Notes under the pieces: model-generated | What the model was told of the DNA's origin: nothing | Databases searched by the model: none | What the model saw: the letters and a program-made list of their open reading frames with translations, nothing else | Translations under genes and position numbers: made by a program | DNA from: Mobula hypostoma | Taxonomy: Eukaryota | Assembly (NCBI RefSeq): GCF_963921235.1 | Contig: NC_086108.1 | Span: forward strand, 83,206,001 to 83,270,000 | DNA length: 64,000 bases | Direction of reading: 5' to 3' | In this document: positions 1 to 64,000 of the stretch, piece by piece | Numbering within the stretch: the stretch's first letter is position 1 | Layout: every line of letters starts with the position of its first letter

Positions 1-249
1 GCAGAATTGGTTTCTTTGATTCCTGGGTTAAATGGCGACACTCTAGAAATTCAGCTGGTTGTTTCCACTAGCAAATTGAGGTCAGGAAGATATAATTGCC
101 ATGCAGCATATTGTAAACATAAGAGGAAAGGCAGATTCTTGAGCTAAGGGAGTGGTGGTAGGGGCAACAGGTGTGTGGAAGGTGGAGCCGTTTATCACTA
201 CTCTGTCCTTACCAACTAACCTGCTATAGAGATGGTCAACAGTTCTTAA

Positions 250-1035
250 AAATCCATATTACTAGCAACCTCACCAGATCTCTCCATACCAATTCTGTGA
301 TCAAGATCTCCTATCGGCACATGTACATTCTTAAGCATATGAGAAAGTTTGGCTTTCCCACAGGACCGTCTTGAACTTCTACACATGTGCCTGATAGGGT
401 GCATTTTGGCCTGGTATAGCAACTGCTCTGCTTGGGAGCAATGCGAACTGCAGAGAGTGATGAACAGTGCCCTCTCCATCACAGGCTCACCACTTCCCTT
501 CATTCAGTCCATCTTCACACTGCAATGCTTCAGGAAGGGTAATAACACCAATTCCTTTTCTTCTGACAGAGATGGTGCTCGGTACTCGGTGTCGGAGGGC
601 TGGTCGGAGGCTCAAAGTTTTCAGACAACTCGGAGTCAGACTGTGGTTGGGCATGGCAGGGAGAGTTTTCTTCCTTCTCCCGTCTGCGTGAGATGTGAGA
701 TTTTTGAGAGACTTTGAACTTTTTTTACTGTGCCTATGGCCTGTTCTTCATCAAGTTATGGTATTGCTTGCACTGTTGTAACTATATGTTATAATTATGT
801 GTTTTTTGTTAGTTTTTCAGTCTTGGTCTGTCCTGTGTTTCTGTGATATCACACCAGAGGAATATTGTATCATTTCTTAATGCATGCATTACTAAATGAC
901 AATAAAAGAGGACTGCGTGTCCTTGTAATCTAATAATCTAATCCAATCCTTCTGGGAGAAGGTATATGATCTTGCAAGCCTGAACAACCAGACTCAGGAA
1001 CAGCTTTTTCCTACTGTTGTTAGATGTTGACCCAC
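250..1035 (+). mobile_element. Rex1/Babar-type LINE 3' fragment, split by an insertion at about 568-940
   Basis: Translates to GCILAWYSNCSA..LQRVMNSALSITGSPLP. After the insert it resumes with PSGRRY..TTRLRNSFF-like codons (ccttctgggagaagg..cagactcaggaacagctttttc). Confidence 0.75.
568..940 (+). mobile_element. 5'-truncated non-coding retroposon (same family as 10082-10757), (AATCT)n-like tail
   Basis: Reverse-complement match to 10082-10500; ends aataaaagaggactgcgtgtccttgtaatctaataatcta. Confidence 0.75.
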
Positions 1036-1404
1036 TTTGTCCATGGTCACTAATGCCAATGAATCTCTCTGCATTCATGCTATTTTAACCATCTGCCTTA
1101 GATTTCCTTGTACCTGGCCCAGGCCAGATTTAGAAGGCACATTATTTTATAACAATGGGCCATTTAAATATCCATATATCTAAATGCTGCCCTGTGCAAC
1201 CAGAGGTGTCACTTTATGTAAGTTATAGCATCATTTAAAAGTTTGGGAGCTTCCTGCCCACCCTGTAATATGGGTTGTACATACAGATTCCCAGCTTGTG
1301 CTCTTCCTTCTCTCCAGTGCATTAACATCCTTGCTACTTGTCCCTGTATGTTTTCACTTAAATTTAATTGATCACATCATTTTGAATTTAACCTGTAATC
1401 CACA

Positions 1405-1920
1405 ATCAGAATCAGGTTTAATTTCATCAGCATCTGTCATGAAATTTGTTAACTTTAGAGGCAGCGGTACAATGCAAGACATGATAAATATGGAAATAAA
1501 TAAATAAATAACAGTAAATATATATCAGATGGTTAAATTGAAAATAGTGCAAAAACAGGAAAAAAAAAGTGAGGCATTGCTCATGGGTTCAATGTCCATG
1601 TTGGAATCGGATGGCAGAGGGAAAGAAGCTGTTCCTGAATCACTGAGTGTGTGCCTTCAGGCTTCTGTACCTCCTACCTGATGGTAGCAATGAGAAGAGG
1701 GCATGTCCTGGGTGATGAGGGTCCTTAATAATGGACGCCGCCTTTCTGAGGCACTGCTCCTTGACGATATCTTGTACACTACAGAGTTAGCACCCATGAT
1801 GGAGCTGACTAATTTTACAACTTTCTGTAGCTTCTTTCGATCCTGTGCACTAGCGCCCCCCCCACCCCTCCCCTCCATACCAGACGGTGATGCAGCCTGT
1901 CAGAATGCTCTCTACGGTAC
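1405..1920 (-). mobile_element. Rex1/Babar LINE 3' end
   Basis: QDRKKLQKVVKLVSSIMG; (GATTCT)n tail; similar copies at 9339-9918 and 41758-42340. Confidence 0.75.
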
Positions 1921-2473
1921 AGCTATAATTGTAGATGTAGATCCAGATGTTTCATATACCCTTATGAGGCTTGCTCCTAGAGCAAACATCTATGAATAAT
2001 TAGCTAAATTACCTTTCATAGCCAAAAAAAGACAGTCAGCATGTTAATATTTAGCTTTACATCAACAATATCTGGGAAGGTATAAACTTAGCCTGGAGCA
2101 AAACATTGACTTTATTTTATGCCTCAATGAAAAAGAATTGCATAGATGTTAATTTTTCTTCCCCAAAAGTAATAACATTTGAAAAATGGAGGGAGGTTCC
2201 TCGCATCAACTCTGATCTGATAATACAAACTATGGGCCAGCCTTCAAGGACTCTGCAACCCACGTTTTCAGAATTATTTATTTATTTATCTAGCTATGTA
2301 TTTTTCTGTTTGTTTGTTTATTTATTATTATTTATATAATTTGTCTTCTTTTGCACCTTGGTTGTTTTTCAGTATTTGTTTTTCAGTAGTTTTTAATTGA
2401 TTCTATTGTATTTCTTTGGTTTAGGGTGAATACCTGCAAGAAAACAAATCTCAACATATTGTATGGTGACATA

Positions 2474-3222
2474 CACTCAGTGGCCTTTTTATTAGATATC
2501 TTCCATGCCTAGTAGAGTTACAGAGTCATAGAGAAGTACAACAGAAGCAGGTCCTTCAGCCCATCTAATCCATGCTGAAACTGTTTAAACAGCCTACTCC
2601 CATTGACCTGCACTGGGGCCATGGCCCTCCATATCTCTACTATCCATGTACCTATCCAAACTTCTCTTAAACATTGAAATCGAGCTCGCTTGCGCCACTT
2701 GTGCTGGCAGCTAGTTCCATATTCTTGACCACTGAATGTATGTTAGTGGTCTTCTGCTGCTGTACCCCTCCACTTCAAGATTTGAGGTGTTGTGCATTTG
2801 GAGATATTCTTCTAAACACCACTCATATAGAGTATGGTTATTTGAGTTACTGTCACTGCCCTGTCAGCTTGAACCCATCTGGCCATTCACTGCTGACAAC
2901 TGCTGCTCGCTAGATTTTTTTTTTGTTCTCGCACCATTCTCTGTACACATGAGAGAATATTATGTGTGAAAATCCCAGGAGATCAGAAGTTTCTGAGATA
3001 TTCAGACCACCCCATCTGGCACCATCAATTATTCCAGGCTCCAAGTCACTTGGATCACATTTCTTCCCCATTCTGATGTTTGAAATTTACAATAAGTGAA
3101 CTTCTTGACCATGTCTGCATAATTTTATGCATTGAGTTGCTGCCACATGATTTGCTGATTAGATATTTGTATTAGTGAGCAGGTGTGCCTGCACACGTAC
3201 ATAACAAGGTGACCACCGAGTG
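2474..3222 (-). mobile_element. Non-autonomous Tc1-like element inside a Rex/Babar 3' UTR (2240-3260), itself holding a CR1 3' fragment (about 2515-2735, minus)
   Basis: TA|cactcagtggcc ... gaccaccgagtg|TA; internal sequence matches 4500-5172 and the reverse complement of 35903-36453. Confidence 0.75.
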
Positions 3223-3504
3223 TATATGTACTTTGATAATAAATTTACATTGAACTTCAAAAAACTCCGTTCAGTGACCTCAATAGAATGGTGAACTGAT
3301 GGTTGGCTCATTGATGAAGATTATGAGAAGGAAGTAGAAGAATGAGATATCTCATTGATAGAATTAATTTAGCATTTGAGAAGAGAGGTAGCCAGCTTAT
3401 CTCATGAACAAGGACAGAGTATACCGAATGAATTCAAGACACTTAACCACTAATATCCAAGCTAATCTCGCCAATCAATTTGCCATTTCAACGCCATTTT
3501 AACA

Positions 3505-3815
3505 GCAAGAGTAGGCAGACCAAGGAACTGATTGTAGGCTTCAGAAGAGGGAAACTAGAGGTCCATGAGCCAGTAGTCATTGGAGAATCAGCGGTGGGGA
3601 GGGTCAGTAACTTTAAATTCCTGGGTGTCACTATCTCAAAGGACCTGTCCTGGATACATCATATAAATGTAATTGCAAGGAGAGCACAACAGTGTCTCTA
3701 CTTCCTCAGGTAGTGGATTCAGCCCAGTACATCACAAGTAAAGCCCTCTCAACCATTGAGCATATCTACATGAAACGTTGTCATAGAAAAGCAGCATCCT
3801 TCATCAAAGATCAGA
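3505..3815 (+). mobile_element. Rex1/Babar fragment
   Basis: TKELIVGFRR..FKFLGVTISKDLSW..AQQCLYFLR. Confidence 0.75.
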
Positions 3816-4179
3816 GTACTTTATATGATTGCCTGTTGAGGAGTTTTACTTTTGAACATCACTGAAACAATTTCACCATTTATCTCAAAGACTATAGAGC
3901 TTCTTTCAATTGGAACTGACATTTTTCTACCTTAATCACTGACTATACTTCACTAGCTGGAAGGCATTCTGTAATGTTGTGAGCATGTAACTGCAAAAGC
4001 TATTTTTTATCCAACAGTTGCTGCATTATGGCTGTAAATATTTAATGTCAACATTTTAAAGATTAATACTGGACAATTACACTCTGCATAACATACGTGT
4101 GCATTGGGGAACCATGTTAATACTTTACATGATGTTCATGCAGAATAATTGATATATATATCAATGTAGCCCATGCAAA

Positions 4180-4452
4180 AGGCTTCTTCTCTCCACGCAG
4201 CTGAGGAAACCAAATGAACAGCAGTGACTGATACAGTTTGGCACCAGCAGCATTTCAGGAGTTGCCAGCCAGCATTGAACACAACGTAGGACTGTTTTAG
4301 GGACTCTGGCTCCAAATTCTTCCTTGGGATTTACTCACGAAGCCTTCCCCATGAGTAGTTATAGCCACAAGTCAGTGGAGATTTGAGATCAGAGTTTTCC
4401 CTCTCCTAGATGAGCAGCCAACCATAGCTGATGAGCCCCATCTGCCTGAAAT
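4180..4452. mobile_element. Possible RTE-clade 5'UTR-derived fragment
   Basis: gggatttactcacgaagccttcccc..cagagttttccctctcctagatgagcagccaacc resembles RTE 5' regions as I recall them; not verified. Confidence 0.35.
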
Positions 4453-4499
4453 AATTCATGTATTTGTTCCAAAATTGGAAACGTGTTACATACTCCGAC

Positions 4500-5172
4500 A
4501 GGAGGTACCTGAAAAAGTGGTCACTGAGAAATTGCAAAGACCATCTTCATGGTCTTCTGCTGCTGTAGCTCATCCACTACAAGGTTTAGCATGTTGTGTG
4601 TTCAGAGATACTGTTCTGCACAGCACTGTTGTGACACATGGTTATTTGAATTACTATCACTTTCCTGTCAGCTTGAACCAGTCCGGTCATTCTCCTCTGA
4701 CTTCTTTCATTCACAACATGTTTTCATCCACAGAACTGCTGTTCACTGGATTTTTTTTTTGTTTTTTTTACACCATTCTCTGTAAACTCCAGAGTGTTGT
4801 GTGTGAAAATCACAGGAGATCAGCAGTTTCTGAGATACTCAAAGCATCCCATCTGGCACCAACGAATCAATCCAGTCAAAGTCACTTCGAGCACATTTCT
4901 TCCCCATTCTCGAGGAATTCTGCCAATGCTGGAAATTCAAGCAACACACATCGAAGTTGCTGGTGAACGCAGCAGGCCAGGCAGCATCTCTAGGAAGAGG
5001 TACAGTCGATGTTTCCCCATTCCCCATTCTGATGTTTGGTCCAAGCAACAATTGAACCACTTGACCAAGATGGCATGTTTTTATACATTGAGTTGCTGCC
5101 ACCTAATTGGCTGAATAGATAGTTGCATTAACAAGCAGATGTACAGTGTACTAATAAAGTGGCAATCGAGTG
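4500..5172 (-). mobile_element. Non-autonomous Tc1-like element
   Basis: Same family as 2474-3222; right TIR ctaataaagtggcaatcgagtg|TA. Confidence 0.7.
4911..5019 (-). mobile_element. Short PLE terminal-repeat-derived insertion
   Basis: Reverse complement of 34418-34520; 11-bp TSD ttccccattct at 4900-4910 and 5020-5030. Confidence 0.85.
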
Positions 5173-5632
5173 TACGCTGACTGTTTGGGAATTGAATGTA
5201 ATTTTAATCAGGGATTATGTGGTAATCAGCCATTAATATAAATGAGAACCATTCTTCAAAAGAAACCTGTTCCTATATAACACACATCAATAATATAAGG
5301 ATATTTAAACCAGCCATTGAACATGAAACATTCTGGTTTTACACTAGATTAAATTATGCAGAGAAGAACAGAAGATGGATATTTATATTAATTGACCCCA
5401 AGTAAGATTATCAGGGTAACATCAGAAGAAGTTAAAAGGTTGCTATCCTGTCATTTACACACAGTTAAAGGCATACTTATTTGTTCATTCAAAATGTAAG
5501 TGTTTGTATACTCAGCTTTGTGATAAACAAATTATATTGTGAGTGCTGGGAGTTTTCTGTTCAGAAGCTTTCAGACCATCTACAGGTGTGTGAATATTCA
5601 AAGTTGTCTTGCCAGTTGAGATATGCTTCCAT

Positions 5633-5888
5633 TGTTAATAAGTAATTCTACAAAGACACTTGCCTGCACACAAAATGCTGAAGTAATCTATATACATAAT
5701 TATAACTATTGGTACCACATTTAATCTCAGCTGTTACCTTTGTGTTTAAAGAGTATAAAACCTCAATGCACTTTTGAGTTCAGTGAGATTCTCCAGAGAT
5801 CCTTCCCGATTGTTTGTTCGTCATGCTGAATAAAGAGTTTTTATATATGCAGCTCCAGTCTCCATGTCGTTCATTCGAAGTTATAACA
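5633..5888 (+). mobile_element. Candidate short solo LTR
   Basis: TGTTAATAA...TTATAACA termini with internal TATAAAA and AATAAA; no clean TSD. Confidence 0.35.
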
Positions 5889-6671
5889 TTCACCAACAGA
5901 AAATCCCTTAGAAAATAAAATTCTTTTGAAACATTGTTGCAAACTATATAGGAATGGAAATTGAATGCATCAATATATTGTCTATAGATTATTCCAGAAT
6001 TTGCTGGGGCAGGCTATCTTATGATACACAGTATCCCTTTAGATATAAAAACTGAAAACACAGTAAGTACTTCGCAGGTCATGCAGCATCGTGGAAAGAG
6101 AAGCAGACTTAACAGAGGTGTAAGGTCCCTGAAATTCTTCATAATTTTCTGTATTTATTTCAGATTTCCAATACCATTTGGTTTACTCTCCCTTTAGGTT
6201 ATAAGTTCTCAGTATTTGTTCAAAATCCTTTGGTACGATAAATGCGAGAGGAACAGGACCATGAGGATGAGTGACCAGTGAGACACTGGGTGTCTTAGGG
6301 AAACAATAGATCTACTCTTTATCATCTTTGGAATACATTAAAAGGAAAAAGAATGAAACAGTGGGCTAGCAGTAAATGGATTAGGTTGGAATTAGATGTA
6401 ACACAGATGAAAAAAATAAGAGAGGGAATATAAGACTCTAAGACAAAAGAGAGAGAAAAACTAATGCAATAAAAAGTTTAACATGCATTTTAAATTTTAG
6501 AAAAACACAATTATTTAGCCACAAGAATAAAACTACAGTTTTCATTGTTCCCTCTTCATGCCAGAGGTTGAGCTGTATTGGAGCAACATACAGTAAGTCT
6601 CATTATTGAGTAGGTTCTTCCAATAATAAAGATTAGCCTTAATGCTAACCACCAAATCTAATTCATATTTC

Positions 6672-6780
6672 ACAAGAGATTCTGTTGATGCTGAAAGTCT
6701 AGAGAAACACACACAAAATGCTGGGGAATTCAGCAAGTCACGCAGCATCTAGGGATGGGAATAAGGAGTCAATGTTTCAG
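6672..6780 (-). mobile_element. Older PLE terminal-repeat fragment (another at about 6045-6175)
   Basis: acacacaaaatgctggggaattcagcaagtcacgcagcatc..agtcaatgtttcagg is homologous to 35106-35210. Confidence 0.65.
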
Positions 6781-7278
6781 GTCCATAATTCATTGGAAGT
6801 GGCATTGGAGGTAAATAGGGTCATAGGGAAAGCATTTGAAATACTGGCCTTCATAAATCAACGTATTGTGTACAGGAGATGGGAAGGGATGTTGAAGTTC
6901 TTTAAGACATTGATGAGGCCTAGATTGGAGTATTGTGTGCAGTTTTGGTCATCTACCTACAGGAAAGATATAAATAAGGTTGAAAGGGTATAGAGAAAAC
7001 TTACAAATGTGCTGACAGGTCTGGAAGTCCTAAGTTAAAAGGAAAGATTGAAGAGGTTAGGCCTTTCTTCCTTGGAACCCAGAGCATCATTAGAGTGTGG
7101 AATGAGCTGCCAACACAAGTGTATACAAACTCAATTTCAACATTTAAGAGAAGTTTGGATAGGTGCATGGAGGACTATCATCCCGGTGCATGTTAATAGG
7201 CGTAGGCAGTTTAAATGGTTTGACAAGAACTAGATTGGCCGAAGGGCCTGTTTCTGTGTTGTACTTTTCTACGACTCT
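6781..7278 (+). mobile_element. CR1 LINE 3' fragment
   Basis: RPRLEYCVQFWS motif; CR1 3' hairpin ggccgaagggcctgtttc. Confidence 0.8.
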
Positions 7279-7289
7279 TTAATAGAATA

Positions 7290-8577
7290 GCAAACAACAA
7301 TTTACAAGACAATAGTGCAAAGAGCCATGCACAATCAACAACTAGCAGAACAGTCACATGCACAAATTCAATAATCATCAGAAATAAATGTGAACATATG
7401 AACAGACTGAATAATGGAACAAAGAGAGCAGGTAACGATGTTGTCATTGGCAACATCTCCTCCACAATCTCCATCAGCGCAGGTGAACCACAAGGCTGTG
7501 TGCTTAGCCCCCTGCTCTACTCTCTTTATACTTATGATTGTGTGGCTAAGCACAGCTCCAATGCCATATTTAAGTTTGCTGACGATACCACTGTCGTAAG
7601 CGAAATCAAAGGTGATGATGAATCAGCATGTAGGAGGGAGATTGAAAATCTGACTGAGTGGTATCACAGCAACATCTCACTTAATGTCAGCAAGACCAAG
7701 GAGCTGGTTACTGATTTCAGGAGGAGGAAACTGGAGTTCCGTGACCCCGTCCTCAGCAGAGGATCTGAGGTGGACAGGGTCAGTAACTTTAAATTCCTCA
7801 GTGTTATCAATTCAGAGGGCCTGTTCTGGGGCCCAAAACATAAGTGCAATTACAAAACAAAATGCACAGCAGTGCCTCTACTTCCTTAGGAGCTTGTGAA
7901 GATTCAGCATGATGTCTGTAAATTTGACTGACTTCTATAAATGTATGGTGGAGAGTATATTAACTGGCTGCATCATGGCCTGGTTTGGAAACACCAATGC
8001 CCTTGAATGGAAAATCCTCCAAAAAGTAATGGATATGGCCCAGTCCATCATGCATAAAGCCCTCCCCTCCATTAAGAACATCTACATGGAGCGTTGTTGT
8101 AGGAAAGTAGCAATCTATCATCAGGGACCACCGGCACTCAGTCATACTTTCTTCTTGTCATGAGAGATAAGGTATAGGAGCTTCAGGACTCACACCAACA
8201 GGTTAACGAACAGTGATTACCCCTCAACTATCAGGCTCTTGAACCAGAGGGGATACCTTCACTCAATTTTACTTTGCTCCATCACTGAACAGTTTCCACA
8301 ACCAATGGATTCACTTTCAAGGACACTTCATCTCATGTTCTCAATATTTATTGCTTCCTTATTTGTTATTATTTTCTTTGTTTCCTTCTTTCTTTTTGTA
8401 TTTGCACAGTTTCTTGTCTTTGGCACACTGGTTGCCTGCCCTGTTGGTGCAGTCTTTCATTGATTCTATTATAGTTATTGGATTTATAGAATATGCCTGC
8501 AAGGAAATGAATCTCAAGGTTGTATATGGTGGCATATATGTACTTTGAAAATAAATTTACTGTGAACTATGAACTTT
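7290..8577 (+). mobile_element. Rex1/Babar RT 3' portion, degenerate
   Basis: PQGCVLSPLLYSLYTYDC..KFADDTTVV; 3' UTR with (TGAACT)n tail. Confidence 0.85.
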
Positions 8578-8614
8578 GTGCAGACACAGTTTGGGCATTA
8601 CACCTGTGTGAGTT

Positions 8615-9918
8615 TTGTTGAGAAGCTACAGGAAAGAAGCTTTGTAGATGACGCATCTGGTACTGGTCCCTGATGGCAGTTTACTGAGTAGGTGACTGCT
8701 AGGGTGGATGGAGTCAGCAGTAATTTTTCCAGTTCTTTTCTTTGCTCTGCTCAACGATAGCTGAGTAAAAATTCATCAGGATACACTCTGACATATTAAG
8801 TTTCCTAAGCTGACACAGAAAAACAATCTCTGCTGGGCTTTCCTAGTGATGAGTGTAACGTACTTGTCCCACTTCAATATATTGGTAATGTTAGCCCCCA
8901 GGAATTTGATTGACTCAACCACAGACATGATCATTCATTTCCAAGGGGAATGCAGGTAGGGTGTTGTCAGCAGAGATCAATAGTTATTTCCACTGTCTTG
9001 ACAGCATCAAGCTACAAGTTGTTGTGAGCACACCGGGCTGCAAGATGATCTACCTTGGTCTGATAGCAGGTCACATCATTATGAGAGATGAGACTAACTA
9101 CAGTCAGGGCATCTGCAAACTTTAGGATCTTAATTGATTTGTCTGTGGAGGTACCGTTGTTTGTATAAAGTGTGAACAGGAGAGGAGAAAGGACACAGCC
9201 CTGGGGAGAGCCTGTGCTTATAGACATTGGATCAGACAAGTAGAAGCCCAGTCTTATGGACTGCTTCCTTCCTATCAGGAAGTTCATAATCCACCCAATG
9301 GCACTGTATGGTACAGCACCAACCTTAGAGGCTACCACATCAGAATCAGGTTTAATATCACCTGCATATGTTGTGAAATTTGTTAACTTAGAAGCAGCAA
9401 TACAATGCAATACATGATAAATATAGAAATAAAAAGGAATTACATGAAGTATATATATTTCATGTACATGAAATAGTTAAATTTAAAGTAATCAATAAAA
9501 GGTGAGGTGTGTTCATGGGCTCATTGTCCTTTGAAAAATCAGATGACAGAGGGGAAGAAGCTGTTCCTGAATCACTGAGCATGTGCCTTCAGGCTAGAGT
9601 ACCACATTCCTGATGGTAACAATGAGAAGAGGGCATGTCCTGGGTGATGGACACTGCCTTTCTGAGGCACCACCCATTGGAGATGTCTTGGAGGCTAGTA
9701 CCCATGATGGAGCTGACTAATTTTACAACTTTCTGTAGCTTCTTTCAATCCTGGACAGTAGCCACCCCCCCCCCTCATATCAGTCAGTGATGTAGCCTGT
9801 CAGAATGCTCTCCACAGTACATCTGTAGTTTTCGAGTGCTTCAGGTGACATATCAAATCTTCTCAAACTCCTAATGAAATATAGCCGCTGTCTTACCTTC
9901 TTTATAGCTGCATCGATA
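8615..9918 (-). mobile_element. Two Rex1/Babar fragments (8615-9335 and 9339-9918)
   Basis: STGSPQGCVLSPLLFTLYTN..KFADA; second piece matches 1405-1920. Confidence 0.75.
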
Positions 9919-10081
9919 TGTCTACATATATATATATATATACACTTAATAGCTACTTCAACATTAGCTGCCTTCTTCCTATTTATAGATACATAGAAAC
10001 TCTTGCTGTTTGTTTTGATGTCATTTGCAAGTTTTCCCTCAAAATCAATTTCTCTCTCTTAAGAGATTTTTTGTTTTTTGG

Positions 10082-10757
10082 ATTAGATTATGAGGACACT
10101 CAGTCCTTGTTTATTGTCATTTAGAAATGCATGCATTAAAAATGATACAATGTTCCTCCAGAGTGATATCACAAAAAACAGGACAAACCAAAGACTAACA
10201 CTGACAAGACCACATAATTATAACATATAGTTACAGCAGTGCAAAGCAATACCATAATTTGATAAAGAGCAGACCATGGGCATGGTAAAAAAAAAAGTCT
10301 CGAAGTTCCAATGGACTCCCGATAGTCCCGATAGCAGGCGGCAAAAGGGAGAAACTCCCCCTGCCATAAACCTCCAGGCGCCGACAACTGTCAATGCATT
10401 TGAAGCACCCGACCACAGCCGACTCCGAGTCTGTCCGAAAACTCCGAGCCTCCAACCAGCCCTCCGACACCACACACCGAGCACCATCTCTGCCGATCAC
10501 TTCGACCCTGCCCCGGCCACCGAGCAACAAGCAAAGCCGAGGACTTGGGGCCTTCTCCTCCGGAGATTCTAGATCACACAGTAGCAGCGGCAGTGAAACA
10601 GGCATTTCAGAAGTTTCTCCAGATGTTCCTCCGTGCTCTCACGTCTGTCTCCATCAAATCAGGATTGTGCACGGCCTCCTACTTGACAGATAACAGAAAT
10701 CATTCAGCGGAGTGGCCGCTGCGTGCTGCGTCGTGCCGCCATCTTCTCCTCCTCCTA
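10082..10757 (-). mobile_element. Apparently full-length (about 675 bp) non-coding retroposon
   Basis: 5' end ggaggaggagAAGATGGCGGc, CpG-rich body, AATAAA and aatct tail; second copy at 568-940; sits in an old CR1. Confidence 0.7.
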
Positions 10758-11272
10758 GAGACAGATTTTTCTGCTGGATCCTAAAGAACTTCCCAGTGTC
10801 CTGGCTCAATACTCACCCCTGTCACTTTGCATGCCTACTGAACATTATTCTTGACTAGATTCCTTTGTTAATCATAGATAGTGCCTTTTTTCTCATGGAA
10901 TCTCTTGTTCTACTTGGAATAAATTCCTGCTGACCATTATGGATCAGCTGTCTGGATATCTGCCACTGTCATGAACACTGCTGCTGAACTGTATCTTAGC
11001 TTCTTTTCCTAGTCCACCTTCAACACCACAATCATTGCACTTATTTCAGATGAAGACAGTCAATGTGGTCCTATGGTGCTTACCATCAAACTGAATCTGG
11101 AAATCTATCATATGGTCATTACCTTCTAGGTGATCTTTAACCACAAGATCAATTAATCCTTCCTCATGACCAGATGTAAAATAGCCTGTTCCTGGGTAGA
11201 TTCCATAATATCCTGTTCTATGAAGCTATCCCAAACGCATTCCACAAATCCTTCTTCAACAATACCCTTGCC

Positions 11273-12203
11273 ACACACACAAAATGCTGGACAAACTCAG
11301 CAGGCCAGGCAGCCTTTATGGAAAACAGTAAACAGTCAATGTTTCCGGCTGATATCCTTCAGAGTGCAGGGTGACTTGGACAGGCTGGGTGAGTGGGCAG
11401 ATGCAGTTTAATGTGGGTAAATGTGAGGTTAACCACTTTGGTGGCAAGAACAGGAAGGCAGGTTACTATCTGAATGGTGTCAAGTTAGGAAAAGGGGAAG
11501 TACAACGAGATCTGGGTGTCCTTGTTCATCAGTCATTGAAAGTAACCATACAGGTACAGCAGGCAGTGAAGAAAGCTAATGGCATGTTGGCCTTCATAAC
11601 AAGGGGAAGTTGAGTATAGGAGCAAAGAGGTCCTTCTGCAGTTGTACAAGGCCCTGGTGAGACCACACCTGGAGTATTGTGTACAGCTTTGGTCTCCAAA
11701 TTTGAGGAAGGACATTCTTGCTATGGAGGGAGTACAGCGTAGGTTCACTGGGTTAATTCCAAGGATGGCGGGAATGTCATATGTTGAAAGATTGGAGTGA
11801 CTGGGCTTGTATACACTGGAATTTAGAAGGATGAGAGGGGATCTGATTGAAACATAAGATTATTAAGGGATTGGGCACGCGAGAGGCAGGAAACATGTTC
11901 CCAATGTTGGGGGAGTCCAGAACCAGAGGCCACAGTTGAGGAAAAACCTTTTCACATAGAGGGTTGTGGATCTGTGGAATGCTCTGCCTCAGAAGGCAGT
12001 GGAGGCCAATTCTCTGGATTCTTTCAAAAACGAGTTAGATAGAGCTCTTAAAGATAGCGGAGTCAAGGAATATGGGGAGAAGGCAGGAACATGGTACTGA
12101 TTGTGGATGATCAGCCATGATCACAGTGAATGGCAGTGCTAGCTCGAAGGGCCGAATGGCCTTTTCCTGCACCTATTGTCTGTTGTCTATTATCAGGACA
12201 GTC
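11273..12203 (-). mobile_element. PLE-repeat mini-element split by a CR1
   Basis: The halves ...ccttca (11361) and tcaggac (12193) rejoin to the antisense HHR core; TSD aatacc(c/t)ttgcc at 11261-11272 and 12204-12215. Confidence 0.75.
11362..12191 (+). mobile_element. CR1 LINE 3' 830 bp
   Basis: QGDLDRLGEWA, QFNVGKCEV, RPHLEYCVQLWSP; (CTATTGT)n tail. Confidence 0.9.
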
Positions 12204-12429
12204 AATACCTTTGCCAGTTTGCTTCCTCCAGTCAACATGTAGAATAAGATCTCCCATGCCACCGGACAGCAAGTTTTTTTTGAAAGTACTGCTTCCTATT
12301 AAATATTTTCGGGGTTATGCTTGAAGCTGAAAACAAATATAGCTTCAGACTACTTGTATCATATAGGAATTTGGAGAAACAAGAAATTATAATGCGCTTA
12401 ATTGCATAACGGTGCTGACCGTTTGCAAT

Positions 12430-14360
12430 AGTTAAACTAAGCTAAAAATGTTTTGTTGATAATTTTCACTTATACTCAGTGACTAATACCTCTCGCTTAA
12501 GTGTCCAACAATAATCAGCCAGCATTGATGGAATCCAGTTGCCCTGATACAGTTTCTTCATGACCACAATGTCCTGTTGAAGCCCTTCACCAACCTTGTC
12601 ACTGACAATGCCAAGATTCACAGGGAAGAAGTCTAAATGGAATGTTCTGTATACTTGGAGAATGTTATCAACCAGCTGCACATGGTTTGGTGGCTCTGTA
12701 GTCTCGAAGAACATTTTCAACAACATCCTTAAATAGATAGACAGATAGATAGATAGATAGATATACTTCATTGATCCCGAGGGAAATTGGGTTTCGTTAC
12801 AGCCGCACCAACCGAGAAAAGAGCATAAATATAGCAATACAAAAACCACAAACAATCTAACAACAAAATGCAAACTATGCCAGATGGAAATAAGTCCAGG
12901 ACCAGCCTATTGGCTCAGGGTGTCTGACCCTCCACGGGAGGAGCTGCAAAGTTCGATGGCCACAGGCAGGAACAACCACATGTGACGCCCAGTGTTGTAT
13001 CTCGGTGGAATATTGCCGGAGTCCAACAGCAAAAAGTTCAATATCCGGTCTACAAACACGTTCCTCAATCGTAATATGACCCGGATTGCACCATCTGTTG
13101 TTAACCAGAACCCCCATTAAGCACCCAACTCCTTTACATTTACCGCTCTCAGTGCACTTCCGGTCAGCCTGAACGGTCTGGAGGCCGTCCATGGGAAAGT
13201 TTTGATCGGGTATGTCCTCGTGCAGCCCCATTCCAGTTAAACACATAACACTGTACTCCCAAAATGTTCTCTGACGCCTGGCTAGCTCCATGAACTCGTC
13301 CATTTTATTACCCACTGAACTCCTCTTCTTCATAAGTCTCTGTTGTCTCAACCCAGTCCTCTTTCCTCGCCTTTGTGATCCCCCTCTGCATCCTCTGTGT
13401 GTTTTCCTCCAGATTTCAGCAGGGGTGTCCGCCGTTCTGCTTGCTAAACCGGCCAGCATAAGCTCAATTAGCTGCTCCCTGGAATAAACAATGCGACCAT
13501 GCTTCTGCCCCGCTAATGAGACGTGTCGGAATGTAACTATTTCCAGCGCTAAAAACCCAAATAAAACCCTCTCTACCAGCATGTTAGACAGGATGCAGCT
13601 TCAACGTGTTACCATGAAAAAAAATACAAAAAATAACATAAGTCAAAAAAGTAAGAATTAGTCAGAACGGCTGTAACAGGCTGCATGCACGACTGGCGCA
13701 CGTGCACTAGTACTCCCCTCCAGTCTCACTAGAAGTTCGTCAAGTTGCCTGACATTAATGACCTGTTTGATTAGTGGACCAACAAAAATGCTTTCCTTAA
13801 TCTTGGTATCAGTTATACTGGGAAATACCTGGCTCAAATATCAAAGACCTTCACCTTCCTTGTTCACCACTTCCACAAATTTCTTCATTAGTCCAAGTTT
13901 TATACGAAGAGGAGGCAAATAGGGGAGTAATGAGGTGGAAGGGAAAGGTGGTGTGGTAGCCATATTAATAAAGGAAGCATCTCTTGTGATTATAAATTTA
14001 TTTGCAACTTTGCCACTACTAAGTTCTTTTTGCCCAGCACATAAAGTAACATTTCATGGGATTGCTGGGTCTACAAGTGGCTTATGTGCCACAAACCTCT
14101 GCCCTAAAGCCACTGCTTACAGAGAGGCCAGTCATTTTTAATGTAATGAGATTCTTTTGCACGGCTGTCTCATTTGCAAGTGAAACAGCAGTACGAGGTG
14201 TATCTGATCTGCACTCTAGTAGCAGTACTACAACTTTCAGATCACCACACATGTTCCATTTGTAGCTACTATACTGTATGCTTTTCAACAAGACTTCCAG
14301 ATTCCGGTAGTTTTTCTTTCATGTGTACTGCATAGCCAATTGCTATTGAAGGGTGGGCCT
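12430..14360 (-). mobile_element. Degenerate DNA transposase, Chapaev3/CMC-like
   Basis: Motifs in order: KWNMCGDLKVVVLLL, LPPLRIKLGLMKKFV..IKESIFVGP, HLDFFPVNLGIVSD..YQGNWIPSMLADYCWTLKR. Family name assigned from memory. Confidence 0.65.
12734..13708 (-). mobile_element. Internally deleted Rex1/Babar derivative (5' APE region joined to a short 3' end)
   Basis: ORF 12875-13582: YSREQL..RGCRGG..NKMDE..VQADR..SGK..VNNRWC..PDIELFAVGLR; (TATC)n tail; 3' end repeated at 14862-14925. Confidence 0.7.
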
Positions 14361-14474
14361 TGCTGTTGTGTACTAAAACAGCTTTCAGGCTTAACATTGA
14401 AGGATCAATAAAAAAGACACCACTATTGTGTGTCTAGATATATCCACAGTTATACTCCACACTGTAAAGAAATT

Positions 14475-14652
14475 AACACATAAAATGCAGAGGAACTGAG
14501 CACCTCAGATAACATCTATGCAGAGGAATATACAGTTGATATTTCGGGTCAAGACTCTTCACCAGGACTGGATGCTTTCATTTCCATAGATGCTGCTGCA
14601 TTTTGTGTGTGGATTACTCTGGATTTCCAGCAAATGCAGAATCTCGTGTGTT
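14475..14652. mobile_element. Older inverted PLE-repeat mini-element with decayed HHR
   Basis: Antisense arm ..gttgatatttcgggtcaagactcttcaccaggact followed by a sense arm ..gatttccagcaaatgcagaatctcgtgtg. Confidence 0.65.
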
Positions 14653-15450
14653 TATCAATAGGTCACATTTTGGAGGCCTGCATACCACTAAAGGTGAGAT
14701 GAGTAGCATTATGAATAAATTGAGAAATGTTACTTTTTGTTGCTAGGCAAAAAGAATTTAATAGTGGCAAAGTTGCAGAATAAATCTACAATCACGAGGG
14801 ATGCTTCCTTTATTAATGAGGTTATCACACCTTCTTTCAGTTCCACCTCATTACTCCCCCTATAGTATAGTCATACTTTATTGATCCCGAGGGAAATTGG
14901 GTTTCGTTACAGTTGCACCAACCAACTGTTTCATGTAGTATATTTCATGACCTGAAGATAGATCAGCTGGTTGAGTGATGTTGGAATAACAACCTCAAAA
15001 TTAATGTCAGTAAGTCCAAGGAATTGATTGTAGACTTCAGGAAGGGGAAATCGAGGGAACACACACCAGTCCTCATCGAGGGATCAGCAGTGAGCTGTTT
15101 CAAGCTCCTGGGTGTCAACATCTCTGATGCTCTATCCTGGGCCCCACATATTGATGTAATTATAGAGAAGACATGTTTGCTGCTATATATCATTGGGAGT
15201 TTGAAAGGATTTGGTATGTCACAAAGACTCCAGCAAATTTCTACAGATGAACGGTGGAGAGCAATCCAACCGGTTGCATCACCGCCTGGTATCGAGGCGA
15301 CTGTTGCACTGGACTAGAAAAAGCTACAGAGGATTGCAAACTCAGCCAGCTCTATCTTCAGCACTTGACTCTCCAAATTCAAGGACATCTTCAAAAGGTG
15401 ATGCTTCAAAAAGCTGGCATCCATCATCAAGGACATCCATCACCCAGGAT

Positions 15451-18400
15451 ATAAGACCGTGAGACCATAAGATATCGGAGCAGAATTAGGCCATTTGGCC
15501 CATCAAGTCTGCTCTGCCAGTTCATCATGGCTGATCCAATATCCCACTCAGCCCCAATCTCCTGCCTTCTCCCTGTATCCCTTCATGTCCTAATCAATCA
15601 AGAATCTATCAACCTCTGCCTTAAATATACATAATGGTTTGGCCTCCACAGCTGCCTGTGGCAAAGAATCCCATGGATTTACCACTCTCTGGATGAAGAA
15701 ATTCCTCCTCATCTCCATTCTAAAAGGACACCCCTCAATTCTGAGGTTGTGTCCTCTGATCGTAGACCCTCCCATCATAGGAGACATCCTCTCCACATCT
15801 ATTCAAAAAATGCCTTTCACCATTCGATAAGCTTCAATGAGCTGACCCCTCATTCTTCTGAATTCCAGTGAATACAGGCCCAGAGCCATCAAACATTCTT
15901 CATATGACAAGCCATTCAATTCCTGAATCATTTTTGTGAACTTCTTTTGAACCCTCTCCAGTTTCAGCACAACCTTTTGTCATAAGGCAGGCGCTGGGAG
16001 TGGACCCAAGTACAAGACACAGACACTGCAGTTCTAGGAACAGGACTAGGTTTGTCAAGAAAGCAAGGGGATCTCAGGAAGAAATGACGCTGGACATTGA
16101 CACAGGCTCTGGACGAGACTAGGATTCAGGGCCTGGGCAAGGGCTTAGACTAGAAACACGGGACCCGGATGGGGAACTAGGAACGAGGAGCCTGGAATAG
16201 GAACACAGAACTCCAGAACCAGAGCCTGGACAGGGACCCAGAACCTGGGTCTTGACTCGGAACCGGACCCCGGGTCTAGGCTAGGACTATGGACTAGAAT
16301 TTTGGCAAGGACTGGACGTGGAACTCCTGCACAGGATGAGGCACATGGACAGGATGAGAACACAAAGCCTTGACTTGGACAGGACAAGGTTCTTGGACGT
16401 GGCTTAGACAGGATGAGACACCCCTGGGCTGGGCAAGGAATCTCCAGCACAGGACGTGGCTCTTAAACTATATTTGGCTCGGCTCTTGGACTCAGCTTGG
16501 TTAGGCTCTTGGGTACAGAGCCGGAACTCCTCCTTGGAGCAGAGGTCCGGGACCCTTCCAAAGACGCAGGGCCCGGACCCTTTCTAGGACGCAGGGCTGG
16601 GATGACTGCCGAGGTAAACTGCCGAGGGTTCGGATGGGGACAATCCTGCACAGGACAAAGAATATCCAGCACAAGATGAGGAATCTCCAGCACTGGGCTG
16701 GGCAAGAACATGAAACCTTGGACTGGAACATGATGCCTGGAACTTGGGACACAGGAACACAGAACACAGAATCAGGACCCCTCCTTGGGAACAGGACCTA
16801 GGGCCGGGACTCTTCTTTGACACGAACATTAAACACAGGGGCACAAAGAGATAGTTCCAAACTCAACCATAGGTAGTTCCTTATCTTGGCGTGGCAAGGC
16901 TCCAGTCTCACTCCAGCAGTTGAACTTGACAGGGATGCAGATGAGGCTTCAGAAGGAAGGGGAAGATAACAGTCCAGCAAACAATCCCTGGTTTGTAGAG
17001 GTATTTATGTGCCAGACCAAAATGAGAATCAGGTGCCTCAATTAAGGCACCCAACAGAACAAGGGAGAAAAGAGGAAAACCCGGAACAATGGACCGGACC
17101 GTGAACCGGAATACAGACTTCACGGACCGGACTATGACACCTTTCTAAGGTAAGGGGACCAACACTGCTCACAACACTCCAAGTGAGGCCTCGCCAGTGT
17201 TTTATAAAAGCTCAACATTACATCCTTGCTTTTATATTCTAGTCCTCTTGAAATTAATACTAACATCACATTTTCCTGCCTCACCACAGACTCAATCTGC
17301 AAATTAATATTTATGGAACCCTGCACAAGGACTTCCAAGTCCCTCATTTTTTTTTATATTTTCTCTCCATTTAGAAACTAGTCAACCCTTTCATTTTTTC
17401 TACCAAAGTGCATGACCATACACTTCCAACACTGTATTTCATCTGCCATTTCTTTGCCTGTTATGCTAATCTGTCTAAGTCCTTCTATAGCATCTCTACA
17501 TCCTCAAAATTACCTGCCCCTTCACCCATCTTCATATCATCTGCAAACTTTACAACAAAGCCATCAATTCCATCATCCAAATCATTGACATATTGAAAAA
17601 AAGAATCGGTTCCAACGCCAGTCCCTGTGAATCACTACTAGTCACCAGCAGCCAAGCAGAAAAGGTTCCCTTTATTCCCACACTTTGCCTCCTGCCAATA
17701 AGCCACTGCCTTATCCACGCTAGAATCTTTCCAGTAAAATCATGGGCTCGTGGCTTGTTAAGCAGCCTTCTGTGTGGCACCTGTCAAAGGCCTTCTGAAA
17801 ATCCAAGTACACAACAACAACTGATTCTCCTTTGTCTATCCTGCTTGTTATTTCTTAAAAGAATTTGTCAGACAATATTTTCCCTCGAGGAAACCATGCT
17901 GACTATGGCCTGTATTATCATGTGCCTTCAAGTACCAGGAAACCACATCCTCAGTAATTGACTCCAACATCTTCCCAACAACTGAGGTCAGACTAACTGG
18001 CCTATATTCTCCTTTCTTCTGCCTCTTTCGCTTCCTGAAGAGTGGAGTAACATTTGCAATTTTCCAGTCCCCTGGAACTATTCCAGAATCTAGTGATTCT
18101 TGAAAGATCATTATTAATGCCTCCACAATCATTTCAGCCACCTCTTTGAGAACCCTGGCATGTACACGATCTGGTCCAGGTGACTTATCTACAAACGTTT
18201 GTACTTTCAGACCTTTCAGTTTCCCACAAACCTTCTCTCAAGTGATGGTAACTTCACACAATTTATGACCCCTGACACCTGGAACTCCCACATACTAATA
18301 GTGAAAACTGATGCAAAATACTTATTCAGTTCATCCACCATTTCCTTTTTCCCCAATACTAACTCTCCAGCATCATCTTCCAGCAGTCTGATATCCACTC

Positions 18401-21003
18401 TCACCTCTCTTTTTCACTTTATGTATCTGAAGAACCTTTTGTATCCTCTTTAATATTACTGACTAGTTTACTTTCGTATTCCATCTTTACCTTCTTAATG
18501 ACTTTTTCAGTTGGCTTCTGATGGTTTTTGAAAGCTTCTCTAACTTCCCACTAACTTTTGCTTTATTATATGCCCTCTCTTTGGCTTTTATGTTGGCTTT
18601 GACTTCTCTTGTTAGCCATGGTTGTGTCATCTTGCCTTTAGAGTATTTCTTTTCTTTGGGATGTATATATACTGTGCTTTCTGAATTGCTTCCAGAAATT
18701 TCAACCATTGCTGCTCTGCCATCATCCCTGCCAGTGTTCTTTTCCAATCGATTCTGGTCAGCTCCTCCCTCATGCCTCTGTAATTCCCTTTACTCCACTG
18801 TAATACTGATTCATCTGACTTAAGCTCCTCCTCCTCAAAGTTCAGAGTGAATTCAATCATATTATGATTACTTGCCCATTAGAGTTCTTTTATCTGAAGC
18901 TCTCCAATCAATTCTGGTTCGTTGCACAATACTCATTCCAGAATAGCTGATCTCCTAGTGGGCTCAACCATAAACTGCATTAAAAAGCCATCTCATAGGC
19001 ATTCTAGAAATACCCCCTCCCGGAATCCAGCACCAACCTGATTTTCCCAATCTAACTGCATATTGAAATCCCCCATGACTATTGTAATATTTCCCTTTTG
19101 GCATGCATTTTCTATCTCTCATTGTAATTTGTAGAACATATCCTTACTACTGTTTGGGGATCTGTATACAGCTCCCATCAGGACCTTTTTATTCTAGCAG
19201 CTCCTTCAGTCTATCCACAAAAATTCAACACCTTCTGACCCAATGTCACCTCTTCTAAAGGCTTGATTTCATTTTTAATCCAACAAAGCAATACCACCCC
19301 CTTCGCCTTCCTGCCGGTCCTTTCAATACAATGTGTATCCTTGGACGATAATCTTTCAGGCATGATTCAGTTATACCAATCTGTAACTGTGCTTCAAGTT
19401 TATCTACATTACTCCGTATACTGCGCACATTCAAATATAACACCTTCAGCCTTGTATTCACCCTTTTCAATTTTGTCTGCTTTTTACATCCTTTTACATT
19501 GCAACTCATCCTGTTGTCTGCAATTTTGCCCTACCAACAGCCTTTCCTCAGTACGTATTGCCTCTGTTTGTAACTAGCTACCTAATTTTCCGTACTATCA
19601 TCCACCTTTCCTGCGATACTACTTGCATTGAAATATACACAGCTCAGGACTCTAGTTATACAATGCTCAACCTTTTGATTCCTGACTTTGTATTAGGTCT
19701 TACAAAAACCCATCTCCACAACGTCTCCACTATCTGTCCTGGCACTCTGGTTCCCATCCCCTGCAACTCTAGTTTAAACTCCACCTTACAGCATTAACAA
19801 ACCTTCCCGCTAGGATATTGGTCCCCCTTCAGATCAAGTGAAAACCATCCCACCTGTAAAGGTCCCACCTTCCCTGGAAGAGAGCCCAGTGATCCAATAA
19901 TCTTATGCTGTCCCTCCTACACCAACTCCTTGGCTGTGTATTAAACTGTATAATCTCCCTAGTTCTGCTTCACCAGCATGTGGTATGGGTAACAATCCTG
20001 AGATCACTGCCCTGGAGGTCCTGCCCTTTATCTTAACATCCCGCTCCATGAACTCCCTTTGCAGAACCTCATCATTTGTCCTACCTACATGGGCTGTGGC
20101 TCCTGGCTGTTCATATTCCCACTTAAGAATGCTGAGGCCTCGATCCAAGATATCCTGGTCTCTGGCACATGGGAGGCAACATACCATCCGGGAAACTTGT
20201 TCTCACCTACAGAACCTCCTGTCTGTTCCCCTAACTAACGAATCCTCTATCACCACAGTGTGCCTCTTCTCCTCCCTAACATTCTGAGTCACAGAACCAG
20301 ACTCAGTGCCAGAGACCTGACCACTGTGACTTTGTTCTGTTAGCTCAACCCCCTCAACCGCAGCCAAAGTCACATGCCTGTTGTTGAGGGGGATGTCCAC
20401 AGGGGTACTCTGCACTGGCTCCTTTCCCCTTCCTGACTGCCTTGCACCTTGGGTGTAACTACTTCTCTATATGTCTATCACGTGCCCCCCCCCACCCCCC
20501 ACCATCCTGAACGATCCGGAGTTCATCTGCTGTTCCAGCTCCAACTCCTGAACGTGGATTGTTAGAAGCTGCATCTGGATGCACTTCTCACAGTTGTAGT
20601 CATCAGGGACACTGGAGGTCCCCCTGCCTTCCCACATCCCACAAGAGGAGCACTCCACTATCCTGACTGGCATCTCCACTGTCCTAGCTGAGCAGATAGA
20701 AAGAAGGGAAGGAAAAAAAATAACTTAACCTTGAGCTTTTCTTTTACTTTCTCTGACTGAAGTCTCGGAGAGCTAAAGCCTCAAGATCACCTCTCTGACT
20801 CTGTCCACTCAGATGATGTCCACTGCACCTGCCCCTGCCTGCCTTTAATTTGCTTTTGCTAATCAATTCCAAACATGGATTGGTCGCTGGTCAAAGCTCT
20901 TCCACCGTAGAGACCCGCTGCTGGTTTTTTTATTCGGGCAGTGTACTTGAGTGAAATCCCCTCCTCTCAAAACTTCTGATGTCTGGATTGGTCGCTGGTC
21001 AAA
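15451..21003 (-). mobile_element. Near full-length degenerate CR1 (ORF1 Zn-finger + SGNH esterase, ORF2 APE-RT)
   Basis: VECSSCGMWE..YNCEKC; VIEDSLVRGTDRRFC; MVCCLP; LYLNVRSI; YRPVSLTSVVGK; RPHLECCEQCWSP. Confidence 0.9.
15978..17139 (-). mobile_element. Solo LTR (1162 bp, Gypsy-like)
   Basis: TGTCATA...TATGACA termini; 5-bp TSD ccttt (15973-15977, 17140-17144); CR1 sequence continuous on both sides; internal short repeats. Confidence 0.85.
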
Positions 21004-21862
21004 GATATGCCCTCTCAGCTGGTTGTGGACTACAGGAGGAACGGAGACAGGCTAACCCCTATAGACATCAATGGATCTGGGGTCTAGAGCGTGAACAGAT
21101 TTAAGTTCTCCGGCACAAACATCGCCAAGGATCTCACGTGGCTAAATAGTGAAAAAGGCACAATAGCGCCTCGTTCACCTCAGACAGCTGAAGAGCTTTG
21201 GTGTGGGCCCCAAAATCCTAAGAACTTTCTATAGGGGCACGATTGAGAGCACCCTGACTGGCTGCATCACTGCCTTAGGAATTGTAGTTCCCTCAATGGC
21301 AGGACTCTGCAGAGAGTGGTGCGGACAGCCCAGCACATCTGTAGACGTGAACTTCCCACTATTTAGGACATTAACAAAGGCAGTTGTGTAAAAAGGGCCC
21401 AAAGGATCATTGGAGACCCGAATCACCCCAACTACAAACTGTTAAAGCTGCTACCATCCAGAAAACAGTACCGCAGCATAATAGCCAGGACCAACAGGCT
21501 CCGGGACAGTTTCTTCCACCAGGCCATCAGACTGCCTAAATCATGCTGACGCAACTGTATTTCTATATTATATTGACCATCCTGTTGCTATTTATTATAA
21601 ATTACTATAATTGCACATTGCACATTTAGGCAGAGACGTAACGTAAAGATTTTTACTCCTCATGTATATGAAGGATGTAGGTACTAAAGTCAATTCCATT
21701 CTCATTGCTACCATCAGGGAGGAGGTACAGCAGCTTGAAAACACACTCTCAACGTTTTAAGACCAGCTTCTTTCCCGCCACCATCAGATTTCTGAATAGA
21801 AAATGAACCTGTTAACTCACTATTTCTGTTCTCTATTTGCACTACCTAATTTATATATATAT

Positions 21863-21870
21863 ATGTGTGT

Positions 21871-21925
<55 letters not shown>
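21863..21925. repeat. (TG)n microsatellite
   Basis: Directly visible. Confidence 0.95.
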
Positions 21926-21926
<1 letters not shown>

Positions 21927-22473
21927 ATATAATTCTGATTGTAACTAATAGTTTGCTTTAATGTATTGCACTGGACTGCTGCTGCAAAACCAGGAAGGTG
22001 ATAACAAATGTAAATGACATTAAATCTGATTCTGATTCTGCCCAAGATCGACAATCCTGACTGTCAGGTAGACCCATAGTTTCAGCCCCTCTGAACTCAT
22101 GTTCACATATCTCTTTCTTTCTTTTTAAATCTTTTTATTGAGTAAGTATACAAAAAAGGTAAGCCATATAAACATTAATACAATGTTAAAGTACAATAAA
22201 ATTCCAAAAGATAACAATACCAAAAAGAAAATACTACAAACAATGTAATTTAAGCATAAGAAACCAAGATAACATAATAGTATACTAGATTTTATATATA
22301 TCAATGGAAAAAAAAAAGAAAAAAAAACCCCCCAAAAAAATCCCACCGTGCAACTACCTAAAAGCAAAGCAAAGCAATGGGCTAACTTGAAACCAAACAG
22401 AGGTAAACTTAAAATCACGTCCTCAATCCCGACCTCCATTAAAACAGTGAAAAAAAAACAAGAAGGGTAAATA

Positions 22474-25400
22474 TTACATTAAATGAAAATATCGAATAAA
22501 AGGTCCCCAAATCTGTTCAAATTTAAATGAAGAATCATAAAGGTTACTTCTAATTTTCTCCAGATTCAAACATAAAATCGTCTGAGAAAACCAAAAAAAG
22601 GTAGTTGGAGCATTAAGCTCTTTCCAATGTTGTAAAATACATCTTTTCGCCATTAAAGTAAGAAATGCAATCATTCTACGGGCTGAAGGGGAAAGATTAC
22701 TAGAAATTTTAGGTAGTCCAAAGATAGCAGTAATAGGGTGAGGAGAGATATCTATATTTAATACCTTAGAAATAATATTGAAAATATCTCTCCAAAAAGT
22801 TTCCAAAGTAGGGCAAGACCAAAACATATGAGTTAAAGAGGCTATCTGCCCCGAACATCTATCACAGAAAGGATTAATATGCGAGTAAAAACGCGCTAAC
22901 TTATCTTTGGACATATGTGCTCTATGAACCACTTTAAATTGAATTAGGGAATGTTTAGCACAAATAGAGGAAGTATTAACTAATTGTAAAATCTGCCCCC
23001 AATCATCCACAGAAATGGTAAGCCCCAATTCCTGTTCCCAATCTACCCTAATCTTATCAAATGGAGCTTTCCTAAGTTTCATAATAATATTATAAATCAT
23101 AGCCGATGCACCTTTCTGACATGGATTAAGGTTAATTATCGAATCTAAAATATATATAGGAGGAAGCATTGGAAAGGAAGAAAGTATAGTACTTAGGAAA
23201 TTTCTAACTTGTAAATATCTAAAAAAATGTATTCTTGATAAGTTATATTTATTAGATAATTGTTCAAAAGACATAAGGGAACCATCTAAAAATAAATCCA
23301 AAAACCGTAAAATACCCTTAGTCTTCCAAGTTTGAAAAGCGCGATCCGTAAAAGAGGGAGGAAAAAATATGTTGCCTAAAATAGGAATCGCTAACCCGAA
23401 TTGATTAAGATCAAAAAATTTTCTGAATTGAAACCAAATGCGCAAAGCATATTTAACTATCGGGTTAGAGACCTGCTTAAGGCGTTTCGAATCAAAAGGA
23501 AGAGAGGAACCTAAAATAGAACCAAGTGTATAACCCTGAACAGATTGTAATTCCAATGCTACCCATTTAGGAATAGATAGTATGTCCCGGTCAAGTAACC
23601 AAAATTTCATATGTCGAATATTAATAGCCCAATAATAAAATCTAAAGTTAGGTAATGCTAAACCTCCATCTCTCTTAGCTTTCTGTAAATGTATTTTACC
23701 CAGTCTCGGATTCTTATTCTGCCAAATAAATGAAGAAATTTTAGAGTCAACTTTATCAAAAAAAGATTTAGGAACGAAAATTGGTAATGCCTGAAACACA
23801 TATAAAAATTTTGGCAAAAAAAACATCTTAACTGCATTAATACGACCAATCAAAGTTAAATATAAGGGAAACCATTTAGATGAAAGTTGAGTAATATGGT
23901 CTATTAATGGTAAAAAGTTAGTCTTAAATAAATCTTTATGTTTACAAGTAATTTTAATCCCAAGATATGAAAAGTAATTATTAATCAATTTAAATGGAAA
24001 TTTATAATATAAGGGAAGATGTTTATTAATCGGAAAAAGTTCACTCTTACTAAGATTTAATTTATAACCTGAGAAAAGACCAAATTGTGCTAATAACTCT
24101 AAAACAGCAGGAATGGATCTCTCAGGATTAGAAATATATAAAAGTAAATCATCAGCATAGAGTGATAATTTATGGGACTTTAATCCCCGAGTTATCCCAG
24201 TAATATTTGAAGATTCTCGAATAGCAATTGCAAGAGGTTCTAATGCAATATCAAATAATAGGGGACTAAGAGGACAGCCTTGTCGAGTACCACGAAAGAG
24301 AGGAAAAAAAGGTGAGTTTAAGGAGTTAGTACGAACCGAGGCTACAGGGGAGTGATATAACAGTTTAATCCAGGATATAAATTTCAAGCTAAAATTAAAC
24401 ATTTCAAGCACCTTAAATAAATAAGGCCATTCTACTCTATCAAAAGCTTTCTCGGCATCTAAAGAAATAACACACTCAGGAACATTTTGTGAGGGAGTAT
24501 AAACGATATTTAACAATGTACGAATATTATAAAAAGAGTAACGACCTTTAATAAAACCCGTTTGGTCTTCCGAAATAATAGAAGGAAGTACTTTTTCTAG
24601 TCTATTTGCTAATAACTTAGAAAAAACTTTAGAATCAACATTTAATAAAGATATTGGTCTATAAGATGCACATTGAGCAGGGTCTTTATCCTTCTTTAGT
24701 ATTAAAGAAATTGATGCTCTATTAAAAGATTCCGGAAGTTTACCAAGTTTCAAAGAAGCCTCAAAAACCTTATAGAGCCAAGGAATCAATAAAGAAGCAA
24801 AACATTTATAAAATTCAACGGTAAACCCATCAGGGCCAGGAGCTTTCCCCAGATTCATAGAAAAAATAACATTCTTAATCTCATCCATTGTAATGGAAGT
24901 ATCTAATAAAGAAGACATATCCTGTGAAATCTGAGGGAAGTCTAACTTATCTAAAAAATCATTCATATATTTAGAATCTCGAGGAGACTCTGATTGATAT
25001 AAAGAAGAATAAAAATCACAAAAGGTTTGATTAATCCCCACATGATCCAATATCAATCGATCATTTTGGTTATAAATCTGATTGATTTGAGATTTAACAT
25101 AATTAGATTTCAATTGATTAGCCAGCAGCTTGCCAATTTTATCACTGTGAACATAAAAATCACTTCTTGTTTTCTTTAATTGGTTTACAATCGAGGACGA
25201 GAGTAGTAAACTGTGTTCCATTTGAAGTTCAGTTCTTTGTTTGTATAGCTCCTCAGAAGGAGCCATAACATATTTCTTATCAATTTCTTTAATCTTGTCC
25301 ACAATTGCCATCTCCTCCTGCTTCTGTTTCTTCCTCAAAGCAACGGAATACGAAATAATCTGACCCCGAATATAGGCTTTAAAAGTGTCCCAAAGAGTGT

Positions 25401-26250
25401 TAACCGAAATATCTTCTGTATGGTTAATTGTAAAAAAAAGCTCAATCTGTTCATTCATAAAATTAACAAAGTCCGAGTCCTGAAGCAACAGCGAATTAAA
25501 ACGCCATTGTCTATTGTTTGGTATATTGGCCATAATTTTAATAGAAAGCTTAAGTGGAGCATGATCCGAAATGGTTATAGAATCATAATCACATTTAATC
25601 ACTGAAGGAATGAGACGAGAATCAATGAAAAAATAATCAATTCTTGAATAGGAATGATGAACATGTGAAAAGAAGGAAAAATCTTTTTCCTGAGGATGCA
25701 GAAAACGCCAAATGTCCGTCGACCCAGAATCAGAAAGGAAAAAATTTATCAAATTTGCAGATTTATTAGGTAAAGTCCGTAAAGGAGCCGAACGGTCCAA
25801 AGCTGGAGATAAACAGGTATTAAGATCTCCGCCCCAAATCAATGAAAACTCGTTCAAATTCGGAAACTGATCAAACAATGATTTATAAAATTCCGGACAA
25901 TCCATATTAGGAGCATAAACATTAACCAAAACTACTTTTTTATTAAATAGTAAACCACTAACCAGTAAAAATCTACCATTCGGATCAGAGATAATATCCT
26001 GTTGTATAAAAGTAACTGAGGAGTCTATAAAAATAGAGACACCTCGAATCTTAGCATTGGAGTTCGAATGAAATTGTTGTCCCTTCCAGAATTTGAAAAA
26101 ACGTAGTCTGTCCCCCCTCCGTACATGGGTCTCTTGTAAAAATAAAATTTGTGCTTTAAGTCTCCGGAACACTTTAAAAACTTTTTTCCTTTTAATAGGA
26201 TGATTAAGACCATTAGTATTCCAGGAGACAAAATTAATAATAGACTCCAT
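22474..26250 (-). CDS. L1 ORF2p (APE endonuclease, reverse transcriptase, CCHC), 1258 aa from MESIINF
   Basis: SWNTNGL, LQETH, NVYAPN, GDLN, SRIDY, SDH; PGPDG, YRPISLL, QGCPLSP, YADD; CDRC..HMFWSC; no internal stops. Confidence 0.97.
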   Translation of the reverse strand: MESIINFVSWNTNGLNHPIKRKKVFKVFRRLKAQILFLQETHVRRGDRLRFFKFWKGQQFHSNSNAKIRGVSIFIDSSVTFIQQDIISDPNGRFLLVSGLLFNKKVVLVNVYAPNMDCPEFYKSLFDQFPNLNEFSLIWGGDLNTCLSPALDRSAPLRTLPNKSANLINFFLSDSGSTDIWRFLHPQEKDFSFFSHVHHSYSRIDYFFIDSRLIPSVIKCDYDSITISDHAPLKLSIKIMANIPNNRQWRFNSLLLQDSDFVNFMNEQIELFFTINHTEDISVNTLWDTFKAYIRGQIISYSVALRKKQKQEEMAIVDKIKEIDKKYVMAPSEELYKQRTELQMEHSLLLSSSIVNQLKKTRSDFYVHSDKIGKLLANQLKSNYVKSQINQIYNQNDRLILDHVGINQTFCDFYSSLYQSESPRDSKYMNDFLDKLDFPQISQDMSSLLDTSITMDEIKNVIFSMNLGKAPGPDGFTVEFYKCFASLLIPWLYKVFEASLKLGKLPESFNRASISLILKKDKDPAQCASYRPISLLNVDSKVFSKLLANRLEKVLPSIISEDQTGFIKGRYSFYNIRTLLNIVYTPSQNVPECVISLDAEKAFDRVEWPYLFKVLEMFNFSLKFISWIKLLYHSPVASVRTNSLNSPFFPLFRGTRQGCPLSPLLFDIALEPLAIAIRESSNITGITRGLKSHKLSLYADDLLLYISNPERSIPAVLELLAQFGLFSGYKLNLSKSELFPINKHLPLYYKFPFKLINNYFSYLGIKITCKHKDLFKTNFLPLIDHITQLSSKWFPLYLTLIGRINAVKMFFLPKFLYVFQALPIFVPKSFFDKVDSKISSFIWQNKNPRLGKIHLQKAKRDGGLALPNFRFYYWAINIRHMKFWLLDRDILSIPKWVALELQSVQGYTLGSILGSSLPFDSKRLKQVSNPIVKYALRIWFQFRKFFDLNQFGLAIPILGNIFFPPSFTDRAFQTWKTKGILRFLDLFLDGSLMSFEQLSNKYNLSRIHFFRYLQVRNFLSTILSSFPMLPPIYILDSIINLNPCQKGASAMIYNIIMKLRKAPFDKIRVDWEQELGLTISVDDWGQILQLVNTSSICAKHSLIQFKVVHRAHMSKDKLARFYSHINPFCDRCSGQIASLTHMFWSCPTLETFWRDIFNIISKVLNIDISPHPITAIFGLPKISSNLSPSARRMIAFLTLMAKRCILQHWKELNAPTTFFWFSQTILCLNLEKIRSNLYDSSFKFEQIWGPFIRYFHLM

Positions 26251-26975
26251 AAATCCTAAAGTCAACCCATAACAAGGAGGATTGACAATAGGCGCGACCC
26301 ACAAACCCGGAGAGGAAACAGAACATACAAAAGATACCGGGGAAAAGGACGCAACCAATACTTCAATAATGTATATAGCCCAAAGAGAAACAAACTAAAA
26401 CGTGAAGCCCCTCCCACCACCCCCCACCCCAAGACCCCAAGGCGAAATCTAAAGCAGACCCGCCAGAAAGAAGCAAGCGCTAAAACTACCCCCATGACTT
26501 CCGGTATACGCTCCCTAAAAAAAAGGTATAAATATGAAAAGGGTCAGCTAATTGTAAAACAGTAAAAAAATAAGTAAAAAAAAGTTAGCTCAATTAAAAT
26601 ACACACAGAACAGAACAAAAGCCGGAAAGTATATATTAAAAAAAAACCACAATAAACCTCAAACTCATGAATAGACACAGCAACAGAAAAAAAAATAGGA
26701 TTATTAACATAAAATGATTATAAAAAGCAAAACAGAATAAAATTTAAAAAAAAACTACAAAATTTAAGGCCGCACAGGAAATACGTAAGATGACAAAAGG
26801 GAAGTAACCACTCAGAATCCCCTGGGAAAAGAAAGAAATGACGCAGTTAAAAAGAAAGTTTAGCAGCCATATTAAGAAATCGAAAGTAAACTTTTCTGCC
26901 CAAATAGGGCACAGAAAAGTTAAAACCAACCAATTCACAGCCTCCGATCAACGGAGAAAATTTAAAAAAAGGCAA

Positions 26976-27884
26976 TTAAGATGTTGAAGATGAAAGTTGA
27001 TCCAGATAACTCTGGGCATCCGATGGAGAATCAAAAAAACGAAGGGCTCCATCTAACATGCGAATCCTTAGACGTGCAGGGTACAGCAGCGCTGGTCTTA
27101 AATCCATCTTATAGAATTCCGACATCACGGATCTGTAACGGACCCGTTGGTCCCAGATTGGTTTACTGAAATCTTCCACGAATCGGAACTTAAGATCCGA
27201 AAAATCAATGAAACCTTTAGATCGAGCGAATCGAAACAGTCTCTCCTTGTCTTGAAAGTAATGAAAACGTAAGATAACATGCCTCGGTCTATCTGACCTA
27301 GACGAGTATGATGGGATTCTGTGAACACGATCCAGTAACGGTGGTTGGTCAGGAAATACAGTAGGGAATGCATCTTTTAAAAGTTGGGAGAAATATTTCA
27401 TAGGGTTGTTAGCTTCCACGGCTTCCCTGACGCCAATCATTCGTAAATTCTGCCGTCGCATTCTAGATTCCAAGTCAGAGTTTTTAAAAGTCAAAAAGTC
27501 AAGTTTCTTCTTCATTACATTAATTGTTTCTTCGACTTTCCCCATCTTAAGCTCACTTTGTTGCGCGGATTTTTGAAGATCAGATATAGCCGACTGATGT
27601 TCCGCAATACATGTTTGCATCTTATCAATTAAATCGGCAATTTTCTGGAACTTAGTTGAGATTTCCGTATGAATCAGGTCTTTAACAAAGCCCATAATTT
27701 CTGTACGAATCATCTCCCTAACAGAGGTTGAAATTTCCCTCTGAATTAACTCCGATATCGCTTTCAAAGTCACCGGTGATTCAGTCGGAGGGAGATCCGT
27801 AGCTTTCGGTTTAACCGGAGGTTTACCATCCTTGCCGTCTTTCCCGTTCTTAGACATAGCCGATATTAAAGTATAGCTGACCAT
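26976..27884 (-). CDS. L1 ORF1p (coiled coil, RRM, CTD); start at 27884 or 27857
   Basis: Heptad region followed by DLESRMRRQNLRMIGV, LDRVHR, PRHVILRF, EDFS, LLYPARLRI. Confidence 0.93.
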   Translation of the reverse strand: MVSYTLISAMSKNGKDGKDGKPPVKPKATDLPPTESPVTLKAISELIQREISTSVREMIRTEIMGFVKDLIHTEISTKFQKIADLIDKMQTCIAEHQSAISDLQKSAQQSELKMGKVEETINVMKKKLDFLTFKNSDLESRMRRQNLRMIGVREAVEANNPMKYFSQLLKDAFPTVFPDQPPLLDRVHRIPSYSSRSDRPRHVILRFHYFQDKERLFRFARSKGFIDFSDLKFRFVEDFSKPIWDQRVRYRSVMSEFYKMDLRPALLYPARLRIRMLDGALRFFDSPSDAQSYLDQLSSSTS

Positions 27885-30868
27885 AGAGAGAAAAAACTCA
27901 GAGGTAATGGAGCGAGTCAAGAACGCGACTTCACTCCATGAGCGCTACCGGAAGTCTCCCACATATCTCAACTCCATTTTATCATCCCTGGTTCAATACC
28001 TTACCACCTACATCCACGACACTTCACATGCGCTTGATCTCCTCAACAATTTTCAACTCCCAGCCCCTGACTGCCTCATTTTCACCATGGATGCCCAGTC
28101 ACTATATAGTCAAGAAGGCCTTAAAGCTCACTGCTTCTTTCTCACAGCAGACCTGACCAGTTCCCCTCCACCAGCACCTTCCTTCATCTGGCAGAAGTGG
28201 TCCTCACACTCATCAATTTCTCTTTCAACTCTTCCCATTCTTTCCAGTCTCGTGGTGTAGCCATGAGCACCCACATGGGCCCCAGCTATGCTTGCCTTTT
28301 CAATAGCTATGTGGAACAGTCCATGTTCCAAACCTTCCCTGGTTATGCTTCTCAACTCTTTCTGTGCTACATTGACTGAGCTTGTCAATTTCATCAACTT
28401 TGCCTCCAATTTCCACACTGCCCTCAAATTCACTTGGTGTATTTCTGAGACCTCTCTCCACTTTCTCAATCTCTCTGTCTTTATCTGTGGAGACAAAATG
28501 TCTACTGATTTCTTTTATAAACCTACCAACTCCCATAGCTATCTTGATTATATCCCTTCCCACACCATCTCCTTTAAAAATGCCATACCCTTTTCTTAGT
28601 TCCATCATCTCCACATCATCTGTTCCCAGGATGAGGGTTTCCTTTCCAAGACATTACAGATGCCCTCCTTCTTCAAAGAATGGGGTTTCCATAACTTCAC
28701 CATTGATGGTGCCCTCAGCTGCATCTCCTCCATTTTCCAGACATCCACCCTTACCCCATCTTTCCACCACCTTAACAGAAGAGTTTCTCTTGTCCTCATC
28801 TACCACCCCATGAACTTCAGCATCTCCACAACTTCCACTATTTTCAGCGTAACCCTATCGCCAAATACACCTTTACCTCCCCCCACCTCCACTTTCCAAA
28901 AGCATCGCTTCCTCTCTGATTCCTTTGTTCATTCATCCCTCCCCACTAATTTTCTTCCCGACACTTATCAGGCAAGCAGACGTGTTATACCTGCCCTTTC
29001 ACCTCCCTGCTCACCTCCATTCAGGGCCCCAAAAAGTCCTTCCAGGTGAGGCAAAGTTTCATCTGTAAATGGTCGTCTAATGTATCTGTGCTCCTGATGC
29101 TCCTTCCTCTACATTGGTGGGACCGAACATAGATTCAGGGACCACTTTGTCAAGCACCTTCCCTTCATGCGCAAAAAGCAGGATTTCCCAGCGGCCAAAC
29201 ACTTTAACTTCAATCTTCATTTCCATTCTTATATGTTGGTCCATGGCCTCCTCTACTGCCATGATGAGGCCACTGTCAGGCTGGAGGAACAACACCTCAT
29301 ATTCTATCTGGGTAGCCTTCAACCTGATGGTATGAGCATCAACTTCTCCAACTTCTTTTATTTTTCCCCTCCTCCTTCCTTCTATTTCCATTCCACACCT
29401 TGGCACCCCTCTTGCCTCTTCTCTTCTCTTTATCTGCCTATCACCTCCCCCTGATGTCCCTCCTTTTTTGCTTTTCCCCGTGGTCCACTCTGCTTTCCTA
29501 TTGCATAGATTCCTTCTTCTCCAGCCTTTTACCTTTTCCAGATATTATCTCACAGCACCTTACTTCTTCCACCCTCCCCAACCAGCTGGTTTCACCTATC
29601 ACCTAGCTCGTAGTCCTTCCCCTTCCCTCACCACCTTATTCTGTCCTCTACCTCATTATTTTACAAAGCTGATGAAGGGCCTTGACCTGAAACATTGATT
29701 GTTTATTCACTTCTGTAGATGCTGTCTGACCTGCTGAGCTCCTCCAGCGTGTTGTCTGGATCTGCAGCATCTCTTGTGTTCGTGATGTTGATTCTTATGC
29801 TGATTCCATAGAGGTACAGTGATAAGAAGGTTGAGAAAGGACAGTTAATGGCAATTAGACAGTGGTCCCTTTGCCCATGTTTGAACTAATGCCATGTAAC
29901 TTCCTGGGTCTGAAATCAATGCTGAGTATAGATAGACACGTATGTGGTGAGATAGAGTTGATTTCTGTGCTATGACTTCCTAGGACACCAATAGATAGTT
30001 AATCTCTGGAAATCTCCACCCAACAGTGCTGTAAAGACTCAGTCACAGAGTATATTCAGGGACTGTTACATATTAAAAGAATCAAGGGCTATAAGCACAG
30101 TGCTGAGGTAAATTATCAGCCATGATCTTATTGAATGGTGAAGCTGGCCCGGGGAACCAAATAATATACTTTCGGTTCTAATTCATATGTTCTTGAATGA
30201 AATTTATATCCACATTGCCATTCATCTGAATAAATCCCTGAGAGAAAAGACATTGGAAAGACATTTCCTGCCATCTATCTGTTTTATTTATCTCACATAT
30301 CTTTTAGAGTTCTTCACAACTGATTTTATCATGTCTAATGAATCAAAACTATCATCCAGCAGCTAACATATTTGTAGAGTTTAACTGTAAGACCCAGTCA
30401 CTGCCTCCTATGAATTCTAATCTTCCTTCCTCATTTATTTTCTATGCAATTTTACAGTAGAGGTCATTGGATAAATTAAATTCTCAATGGAATGAGCAAT
30501 GTACTGTATCAGGAAGATATGTGGAAATATTAAAGCCCACTGTGTGATACATTTACCTCAGTTCCAGGCCTCCCCTATCTAATTTATTTTATTTTCCTTC
30601 ATTAAAAACATCGCTAAATATTTTGCCTGGAAAATGTAATTATTTCTCCATCTTACAATTTTAAATTGAACTGTGGAGAGATGACTGAGGAATGAGCAAA
30701 TACCTCCCTATTTTGATTGAATTTTTGAAAATACTGACTGGAGATCTATTCGATGGTTTAAAAGCTATATTTTTATCGTTTGAGCTTTGGTTGGCTCAAA
30801 TAATAACTCCAAGTTCATTTATTGTGCGATTTGCACAGTGTCTAAAGAACAGACAGTTACTGAAATTG

Positions 30869-30947
30869 GTTGCCATAGTAATGGGTTACCATAGCAATCA
30901 ACATAGCAGTCTACTAGGGAAAGATGGTGTTGTCCTGCAAATAAACA
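30869..30947. promoter_or_regulatory. Candidate enhancer/promoter: tandem RFX X-boxes plus a forkhead site
   Basis: GTTGCCATAGTAAT (30869-30882), GTTACCATAGCAAT (30885-30898), AAATAAACA (30939-30947), in non-repetitive DNA. Confidence 0.55.
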
Positions 30948-31733
30948 CAGTGGTATGCCTTTAGGAACATTTCACCAATCTCCTATAAATGTCCATGGGG
31001 AGAAAGGAGGTAAAATAAGTACAATTCCACTAATTTAAAATATTATCCATGCAGAAGGCTGCACTAATAAATTCAAAGGCATTCTACCATATTTTTACCA
31101 TGAAAAATATTCAGTGGTTAATGAGTGGTATTGCTGAAGTCTTGGGTTAAGCATGCAAACATTGTTTGAAGAATGACTGCACATCTATTGCTGTTCATTA
31201 AAAAAATGTGGAAAATTGCCTAGGTTTGTCTTGATGAGGCCAACAGAGCTATTTACCATGCAATTAACTACTGTACTCTGGGTCATTAACAAAATGATGG
31301 ATGTTATCTAAAATAGTGCTGTGAAGCAGCACTTACCTCCAGTAATCTGATCACCGTGGCCCAGATTACATTTCACCAAGACTACGCAGATCCAGTCCTC
31401 ATTACAGACTTGGTCCAAACACCTGGATTCCAGAGCTGAGGTGAGATTGACTGTGCTTGACATTGAAACAAAATGGGATAAAATGTGACATCAAGAAGCC
31501 CTGGCAAAACTAAGGTCAGTGGGCTTTGAGAGGAAAACTTTGGAGCTAGGTACAGCAAGGCTGCACAATGGCTGAAATCTGTACCATCTACAAAATATAC
31601 TTCAGCTACAGTACTGTGCAAAAGTCTTAGGCTTATGTAAAACAAAGCTCTGGAACACATTCGAAGTGATTGCGCAACCACCAACTGCGACTCCAGCCTT
31701 GAACTCCAGGCCGGGTCTTTATGTGCTGCTATT

Positions 31734-34097
31734 GTGACTCCCGCCTCCCCTTCCCCCACCACCACTCTGCAATCCCATCTCCTTCAGATCCCACCGTCAG
31801 CTCCTGGGCCCTCAGAGGCTCCATCTTCCTCTCACCCCAACCCTCCCGTCTCCATTGACACCCCCAGCCTCCCCCCTCCCCCCTCTAATCCCAGCTCTCA
31901 TCCGTGCCGGGTCTTTACCATCCCCTCCGACCTTCAACTGTCGGAGGCAGAGCGCTCTGTCCTCAGTAAGGGCCTCACGTTTGTCCCCCTTCGCCCACAC
32001 CTCAGCGAGTTCCGTGTTTGCCACGATGCGGAACTTTTCTTCCGTCGTCTCCGTCTCCGAGCCTACTTCTTCGGCAAGGACTCTTCCACGCCCACCGATG
32101 ACCCCTTCTCCCGTCTTCAACCCTCCTCTTCTTCATGGACACCCCGCTCTGGTCTTCTGCCTGCTCTGGATCTCTTTATTGCTAACTGCCGGCGGGACAT
32201 CAACCGTCTCGACTTCACCGCACCTTGTCCCCATTCCAACCTCACTCCTTCGGAACGCTCTGCTCTCCACTCCCTCCGCACTAATCCTAACATTATTATT
32301 AAACCCGCTGATAAAGGGGGTGCTGTTGTAGTCTGGTGTACTGACCTCTACCTTGCCGAGGCACAGCGACAACTCGCGGATACCTCCTCTTATTTACCCC
32401 TCGATCGTGACCCCACTAAGGAGCACCAGGCCATTGTCTCCCACACTATCACCGACTTTATCCGCTCAGGGGATCTCCCATCCACTGCTACCAACCTTAT
32501 AGTTCCCACACCCCGCACTTCCCGTTTCTACCTCCTACCCAAGATCCACAAACCTGCCTGTCCTGGCCGACCTATTGTCTCAGCTTGCTCCTGCCCCACC
32601 GAACTCGTTTCTGCATACCTCGACACTGTTTTATCACCCCTTGTTCAATCCCTTCCGACCTATGTTCGTGACACTTCTCATGCTCTTAAACTTTTCGATG
32701 ATTTTAAGTTCCCTGGCCCCCACCGCTTTATTTTCACCATGGATGTCCAGTCCTTATATACTTCCATTCCCCATCAGGAAGGTCTCAAAGCTCTACACTT
32801 CTTTTTGGATTCCAGACCTAATCAGTTCCCCTCTACCACCACTCTGCTCCGTCTAGCGCAATTAGTCCTTACTCTTAATAATTTCTCCTCTGGCTCCTCC
32901 CACTTCCTCCAAACTAAAGGTGTAGCTATGGGCACCCGTATGGGTCCTAGCTATGCCTGCCTTTTTGTTGGGTTTGTGGAACAATCTATGTTCCGTGCCT
33001 ATTCTGGTATCTGTCCCCCACTTTTCCTTCGCTACTTCGACGACTGCATTGGCGCCGCTTCCTGCACGCATGCAGAACTCGGTGACTTTATTAACTTTGC
33101 CTCCAACTTTCACCCTGCCCTCAAGTTTACCTGGTCCATTTCCGACACCTCCCTCCCCTTTCTAGATCTTTCTGTCTCTGTCTCTGGAGACAGCTTATCC
33201 ACTGATGTCTACTATAAGCCTACTGACTCTCACAGCTATCTGGACTATTCCTCTTCTCACCCTGTCTCTTGCAAAAACGCCATCCCCTTCTCCCAATTCC
33301 TCCGTCTCCGCCGCATCTGCTCTCAGGATGAGGCTTTTCATTCTAGGACAAGGGAGATGTCTTCCTTTTTTAAAGAAAGGGGCTTCCCTTCCTCCACTAT
33401 CAACTCTGCTCTCAAACGCATCTCCCCCATTTCACGTACATCTGCTCTCACCCCATCCTCCAGCCACACCACTAGGAATAAGGTTCCCCTGGTCCTCACC
33501 TACCACCCCACCAGCCTCCGGGTCCAACATATTATTCTCCATAACTTCCGCCACCTCCAATGGGATCCCACCACTAAGCAAATCTTTCCCTCCCCCCCCT
33601 CTGCATTCCGCAGGGATCACTCCCTACACAACTCCCTTGTCCATTCGTCCCCCCCATCCCTCCCCGCTGATCTCCCTCCTGGCACTTATCCGTGTAAGCG
33701 GAACAAGTGCTACACATGCCCTTACACTTCCTCCCTTACCACCATTCAGGGCCCCAAACAGTCCTTCCAGGTGAGGCACCACTTCACCTGTGAGTCGACT
33801 GGGGTGATATACTGCGTCCGGTGCTCCCGATGTGGCCTTTTATATATTGGCGAGACCCGACGCAGACTGGGAGACCGCTTTGCTGAACATCTACGCTCTG
33901 TCTGCCAGAGAAAGCAGGATCTCCCAGTGGCCACACATTTTAATTCCACATCCCATTCCCATTCTGACATGTCTATCCACGGCCTCCTCTACTGTAAAGA
34001 TGAAGCCACACTCAGGTTGGAGGAACAACACCTTATATTCCGTCTGGGTAGCCTCCAACCTGATGACATGAACATCGACTTCTCTAACTTCCGCTAA
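31734..34097 (+). CDS. PLE polyprotein: RT + Cys-rich linker + GIY-YIG endonuclease (N-terminus probably missing; frame opens at GTG)
   Basis: KPADKG, YLLPKIHK, MDVQSLYTSIP, GVAMGTRMGPSYA, RYFDD, PFLD, YKPT; CKRNKCYTC; VIYCVRCSRCGLLYIGET. Confidence 0.92.
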   Translation: MTPASPSPTTTLQSHLLQIPPSAPGPSEAPSSSHPNPPVSIDTPSLPPPPSNPSSHPCRVFTIPSDLQLSEAERSVLSKGLTFVPLRPHLSEFRVCHDAELFFRRLRLRAYFFGKDSSTPTDDPFSRLQPSSSSWTPRSGLLPALDLFIANCRRDINRLDFTAPCPHSNLTPSERSALHSLRTNPNIIIKPADKGGAVVVWCTDLYLAEAQRQLADTSSYLPLDRDPTKEHQAIVSHTITDFIRSGDLPSTATNLIVPTPRTSRFYLLPKIHKPACPGRPIVSACSCPTELVSAYLDTVLSPLVQSLPTYVRDTSHALKLFDDFKFPGPHRFIFTMDVQSLYTSIPHQEGLKALHFFLDSRPNQFPSTTTLLRLAQLVLTLNNFSSGSSHFLQTKGVAMGTRMGPSYACLFVGFVEQSMFRAYSGICPPLFLRYFDDCIGAASCTHAELGDFINFASNFHPALKFTWSISDTSLPFLDLSVSVSGDSLSTDVYYKPTDSHSYLDYSSSHPVSCKNAIPFSQFLRLRRICSQDEAFHSRTREMSSFFKERGFPSSTINSALKRISPISRTSALTPSSSHTTRNKVPLVLTYHPTSLRVQHIILHNFRHLQWDPTTKQIFPSPPSAFRRDHSLHNSLVHSSPPSLPADLPPGTYPCKRNKCYTCPYTSSLTTIQGPKQSFQVRHHFTCESTGVIYCVRCSRCGLLYIGETRRRLGDRFAEHLRSVCQRKQDLPVATHFNSTSHSHSDMSIHGLLYCKDEATLRLEEQHLIFRLGSLQPDDMNIDFSNFR

Positions 34098-34393
34098 GGC
34101 CCCACCTCCCCCTTGTACCCCATCCATTACTTATTTTTATACACACATTCTTTCTCTCATTCTCCTTTTTCTCCCTCTGTCCCTCTGAATATACCTCTTG
34201 CCCATCCTCTGGGTCACCCCCCCCCCTTGTCTTTCTTCCCGGACCTCCTGTCCCATGATCCTCTCGTATCCCCTTTTGCCTATCACCTGTCCAGCTCTCG
34301 GCTCTATCCCGCCCCCTTTTGTCTTCTCCTATCATTTTGGATCTCCCCCTCCCCCTCCAACTTTCAAATCCCTTACTCACTCTTCCTTCAGTT

Positions 34394-34429
34394 AGTCCTG
34401 ACGAAGGGTCTCGGCCTGAAACGTCGACT
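34394..34429 (+). ncRNA. Minimal type I hammerhead ribozyme
   Basis: agtc-CTGACGA-agggtctcggcct-GAAA-cGTC^gact: stem I agtc/gact, intact core, palindromic ACGT stem III; predicted cut after 34425. Confidence 0.85.
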
Positions 34430-35195
34430 GCACCTCTTCCTACAGATGCTGCTTGGCCTGCTGCGTTCACCAGCAACTTTGATGTATGTTGCTTGAATTT
34501 CCAGCATCTGCAGAATTCCTGTTGTTTGCTCTGTAAAGCAAAGATGCTTTTTAAAGTAATGGAATGAAAAGTTCAAATATCAAAAGAAACTATAAAGAGC
34601 AGTAAACAGTAAAAATCTAAATTGGATTAATATTTGGTGTGACTATCCTTTGCTTTTAAAACTGCATCAATTCTCTTTGATCCACTGTCATGCAGTTTTA
34701 TTTAAAAAAATGACTAGTAGGTTGGTCTAAGTATCTTGCCACAGTTCTTCTGCAGATTTTGGCTGTCTCATTTGCTTTAGCTTCTCGAAGTGATCCCAGA
34801 GAGCCTCAATGAATGTTGAGATCAAGGCTCTATGGAGGGCATGCCATCGGAAACTATATAAAAAATCTAGGGTGCCTAAGATTTTTGCACAAATCTGTAG
34901 TTCTTCTGAGTACACCGACAGTATGTCCCAAAGCCGTGACTTGCACTACTGAGAAGGATAAGGGATTCAGTCACATGGGAGCACCACTGGCACAAGAGGC
35001 TGAAGATACTAGAATGTGGAACAATAAATAAATTGCTTGAAAATTCAAAGAGTCAAGTAGTAACTGGGAGGCAAAGGGTTTACAAAAAGCACCACCATAT
35101 TCAACACAAAATAATCTGCAGATGCTGGGATCAAAGCAACACTCACAACACGCTGGAGGAACTCAGCAGGTCAGGCAGCATCCGTGGAAACGATG

Positions 35196-35231
35196 AGTCG
35201 ACGTTTCGGGCCGGAACCCTTCGTCAGGACT
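35196..35231 (-). ncRNA. Minimal hammerhead ribozyme
   Basis: Minus strand reads agtc-CTGACGA-agggttccggccc-GAAA-cGTC^gact. Confidence 0.85.
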
Positions 35232-35292
35232 GAAGAGGGAAGGGGCAGACACCACAGACACAGACACAGACACCACTGCCCCTTCCCTCTTC

Positions 35293-35328
35293 AGTCCTGA
35301 CGAAGGGTTCCGGCCTGAAACGTCGACT
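35293..35328 (+). ncRNA. Minimal hammerhead ribozyme
   Basis: agtc-CTGACGA-agggttccggcct-GAAA-cGTC^gact. Confidence 0.85.
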
Positions 35329-35902
35329 CATCATTTCCACGGATGCTGCCCAACCTGCTGAGTTCCTCCAGCATGTTGTGAGTGCTACCACCATATTCAA
35401 CTGCCCTTCCAAGTCACACAATGTCCCAACTTGAAAATAAATTGGTTTACTTGATTATCAGATGATCTAAATCCGAAACTCCATACACAACTGTTTCAGG
35501 ACTGTATCATTTCAAAAGCACAGTTCACCACCTTCTTGAGGATAATTAAAGATGGACGATAAATGCTGGCTTCACTATGGTCCTGAGATACAGAAAGATG
35601 AATAAGTAAAGCAAAATATAGAAATAACACTCTGAAATACTCTACAACATCAGAATCAGAATCAGATTTATTATAACTGACATATTCCCTGAAGTTTATT
35701 GTTTTGCATGGCTTTACAGTGCAATGCATTAATAAAACAATTAAACTGCTTATGCTAAATTGAACACTGCTTGTGCTCTGCTGTGCCCTCCAATGTACAT
35801 TATATACAATTGAACTCTGACTCTTCACCCCTTGAACTTGGAGACACATGAGAAGTGAACTGCTTAACTGTCAAACTCAATCCAATGCTTTAAAGGATTT
35901 TG

Positions 35903-36453
35903 CACCCAATGGCCACTTAATTAGGTATTGTACACTTGCTTGTTAATGCAAATATCTAATCTGCCAAACATGTGGCAGCAACTCATTGCATAAAAGCTTG
36001 CAGATATGGTCAAGAGGTTCAGTTGTTGTTGAGACTCCATCAGAAATGTGATCTAAGTGACTTTGACCATGGAATAATTGTTGGTGCTAGATGGGGTGGT
36101 TTGAGTATCTCAGAAATTGCTGATCTCTTGGGAGTTTTGCACAACAGTCACTAGAGTTTACAGGGGATGGTGCCAAAATCAAAAAAAAAACATCCAAATG
36201 AGCAGTTCTGAGCACAAAACTGCCTCATTAATGAGAGAGGTCAGAGGAGAATGGCTAATCTGGTTCAAGCCGACAGGAAGGTGGCAGTAACTCAAATGAC
36301 CACATGTTACAACAGTGGTGGGCAGAAGAGCAACACTGAATGCACAACACATTGAACCTTGAAGTGGATGGGCCACAGCAGCAGAAGACCACAATCATGC
36401 ATTCAGTGGCCTCTTTAAGCACAGGGGGTCTGTAATAAAGAGGCAACCAATTG
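35903..36453 (+). mobile_element. Non-autonomous Tc1-like element retaining the transposase N-terminus
   Basis: KCDLSDFDHGIIVGARWGGLSISEIADLLG; degenerate TIRs. Confidence 0.75.
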
Positions 36454-36824
36454 TATGCATTGCTTCAACTCATCTTCCAGGGTACTGTACTCTCACTCTC
36501 ATAAAGAAAGGAAAGATCCAATGGAACTATATGAAAAGAAACAAGTTCTGGCAATCCCCTACTCTTCAGTATTTCATTGTTTATGTTGTTGAAGATAATG
36601 AGACCTTGCTGTGTACACATGGGCTGCTGCAATATCCAAAATGACAAAAACAAAATATTCTTCTGGCTCAGAATCACATTTGGCGCCCTGAGGGTTTTAA
36701 AAGTTAAAAGAGAAATTTTAAATGTGTTGTGAAACAACTCTTGCATCACTGAGCTCTTCATTTTATTAAAAATGAAAGCAGGAAATGCTGGAAATACTCT
36801 GCAGGTCAGGCGACAACTGTGGAG

Positions 36825-38070
36825 TTATTTATAACAAAAGATATCAGCAAGACGATTGACAAGATTCTGCATGGTCCAGATCTCATGGGATCCAAGGTGA
36901 GATCGCAAATGAATACAAAATTCACTTGGTGGAAGGAGTCAGAAGTTGGTAGTGAAGAGTTGATTTTCAGATCGGACACCTCTGACCAGTAGTGTGTTCT
37001 GTTCCTTGTCATATGATATATTTATAGGTTGGATGAGAATTTACAGGTTAGATGGAAGTGGCCTGATTGGTAAGTTTGTGGATGGTGCCTAAATTGGTGG
37101 GATGGTGGATAATGATGAAGTTTGTACAAGGTTCTCGATGAACAGAGAAAATGGCAAAGGAGTAGCAAATTGAATTTAACTCAGGCAAGTGTGAAATGAT
37201 GTATTTTGGGAAATTATATCAAGAATATACAGAGTAAATGGCAGGGCCCTGGGGTGTATGGTACAACAGCGAAAGTGAGGGCCAAAAGTACATAAAAGGC
37301 CTGGAGACTGGAGGACTGTCCGTGTGTGTGAGTGGGAGGGAGGAAAGGGCGTTCTTTGCTGTTTTTTTTTGTTGTTTACTGTGTTCTGGGTCATTCTGCC
37401 AAGCATAATGGGCATGCTCCAATGGTGCTGGAAAGTGTGACAACACTTGCGGGCTGCCCCCAGCACATCCTTAGGTTATTAATGAAAACAATGCATTTCT
37501 CTGTACTTTAATATGTACACGTGATAGATAAATCTGAATCTGAAATCTGAAATTTAAACATATTTTCCTGAAAGCCACAACAGAGGACAGTAAAGGCATA
37601 TGGCATACCAGCATTTACTGGACTGGGCACTGGGTTTAAGAGTTGAGATGACATGTTACAGTTGTACAAGACTTTAGTGAAACCACTAAAGTTCTGTTTG
37701 TCACATAATGGGAACAACTCTATTAAGCTGCAGATGGTGTAGTAAAGATTCACAAGGGTGTTGCTGGGATTGAGGACTTAAGTTATAAAGTGACACTGAA
37801 TAAGTTGGGACTGTTTACCTTAGAGTGAAGAAGGCTGAGGAACGATTGTATAGAGGTATATATAAAATCACGAGAGCCATAGACAAAGTGGGCGGACACG
37901 CTTTTTCTCAGGATAGGGGTGTCTAAAAACTAGAACACATAGATTGAAGGCGAAAGGGGAAAGATTTATGAGAATCTGAGAGACGAGTTTTTCACACAGG
38001 GTAGTGGGTATATGTACCAAAACAAATGATAGATACATGGATAGGAAAAGCTTAGAGGGATGTGGGTGAA
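36825..38070 (+). mobile_element. Old CR1 fragment with a nested repeat (about 37265-37550)
   Basis: Decayed KFVD/KCEM/CR1 3' motifs. Confidence 0.6.
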
Positions 38071-38139
38071 AAACGAATTAGTTTCTAGAGAGTTGTTTTT
38101 TTTTCTCTGTTGGTACACTGATCCCTCAATACCACCTCC

Positions 38140-38734
38140 TTGAATAAGAAGGCACAGCGGTGCCTCCACTTCCTGAGCAGATTGAGACCCCCATCAATCT
38201 TAACTGAATTTTGCAGGGGCACATTGAGAGCACCCTGACGAGCTGCATCTCCCTTTGGTATGGGAGCAGCTGAGCATCGGATTGGAAGTCCCTACAAAAG
38301 ACTGCAGGAATGGCCGGGAAGATCATAGGGGTCTTCCGACCATCCATCAGGGACATTTATCTGGAGCACTACATTCAAGGGTGCTTGGTATTATCATGGA
38401 ACCCACCCATCCAACCAGCATCCTCTTTGACTTTCTACCATCAGGCAGGAGACTCCGATGCATAAAAGCAAGAACGGTCAGGATGGGAAACAATTTCTTC
38501 TCTCAGGCAATTTGGCTTCTGAACTCCCTGTCACATCACAGCAGAAGTATCACTGAATAATTCATATTGTACCCTACAATGTTTAATTTATGCACTGTAC
38601 ATTGATTATCTATGCATAATTCATTTGTAGATTTAATTCTTACTTTCCTAAGTTATTGCATGTGTGTTATATATACTGCTGTGCTTTACACCTGAGGATG
38701 GAGAAATGTTGTCTCATTTCTTGGTGTACATATA
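38140..38734 (+). mobile_element. Rex1/Babar 3' end (tail resumes at 44749-44790)
   Basis: FDFLPSGRRLRCIKARTVRMGNNFF. Confidence 0.75.
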
Positions 38735-39498
38735 CAGTGCCTATAAAAAGTATTCACACCTCCTTGGAAGTATTCATATTTTATTGTTTTACAACATTGA
38801 ATCAGAGTGGATTTAATTTGGGCATTTTGACACTGATCAACAGAAAATAACTCTTTTGTGTCAAATTGAAAACAGATCTCTACAAGGTGATCTAAATTAA
38901 TTACAAATATAAAACACAAAATAATTGATTGCAAAAGTAGTCACCCCTGACCCCCCCCCCACCTTTAATATGACACACAAAATCATCACTGGTTCAGCCA
39001 ACTGGTTTGAGAAGTCACATAATTAGTTAAATAGAGATCTGTAATTGGAGACGGGTGTGCATTCAAAGTGTTTCAATTGATTGTAGTTAAAATACACCTG
39101 TATATGGAAGGACCAACTGATGGAGTTGGTATCCTGACAAAAACTACGTCACGAAGACAAAAGAACGCTCCAAGCAATTTTGTGAAAATGTTATTGAAAA
39201 GCATAAGTCAGGAGATGGATAGAAGAACATCTCTAAGTCACTGAATATCCCTGGAGTCAATCATCAAGAAATGGAAAGAACCTGGCATATCTGTAAATCT
39301 GCCTAGAGCAGGCAATCCTCAATAACCAAGTGACTGTGCAAGAAGGGGACGAGTGAGGGAGGCCACCAAGAGACCTGTGACAAATCTGGAGGAGTTATGA
39401 GCTTCAGTGGCTGAGATGGAAGAAACTGTGTGTACAACAAATGTTGCCCAGGTGCTTGGCAAGAATCAGAATTAGAATCAGGCTTATTATCACTGGCT

Positions 39499-41757
39499 GA
39501 GAAACACAGAAACATAAAAACCCTACAGCACAATACAGGCCCTTCGACCCACAAAGCTGTGCCAAACATGTCCTTATCATAGAAATTACCCAGGGTTACC
39601 CATAGCCCTCTATTTTTCTAAGCTCCGTGTACCTATCCAGGAGTCTCTTAAAAGACCCTAACGTAACCACCTCCTCCACCGTCGCTGGCAGCCCATTCCA
39701 CGAAATCACCACTCTCTGCATAAGATGTTACCCCCGACATCTCCTCTGTACCTACTTCCAAACTCCTTAAAACTGTGTCCTCTCATGTTAGCCATTTCAG
39801 CCCTGGCAAAAAGCCTCTGACTATTCACACGATCAATGCCTCTCATCATCTTATGCACCTCTATCAGGTCACCTCGCATCCTTCGTCTCTCCAAGGAGAA
39901 AAGGCCAAGTTCATTCAACCTATTCTCATAAGGCATGCTCCCCAATCCAGGCAACATCCTTGTACATCTCCTCTGTATCCTTTCTATGGTTTCCATATCC
40001 TTCCTGTAGTGAGGCAACCAGGACTGAACACAGTACTCCAAGTGGGTTCTGACCAGGGTCTTATATAGCTGTAAACATTACTTCTCAGGTCCTAAACTCA
40101 ATCCCACGATTGATGAAGGCCAATGCACCATATGCCTTCTTAACCACAGAGTAAATTTGCACAGCAGCTTTAAGTGTCCTGTGGAGTCGGACCCCAAGAT
40201 CCCTCTGATCCTCCACACTACCAAGAGTCTTACCATTAATACTATATTCTGCCATCATATTTGACATACCAAAATGAACCATCTCACACTTATCTGGGTT
40301 GAACTCCATCTGCCACTTCTCAGCCCATTTTTGCATCCTATCAATGTTCCGCTGTAACCTCTGACAGCCCTCCACACTATTCACAACACCTCCAACCTTT
40401 GTGTCATCAGCAAATTTACTAACCCATCCCTCCACTTCTTCATCCAGGTCATTTATAAAAATCATGAAGAGTAGGGGTCCCAGAACAGATCCCTGAGGCA
40501 CATGACTGGTGACCGACCTCCATGCAGAATATGACCCATCTACAACCACTCTTTGCCTTCTGTGGGCAAGCCAGTTCTGGATCCACAAAGCAATTTCCTC
40601 TTGGATCCCATGCCTCCTTACTTTCTCAATAAGCTTTGCATGGGGTACCTTGTCAAATGCCTTGCTGAAATCTATATACACTACATCTACTGCTCTACCT
40701 TCATCAATGTGTTTAATCACATCCTCAAAAAATTCAATCAGGCTCGTAAGGCACAACCTGCGTTTGACAAAGCCATGCTGACTATTCCTAATCATATTAT
40801 GCCTCTCCAAATGTTCATAGATCCTGCCTCTCAGGATCTTTTCCATCAACTTACCAACCACTGAAGTAAGTTTCACTGGTCTATAATTTCCTAGGCTATC
40901 TCTACTCCCTTTCTTGAATAATGGGACAACATTCACAACCCGCCAATCCTCCGGAACCTCTCCCGTCCCCAGTGATGATGCAAAGATCATTGCCAGAAGC
41001 TCAGCAATCTCCTCCCTCACCTCCCAAAGTAGCTTGGGGTACATGTCATCTGGTCCCAATGACTTATCCAACTTGATGCTTTCCAAAAGCTCCAGCACAT
41101 CCTTTTTCTTAATACCTATATGCTCAAGCTTTTCAGCCCGCTGTATGTCATCCCTACAATTGTCAAGATCCTTTTCCGTAGTGAATACTGAAGCAAAGTA
41201 CTCATTAAGTACCTCTGCTATCTCCTCCGGTTCCATAGGCACTTTTCCACTGTCACACTTGATTGGTCCTATTCTCTCACATCTTATCCTCTTGCTCTTA
41301 ACATACTTGTACAATGCCTCGGGGTTTTCCTTAATCCTGTCCGCCAAGGCCTTCTCATGGCCCCTTCTGGCTCCCCTAATTTCTTTCTTGAGCTCCTTCC
41401 TGCTATCCTTATAATCTTCTTGCTCTCTATCATTAACTGGCTTTTTGAACCTTTTGTATGCTCTTCTTTTCTTCTTTTCTTCTTGACTAAATTTACAACA
41501 GCCTTTATACACCACGGTTTCTGTACCCTACCATCCTTTCCCTGTCTCACTGGAATGTACCCACGCAGAACTCCACACAAATATCCCCTGAAAATTTCCC
41601 ATATTTCTTCCGTACATTACCCTGAGAACATCTGTTCTCAATTTATGCTTTCAAGTTCCTGCCTGATAGCTTCATATTTCCCCTTACTCCAATTAAATGC
41701 TTTCCTAACTGGTCTGTTCCTATCCCTCTCCAATGCAATGGTAAAGGAGATAGAATT
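39499..41757 (-). mobile_element. CR1 ORF2 3' half (476-aa open RT stretch) inside a Rex fragment (39463-39498 plus 41758-42340)
   Basis: YIDFSKAFDKVPH, PQGSVLGPLLF, KFADDTK. Confidence 0.92.
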
Positions 41758-42810
41758 GTGTCATGAAATTTGTTGACCTAGCAGCAACAGCTTAATGCAA
41801 TACATAACATAGAAATAAATAAATAACAGTATATGTATATTGAATAGATTAAAAATTGTGCAGAAACTTTAATAATATATACTAAAAAAATGAGGTAGTG
41901 TTTACGGGTTCAATGTCCATTTAGGAACCGGATAACAAAAAGGAAGAAGCTGTTCCTGAATGGCTGAGTGTGTGCTTTCAGGCTTCTGTACATCCTACCC
42001 AATGGTAACAGTGAGAAAAGGGCATGCCCTGGGTGCTGGGGGTCCTTAATAATGGATGCTGCCTTTTTGAGACACTGCTCCCTGAAGATGTCCTGCGCAC
42101 TTTGTAGGCTACCTAAGATGGAGCCGAATAAATTAACAACCCTCTGCAGCTTCTTTCGGTCCTGTCGTGTAGCCCTCCCTCCCCCATACCAGACGGTGAT
42201 ATGCTCTCCATGGTACATCTATAGAAGTTTTTGAGCATTTTTGTTGACATACCAAATCTCTTCAAACTCCAAATGAAGTATAGTCAGTGTCCTGCCAGTC
42301 GCAGCTTTATTGGAGAGTGGCAGCAAGAAAACCACTATTGGAAAAGAATCTCTCATGAAATCTTGCCTACAGTTTGCCAGAAGGCATGTGGGAGACTGTG
42401 AAGTCAGCTGGAAGAAGGTTCTATGGTCTGATGAAACCAAAACTGGACTTTTTGTCCATCATACTAAATGCTATATTTGGCATAAGCCAAGCACCGCACA
42501 TCATCAAAAACACACTATCCCTACCATGAAGCATTGTGGTGACTGCATCATGCTGTGGGGAACTTTTCACTGCAACAGGCCCTGGAAGGCTTGTGAAGGT
42601 GGAGGGTAATATGAATGCAGCAAAATACAGGGAAATCCTGGAGGAAAACCTGATGCAGTCTGCAAGAGAACTGGGACTTGGGAGAAGCTTTATTTTCCAG
42701 CAAGACAATGACCCCAAGTATAAAGACAAAGATACACAGGAATAGCTTAAAAACAACAAAGTTAATGTCCTGGATTGACCGAGTCAGAGTCTAGATCTCA
42801 ATCCAATTGA

Positions 42811-44270
42811 AGATGGAGTTTAATGCTGAAAAATGTGAGGTGCTGCATTTTGGTAGGACTGATCAAAATAGGACATACATGGTAAATGGTAGGGCATTGA
42901 AGAATGCTGTAGAACAGAGGGATCTAGGAATAATGGTGACCATAGTTCCCTGAAGGTGGAATCTCATGTGGATAGGGTGGTGAAGAAAGCTTTTGGTATG
43001 CTGGCCTTTATAAATCAGAGCATTGAGTATAGGAGTTGGGATGTAATGTTGAAATTGTATAAGGCATTGGTAAGGCCAAACTTGGAGTATTGTGTACAGT
43101 TCTGGTCACCGAATTATAGGAAAGATGTCAATAAAATTGAGAGAGTACAGAGGAGGTTTACTAAAATGTTGCCTGGGTTTCATTTCCTAAGTTACAGAGA
43201 AAGGTTGAACAAGTTAGGACTTTATTCTTTGGAGCATAGAAGGTTGAGAGGGGACATGATAGAGGTGTTTAAAATTATGAGGGGTATTGATAGAGTTGAC
43301 GTGGATAGGCTTTTTCCATTGGGAGTGGGGGAGATTCAAACAAGAGGACATGAGTTGAGAGTTAAAGGGCAAAAGTTTAGGGGTAACATGAGGGGGAACT
43401 TCTTTACTCAGACCGTTGTGGCTGAGTGGAATGATCTTCCAGCAGAAGTGACTGAGGAAGGTTCTGTGTTGTCATTTGAAGTTAAATTGGATAGATATAT
43501 GGACAGAAAGGGAATGGAGGGTTATGGACCGAGTGCAGGTCGGTGGGACTAGGTGAGAGCAGGAGTTTGGCACGGACTAGTAGGGCCGACATGGCCTGTT
43601 TCCGTGCTGTAATTGTTACATGGTTATATGGAAAATTTGTGGCTGGACTTAAGAAAGCCTATGGGGTGTTAGTTTTCATAAGTCGAGGGATAGAGTTTAA
43701 GAGTCGCGATGTAATAATGCAGCTCTATAAAACTCTGGTTAGGCCACACTTGGAGTACTGTGTCCAGTTCTGGTCACCTCACTATAGGAAGGATGTGGAA
43801 GCATTGGAAAGGGTACAGAGGAGATTTCCCAGGATGCTGCCTGGTTTAGAAAGTATGCATTATGATCAGAGTTTAAGGGAGCTAGGGCTTTACTCTTTGG
43901 AGAGAAGGAGGATGAGAGGAGACATGATAGAGGTGTATAAGATAATAAGAGGAATAGATAGAGTGAATAGCCAGCGCCTCTTCCCCAGGGCACGACTGCT
44001 CAATGCAAGAGGACATGGCTTTAAGGTAAGAGGTTGGAAGTTCAAGGGGGATATTGGAGGAAGGTTTTTTACTCAGAGAGTGGTTGGTGCGTGGAATGCA
44101 CTGCCTGAGTCTGTGGTGGAGGCAGATACAATAGTAAAGTTTAAGAGACTACGAGACAGGTATATGGAGGAATTTAAGGTGGGGGCTTATATGGGAGGCA
44201 GGGTTTGAGGGTCGGAACAACATTGTGGGCCGAAGGGCCTGTACTGTGCTGTACTATTCTATGTTCTATG
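42811..44270 (+). mobile_element. Two tandem CR1 3' fragments (about 42811-43630 and 43650-44270)
   Basis: Each has LVRPxLEYCVQFWSP and its own 3' hairpin and tail. Confidence 0.9.
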
Positions 44271-44989
44271 ACTTGAAAAGAGCTGTTCACCCATGATCCT
44301 CATGCAATCTGACAGAGCTTGAGTACTTTTGTAAAGAAGAATGTGGAAAATTGCAGTGTCCAGGTGAGAAAAGCTGATAGAGACCTATGCACACAGACTC
44401 AAGGCTGTAATTGCAAAGGTGCAGCTACAAAATACTGACTTGAAGGGGGTGAATGCTTATTATTTTGTCTCAATTACTTTATGTTTTGCATTTGTAATTA
44501 ATTTAGATCACTTTATAGAGAACTGTTTTCACTTTAACATGAAATTACTCAGGTCGCAATTACTTTGTGCCTTGTACTTGTAATTAATTTAGATCACTTT
44601 ATAGAGACCTATTTTCACTTTAACACAAAAGAGCCTTTTTTTGTTGATTAATGTCAAAAAAACAAATTAAATCCGTTGTGATTCAATGTTGTAAATCAAT
44701 AAAACATGAAAACTTCCAAGGGGGTGTGAGTACTTTTTATAGGCACTGTATATAGTTAAATGAGAAAAAAATTGACCTGACTTGACTTGACAGAGTTAGT
44801 GTCCTAAGAAGTTAGCGGAATGCTCCCTGAATGAGGCGTTCAGTCTCCCTGATAACTACATCTGCACAAAGTCCACTGAGCTACAGTTGCTTAGAGAACT
44901 GGAGGTGCAGCTGGATGATCTTCAGTCAAATGGGAAAAGGAGGAGGTGATAGATAGGAGCTGCAGGAAGGTAGTCACCCACCCAGAGTG

Positions 44990-47575
44990 GGTACCTGGCC
45001 ACCTACTAAAAACTTGTGTTGATCAACTGGCTGGATTGTTCACTGAGATTAATAAACTCCCACTTTGACAGTCTGAGATAGCAGATGTAAGTCATACCGG
45101 TGCCCAAGAAGAATGTGGTAACCTGCCCCAATGACTATCCACAGTGAGAAGCGATGGATCAGCTTCAATTTGCCTACCAGAGCAACAGATCCACCGCAGA
45201 TGCCAATCAGCCTTGGAACATCTGGATAGCAAAGCTGCATACATCAGGATGTTCTTTATTGACCGCAGCTCCGCACTCAATACCATCATCCCTCAAAACT
45301 ATCAAGAAGTTCCAAGGCCTTGGCCTCAAAACCTCATTGTGTAATTGGATCCTGAATTTTCTCATTGTAGTTTGCATTCAGTTTGGATTGGCAATAACAT
45401 CTCCTCCATGATCTCTACCAACAAAGGTGCACTACAAGGCTGTGTGGTTATCCCCCTGATTTACTCACTTTTTACTTATGACTGTGTGACTAAGCACAGC
45501 TCCAGAGTCATATTTAAGTTTGCTGTTGACACCACTGTTGACTGAATCAAAGGTGGTGATGATTTAGCATACAGGAGAGAGACTGAAAATCTGGCTGAGT
45601 GGTGCCACAACAACAACTTTTTATTCAATGTCAGCATGATCAAGGAGCTGATTATTGTCCTAAAAGTTGTGTCGAACATGTCCCTGCTTTAGAAATTACT
45701 AGGGTTACCCATAGCCCTCCATTTTTCTAAGCTCCATGTACCTATCCAAAAGTCTCTTAAAAGACCCTATTGTATCCACCTCCACCACAGTTGCTGGCAG
45801 CCCATTCCATGTACTTACCACTCTCTACGTAAAAAATGTACCCCTGACATCTCCTCTGTACCTGCTCCCCAGCACCTTAAACCTGTGTCCTTTTGTGGCA
45901 ACCATTTCAGCCCTGGGAAAAAGCCTCTGACTATCCACACAATCAATGCCTCTCATCATCTTATACACCTCTATCAGGTCACCTCTTATCCTCCGTCGCT
46001 CTAAGGAGAAAAGGTCAAGTTCACTCAACCTATTTTCAGAAGGCATGCTCCCCAATCCAGACAACATCCTTGTAAATCTCCCCTGCACCCTTTCAATGGT
46101 TTCCATATCCTTCTTGTAGTGAGGCGACCAGAACTGAGCACAGTACTCCAAGTGCGGACTGACCAGGGTCCTAAATAGCTGCAATATTACCTCTCAGCTC
46201 CTAAATTCAATTCCACGATTGATGAAGGCCAATACACCTTATGCCTTCTTAACCACAGAGTCAACCTGCGCAGCTGCTTTGAGCATCCTCTGGACTTGGA
46301 CCCCAAGATCCCTCTGATCCTCCACACTGCCAAGAGTCTTACCATTAATACTATATTCTGCCATCATATTTGACATACCAAAATGAACCACATCACACTT
46401 ATCTGGGTTGAACTCCATCTGCCACTTCTCAGCCCAGTTTTGCATCCTATCAATGTCCCGCTGTAACCTCTGTCAGCCCTCCACACTATCCACAACACCT
46501 CCAACCTTTGTGTCATCAGCAAACTTACTAACCCTTCCCTCCACTTCCTCATCCAGGTCATTTATAAAAATCACAGAGAGTGAGGGTCCCAGAAAAGATC
46601 CCTGAGGCACACCATTGGTCACCGACCTCCATGCAGAATATGACCCGTTACAACCAGTCCTCATCGGAAGAGCAGAAATGAAGAGTGTCAGGAACTTTAA
46701 ATTCCTTGGTGTTATTATTTTGGAGGACCTGTACTGGGCCCAGCCAGCACAGGTCCTCCAAAATAATAACACCAAGGAATTCCAAAGAAAGCATGGAAGC
46801 ACCTCTGCTTCCTCAGGAATTTGCAAGAATTCAGCATGACATCTAAAACTTTGACAAACTTCTACAGATGTGTAGTGAAGAGTATATTGACTGGCTGTGT
46901 CACAACCTTGTATAGAAACATCAATGCCCTTGAATAGATGATGATGATGCCACCCTACACAGCCTTCCCATCCACGCCTTGTAAGGCATGAAGATGCCCA
47001 ACACTGGCCTCTCAGTCAACGTCATCATCATCATCTTGAATAAAACATCCTATAAAAATAGTGGCCTGTCCATTAAGTGTACAGCCCTTCCACCATTGAG
47101 CACATCTACATGGAGTGTTGTTGCATGAAACCAACATTTATCATCTGGGACCTCCACCACTCAGGTCATGCTTTCTTCTTGCCATGAGGAAGAAGGTCAG
47201 GAGCATCAGGACTCACACCATCAGGTTCAAGAACAGTTATTACCCTCCAGCCATCAGTCTCTTGAAGCAAAGGGAATGATCTTACTCAATTTCACTTGTG
47301 CCATCATTGAAATGTTCCCACAACCTATGGATTCACTGTCAAGGACTCTTCATTTCGTCTCCTCAATATTTATTGCTTATCTATTTAATATTTCTCAGTT
47401 TGTTGTCTTTTGCACACTGGTTGAATGCCCGAGTTAGTGTGGTCTTTCATTGATAGTTTAATGGTTATTACTCTATTTATTACATATGCCCACAATAAAT
47501 TAACCTCAGGATTGTATGCGGTGATACACATATGAAGGTTGATAATACATTCACTCTGAAATTTGAACTTTGAAC
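44990..47575 (+). mobile_element. Rex1/Babar RT region, interrupted by a CR1 (about 45660-46648, minus)
   Basis: QLQFAYQSNRSTADA, QGCVVIPLIYSLFTYDC, NFKFLGV; nested CR1 has [10 protein letters not shown]. Confidence 0.85.
46937..47035. mobile_element. 99-bp insertion with (GAT)4/(ATC)4 inverted ends
   Basis: TSD (c)ttgaata on both sides; host Rex sequence resumes afterwards. Confidence 0.7.
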
Positions 47576-47579
47576 TAAG

Positions 47580-50500
47580 TAGCTGGAGGCAAGAGAAGGA
47601 AATGGAATAGGCAGCCACTCGGGGTCCCCTGAGGCCGGTCCCCTCAATAATGTACCGCTTGGGATGCATCTGGGGGTGGAGAGCAACCTACCAGCAGGAA
47701 GCCACAGACCTGATCTCTGCCAGAGCCTGTCTCTGTGGCTCAGAAGGAAAAGGGGAGAAGAGGACTACAGTAGTGATAGGGAATTCCATAAGCAGAGGAA
47801 AAGACAGCAAATTCTGTGGACGTGAAAAAGATGCCCGGATGGTATATTGCCTCCCAGGTACCGGAGTCAGGATATCTCGGGTAGGGTCCACAGTATTCTA
47901 AAGAGGTTGGGTGAACAGCTACAAGTCGTGGTAGATATTGGTACCGACATAGGTAGGAAAGGGGAGGATCTGAAGACAGAATATAGGGAGTTAGGTAGAA
48001 ACTGACTTCCAGACTAGTAATCTCTGGATTGCTGTCGGTGCCACGTCCTAGTGTTAGTCAGAATAGGATGGGTTGGCAGATGAACGTATGGCTGAAGAAT
48101 TGCTGTAGAGGGCTAGGTTTCAGATGTCCGGATCATTGGGATCTCTTCTGAGGAAGGTAAGACCTGTAGAAAAAGGATAGGTTACACCGGAACCTGAGGG
48201 GGACAAGTATCTTTGCAGGTAGGTTTGCTTAAGCTGTTGGGGAGGGTTTAAACTAATTTGGCAAGGGGATGGGAACCAGCGTGATAGGGCTGAAAATGGG
48301 GTAGTTGGTATAAAGCACAAATAGATGGAGTGTGTATTGAGACTGTAAGGAAGGACAGGTAGGTGATAAGGCAAAATTACAGTCAGTGGGATGAGTTAAA
48401 GAGTAACGGGCACCAAAATTGAAAAGAGTGATAAATACTAAAGGTGCTATACTTGAATGCACGCAGTATACAGAATAAGGTAGATGATCTTATAGCACAG
48501 TTAGAGGTTGCCAGGTATGGCGCTGTGCGCAACACTGAGTAATGACTGAATGAAGATCATAGTTGGGAGCTTAACATCTAAAGATACACATTGGATTGAA
48601 AGGACAGGCAGGTAGGCAAGGGGGTGGGGTGTTTCTGTTGGGAAAAAAATAAATCAAATCCTTAGAAAGAGGTGACATAGGATTGGAAGATGTAGAATCA
48701 TTGTGAGTAGAGTTAAGAAACTACAAGAGTGAAAAAAACTCTGATGGGTTATATTCGGGCCTATGAACAGTAGCCAGAATGTGGGCTGTAAATTACAACG
48801 GGAGATAGAAATGGACATTTTGCAACACTCATGGGGGATTTCAATATGCAGGAGGATTGGGGAAAATCAGATTGGTGCTGGATGCCACGAGGGGAAATTT
48901 GTACATTGCCCATAAGATGGCTTTTTAGAACAGCTTGTGGTTGAGCCTGCGAGGGAACTGCAATTCTGGATTGCATTTTATGCAATGATTCAGACTTGAT
49001 TAGGGAGCTTAAGTAAAAGGGACCCTTAGAAGACAGTGATCATAATATATTAGAATTCATCCTGCAGATTGAGAGGGAGAAACTAAAGTTGGGTATTAGT
49101 ATTACTGCAGAGTAAAGGGAATTACTGAGGCATGAGAGAGGAGACCACTAAAATTGATTGGAAGGGGACACAAGCAGGGATGATGGCAGAATAACAATGG
49201 CTGGAGTTTCTGGGAGCAATTTAAAAGATGCAGGAAAGATGAAGAAGTATTCTAAAGGGAAGATGAGGTAACTGTGGATGACAGGGGAAATCAAAGACAG
49301 CATAAAAGCAAAAATTACTGGGGAGTTAGAGGATTGGGAAGCTTTTAAAAATCAACGACTAAAAAGGCATAAAGAGAGAAAAGAAGAAATATGGATTTAA
49401 ACTAGTCAATAATATTAAAGAGGATACCAATTTTTTTTCAGATATATGAAGAGTAAAAGAGAGATGAGAGAGGATATTGGACTACTTGAAATGATGCTGG
49501 AGTGGTTATAATGGAGGACAAAGAAATGGCAGACAAACTTAATAATTATATTGCATCAGTCTTCACTGTGGAAGACACTACCATTAGGCCAGAAATGTGA
49601 GTGTCAATGGCAGAAGTGAGTGCAGTTGTTATTATTAAGGAGAAGATGCCTTGAGAAGCTGAAAAGCCTAAAAGTAGATAAGTCACCTGGACTGGATGGT
49701 CTGCATCTCAGGGTTCAGAAAGGTAGCTGAAGAGATTATGGAGTCATTAGTAATGATCTTTAAAGAATCACTGGATTCCGAAATGGTTCCAGAGGACTGA
49801 AAAATTACAAATGCTACTCCATTCTTTAAGAAAGAAGGGAGGCAGAAGAAAGGAAATTAGAGGCCAGTTAGGCTAACTCCAGTGGTTGCAAAGATGTTGG
49901 AGCCTATCATTGCTTGGGGTAATCGGACGCACATGAAGAAATAGGCCAAAGTCAGCATTTTCCTTAAGGGGAAATCTTGTTTGACAAATCTGTTCATATT
50001 TTTTGATGAACTGACAAGCAAGGTAGACAAAGGAGATTCAGTTGATGTTATTTATTTGCTTTTGACAAGGTGCCCCACATGAGGCTGCTTAACAAATAAA
50101 GCGCTCATGGTATTGTGGATAGAAAATTGGTTTACTGCCAGGAGACAAAAGAACGGAAATAAAGAGGGTCTTTTCTGGTTGGCTGCCAATGACTAATGAT
50201 GTTCCACAGGGCTCAGTGTTAGGACTACTTCTTTTCATGTTACACAGTATTGCAATGATTTTTGATGGCTTTGTGGCCAAGTTTGTGGATGATACGAAGA
50301 TAGGTAGAGGTACAGGTAGTTTTGAGGAAGCAGGGTGTCTGCAGGACAAATAAATATCTAGAATACGAGACGAAGAGTTCTTGAAAGTGAGTCCGTAGGT
50401 TGTGGGAACAATTCAGTGTTGGGATGAGTAGAGATAAGTTCTCCCCTACTGGTTAAGAGCCTGATGTTTGAGAGGTGGTTAAGGCGGCACATAACGCACT

Positions 50501-51290
50501 TGGCTCTATTGCTTGAGGAATTAAATTCAAGAGTTGGAGGTTATGATGCAGCTTTATAAAACTTTTATAAGGCCGCTTCTGGAGTATTGAATTCAGTTCT
50601 GGTCACCCAAGAGGGACGTCGAGGCTTTGAAAAAGGTGCAGAAGAGGTTTACCAGGATCCTGCCTGGATTAGAGGACAGGTATGATAAGTAGAAGGTTGT
50701 TTTCTCTTGAATAGTGGAAATCTATTAGAAGTTTATAAGATGATGAGACATATAGAACAGTACAGTGCAGTACAAGCCCTTGTGTTCAGCCTTTAACCTA
50801 CTCCAAGATCAATCTAACCCTTCCTTCTCACATAGCCCTGCATTTCTCTTTCATCCATACATAGACAGAGTAGACAGCCTGTGTCTTTCTCCTAGGGTTG
50901 AAATGTCCCATTAAGTCAAGACAAGTCACTTTTCATTGTCATTTCGACTATAACTGCTGGTACAGTACAGAGTACAAACGAGACAATGTTTTTCAGGACC
51001 ATACCAGAGGACAGGCATTAAGGTTCAAAGGAGATGTGTGGAGAAAGTACTTTTTTAAGCACAGAGTGGTGTATCCCTAGATTGCCAGGGGTGAAACTGG
51101 CAGAAAATGTGATAATGGTTTCAAGAAGCCCTTCGAGAGGCGCATGAATGTACATGAAATGGAAAGATATGGACATTCTGTAGGCAAAAGGGATCAGGTT
51201 AGTTTGGCATTTGTTTACTATTTAAATTAGTTCAGCACAACATTGTGGGCTAATGGGTCTTTTCCTGTATTGCATTATTCTATGTTATGC
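47580..51290 (+). mobile_element. Long degenerate CR1 (esterase ORF1 to 3' end) with small nested fragments
   Basis: TVVIGNSISRGKDSKFCG..MVYCLPG; decayed ORF2 homologous to 15451-21003. Confidence 0.85.
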
Positions 51291-52370
51291 ATACCAAATT
51301 TCCTCAAGCTCCTCATGAAGTAGAGTTGCTGATGCATTGTAATGCTATTTTTGCCTAGAAGAGTTCTGCACTTAACCTTAAAATTGGACGCTATAAAAAC
51401 GAGATGCAGATTTTCTCTTGTTTGGCTTTGACTAATACTGTCTTTGATCTGCTGATTCTAAATGCTACAGATTTAAGCCAGTTTCAAAAGATTCATGAGC
51501 TCGCAAAGCTTTATATTAGTATGTAAAGTCAGCTGATGATGTTTCTTACGTTAGCTATAAAGTGGCAGGGCACACATCCTTCAAAGCTGTACTAAATTAG
51601 AAAGCATTTTCTAAAGTTTAATCAGAATTATGGAATGGATAAATGGAGAATGCTAGATGGCACAAACTGAAATGAGCCTATTAACTCATTGGCCTAGATT
51701 CTAAATCTATTACCTGGATCTTACGATACTCACTTTCCTATCTCAAGCTGCTACTCATTCTCATGAATTTTTTCCCAGCAGTTTAAAGCACTTTAAACAG
51801 TTGCAGGGAGGACACAAAGTATCTACAATCATCCGAATCAAATGCAGTTAAATGGAATTAGTTAAATTATGGGCTAAAGAGTCTGTTTCCCGGTTCAAAA
51901 TGTTTATAAACAGAATGTCTGAAATCCAGATAATTGCAATTTACATGAACAGAATAATTCATCATTGGATGTCAGGTCAATACGATCATCTGGTAGGATA
52001 TGATACCTATCACACTCTATCAAACCAGTCATAACAATGAAAGAGTGAAACCAATTACATCTTAGCAAACCAATCACATTGGGCATCAAGGCTTGACTGA
52101 ATATATAAGGTTCCTTCCTGGCCATTAGGTACCACACTGCACTAGTAATTGTCCCAGTTCTCTAGATAGCATTTATATTAAAATATGCAATAAATGAGTT
52201 TGGATGTGATACAATGATAGAAAATCCCATCCTTCCATAATTTCAAATCTTTCTTTCTCAAGCTTTGGAGATCAGAATAGGACTAAAACAGTGATGTGCC
52301 CTTTAATGTACAAGCCTCATTCTCTTTTTATCTGTACTATTACAGGAAGTCTCTCTCTCTCTCTCTAGCA

Positions 52371-52450
52371 CAAGGATTCCCATCCTGCGGTCCATAGCCC
52401 ACTTGTTTAATGGTATTGGTCCATGGCATAAAAATGGTTGGGAACCCCTG
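52371..52450. mobile_element. 80-bp hAT (Charlie-like) MITE
   Basis: caaggattcccatcc / ggttgggaacccctg TIRs; 8-bp TSD ctctagca. Confidence 0.85.
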
Positions 52451-53413
52451 CTCTAGCAGCAAGTGTGCCTATTATAACCAAAGTTGCAGCAATTTCCAAA
52501 AACCATGGTATGACCTGCTTCAGGAGCAATGCCTCTACTCAATTGCCAAGGGACAACTGGCCATGAGAAGGCCAAGTATTAGGTAATTAACATTGTCTTC
52601 AATTTTGCTGAATTTAATCAAATGGAAGGTAAGGGGTCCAATAAATCTGGGCAGTTTCAGGTGGGAGAAGCCACAGTTTTTGCAATATCAAAGAATCCTG
52701 TTCAGTGGCGTAAAGACTACAGTGTGTGTTCCTAGTGGGAGTGATCTGCAGTTGGAACAGTAACAAGAGGAGGTTCAATGATGGAAGAGGAATACCGTTG
52801 GCTATCATGGAAACATTTAACTTTATTGAACATATCGGGACACTGAAAGTAGCATTTTGTACCATTTTTAATATCGCTGCAGCAAAATTGGATTGATTTT
52901 AAATAGGGAGTATGAGTCTTATATGGTCTGGTTAACGGGTCCATTCATGCCCATGCAGCTCAAAATTTCCAATTGCAACTGTGGCGAAAATGTGAAGGTT
53001 CATTTATGGTGTTCAATGCTTCTTTAAATGGCAAACTGCACACATTCCAATTACTCCTTTACTTCAGCAGGGCATTCAAAACACATTCCACTCCCAGTTC
53101 GTATAAAGATCTTTCAAAGGACTAAACCACAAAACTACTGCCAATCTTGGTTGCAATCCATTCAAATGTAGAAAAGGGGGATATGCACATAGTTCAAGAA
53201 TCACGTCTAACTTCTGACTACAGAGGTGCAGAGAAGGCATGTGCCCCAAACCAGGGGTTACCATAAAGTCACCGGGAGCAGACAAAAGAAGAGTTAGTAC
53301 GTATCAGCTGAACTTTTCAGTGAGTCACCCTGCACACAGAAGCAATGTCATAATTCCATGACCTGACAAGTTAATCATGGTTCAAAGTTCAAAGTAAATT
53401 TATTATCAAAGTA

Positions 53414-54766
53414 CAGGTGTCCCCTACCTTTCAAATTTTCACTTTATGAAACCTTACTGTTACGAAAGACCTACATTAGTTACCTGTTTTCGCTAACAGG
53501 TGTTTTCACTGTTACGAAAAAAGCAGCGTGCAAAAAAAAAGCAGCGCGCGCCCCAAGCAGCTGCTCTCCCCCGGATTCGGAACTGCATTCTCGCCGGCAT
53601 TGCTTAAACACGTGCCTGTGAGCAGCCGTTAGCAAGATGAGTTCTAAGGTATCAGAAAAGCCTAGAAGAACTCGTAAGGGTGTTGCACTTAGCGTAAAAC
53701 TAGACATAATTGAGCATTTTGATCGTGGTGAACGAAGTAAGGACAACGTGAGTTTGGCTTGTGGAAGTTGACGACGATGATGTTGAAGAGGTTTTGGCAT
53801 CCCATGACCAAGAACTGATAGATGAAGAGCTAATGCAATTGGAAGAGGAAAGGATAACAATCGAAACCGAATGCAGTAGCGAAATGAACGTGAAGCAACT
53901 GCGTGAGATTTTTGCTGCAATGATAAAGTACGACTTTAATTTTGAAAGGGTACGTAGGTTTAGGGGATATTTGCAGGATGGTTTGAGTGCTTACAAAGAA
54001 CTGTATGATAGAAAAATGCGTGAGGCTCAGCAGTCAAGCAAGCCTTCCACATCAGCCACAGCAGACGATGAACCTCGACCTTCGACATCGAGGCAGGCAG
54101 ACATAGAAGAAGATGACCTGCCTGCCCTGATCGACGGTGAGATGACAGCCCCGTGTCCAACCACCCCAGTGGTCCCAACCTCCAGGCCGCGGACAGATAC
54201 CGATTTGTGAAGAATGCAGCAGTAGCCAGGAGGCACCCAGCATGTCTTTAAGAAAAAAGCTGAAATAAACAAGCTAATTAATTAGGTGTCACCCGGCACA
54301 TAAATGTCGGCCCAGATCAGAGGCAATTGCTGATTGCGTCGCCTCTGATCTGGGCCGACATTTACATGCTGGCGGCACCTACTCTATATAGGCTGTGTAT
54401 TTTTATGCGTTATTTGGTATGATTTGGCAGCTTCATAGCTAAAAGGTTACTGGAGAGAGTGTTTCTGCCCAGAGCGCTTGCGTGAGATTTTCGCTACAGA
54501 GAACAGTGGAGGCAATCATTGTAGAGAAGTATTTCTAATTTATATAGGCTGTGTATTTATCATATCATGCCTGCTTTTACTATATGTTACTATTATTTTA
54601 GGTTTTATGTGTTATTTGGTATGATTTGGTAGGTTATTTTTGGGTCTGGAACACTCACAAATTTTTCCCATATAAATAAATGGTAATTGCTTCTTCAATT
54701 TATGACATTCCAGCTTACGAACCATTTCATAGGAACGCTCTACCTTCGTATGGCGGGGGAAACCTG
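53414..54766 (+). mobile_element. Internally deleted Tigger/pogo element inside a Rex 3' end (53385-53413 plus 54767-55830, minus)
   Basis: TA|caggtgtcccc ... gggggaaacctg|TA; HTH start MSSKVSEKPRRTRKGVALSVKLDIIEHFDRGE joined to the acidic C-terminus EVDDDDVEEVLASHDQEL..YKELY. Confidence 0.85.
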
Positions 54767-56114
54767 TACATATATATCACTGTGTACAACCGTGAGATTT
54801 GTTTTCTTGCAGACACGCACAGTAACTCCAAGAAACACAATACAATCAATGAAAGACTGCACCCAACAGGACGAACAAGCAACCAATCTGCAGAAGACAA
54901 CAAACAGTGCAAATATGAAAAAAAGAACAGAAGTGATAAATAAATAAGCGATAATATCAAAAACATGAGATGAAGAGTCCTTGAAAGTGAAACAGTTCAG
55001 TGATGGAGCAAGTAAACTTGAGTGACATTAACCCAATTCAAGTGCTCGATGGTTGAGAGTTAATAACTGTTCCTGAAACTGGTGGTGTACCCTGAGGCTC
55101 CTGTATCTTCTGATGGCAGCAGCAAGAAGAGAGCATGGGCTGGGTGGTGGGGTTCCTTGATAATGGGTGCTGCTTTCCTGCGATGGCACTCCATGTAGAT
55201 ATGCTCAATGGGAGGGCTTTACTCACTAAGGACTAGGTTGTAACCACTACTTTTTGTCGGGCTTTCCATTCAAGGGCATTAGCATTTCCATACTAGGCTA
55301 TGATGCAACCAGTCAATATACTCTCCACCACACATCTATAGAAGTTTGTCAAACTTTTAGATGTCATGCCAAATCTTCGCTAACTTCTAAGGAAGTAGAG
55401 GTGCTGCCATGCTTCCTTTGTAATGGTACTTACATGCTGGGCCCAGAACAGATCCTCAGAAATGATAACACTAAGGAATTTAAAATTGCTGACCATCTCC
55501 TCCTCTGATGCCTCAATGAGGACTGGCTCATGGACCTCTGGTTTCCTCTTCCTGGTCAATAATCAGCTCCTTGTCTTGCTGACATTGAGTGAAAGGTTGC
55601 TGTTGTGGCGCCACTCAGACAGAATTTCAATCTGCCTCCTATGGGTAGCTTGTCACCACCTTGAGTCGACCAAAGACAGTGGTGTCATCAGCAAACTTAA
55701 ATATGGCATTGGAGCTGTGCTTAGCCTCACAGTCATTGGTATACAGCAAGTAGATCAAGCGCTAAGCACACAGCCTTGTGATTCACCTGGGCTGATGGAG
55801 ATTGTGGAGGAGATGCTTTTGCCAATCCAAACTTTAACACATGGAACTCTATCTTACTCTGCTTCAGCTGGAACAATCATACTCTCTGGACATCAACATA
55901 GACCTAATCACGTACATCACAATGGCACTGCTTCAGTAAAAGTAAATTATTTCAACATTCTCAAGTGAGGCTTGCCATGAAAATTGGAATTACAATAGCT
56001 GGGAAGATTTACATGAAATGAAATAGTGTATATTGCAATGAGTCCTTTCTCTGGAAAATATTGCATTATTTCTCAAATGTACTCAAATGCAGTTACACTA
56101 AGCAATTAACTCTA

Positions 56115-56912
56115 TTAGTCACCACTTTTGATTCGGCCTACAGCATTAGTATCATCAGCAAACTTGAATATGGCATTGGAGCTGTGCTTAGCTGCATACA
56201 AGCGTAAAGCAAGTAGAGCAGAATCTAAGCACACACCTTTGTGGTGCACCTGTGTTGATGGAAATTGTGGAGGAGATCTGATTTCCAATCCTAACTGATT
56301 GGGGTCTGCAAGTTAGAATATTCAGGATCCAATTACACAAGGAAGTTTTGAGGCCAAGGCCTTGGAACTTCTTGATGGCTTTAAGGGGATGATGGTATTG
56401 AATGCTGAGCTGTAGTCAATGAGGAGCCTCCTACTGTATGCATCTTTGCTGTCCAGATGTTCCAGGGTTGAGTGAAGAGCCAATGAAATGGCATCTGCTG
56501 TGGTCAGTTGGTCCAGTGGGTAAATTGGAGCAGGTCCAAGTCACTTCTTGGCCAGGAGTTGCTATGTTTCATCACCAATCTCTCAAAGCACTTTATCACT
56601 GTGGATGTAAGTGCTATTGGATGATAATCATTGAGGTTGGTTACCAAGTTCTTCTCAGGCACCAGTATAAGTGAAGACAGCTTGAAGCAGGTGGATATTT
56701 ATTGTTTATTTATTGTTATCTTTCCTTTTTATTTGCGCAGCTTGTTTTCTTTCACCCACTGGTTGAATGCCCAAGCTGGTGTGGTCTTTCACTGATGCTT
56801 TATGGTTATTATTCTATTATGGATTTATTGAGTATGCTCACAAGAAAATGAATCTCAAGGTTGTGTATAGTGTCATACATGTACATTGAAAATAAACTTA
56901 CTTTGAACTACT
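56115..56912. mobile_element. Rex1/Babar fragments (56115-56695 minus; 3' UTR 56700-56912 plus)
   Basis: Homologous to 7400-7620 and 8350-8575. Confidence 0.7.
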
Positions 56913-58019
56913 ATTTGATCATGTGCCAAATATTTCAGCAGTTTTCCTATCCACTATTCGAAAAAAGTTGTACACAGGCCATCAGGTTTGTGTAGTAAAA
57001 GCAATCTAGACGTAAAGGTTTGGTTATCAAGGTAAATGAAATGTCCTACTTCCCTCTATTCTGTTCCTGGCACATTGCCTCACACCACATTGGTGGAGTT
57101 TGTGCTGCAAGTTCATCCCAGTGGCCCTGACCTATTACTGAGGCTTCAACAGAAAGTTGGACATGAACTAAAAGTTCATGGAGAGAGAAATGAGGAATTT
57201 TAAAACATAGATGTGCAACCATAGCTGAGTCAAATATGAATTTTTATGTTGCTTTAATAGGAAGTTATCTCTGGCTCTGAAGGGGTGAATGCTGAGAGTG
57301 GATTGTGCAACATTACTCATTCAAAAAAAAAATGTTTCTTAGAGCAGATTTCAAAAATGTAGGTTTCCTTTCAGAATCATTTGGTTCAGGAAATTTGTCC
57401 AAGCATTTCCGGTCAGAATGTATGATGTGTAGGATGCATTTTTCTAGGAATATCTACAGGAGATCTTCATGTCTATCAGAACTTTGTTCTCAGTATATGA
57501 TAGGTTAAAAAATCTATTCTCCAAATCTACTTAGTTCATCTATTAACATATGAGAGAACATCATTTAAAGCAAGAATGAGAACTGTTCCCCTTAAATCAG
57601 TATGAATTTCTTTATTGTTTAAAATTTTCACCCATTTATATTGCATTAGAAAAGTACATTTAGTTACATTTTAAAACAAGTCTCCATAAGCTAAGCCATA
57701 GAAATAGTTGTAGTTAATTGCCATGTTTGCAATCAATATATTATTATAGAAATATCCAGTTGCAGGAGGTTCAAAGTATGAAGCCCTGCAAATATTTTGT
57801 TAAAAATATCCTTTTTTGTTCATCAGACCAGTCAAGTGTGTCAGGGTTGTCATAAAATAGGCTTATTTTGTATATTGGCTTATACTCTACAAATGTTGAT
57901 ACGAGATTCACAAAGTATGGGATTTTTGAAAAAGGCATAAGGAATTCCTGAGAATACAAGTAGGAGGAGTATCTTGATCTATTCAATAAGATCGTGTTTC
58001 AAGTAAACTTTGCTACCCA

Positions 58020-58520
58020 TTGTCAATACCTCTGATTCCCTTGTCTAAAATTCTACTGATTTCAGCCTTGAAAATACACTAAAGACTGATCATGTGGAGC
58101 TTCAAGAGGTAGAGAATTTTAAAGATTTCCAACTATCTACTTGAAGAAACATTCTATCATTGATGGCCGACTGATCAGTCTGAGATTCTGCACACTTTGT
58201 CTGGCCTCTGCTGCTTCAACATCTTATACTCTCATAATCTAGTAGGTCTTAACTGTGACCACCTCCCTTTTTTTCCAGATCCTCCCATATAGAGCAAGTT
58301 TATTAGATCTCTTTTCATTGGTCAATCCCTTTGTCCTGAAAATCAACATCACAAATCCACACAGCACCAAAAAGGCTTGCATACCCTTCTTTTGGAAATG
58401 GAGACTGAAACTGCACACACTGCTCAAAATAAGATCTTAGTAAAGCTCTGTGCTATCTCAGCAATACTTCAGTTCCTCACAGTAAAGGCTGTAATCACAC
58501 CTTTAGGCATTTTAACCTGC
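58020..58520 (-). mobile_element. Very old CR1 3' fragment downstream of the mknk1 stop codon
   Basis: Decayed similarity to 15580-15970 and 17150-17340. Confidence 0.5.
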
Positions 58521-58983
58521 ATAGTGTTTTGTTTAATCAAATAAGATCAGAGGCAACTATACAGATATGTAATACGTATTAACCTGAAGAGTTACTACTC
58601 TTTTTGATGATGTACATACTTCACACTAACTTCAAGAATTATCTCCTTCTTTCTGAACTGGCATCTATATTTTACATATATTAGGCAATTTTAAGATATA
58701 AAATATTTTAAAATAATGCTCAAGAGAAAAATAAATATTATAAACTCCTCTCATAATAATTCGCACGCAGTTTAAAAATATAATCAAATAAGGGTGCCTT
58801 GTACAAAAATATTAAAATTAACTGCAGAGTGCCACAGACTAAGCAGCATTATTTAGTTTTCAGTAAATAAATATTCTCAAGTGTAACAAACCCTGTGCAA
58901 ATCCCATAGTAAAGCAAGCATGGTTTGATTCCTGAACTAGGTATATGATGCCATGGCAGCTTGACATTAGATAAAAACATAAA

Positions 58984-59230
58984 TCATGAAGCACCATTAT
59001 TGACACTCATTCCTGAAGTGGCTAACTGCTGTTGGGGAGATTTTGCGGCCTGTGTCTTGGCCCTTCGTTTAGCAAGCCTGGAACTGGAGGGAGGAGAAAG
59101 TCGCATGGAACAAACAGTCTTGATGATAGCTTCCTGCTCTCCCTGCATCTCCTCATCCTGCTGTGACAGCTGTCTGTTGAAGGCAATAGCTTCAGCAGCA
59201 AAATGAGTCAGGTCCTTTGTACTGCTGTTC
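58984..59230 (-). CDS. mknk1: MAP kinase-interacting kinase 1 (Mnk1a), last coding exon
   Basis: (R)[41 protein letters not shown] matches the human MKNK1 tail as I recall it (RNSSTMDLTLFAAEAIALNRQLSQ..CSMKLSPPCKSRLARRRA). Acceptor ttttttttgttcccag|G at 59231; stop TGA at 58984-58986. Confidence 0.92.
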
Positions 59231-59802
59231 CTGGGAACAAAAAAAATCACTTAAATGTATAAATTAGTGAGCCATGCTGCTAAAACTGCATAATGTGATC
59301 TTAAAACATTTCTTAAAAGGTTTACTAATTCAATAAAGGATATTACTATATAAATGACAATTTAGAAAAATTGTTCTATCACAACAATCATTTGTATAAA
59401 GCCACATGGAATCAGCAAATAAGAAATCTATTTCAGTGACGATGGCATCAAAGATGCAAGTTCCATAAGAGATGAAAACAAATTTGAAGCAAAGACTAAG
59501 CAAAAATGAAAAGATCATTATATTTCAAATACTTTTTAAAAACATTTATTAATTCATGGATACAAAAGACTGCATTTGTTATCCATTCCTGATTTCCTTG
59601 GAACTAGTGAGACATTGTGCTTGGATAACCCTACACAAGGTAAAGAAAATACAACAGCCTTTTCCCTCACAAAGAAAATCCACGTAAAATTAAGAAATGG
59701 CTAAAAGAGCCCACAAAAATATCTCCAAGCTAAAAATGCTAATTTTCCAGAAGAAAATTTGCACAGCTCTGTTGATAATTAAAAAGGGAAGTGCTAATTA
59801 TA

Positions 59803-60530
59803 ACATAGAAACAAAAACATAGAAACATAGAAAATATACAGAACAATACAGGCCCTTCAGCCCACAAAGCTGTGCCAAACATGTCCTTACATGTGAAATT
59901 ACCTAGGGTTACCCATAGCTCTCTATTTTTCTGAGCTGCATATACCTGTCCAGGAGTCTCTTAAAAGACCCTATCGTATCTGCCTCCACCAAGTCGCTGG
60001 CAGTCCATTCCATGCACTCTCTGTGTAAAAAACTTAACCCTGATATCTCCTCTATACCTACTTCCAAGCACTTTAAAACTGTGCCCTGTCATGCTAGCCA
60101 TTTCAGCCCTGGGAAAAAGGTTCTGAATGTCCACACAATCAATGCCTCTCATCATCTTATACACCTCTATCAGGTCACCTCTCACCCTCCGTCACTCCAA
60201 GGAAAAAAAGCCGAGTTCACTCAACTTATTCTCATAAGGCATGCTCCCCAATCCAGTCAACATCCTTGTAGATCTCCTCTGCACCCTTTCTATGGTTTCC
60301 ACATCCTTCCTGTAGTGAGGCGACCAGAACTGAACACAGTACTCCAAGTGCGGTCTGACCAGGGTCCTATATAGCTGCAACATTACCTCTCGGCTCCTAA
60401 ACTCAATCCCATGATTGATGAAGGCCAATGCACCATATGCTTTCTTAACCACAGAGTCAACCTGTGCAGCAGCCTTGAGTGCCCCATGGACTTGGACCCC
60501 CAGATCCCTCTGATCCTCCACACTGCCAGG
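59803..60530 (-). mobile_element. CR1 3' fragment in the mknk1 intron
   Basis: LVRPHLEYCVQFWSPHYRKD; (TTCTATGT)n tail. Confidence 0.9.
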
Positions 60531-63182
60531 AGTTATTTATCATTTCATTTTAAAATCTTCTTTATTAATTTTTAAAGATCAACAAAAAATACATTAAGGT
60601 AATTGTCAACATGTCAATATGTACAATGAATTAAATTACAAAACAACTGATTAACAATAATGATACAAAAAAATAAAGTGTTAAGCCATACAAGCTTCCA
60701 TAAAAGAAAAACATCAATCTGCTAACTCAAATCCATTTAAACAAAAATCAGAAGGAAACCATCTTAATTAACTCAAATCAGATGATAGCAGCTGGCAAAT
60801 GAACCCCACCTTTTCTCAAAATCAAATCAAGGATCAAAAGTTCAACTTCTGCTTTTCTCCAAACCAAGACATAGCATCACCTGAGAGAACCACTGTATCA
60901 AATTGGGAGCAGAGGCATCTTTCCATTTCAATAAAATAGCCCTTCTGGCCATTAATGTAACAAATGCAATTACACGTTGGTCTGATATAGAAGTACCATG
61001 AATATATTGAGGGATTATACCAAACAAAACTGTTAATTTATTAGGTTGTAAATTTTTAAAGCTTTAGAAATTGTAGAGAAAATAGATTTCCAAAAAATGT
61101 TTCAATACAGAACACGACCAAAACATATGTGTCAATGTAGCTGTCTCAGTTTTACATCTATCACACTGACTATCAACATTAGGAAACATTTTAGACAGTC
61201 TCTCCTTTGTCAAATAGTAATGATGTGCAATTTTAAATTGAATTAAATAGTGACTGGCACAGATCGAAGAAGAGTTAACCAACTTCAAAATTTGCAACCA
61301 ATCCTGTTATCAAGGTCATGTTAAGCTCTCTTCCCCAATCTTGCTTAATCTAAAGTGAAGGGTAATTATGCTGTTGTAACAGTGAATTATAAATTTTCCC
61401 AATAAAACCTTTCACTAAAGGGTTCATTTTTAAAATAATATCTAACAGGTCAGAATCCTGTATATTTGGAAAATTACTTAAATATTCTTGTAAGAAATGT
61501 CTGACCTGAAGATATTGCAGGAAATGTGAATACGAGAGAGAGTGTTTAGTTACTAAATTCTCAAAAGACATCAATCGGCCATCTTGGAACAGATCCATGA
61601 AGGAATAAACTCCTTTATTCCTCCAAAGAAAAACTGCTTAATGAAGGTTTAAATAAATAATTTCGATAAATTAAACTAAGTTTAAATTTTTTGAGGTTTA
61701 AAAAATTACGAAACTGGTACCAAATTCAAAATGACTACTGAATCATAGGATATAAATTTAGATTAGCAATTTTGGCCATTTGTACAGGTAAAGAAGCTCC
61801 TAATAACGAGGTTAAGTGAAACTGTTTCACAGCTTTCAATTCCAAATCAGCCCAAGGTAGTCATTCATTCTTAACAGCCCAATATAACCAAAAACACATA
61901 ATGTATATCAACAGCCCAATAATACATTCTTTGATTAGGCAGGGCAAGACCTCCATATTTTTTTAATTTTTGTAATGATATTTTCCAACCTGATCAAAAA
62001 ACTTTAGTTTAAAAAAAGGGATATTTTGAAATATATATAAAAATTTTGGTAAAATCATCATTTTAACTGCATGAATTCGGCTGACTAACGAAAGTGTAAG
62101 TGCATTCCATCTACAAAGTAATTGTTTCATAAAATCCACTAAAGGAACCAAATTAGCTCTATAAAGGTCTCTATGATTTTTAGTGATAATAATACCTAAA
62201 TATTTAAAAGAGTCCGTAACTCTAAAAGGAATGTCATCATATATAGAAGCACAATCATTTAGGGGAAATAATTGACTTTTATGAAGGTTTAGTTTATATC
62301 CTGAAAAATTTCCAAATTCATTTAATAGTTTCAATAAACTAGGAATGGATTCGTCAGGATTCGAAACATTATGCTGACGATCTCTTAGTTAAAGGGAGAT
62401 CTTATGAATAGTTCCATTTATGAAAATTTCACGGATATCTTTAGCTTCACAAAGTGCAATGGCCAAGGGTTCCAGCACCAAATTAAATAACAAGGGACTT
62501 AACAGACATCCTTGTCTCATACCCTGCGGAAGTCCAAAAAAAAAGATCTGCAATTATTAGTAATAACAGTAGCAAAAGGGCTTTTATATATCATTCTAAT
62601 CCACTTAAAATTAATACCAAAGTCAAATTTCTCTAAAACATTAAATAAGTATTTCCATTCAACTCTGTCAAGTGCCTTTTCAGCATCAAGAGAAACAACA
62701 CATTGGGGAGACTTAGAAAAGGATGAGTTATAACATTTAACAGTCTCCCAGTATTAGAGAAGGAATAACGGCCCTTTACAAAACCTGTTTGGTCCTGAGG
62801 GATATTTTAGCTAGAATATTCTCCAGTCGATTAGCCATTATTTTTAAAAGAATTTTAGCATCCACATTTAATAATGAAATAGGTCTATATGAAGCACAGT
62901 CAGTTGGGTCTTTATCCTTCTTAAGAATTAAAGAGATAGAAGTTTCATAAAATGTGGGAGGTAACTATCAAAAAAGAATCTTTAAGCGTTTCCAACATGT
63001 ATGGAGAAAGCAATTTTACAAATTTTTTGTAAAATCCTACAGAATAACCAACAAATCCAGGAGCTTTACCAGATTGCATTGAAAGAATAGCTTTCTGAAT
63101 TTTGTTTTCAGTAATTGGAGTATCAAGAGTTTGTTGATCTTCAACAGAAATTTGAGGAAAATCAATCTTTTATAAAAAGGCA

Positions 63183-63358
63183 ACACACATCAAAGTTGCT
63201 GCTGAACGCAGCAGGCCAGGCAGCATCTCTAAGAGGTACAGTCGACGTTTCGGGCCGAGACCCTTCATCAGGACTAACTGAAAGAAGAGCTAGTCTCACC
63301 AGCAACTTTGATGTGTGTTGCTTGAATTTCCAGCATCTGCAGAATTCCTCATGTTTGC
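63183..63358. mobile_element. Inverted PLE-repeat mini-element inserted into the L1
   Basis: Antisense arm with HHR, then sense arm; TSD tttt(a/g)taaaaaggca. Confidence 0.85.
63239..63280 (-). ncRNA. Minimal hammerhead ribozyme, same strand as the mknk1 pre-mRNA
   Basis: Minus strand reads cagttagtc-CTGATGA-agggtctcggccc-GAAA-cGTC^gactg. Confidence 0.85.
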
Positions 63359-64000
63359 ATTTTGTAAAAAGGCATTCATTTTAGAGGGATCAGCTGAAAA
63401 CTGAGATTTATAAAGTTCAATGTAAAAGTCTTGAAAAATTTTATTAATGTCTTCATAATTACATGCTAAACTACCATCTCCCTTACGAATTTTTAAAATT
63501 TGTCTTTTGGCTCTAGCTGCTTTTAATTGAGATGCTAATAACTTATTATTTTTATCTCCAAACAAATAGAATTGACTTTTCAATTTAAGCAAATTTCTTT
63601 CAATAGGCTAAGTTAATAGTAAATTATATTGTGATTGGAGTTCAACCCTTTGTTTAAATAAATCAATATTAGGTGAGGTTGCATAAATATTATCCAAGTC
63701 TTTAATTTGTTTTGAAATCTTATCTAACTCTGTTTTTGTCTGTTTCTTAAGCTCAGCGAAATAGGAGATTATCTGACCGCGCAAATATGCTTTAAAATGT
63801 GTCCCATATAATCAATTTCGACACATCTCCCGTATTGTTAAATAGAAAACAATCTTTTATCTGAGTCTCAACAAATTTGACAAAGTCTGAACTTTGCAAT
63901 AAATTTTCTGGAAAATGCCAAGGCAAATTTGCAATACCGACATCATTGAATTCAAAAGCTAAGCTTAAAGGCACACGATGCGAAACAATGATAGCTTCAT

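Follow-up and report, generated by a model that had tools for sequence, protein, structure and literature searches.

The insertion of 281 bases at positions 35106-35386 of the window, by which we mean the whole 64,000-nucleotide stretch of Mobula hypostoma DNA analysed here, carries the core of a hammerhead ribozyme on each of its two strands. This raises the question of whether it represents a hairpin element in its own right, with paired ribozymes that serve a purpose, or the debris of a more conventional retroelement. Our analysis points to the latter. With a probability of roughly 0.68, we interpret it as a single stub-sized insertion consisting of two 3' ends of a Penelope-like element (PLE) placed head to head, which likely arose through two-ended priming and is likely inert now.

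Structure of the insertion

The insertion contains two inverted arms of 109 nt each (35140-35248 and 35276-35384), separated by 27 nt and differing at five positions (35151/35373, 35172/35352, 35173/35351, 35191/35333 and 35208/35316), and it is flanked by a perfect direct repeat (Table 1). In these counts our analysis agrees with the initial annotation. The description of the whole 281 bp as a palindrome holds for the inverted arms; the unit as such is not symmetric, as it includes an unpaired extension that had gone unmentioned, of 34 nt, or 37 nt if the three bases held in common with the target-site duplication (TSD) are counted. These last three bases of the left TSD copy are also the end of the PLE tail, and are likely to reflect a microhomology used in priming. 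Similarly, the (CAGACA)n-like loop does span 27 nt between the arms, but the match to the family runs on through 35249-35250, leaving only 25 nt as non-family filler. The insertion has no coding capacity, as previously stated, the longest Met-started frame being only 36 codons, and it is predicted to fold as a rod on either strand, with minimum free energies of -228 (plus) and -240 (minus) kcal/mol.

Table 1. Features of the insertion and its immediate flanks, in window coordinates
Feature	Position	Strand	Basis or remark
TSD, left copy, 15 bp	35091..35105		Present once at the empty site of two other organisms
PLE 3' "tail", on the left arm only	35106..35139	-	Agrees with the end of the family as found in long copies
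Tailed arm, 5'-truncated 3' pseudo-LTR of a PLE, pointing left	35140..35250	-	Sister copies extend to the end of an RT/GIY-YIG ORF
Type I hammerhead motif, minimal, with the G10.1-C11.1 pair intact; cut predicted at 35200/35199	35196..35231	-	
Junction filler, 25 nt, re-copies of the left arm's last 5 bases with 1-4 added bases between	35251..35275		Unique in the genome
Arm without tail, an inverted and 5'-truncated copy of the pseudo-LTR that points right, with 4/5 of the CpG changes	35276..35384	+	
Type I hammerhead motif, minimal, with C11.1 -> U; cut predicted to follow 35324	35293..35328	+	
Two extra bases between arm and TSD, absent from family and target	35385..35386		TSD offset +2
TSD, right copy	35387..35401		Direct repeat; empty-site comparison

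Derivation of the arms from a Penelope-like element

A genome search with the left half of the insertion recovered 48 matches from 40 scored candidates, which are 84-98% identical when the self-match is excluded. The subfamily has at least 4,410 copies in the genome, this being the count of an exact 27-mer (0 for the reversed control), and a 16-mer core is found 29,650 times (once for the reversed control). In five long copies with the same 3' end (L002, L010, L017, L027 and L030) the arm runs on over about 400 nt to reach the end of an ORF, which is 74-83% identical to the ORF at 31641-34097 on the plus strand of the window. The latter is an uninterrupted frame of 818 codons with DKG and YFDD motifs, a GIY-YIG-type end and a match to the Pfam reverse transcriptase (RT) profile RVT_1 (E 1.2e-5, below the curated cut-off). 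The continuation of the long copies into an RT/GIY-YIG frame bears out the earlier attribution of the arms to a PLE, and the insertion is almost certainly a PLE insertion scar. A CX2-5CxxC motif in the linker between the RT and endonuclease domains marks the Neptune/Nematis-type clades of PLEs, as set out in PMC8557442; it is present at residue 685 of the window ORF, which represents a related subfamily and not the arms' own. By the definitions given in that source, sequence features place the putative source of the arms among the endonuclease-positive (EN+) PLEs of Neptune/Nematis type.

Several other retroelements are found in the window. The PLE that contains the above ORF (31641-34514, plus strand) ends in a 3' pseudo-LTR with a hammerhead at 34398 and belongs to another subfamily, being 79% identical to the arms; its first Met is codon 367 and no 5' pseudo-LTR was found for it, so it is probably 5'-truncated. 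A further, very asymmetric head-to-head pair of PLE ends, of the same subfamily as this element, lies at 63180-63358, and additional pseudo-LTR fragments are found at about 4913-5015, 6672-6750, 11270-11360 and 29669-29755. The minus strand at 22474-27944 carries an L1-type LINE with both frames open, namely an ORF1-like frame of 322 aa (Transposase_22) and an ORF2 of 1306 aa (APE, RT and zf-RVT), which looks young and near full length.

Reality and distribution of the insertion

Position 35090 joins directly to position 35387 in X9 record 24 and X11 record 9, contigs that belong to two other organisms. They therefore represent the empty site, where the 15-mer is single and about 6% of the letters in the flanking sequence differ. 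The insertion is hence real and lineage-limited, and the earlier reading of the 15-bp TSD as the mark of one insertion event is upheld. Both outer flanks are present without differences in contigs of X1, which may be the source sample, whereas a contig of organism B (X5) begins 26 nt inside the right arm, against a bridging threshold of 31 letters, and leaves the left flank uncovered; among the contigs compared at the locus none independently spans the centre of the palindrome. A fold-back artefact of assembly was rejected, given that the arms differ at CpGs, that a TSD and an empty site exist, and that the X1 flanks match exactly.

Assembly of the inverted arms

Comparable palindromes were sought in the genome as two facing cores, which yielded 56 places at a spacing of 40-70 nt and 63 at 0-39 nt; the two lists overlap by at least one place, giving about 118 short palindromes. 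Fifty places from the former set and 41 more from the latter (91 in all) were examined, and 25 of these were left out as other subfamilies or unalignable. The remaining 66 same-subfamily palindromes form a biased sample, in that the arms must pass the core exactly and be spaced within 70 nt. A tail was scored once in 61 of them, twice in one and not at all in four. A strict set of 55 palindromes was defined by setting aside six more as sub-subfamily members or indel artefacts. Within it, a TSD is present in 52 cases (38 of them of 12-16 nt, with a median of 14), and the tail-less arm is shorter at its outer end by a median of 36 nt.

The mechanism that we propose for the present locus, and consider probable there, is priming from both ends of the target. 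A PLE nuclease would have cut the target with a stagger of 15 nt, the stagger being evident from the TSD and the empty site and the enzyme being the presumed agent. One target end would have primed cDNA synthesis at the outer end of the tail and the other about 36 nt further in, both cDNAs would have ended after 110-148 nt, and the two ends would have been united by end-joining with several rounds of slipping and re-copying to give the 25-nt stutter. Decay of the arms at CpGs would have followed the insertion. The use of two start sites is suggested by the one-sided tail, and the scar set as a whole fits the anole PLE protein as described in PMC11167929, which in vitro cuts and extends both target strands and has two RT start sites bracketing the tail.

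The alternative that survives best, though we regard it as rather unlikely, is a fold-back in which a tailed cDNA, having stalled and stuttered, folded onto itself and served as its own template as far as the tail. Such self-priming has been argued for head-to-head Penelope repeats in PMC3846280, and it is possible at 35106-35386, where the reach of the tailed arm exceeds that of the tail-less arm by only 2 nt. Across the strict set, the inner ends of the arms lie within 4 nt of each other in 13 palindromes, a symmetry that would also suit a fold-back, while the tailed arm reaches further in 24 and the tail-less arm in 18. In 16 of the last group the tail-less arm extends at least 10 nt beyond the tailed one, which argues against its having been copied from the tailed cDNA, since a copy cannot outrun its template. 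Furthermore, the lengths of the two arms of a locus are uncorrelated (rho -0.07, p 0.59), and a fold-back gives no account of why the copy should end at the second RT start site described in PMC11167929. Post-insertion deletions could also have produced unequal arms.

The two arms of a locus have 40 derived non-CpG variants in common as against 6.2 in permuted pairs (maximum 16 in 2000 permutations), and 63 common CpG states as against 31, suggesting that both arms of a locus come from one source RNA or locus. Common variants are also expected of a fold-back and, equally, of later gene conversion. Across the strict set the independence of the arm lengths favours two-ended priming over fold-back, and in combination with the common source variants it favours it over the self-priming of PMC3846280. 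Matches of the left-half search seemed to be truncated preferentially at 35250, which was discarded as query bias; in 9 of 110 arms the inner end falls at position 0, which is the edge of the search pattern. A literature search for twin priming in PLEs, or for a two-ended origin of their inverted ends, found no paper, and one for hairpin template switching, polymerase theta fillers and inverted repeats of shark Neptune elements found nothing relevant.

The stuttered junction

The five bases with which the left arm ends are found again at 35255, 35261 and 35267, giving a four-fold stutter of the arm end. The presence of three extra copies of the 5-mer in 25 nt has a shuffle P of 1.2e-4 in a test that was devised after seeing the sequence. 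Repeats of three-fold or more are seen in three of the 91 junction centres. The junctions of the strict set are overlapping or blunt in 20 cases and have 1-4 added bases in 17, 5-9 in eight and at least 10 in ten. A longest-match test for a local template gave p 0.75 for the filler at 35251-35275, which is not among the three that reached p<=0.05 out of 11 fillers of at least 8 nt (six further fillers, from other sub-subfamilies or indel artefacts, were left out). Fillers copied from nearby arm sequence are seen in L033, L037, L039 and L102, that of L037 being 22 nt copied from arm sequence further out; the centre of L039 contains a third hammerhead fragment, and the filler of L038, 41 nt long, matches nothing in its locus over more than 8 nt.

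Iterated templated filler is a trait of polymerase theta end-joining, while the Penelope RT is sister to telomerase. The loop might accordingly be viewed as a fossil of telomerase-like repeat addition, in which the PLE RT repeatedly re-copied 5-9 bases at the end of a stalled cDNA before this was joined to another, separately primed one. If that were so, the stub palindromes would constitute a genome-wide read-out of both two-ended priming and reiterative synthesis by the PLE RT. We consider this unlikely. The filler itself is directly seen, and a host repair polymerase would be a likelier author of it than the RT, although the sequence of the filler would fit both polymerase theta end-joining and the less likely reiterative copying.

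The paired hammerhead motifs

A CUGANGA...GAAAC-GUC core starts at 35297 on the plus strand and at 35227 on the minus strand. On either strand the motif comprises a stem I of 4 bp, CUGACGA, an extra A, a stem II of 3-4 bp and GAAA, together with a loop-less, palindromic helix III that ends in GUC. The original claim of an intact hammerhead on each strand thus stands for the core boxes; it needs qualification in that the U for C at 11.1 on the plus strand leaves a G10.1-U wobble, and that stem I has just 4 bp in both copies through a subfamily variant. The cut positions predicted earlier agree with the sites that we recomputed from the sequence. Scanning the window against Rfam recovered no hammerhead at E<=1; the only matches, to microRNA hairpins, lie below the gathering score and were rejected as generic hairpin matches. 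Dimer cleavage of PLE hammerheads has reportedly been observed by Lunse et al. Whichever strand is read through, transcription would produce the antisense copy first, and this copy would be expected to sequester the sense hammerhead, in line with the masking proposed earlier; forcing the hammerhead fold has a predicted cost of 70 (plus) and 67 (minus) kcal/mol.

The five arm mismatches are all at CpG sites of the subfamily, four of them on the right arm. Among 53 palindromes (the strict set without two of low identity), the arms of a pair differ at 0.23 per CpG site as against 0.04 per other site, and the CpG inside helix III is altered in 13-20% of arms, the same as other CpGs. The 3' half-core, on which intactness was scored because the 5' half-core is fixed by the search pattern, is intact in 54 of 106 arms. 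Both arms retain it at 13 of the 53 loci, including the present one, as against 13.75 expected if the arms were independent. These sequence comparisons give no sign that the ribozyme pairs are maintained. In L002 and its sister copies, a motif readable on both strands, which we take to be TATA-like, lies just upstream of the hammerhead and about 28 nt upstream of a presumably initiator-like motif, which sits at the place of the 5' strand of stem I. The nine arm ends at position 0 noted above lie at this point. Both arms of the insertion end before the former motif.

These observations bear on the idea that the hairpin has been retained by the host, either as a conformational switch of its ribozymes or as a locus dedicated to making small RNAs against PLEs. 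It is true that a read-through RNA would form a near-perfect duplex of 109 bp, that a PLE with a near-complete ORF on the plus strand ends about 600 bp upstream, and that small RNAs are produced from Penelope copies in rotifers, as described in PMC3846280. However, the insertion is absent from two related organisms, decay is of the CpG type without any excess of intact pairs, the arms fall short of what we take to be the TATA-like motif, and the predicted barrier of 67-70 kcal/mol would leave no room for a switch, making this explanation highly improbable. The same decay and the same lack of doubly intact pairs in excess, together with the earlier reports of such pairs as PLE remnants, leave the suggested conformational switch, viroid-like ambisense RNA and dedicated siRNA source against PLEs without support, the switch facing in addition the predicted energy barrier. 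Incidental small RNA or double-stranded RNA from some of the many palindromes is possible. In viroid-like ambisense RNAs, ribozymes of both polarities each fold and cut in the replicating circular RNA. That identity was rejected, each sense motif here being predicted to be fully paired to its earlier-made antisense copy at 67-70 kcal/mol. The hammerheads are passengers of the pseudo-LTR, and a "hammerhead on each strand" arises automatically from inverted pseudo-LTRs, which calls for caution with such readings.

One locus or a palindromic family

The initial annotation had also raised the possibility of a PLE-mobilised hairpin family and named a genome-wide search for the junction as the means of refuting it. 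An 18-mer across the left junction occurs once in the 3.48 Gb genome, and the centres are all different in the 66 same-subfamily palindromes examined. Taken together, these results suggest that every insertion builds the hairpin anew, with no copying of it as a unit, and they are at odds with the family. A non-autonomous palindromic family (retrozyme- or MITE-like) moved as a unit by PLE proteins can be practically dismissed, for although a whole unit was inserted with one TSD and has at each end the cis sequence used by the PLE RT, the single junction, the 66 distinct centres and the want of the head-to-tail tandem that defines animal retrozymes all go against it. An independent MITE-like family was likewise rejected, as it requires a recurring junction. 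Two cases of repetition were encountered. In another subfamily an identical centre is found twice on C2 (G000:C2:117525710 and 117526177), 467 bp apart, which is probably a local duplication. On C80, L011 and L013 have identical junctions about 100 kb apart; their flanks are in common, and they are therefore likely to result from local duplication and not from retrotransposition of the junction.

Comparison with known systems

The minimal type I hammerheads of metazoan PLE pseudo-LTRs, according to PMC4209133, depend on a dimer and show weak activity in vitro, and pairs of them that lie on opposite strands at a distance of 100-700 bp have been reported there as PLE remnants in Schistosoma. The motifs described here have the same conserved boxes, extra base between 9 and 10.1 and palindromic 15.2-16.2, as well as a helix I of 4-5 bp and a loop-less, palindromic helix III that needs a dimer. 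They differ in the length of helix II (7-8 bp in Schistosoma as against 3-4 bp here) and in the G-U at 10.1/11.1 of the plus copy. In the anole PLE described in PMC11167929, the hammerhead required protein for cleavage, and insertion did not depend on it.

The animal non-LTR retrozymes (10.64898/2026.07.22.740005; PMC7229834) resemble the insertion in being non-coding, in having a type I hammerhead and in their PLE ancestry. As described in the former source they are head-to-tail tandem units, whereas here a head-to-head, single-copy unit has a masked ribozyme; a retrozyme identity was rejected, as it requires a tandem of at least two hammerhead-bearing units and a single head-to-head pair is found.

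The layout of the insertion is already known and constitutes an ordinary PLE footprint, head-to-head inverted PLE insertions with a tail being described in PMC8557442 (Fig. 2) and PMC3846280. In common with the inverted insertions of EN+ PLEs, such as Pen2a_Av of Adineta vaga in PMC3846280, it has an inverted, 5'-truncated copy set head to head, a tail at one end (30-40 bp there, 34-37 nt here) and a TSD that encloses the entire unit (15 bp here). The locus displays all the features of such insertions that were tested, namely the pseudo-LTR source, the head-to-head arrangement, the single tail and the TSD. It differs in that its copies are only 110-148 nt long and hence without an ORF, in the length of the TSD (8-10 bp in the rotifer EN+ insertions described there) and in having a stuttered filler where those have a small palindrome at the junction. 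As one of about 118 or more short palindromic scars of a very abundant retrotransposon, the single element matters little. The scar set is of modest value for the open question of how PLEs build inverted ends, and its residual value is mechanistic, lying in the independence of the arm lengths and in the stuttered junction.

The nearest described process is, by analogy, the twin priming of LINE-1. As described in PMC11702581, both target ends are there primed on the RNA, a TSD of 12-18 bp is kept, and the inversion junction is end-joined with microhomology or added bases, as would be the case here. According to the same source, the parts of LINE-1 5' inversions derive from stretches of the RNA that lie next to each other and for the most part do not overlap, whereas both arms of the present insertion copy the same stretch from two putative start sites about 36 nt apart, and the result is a palindrome.
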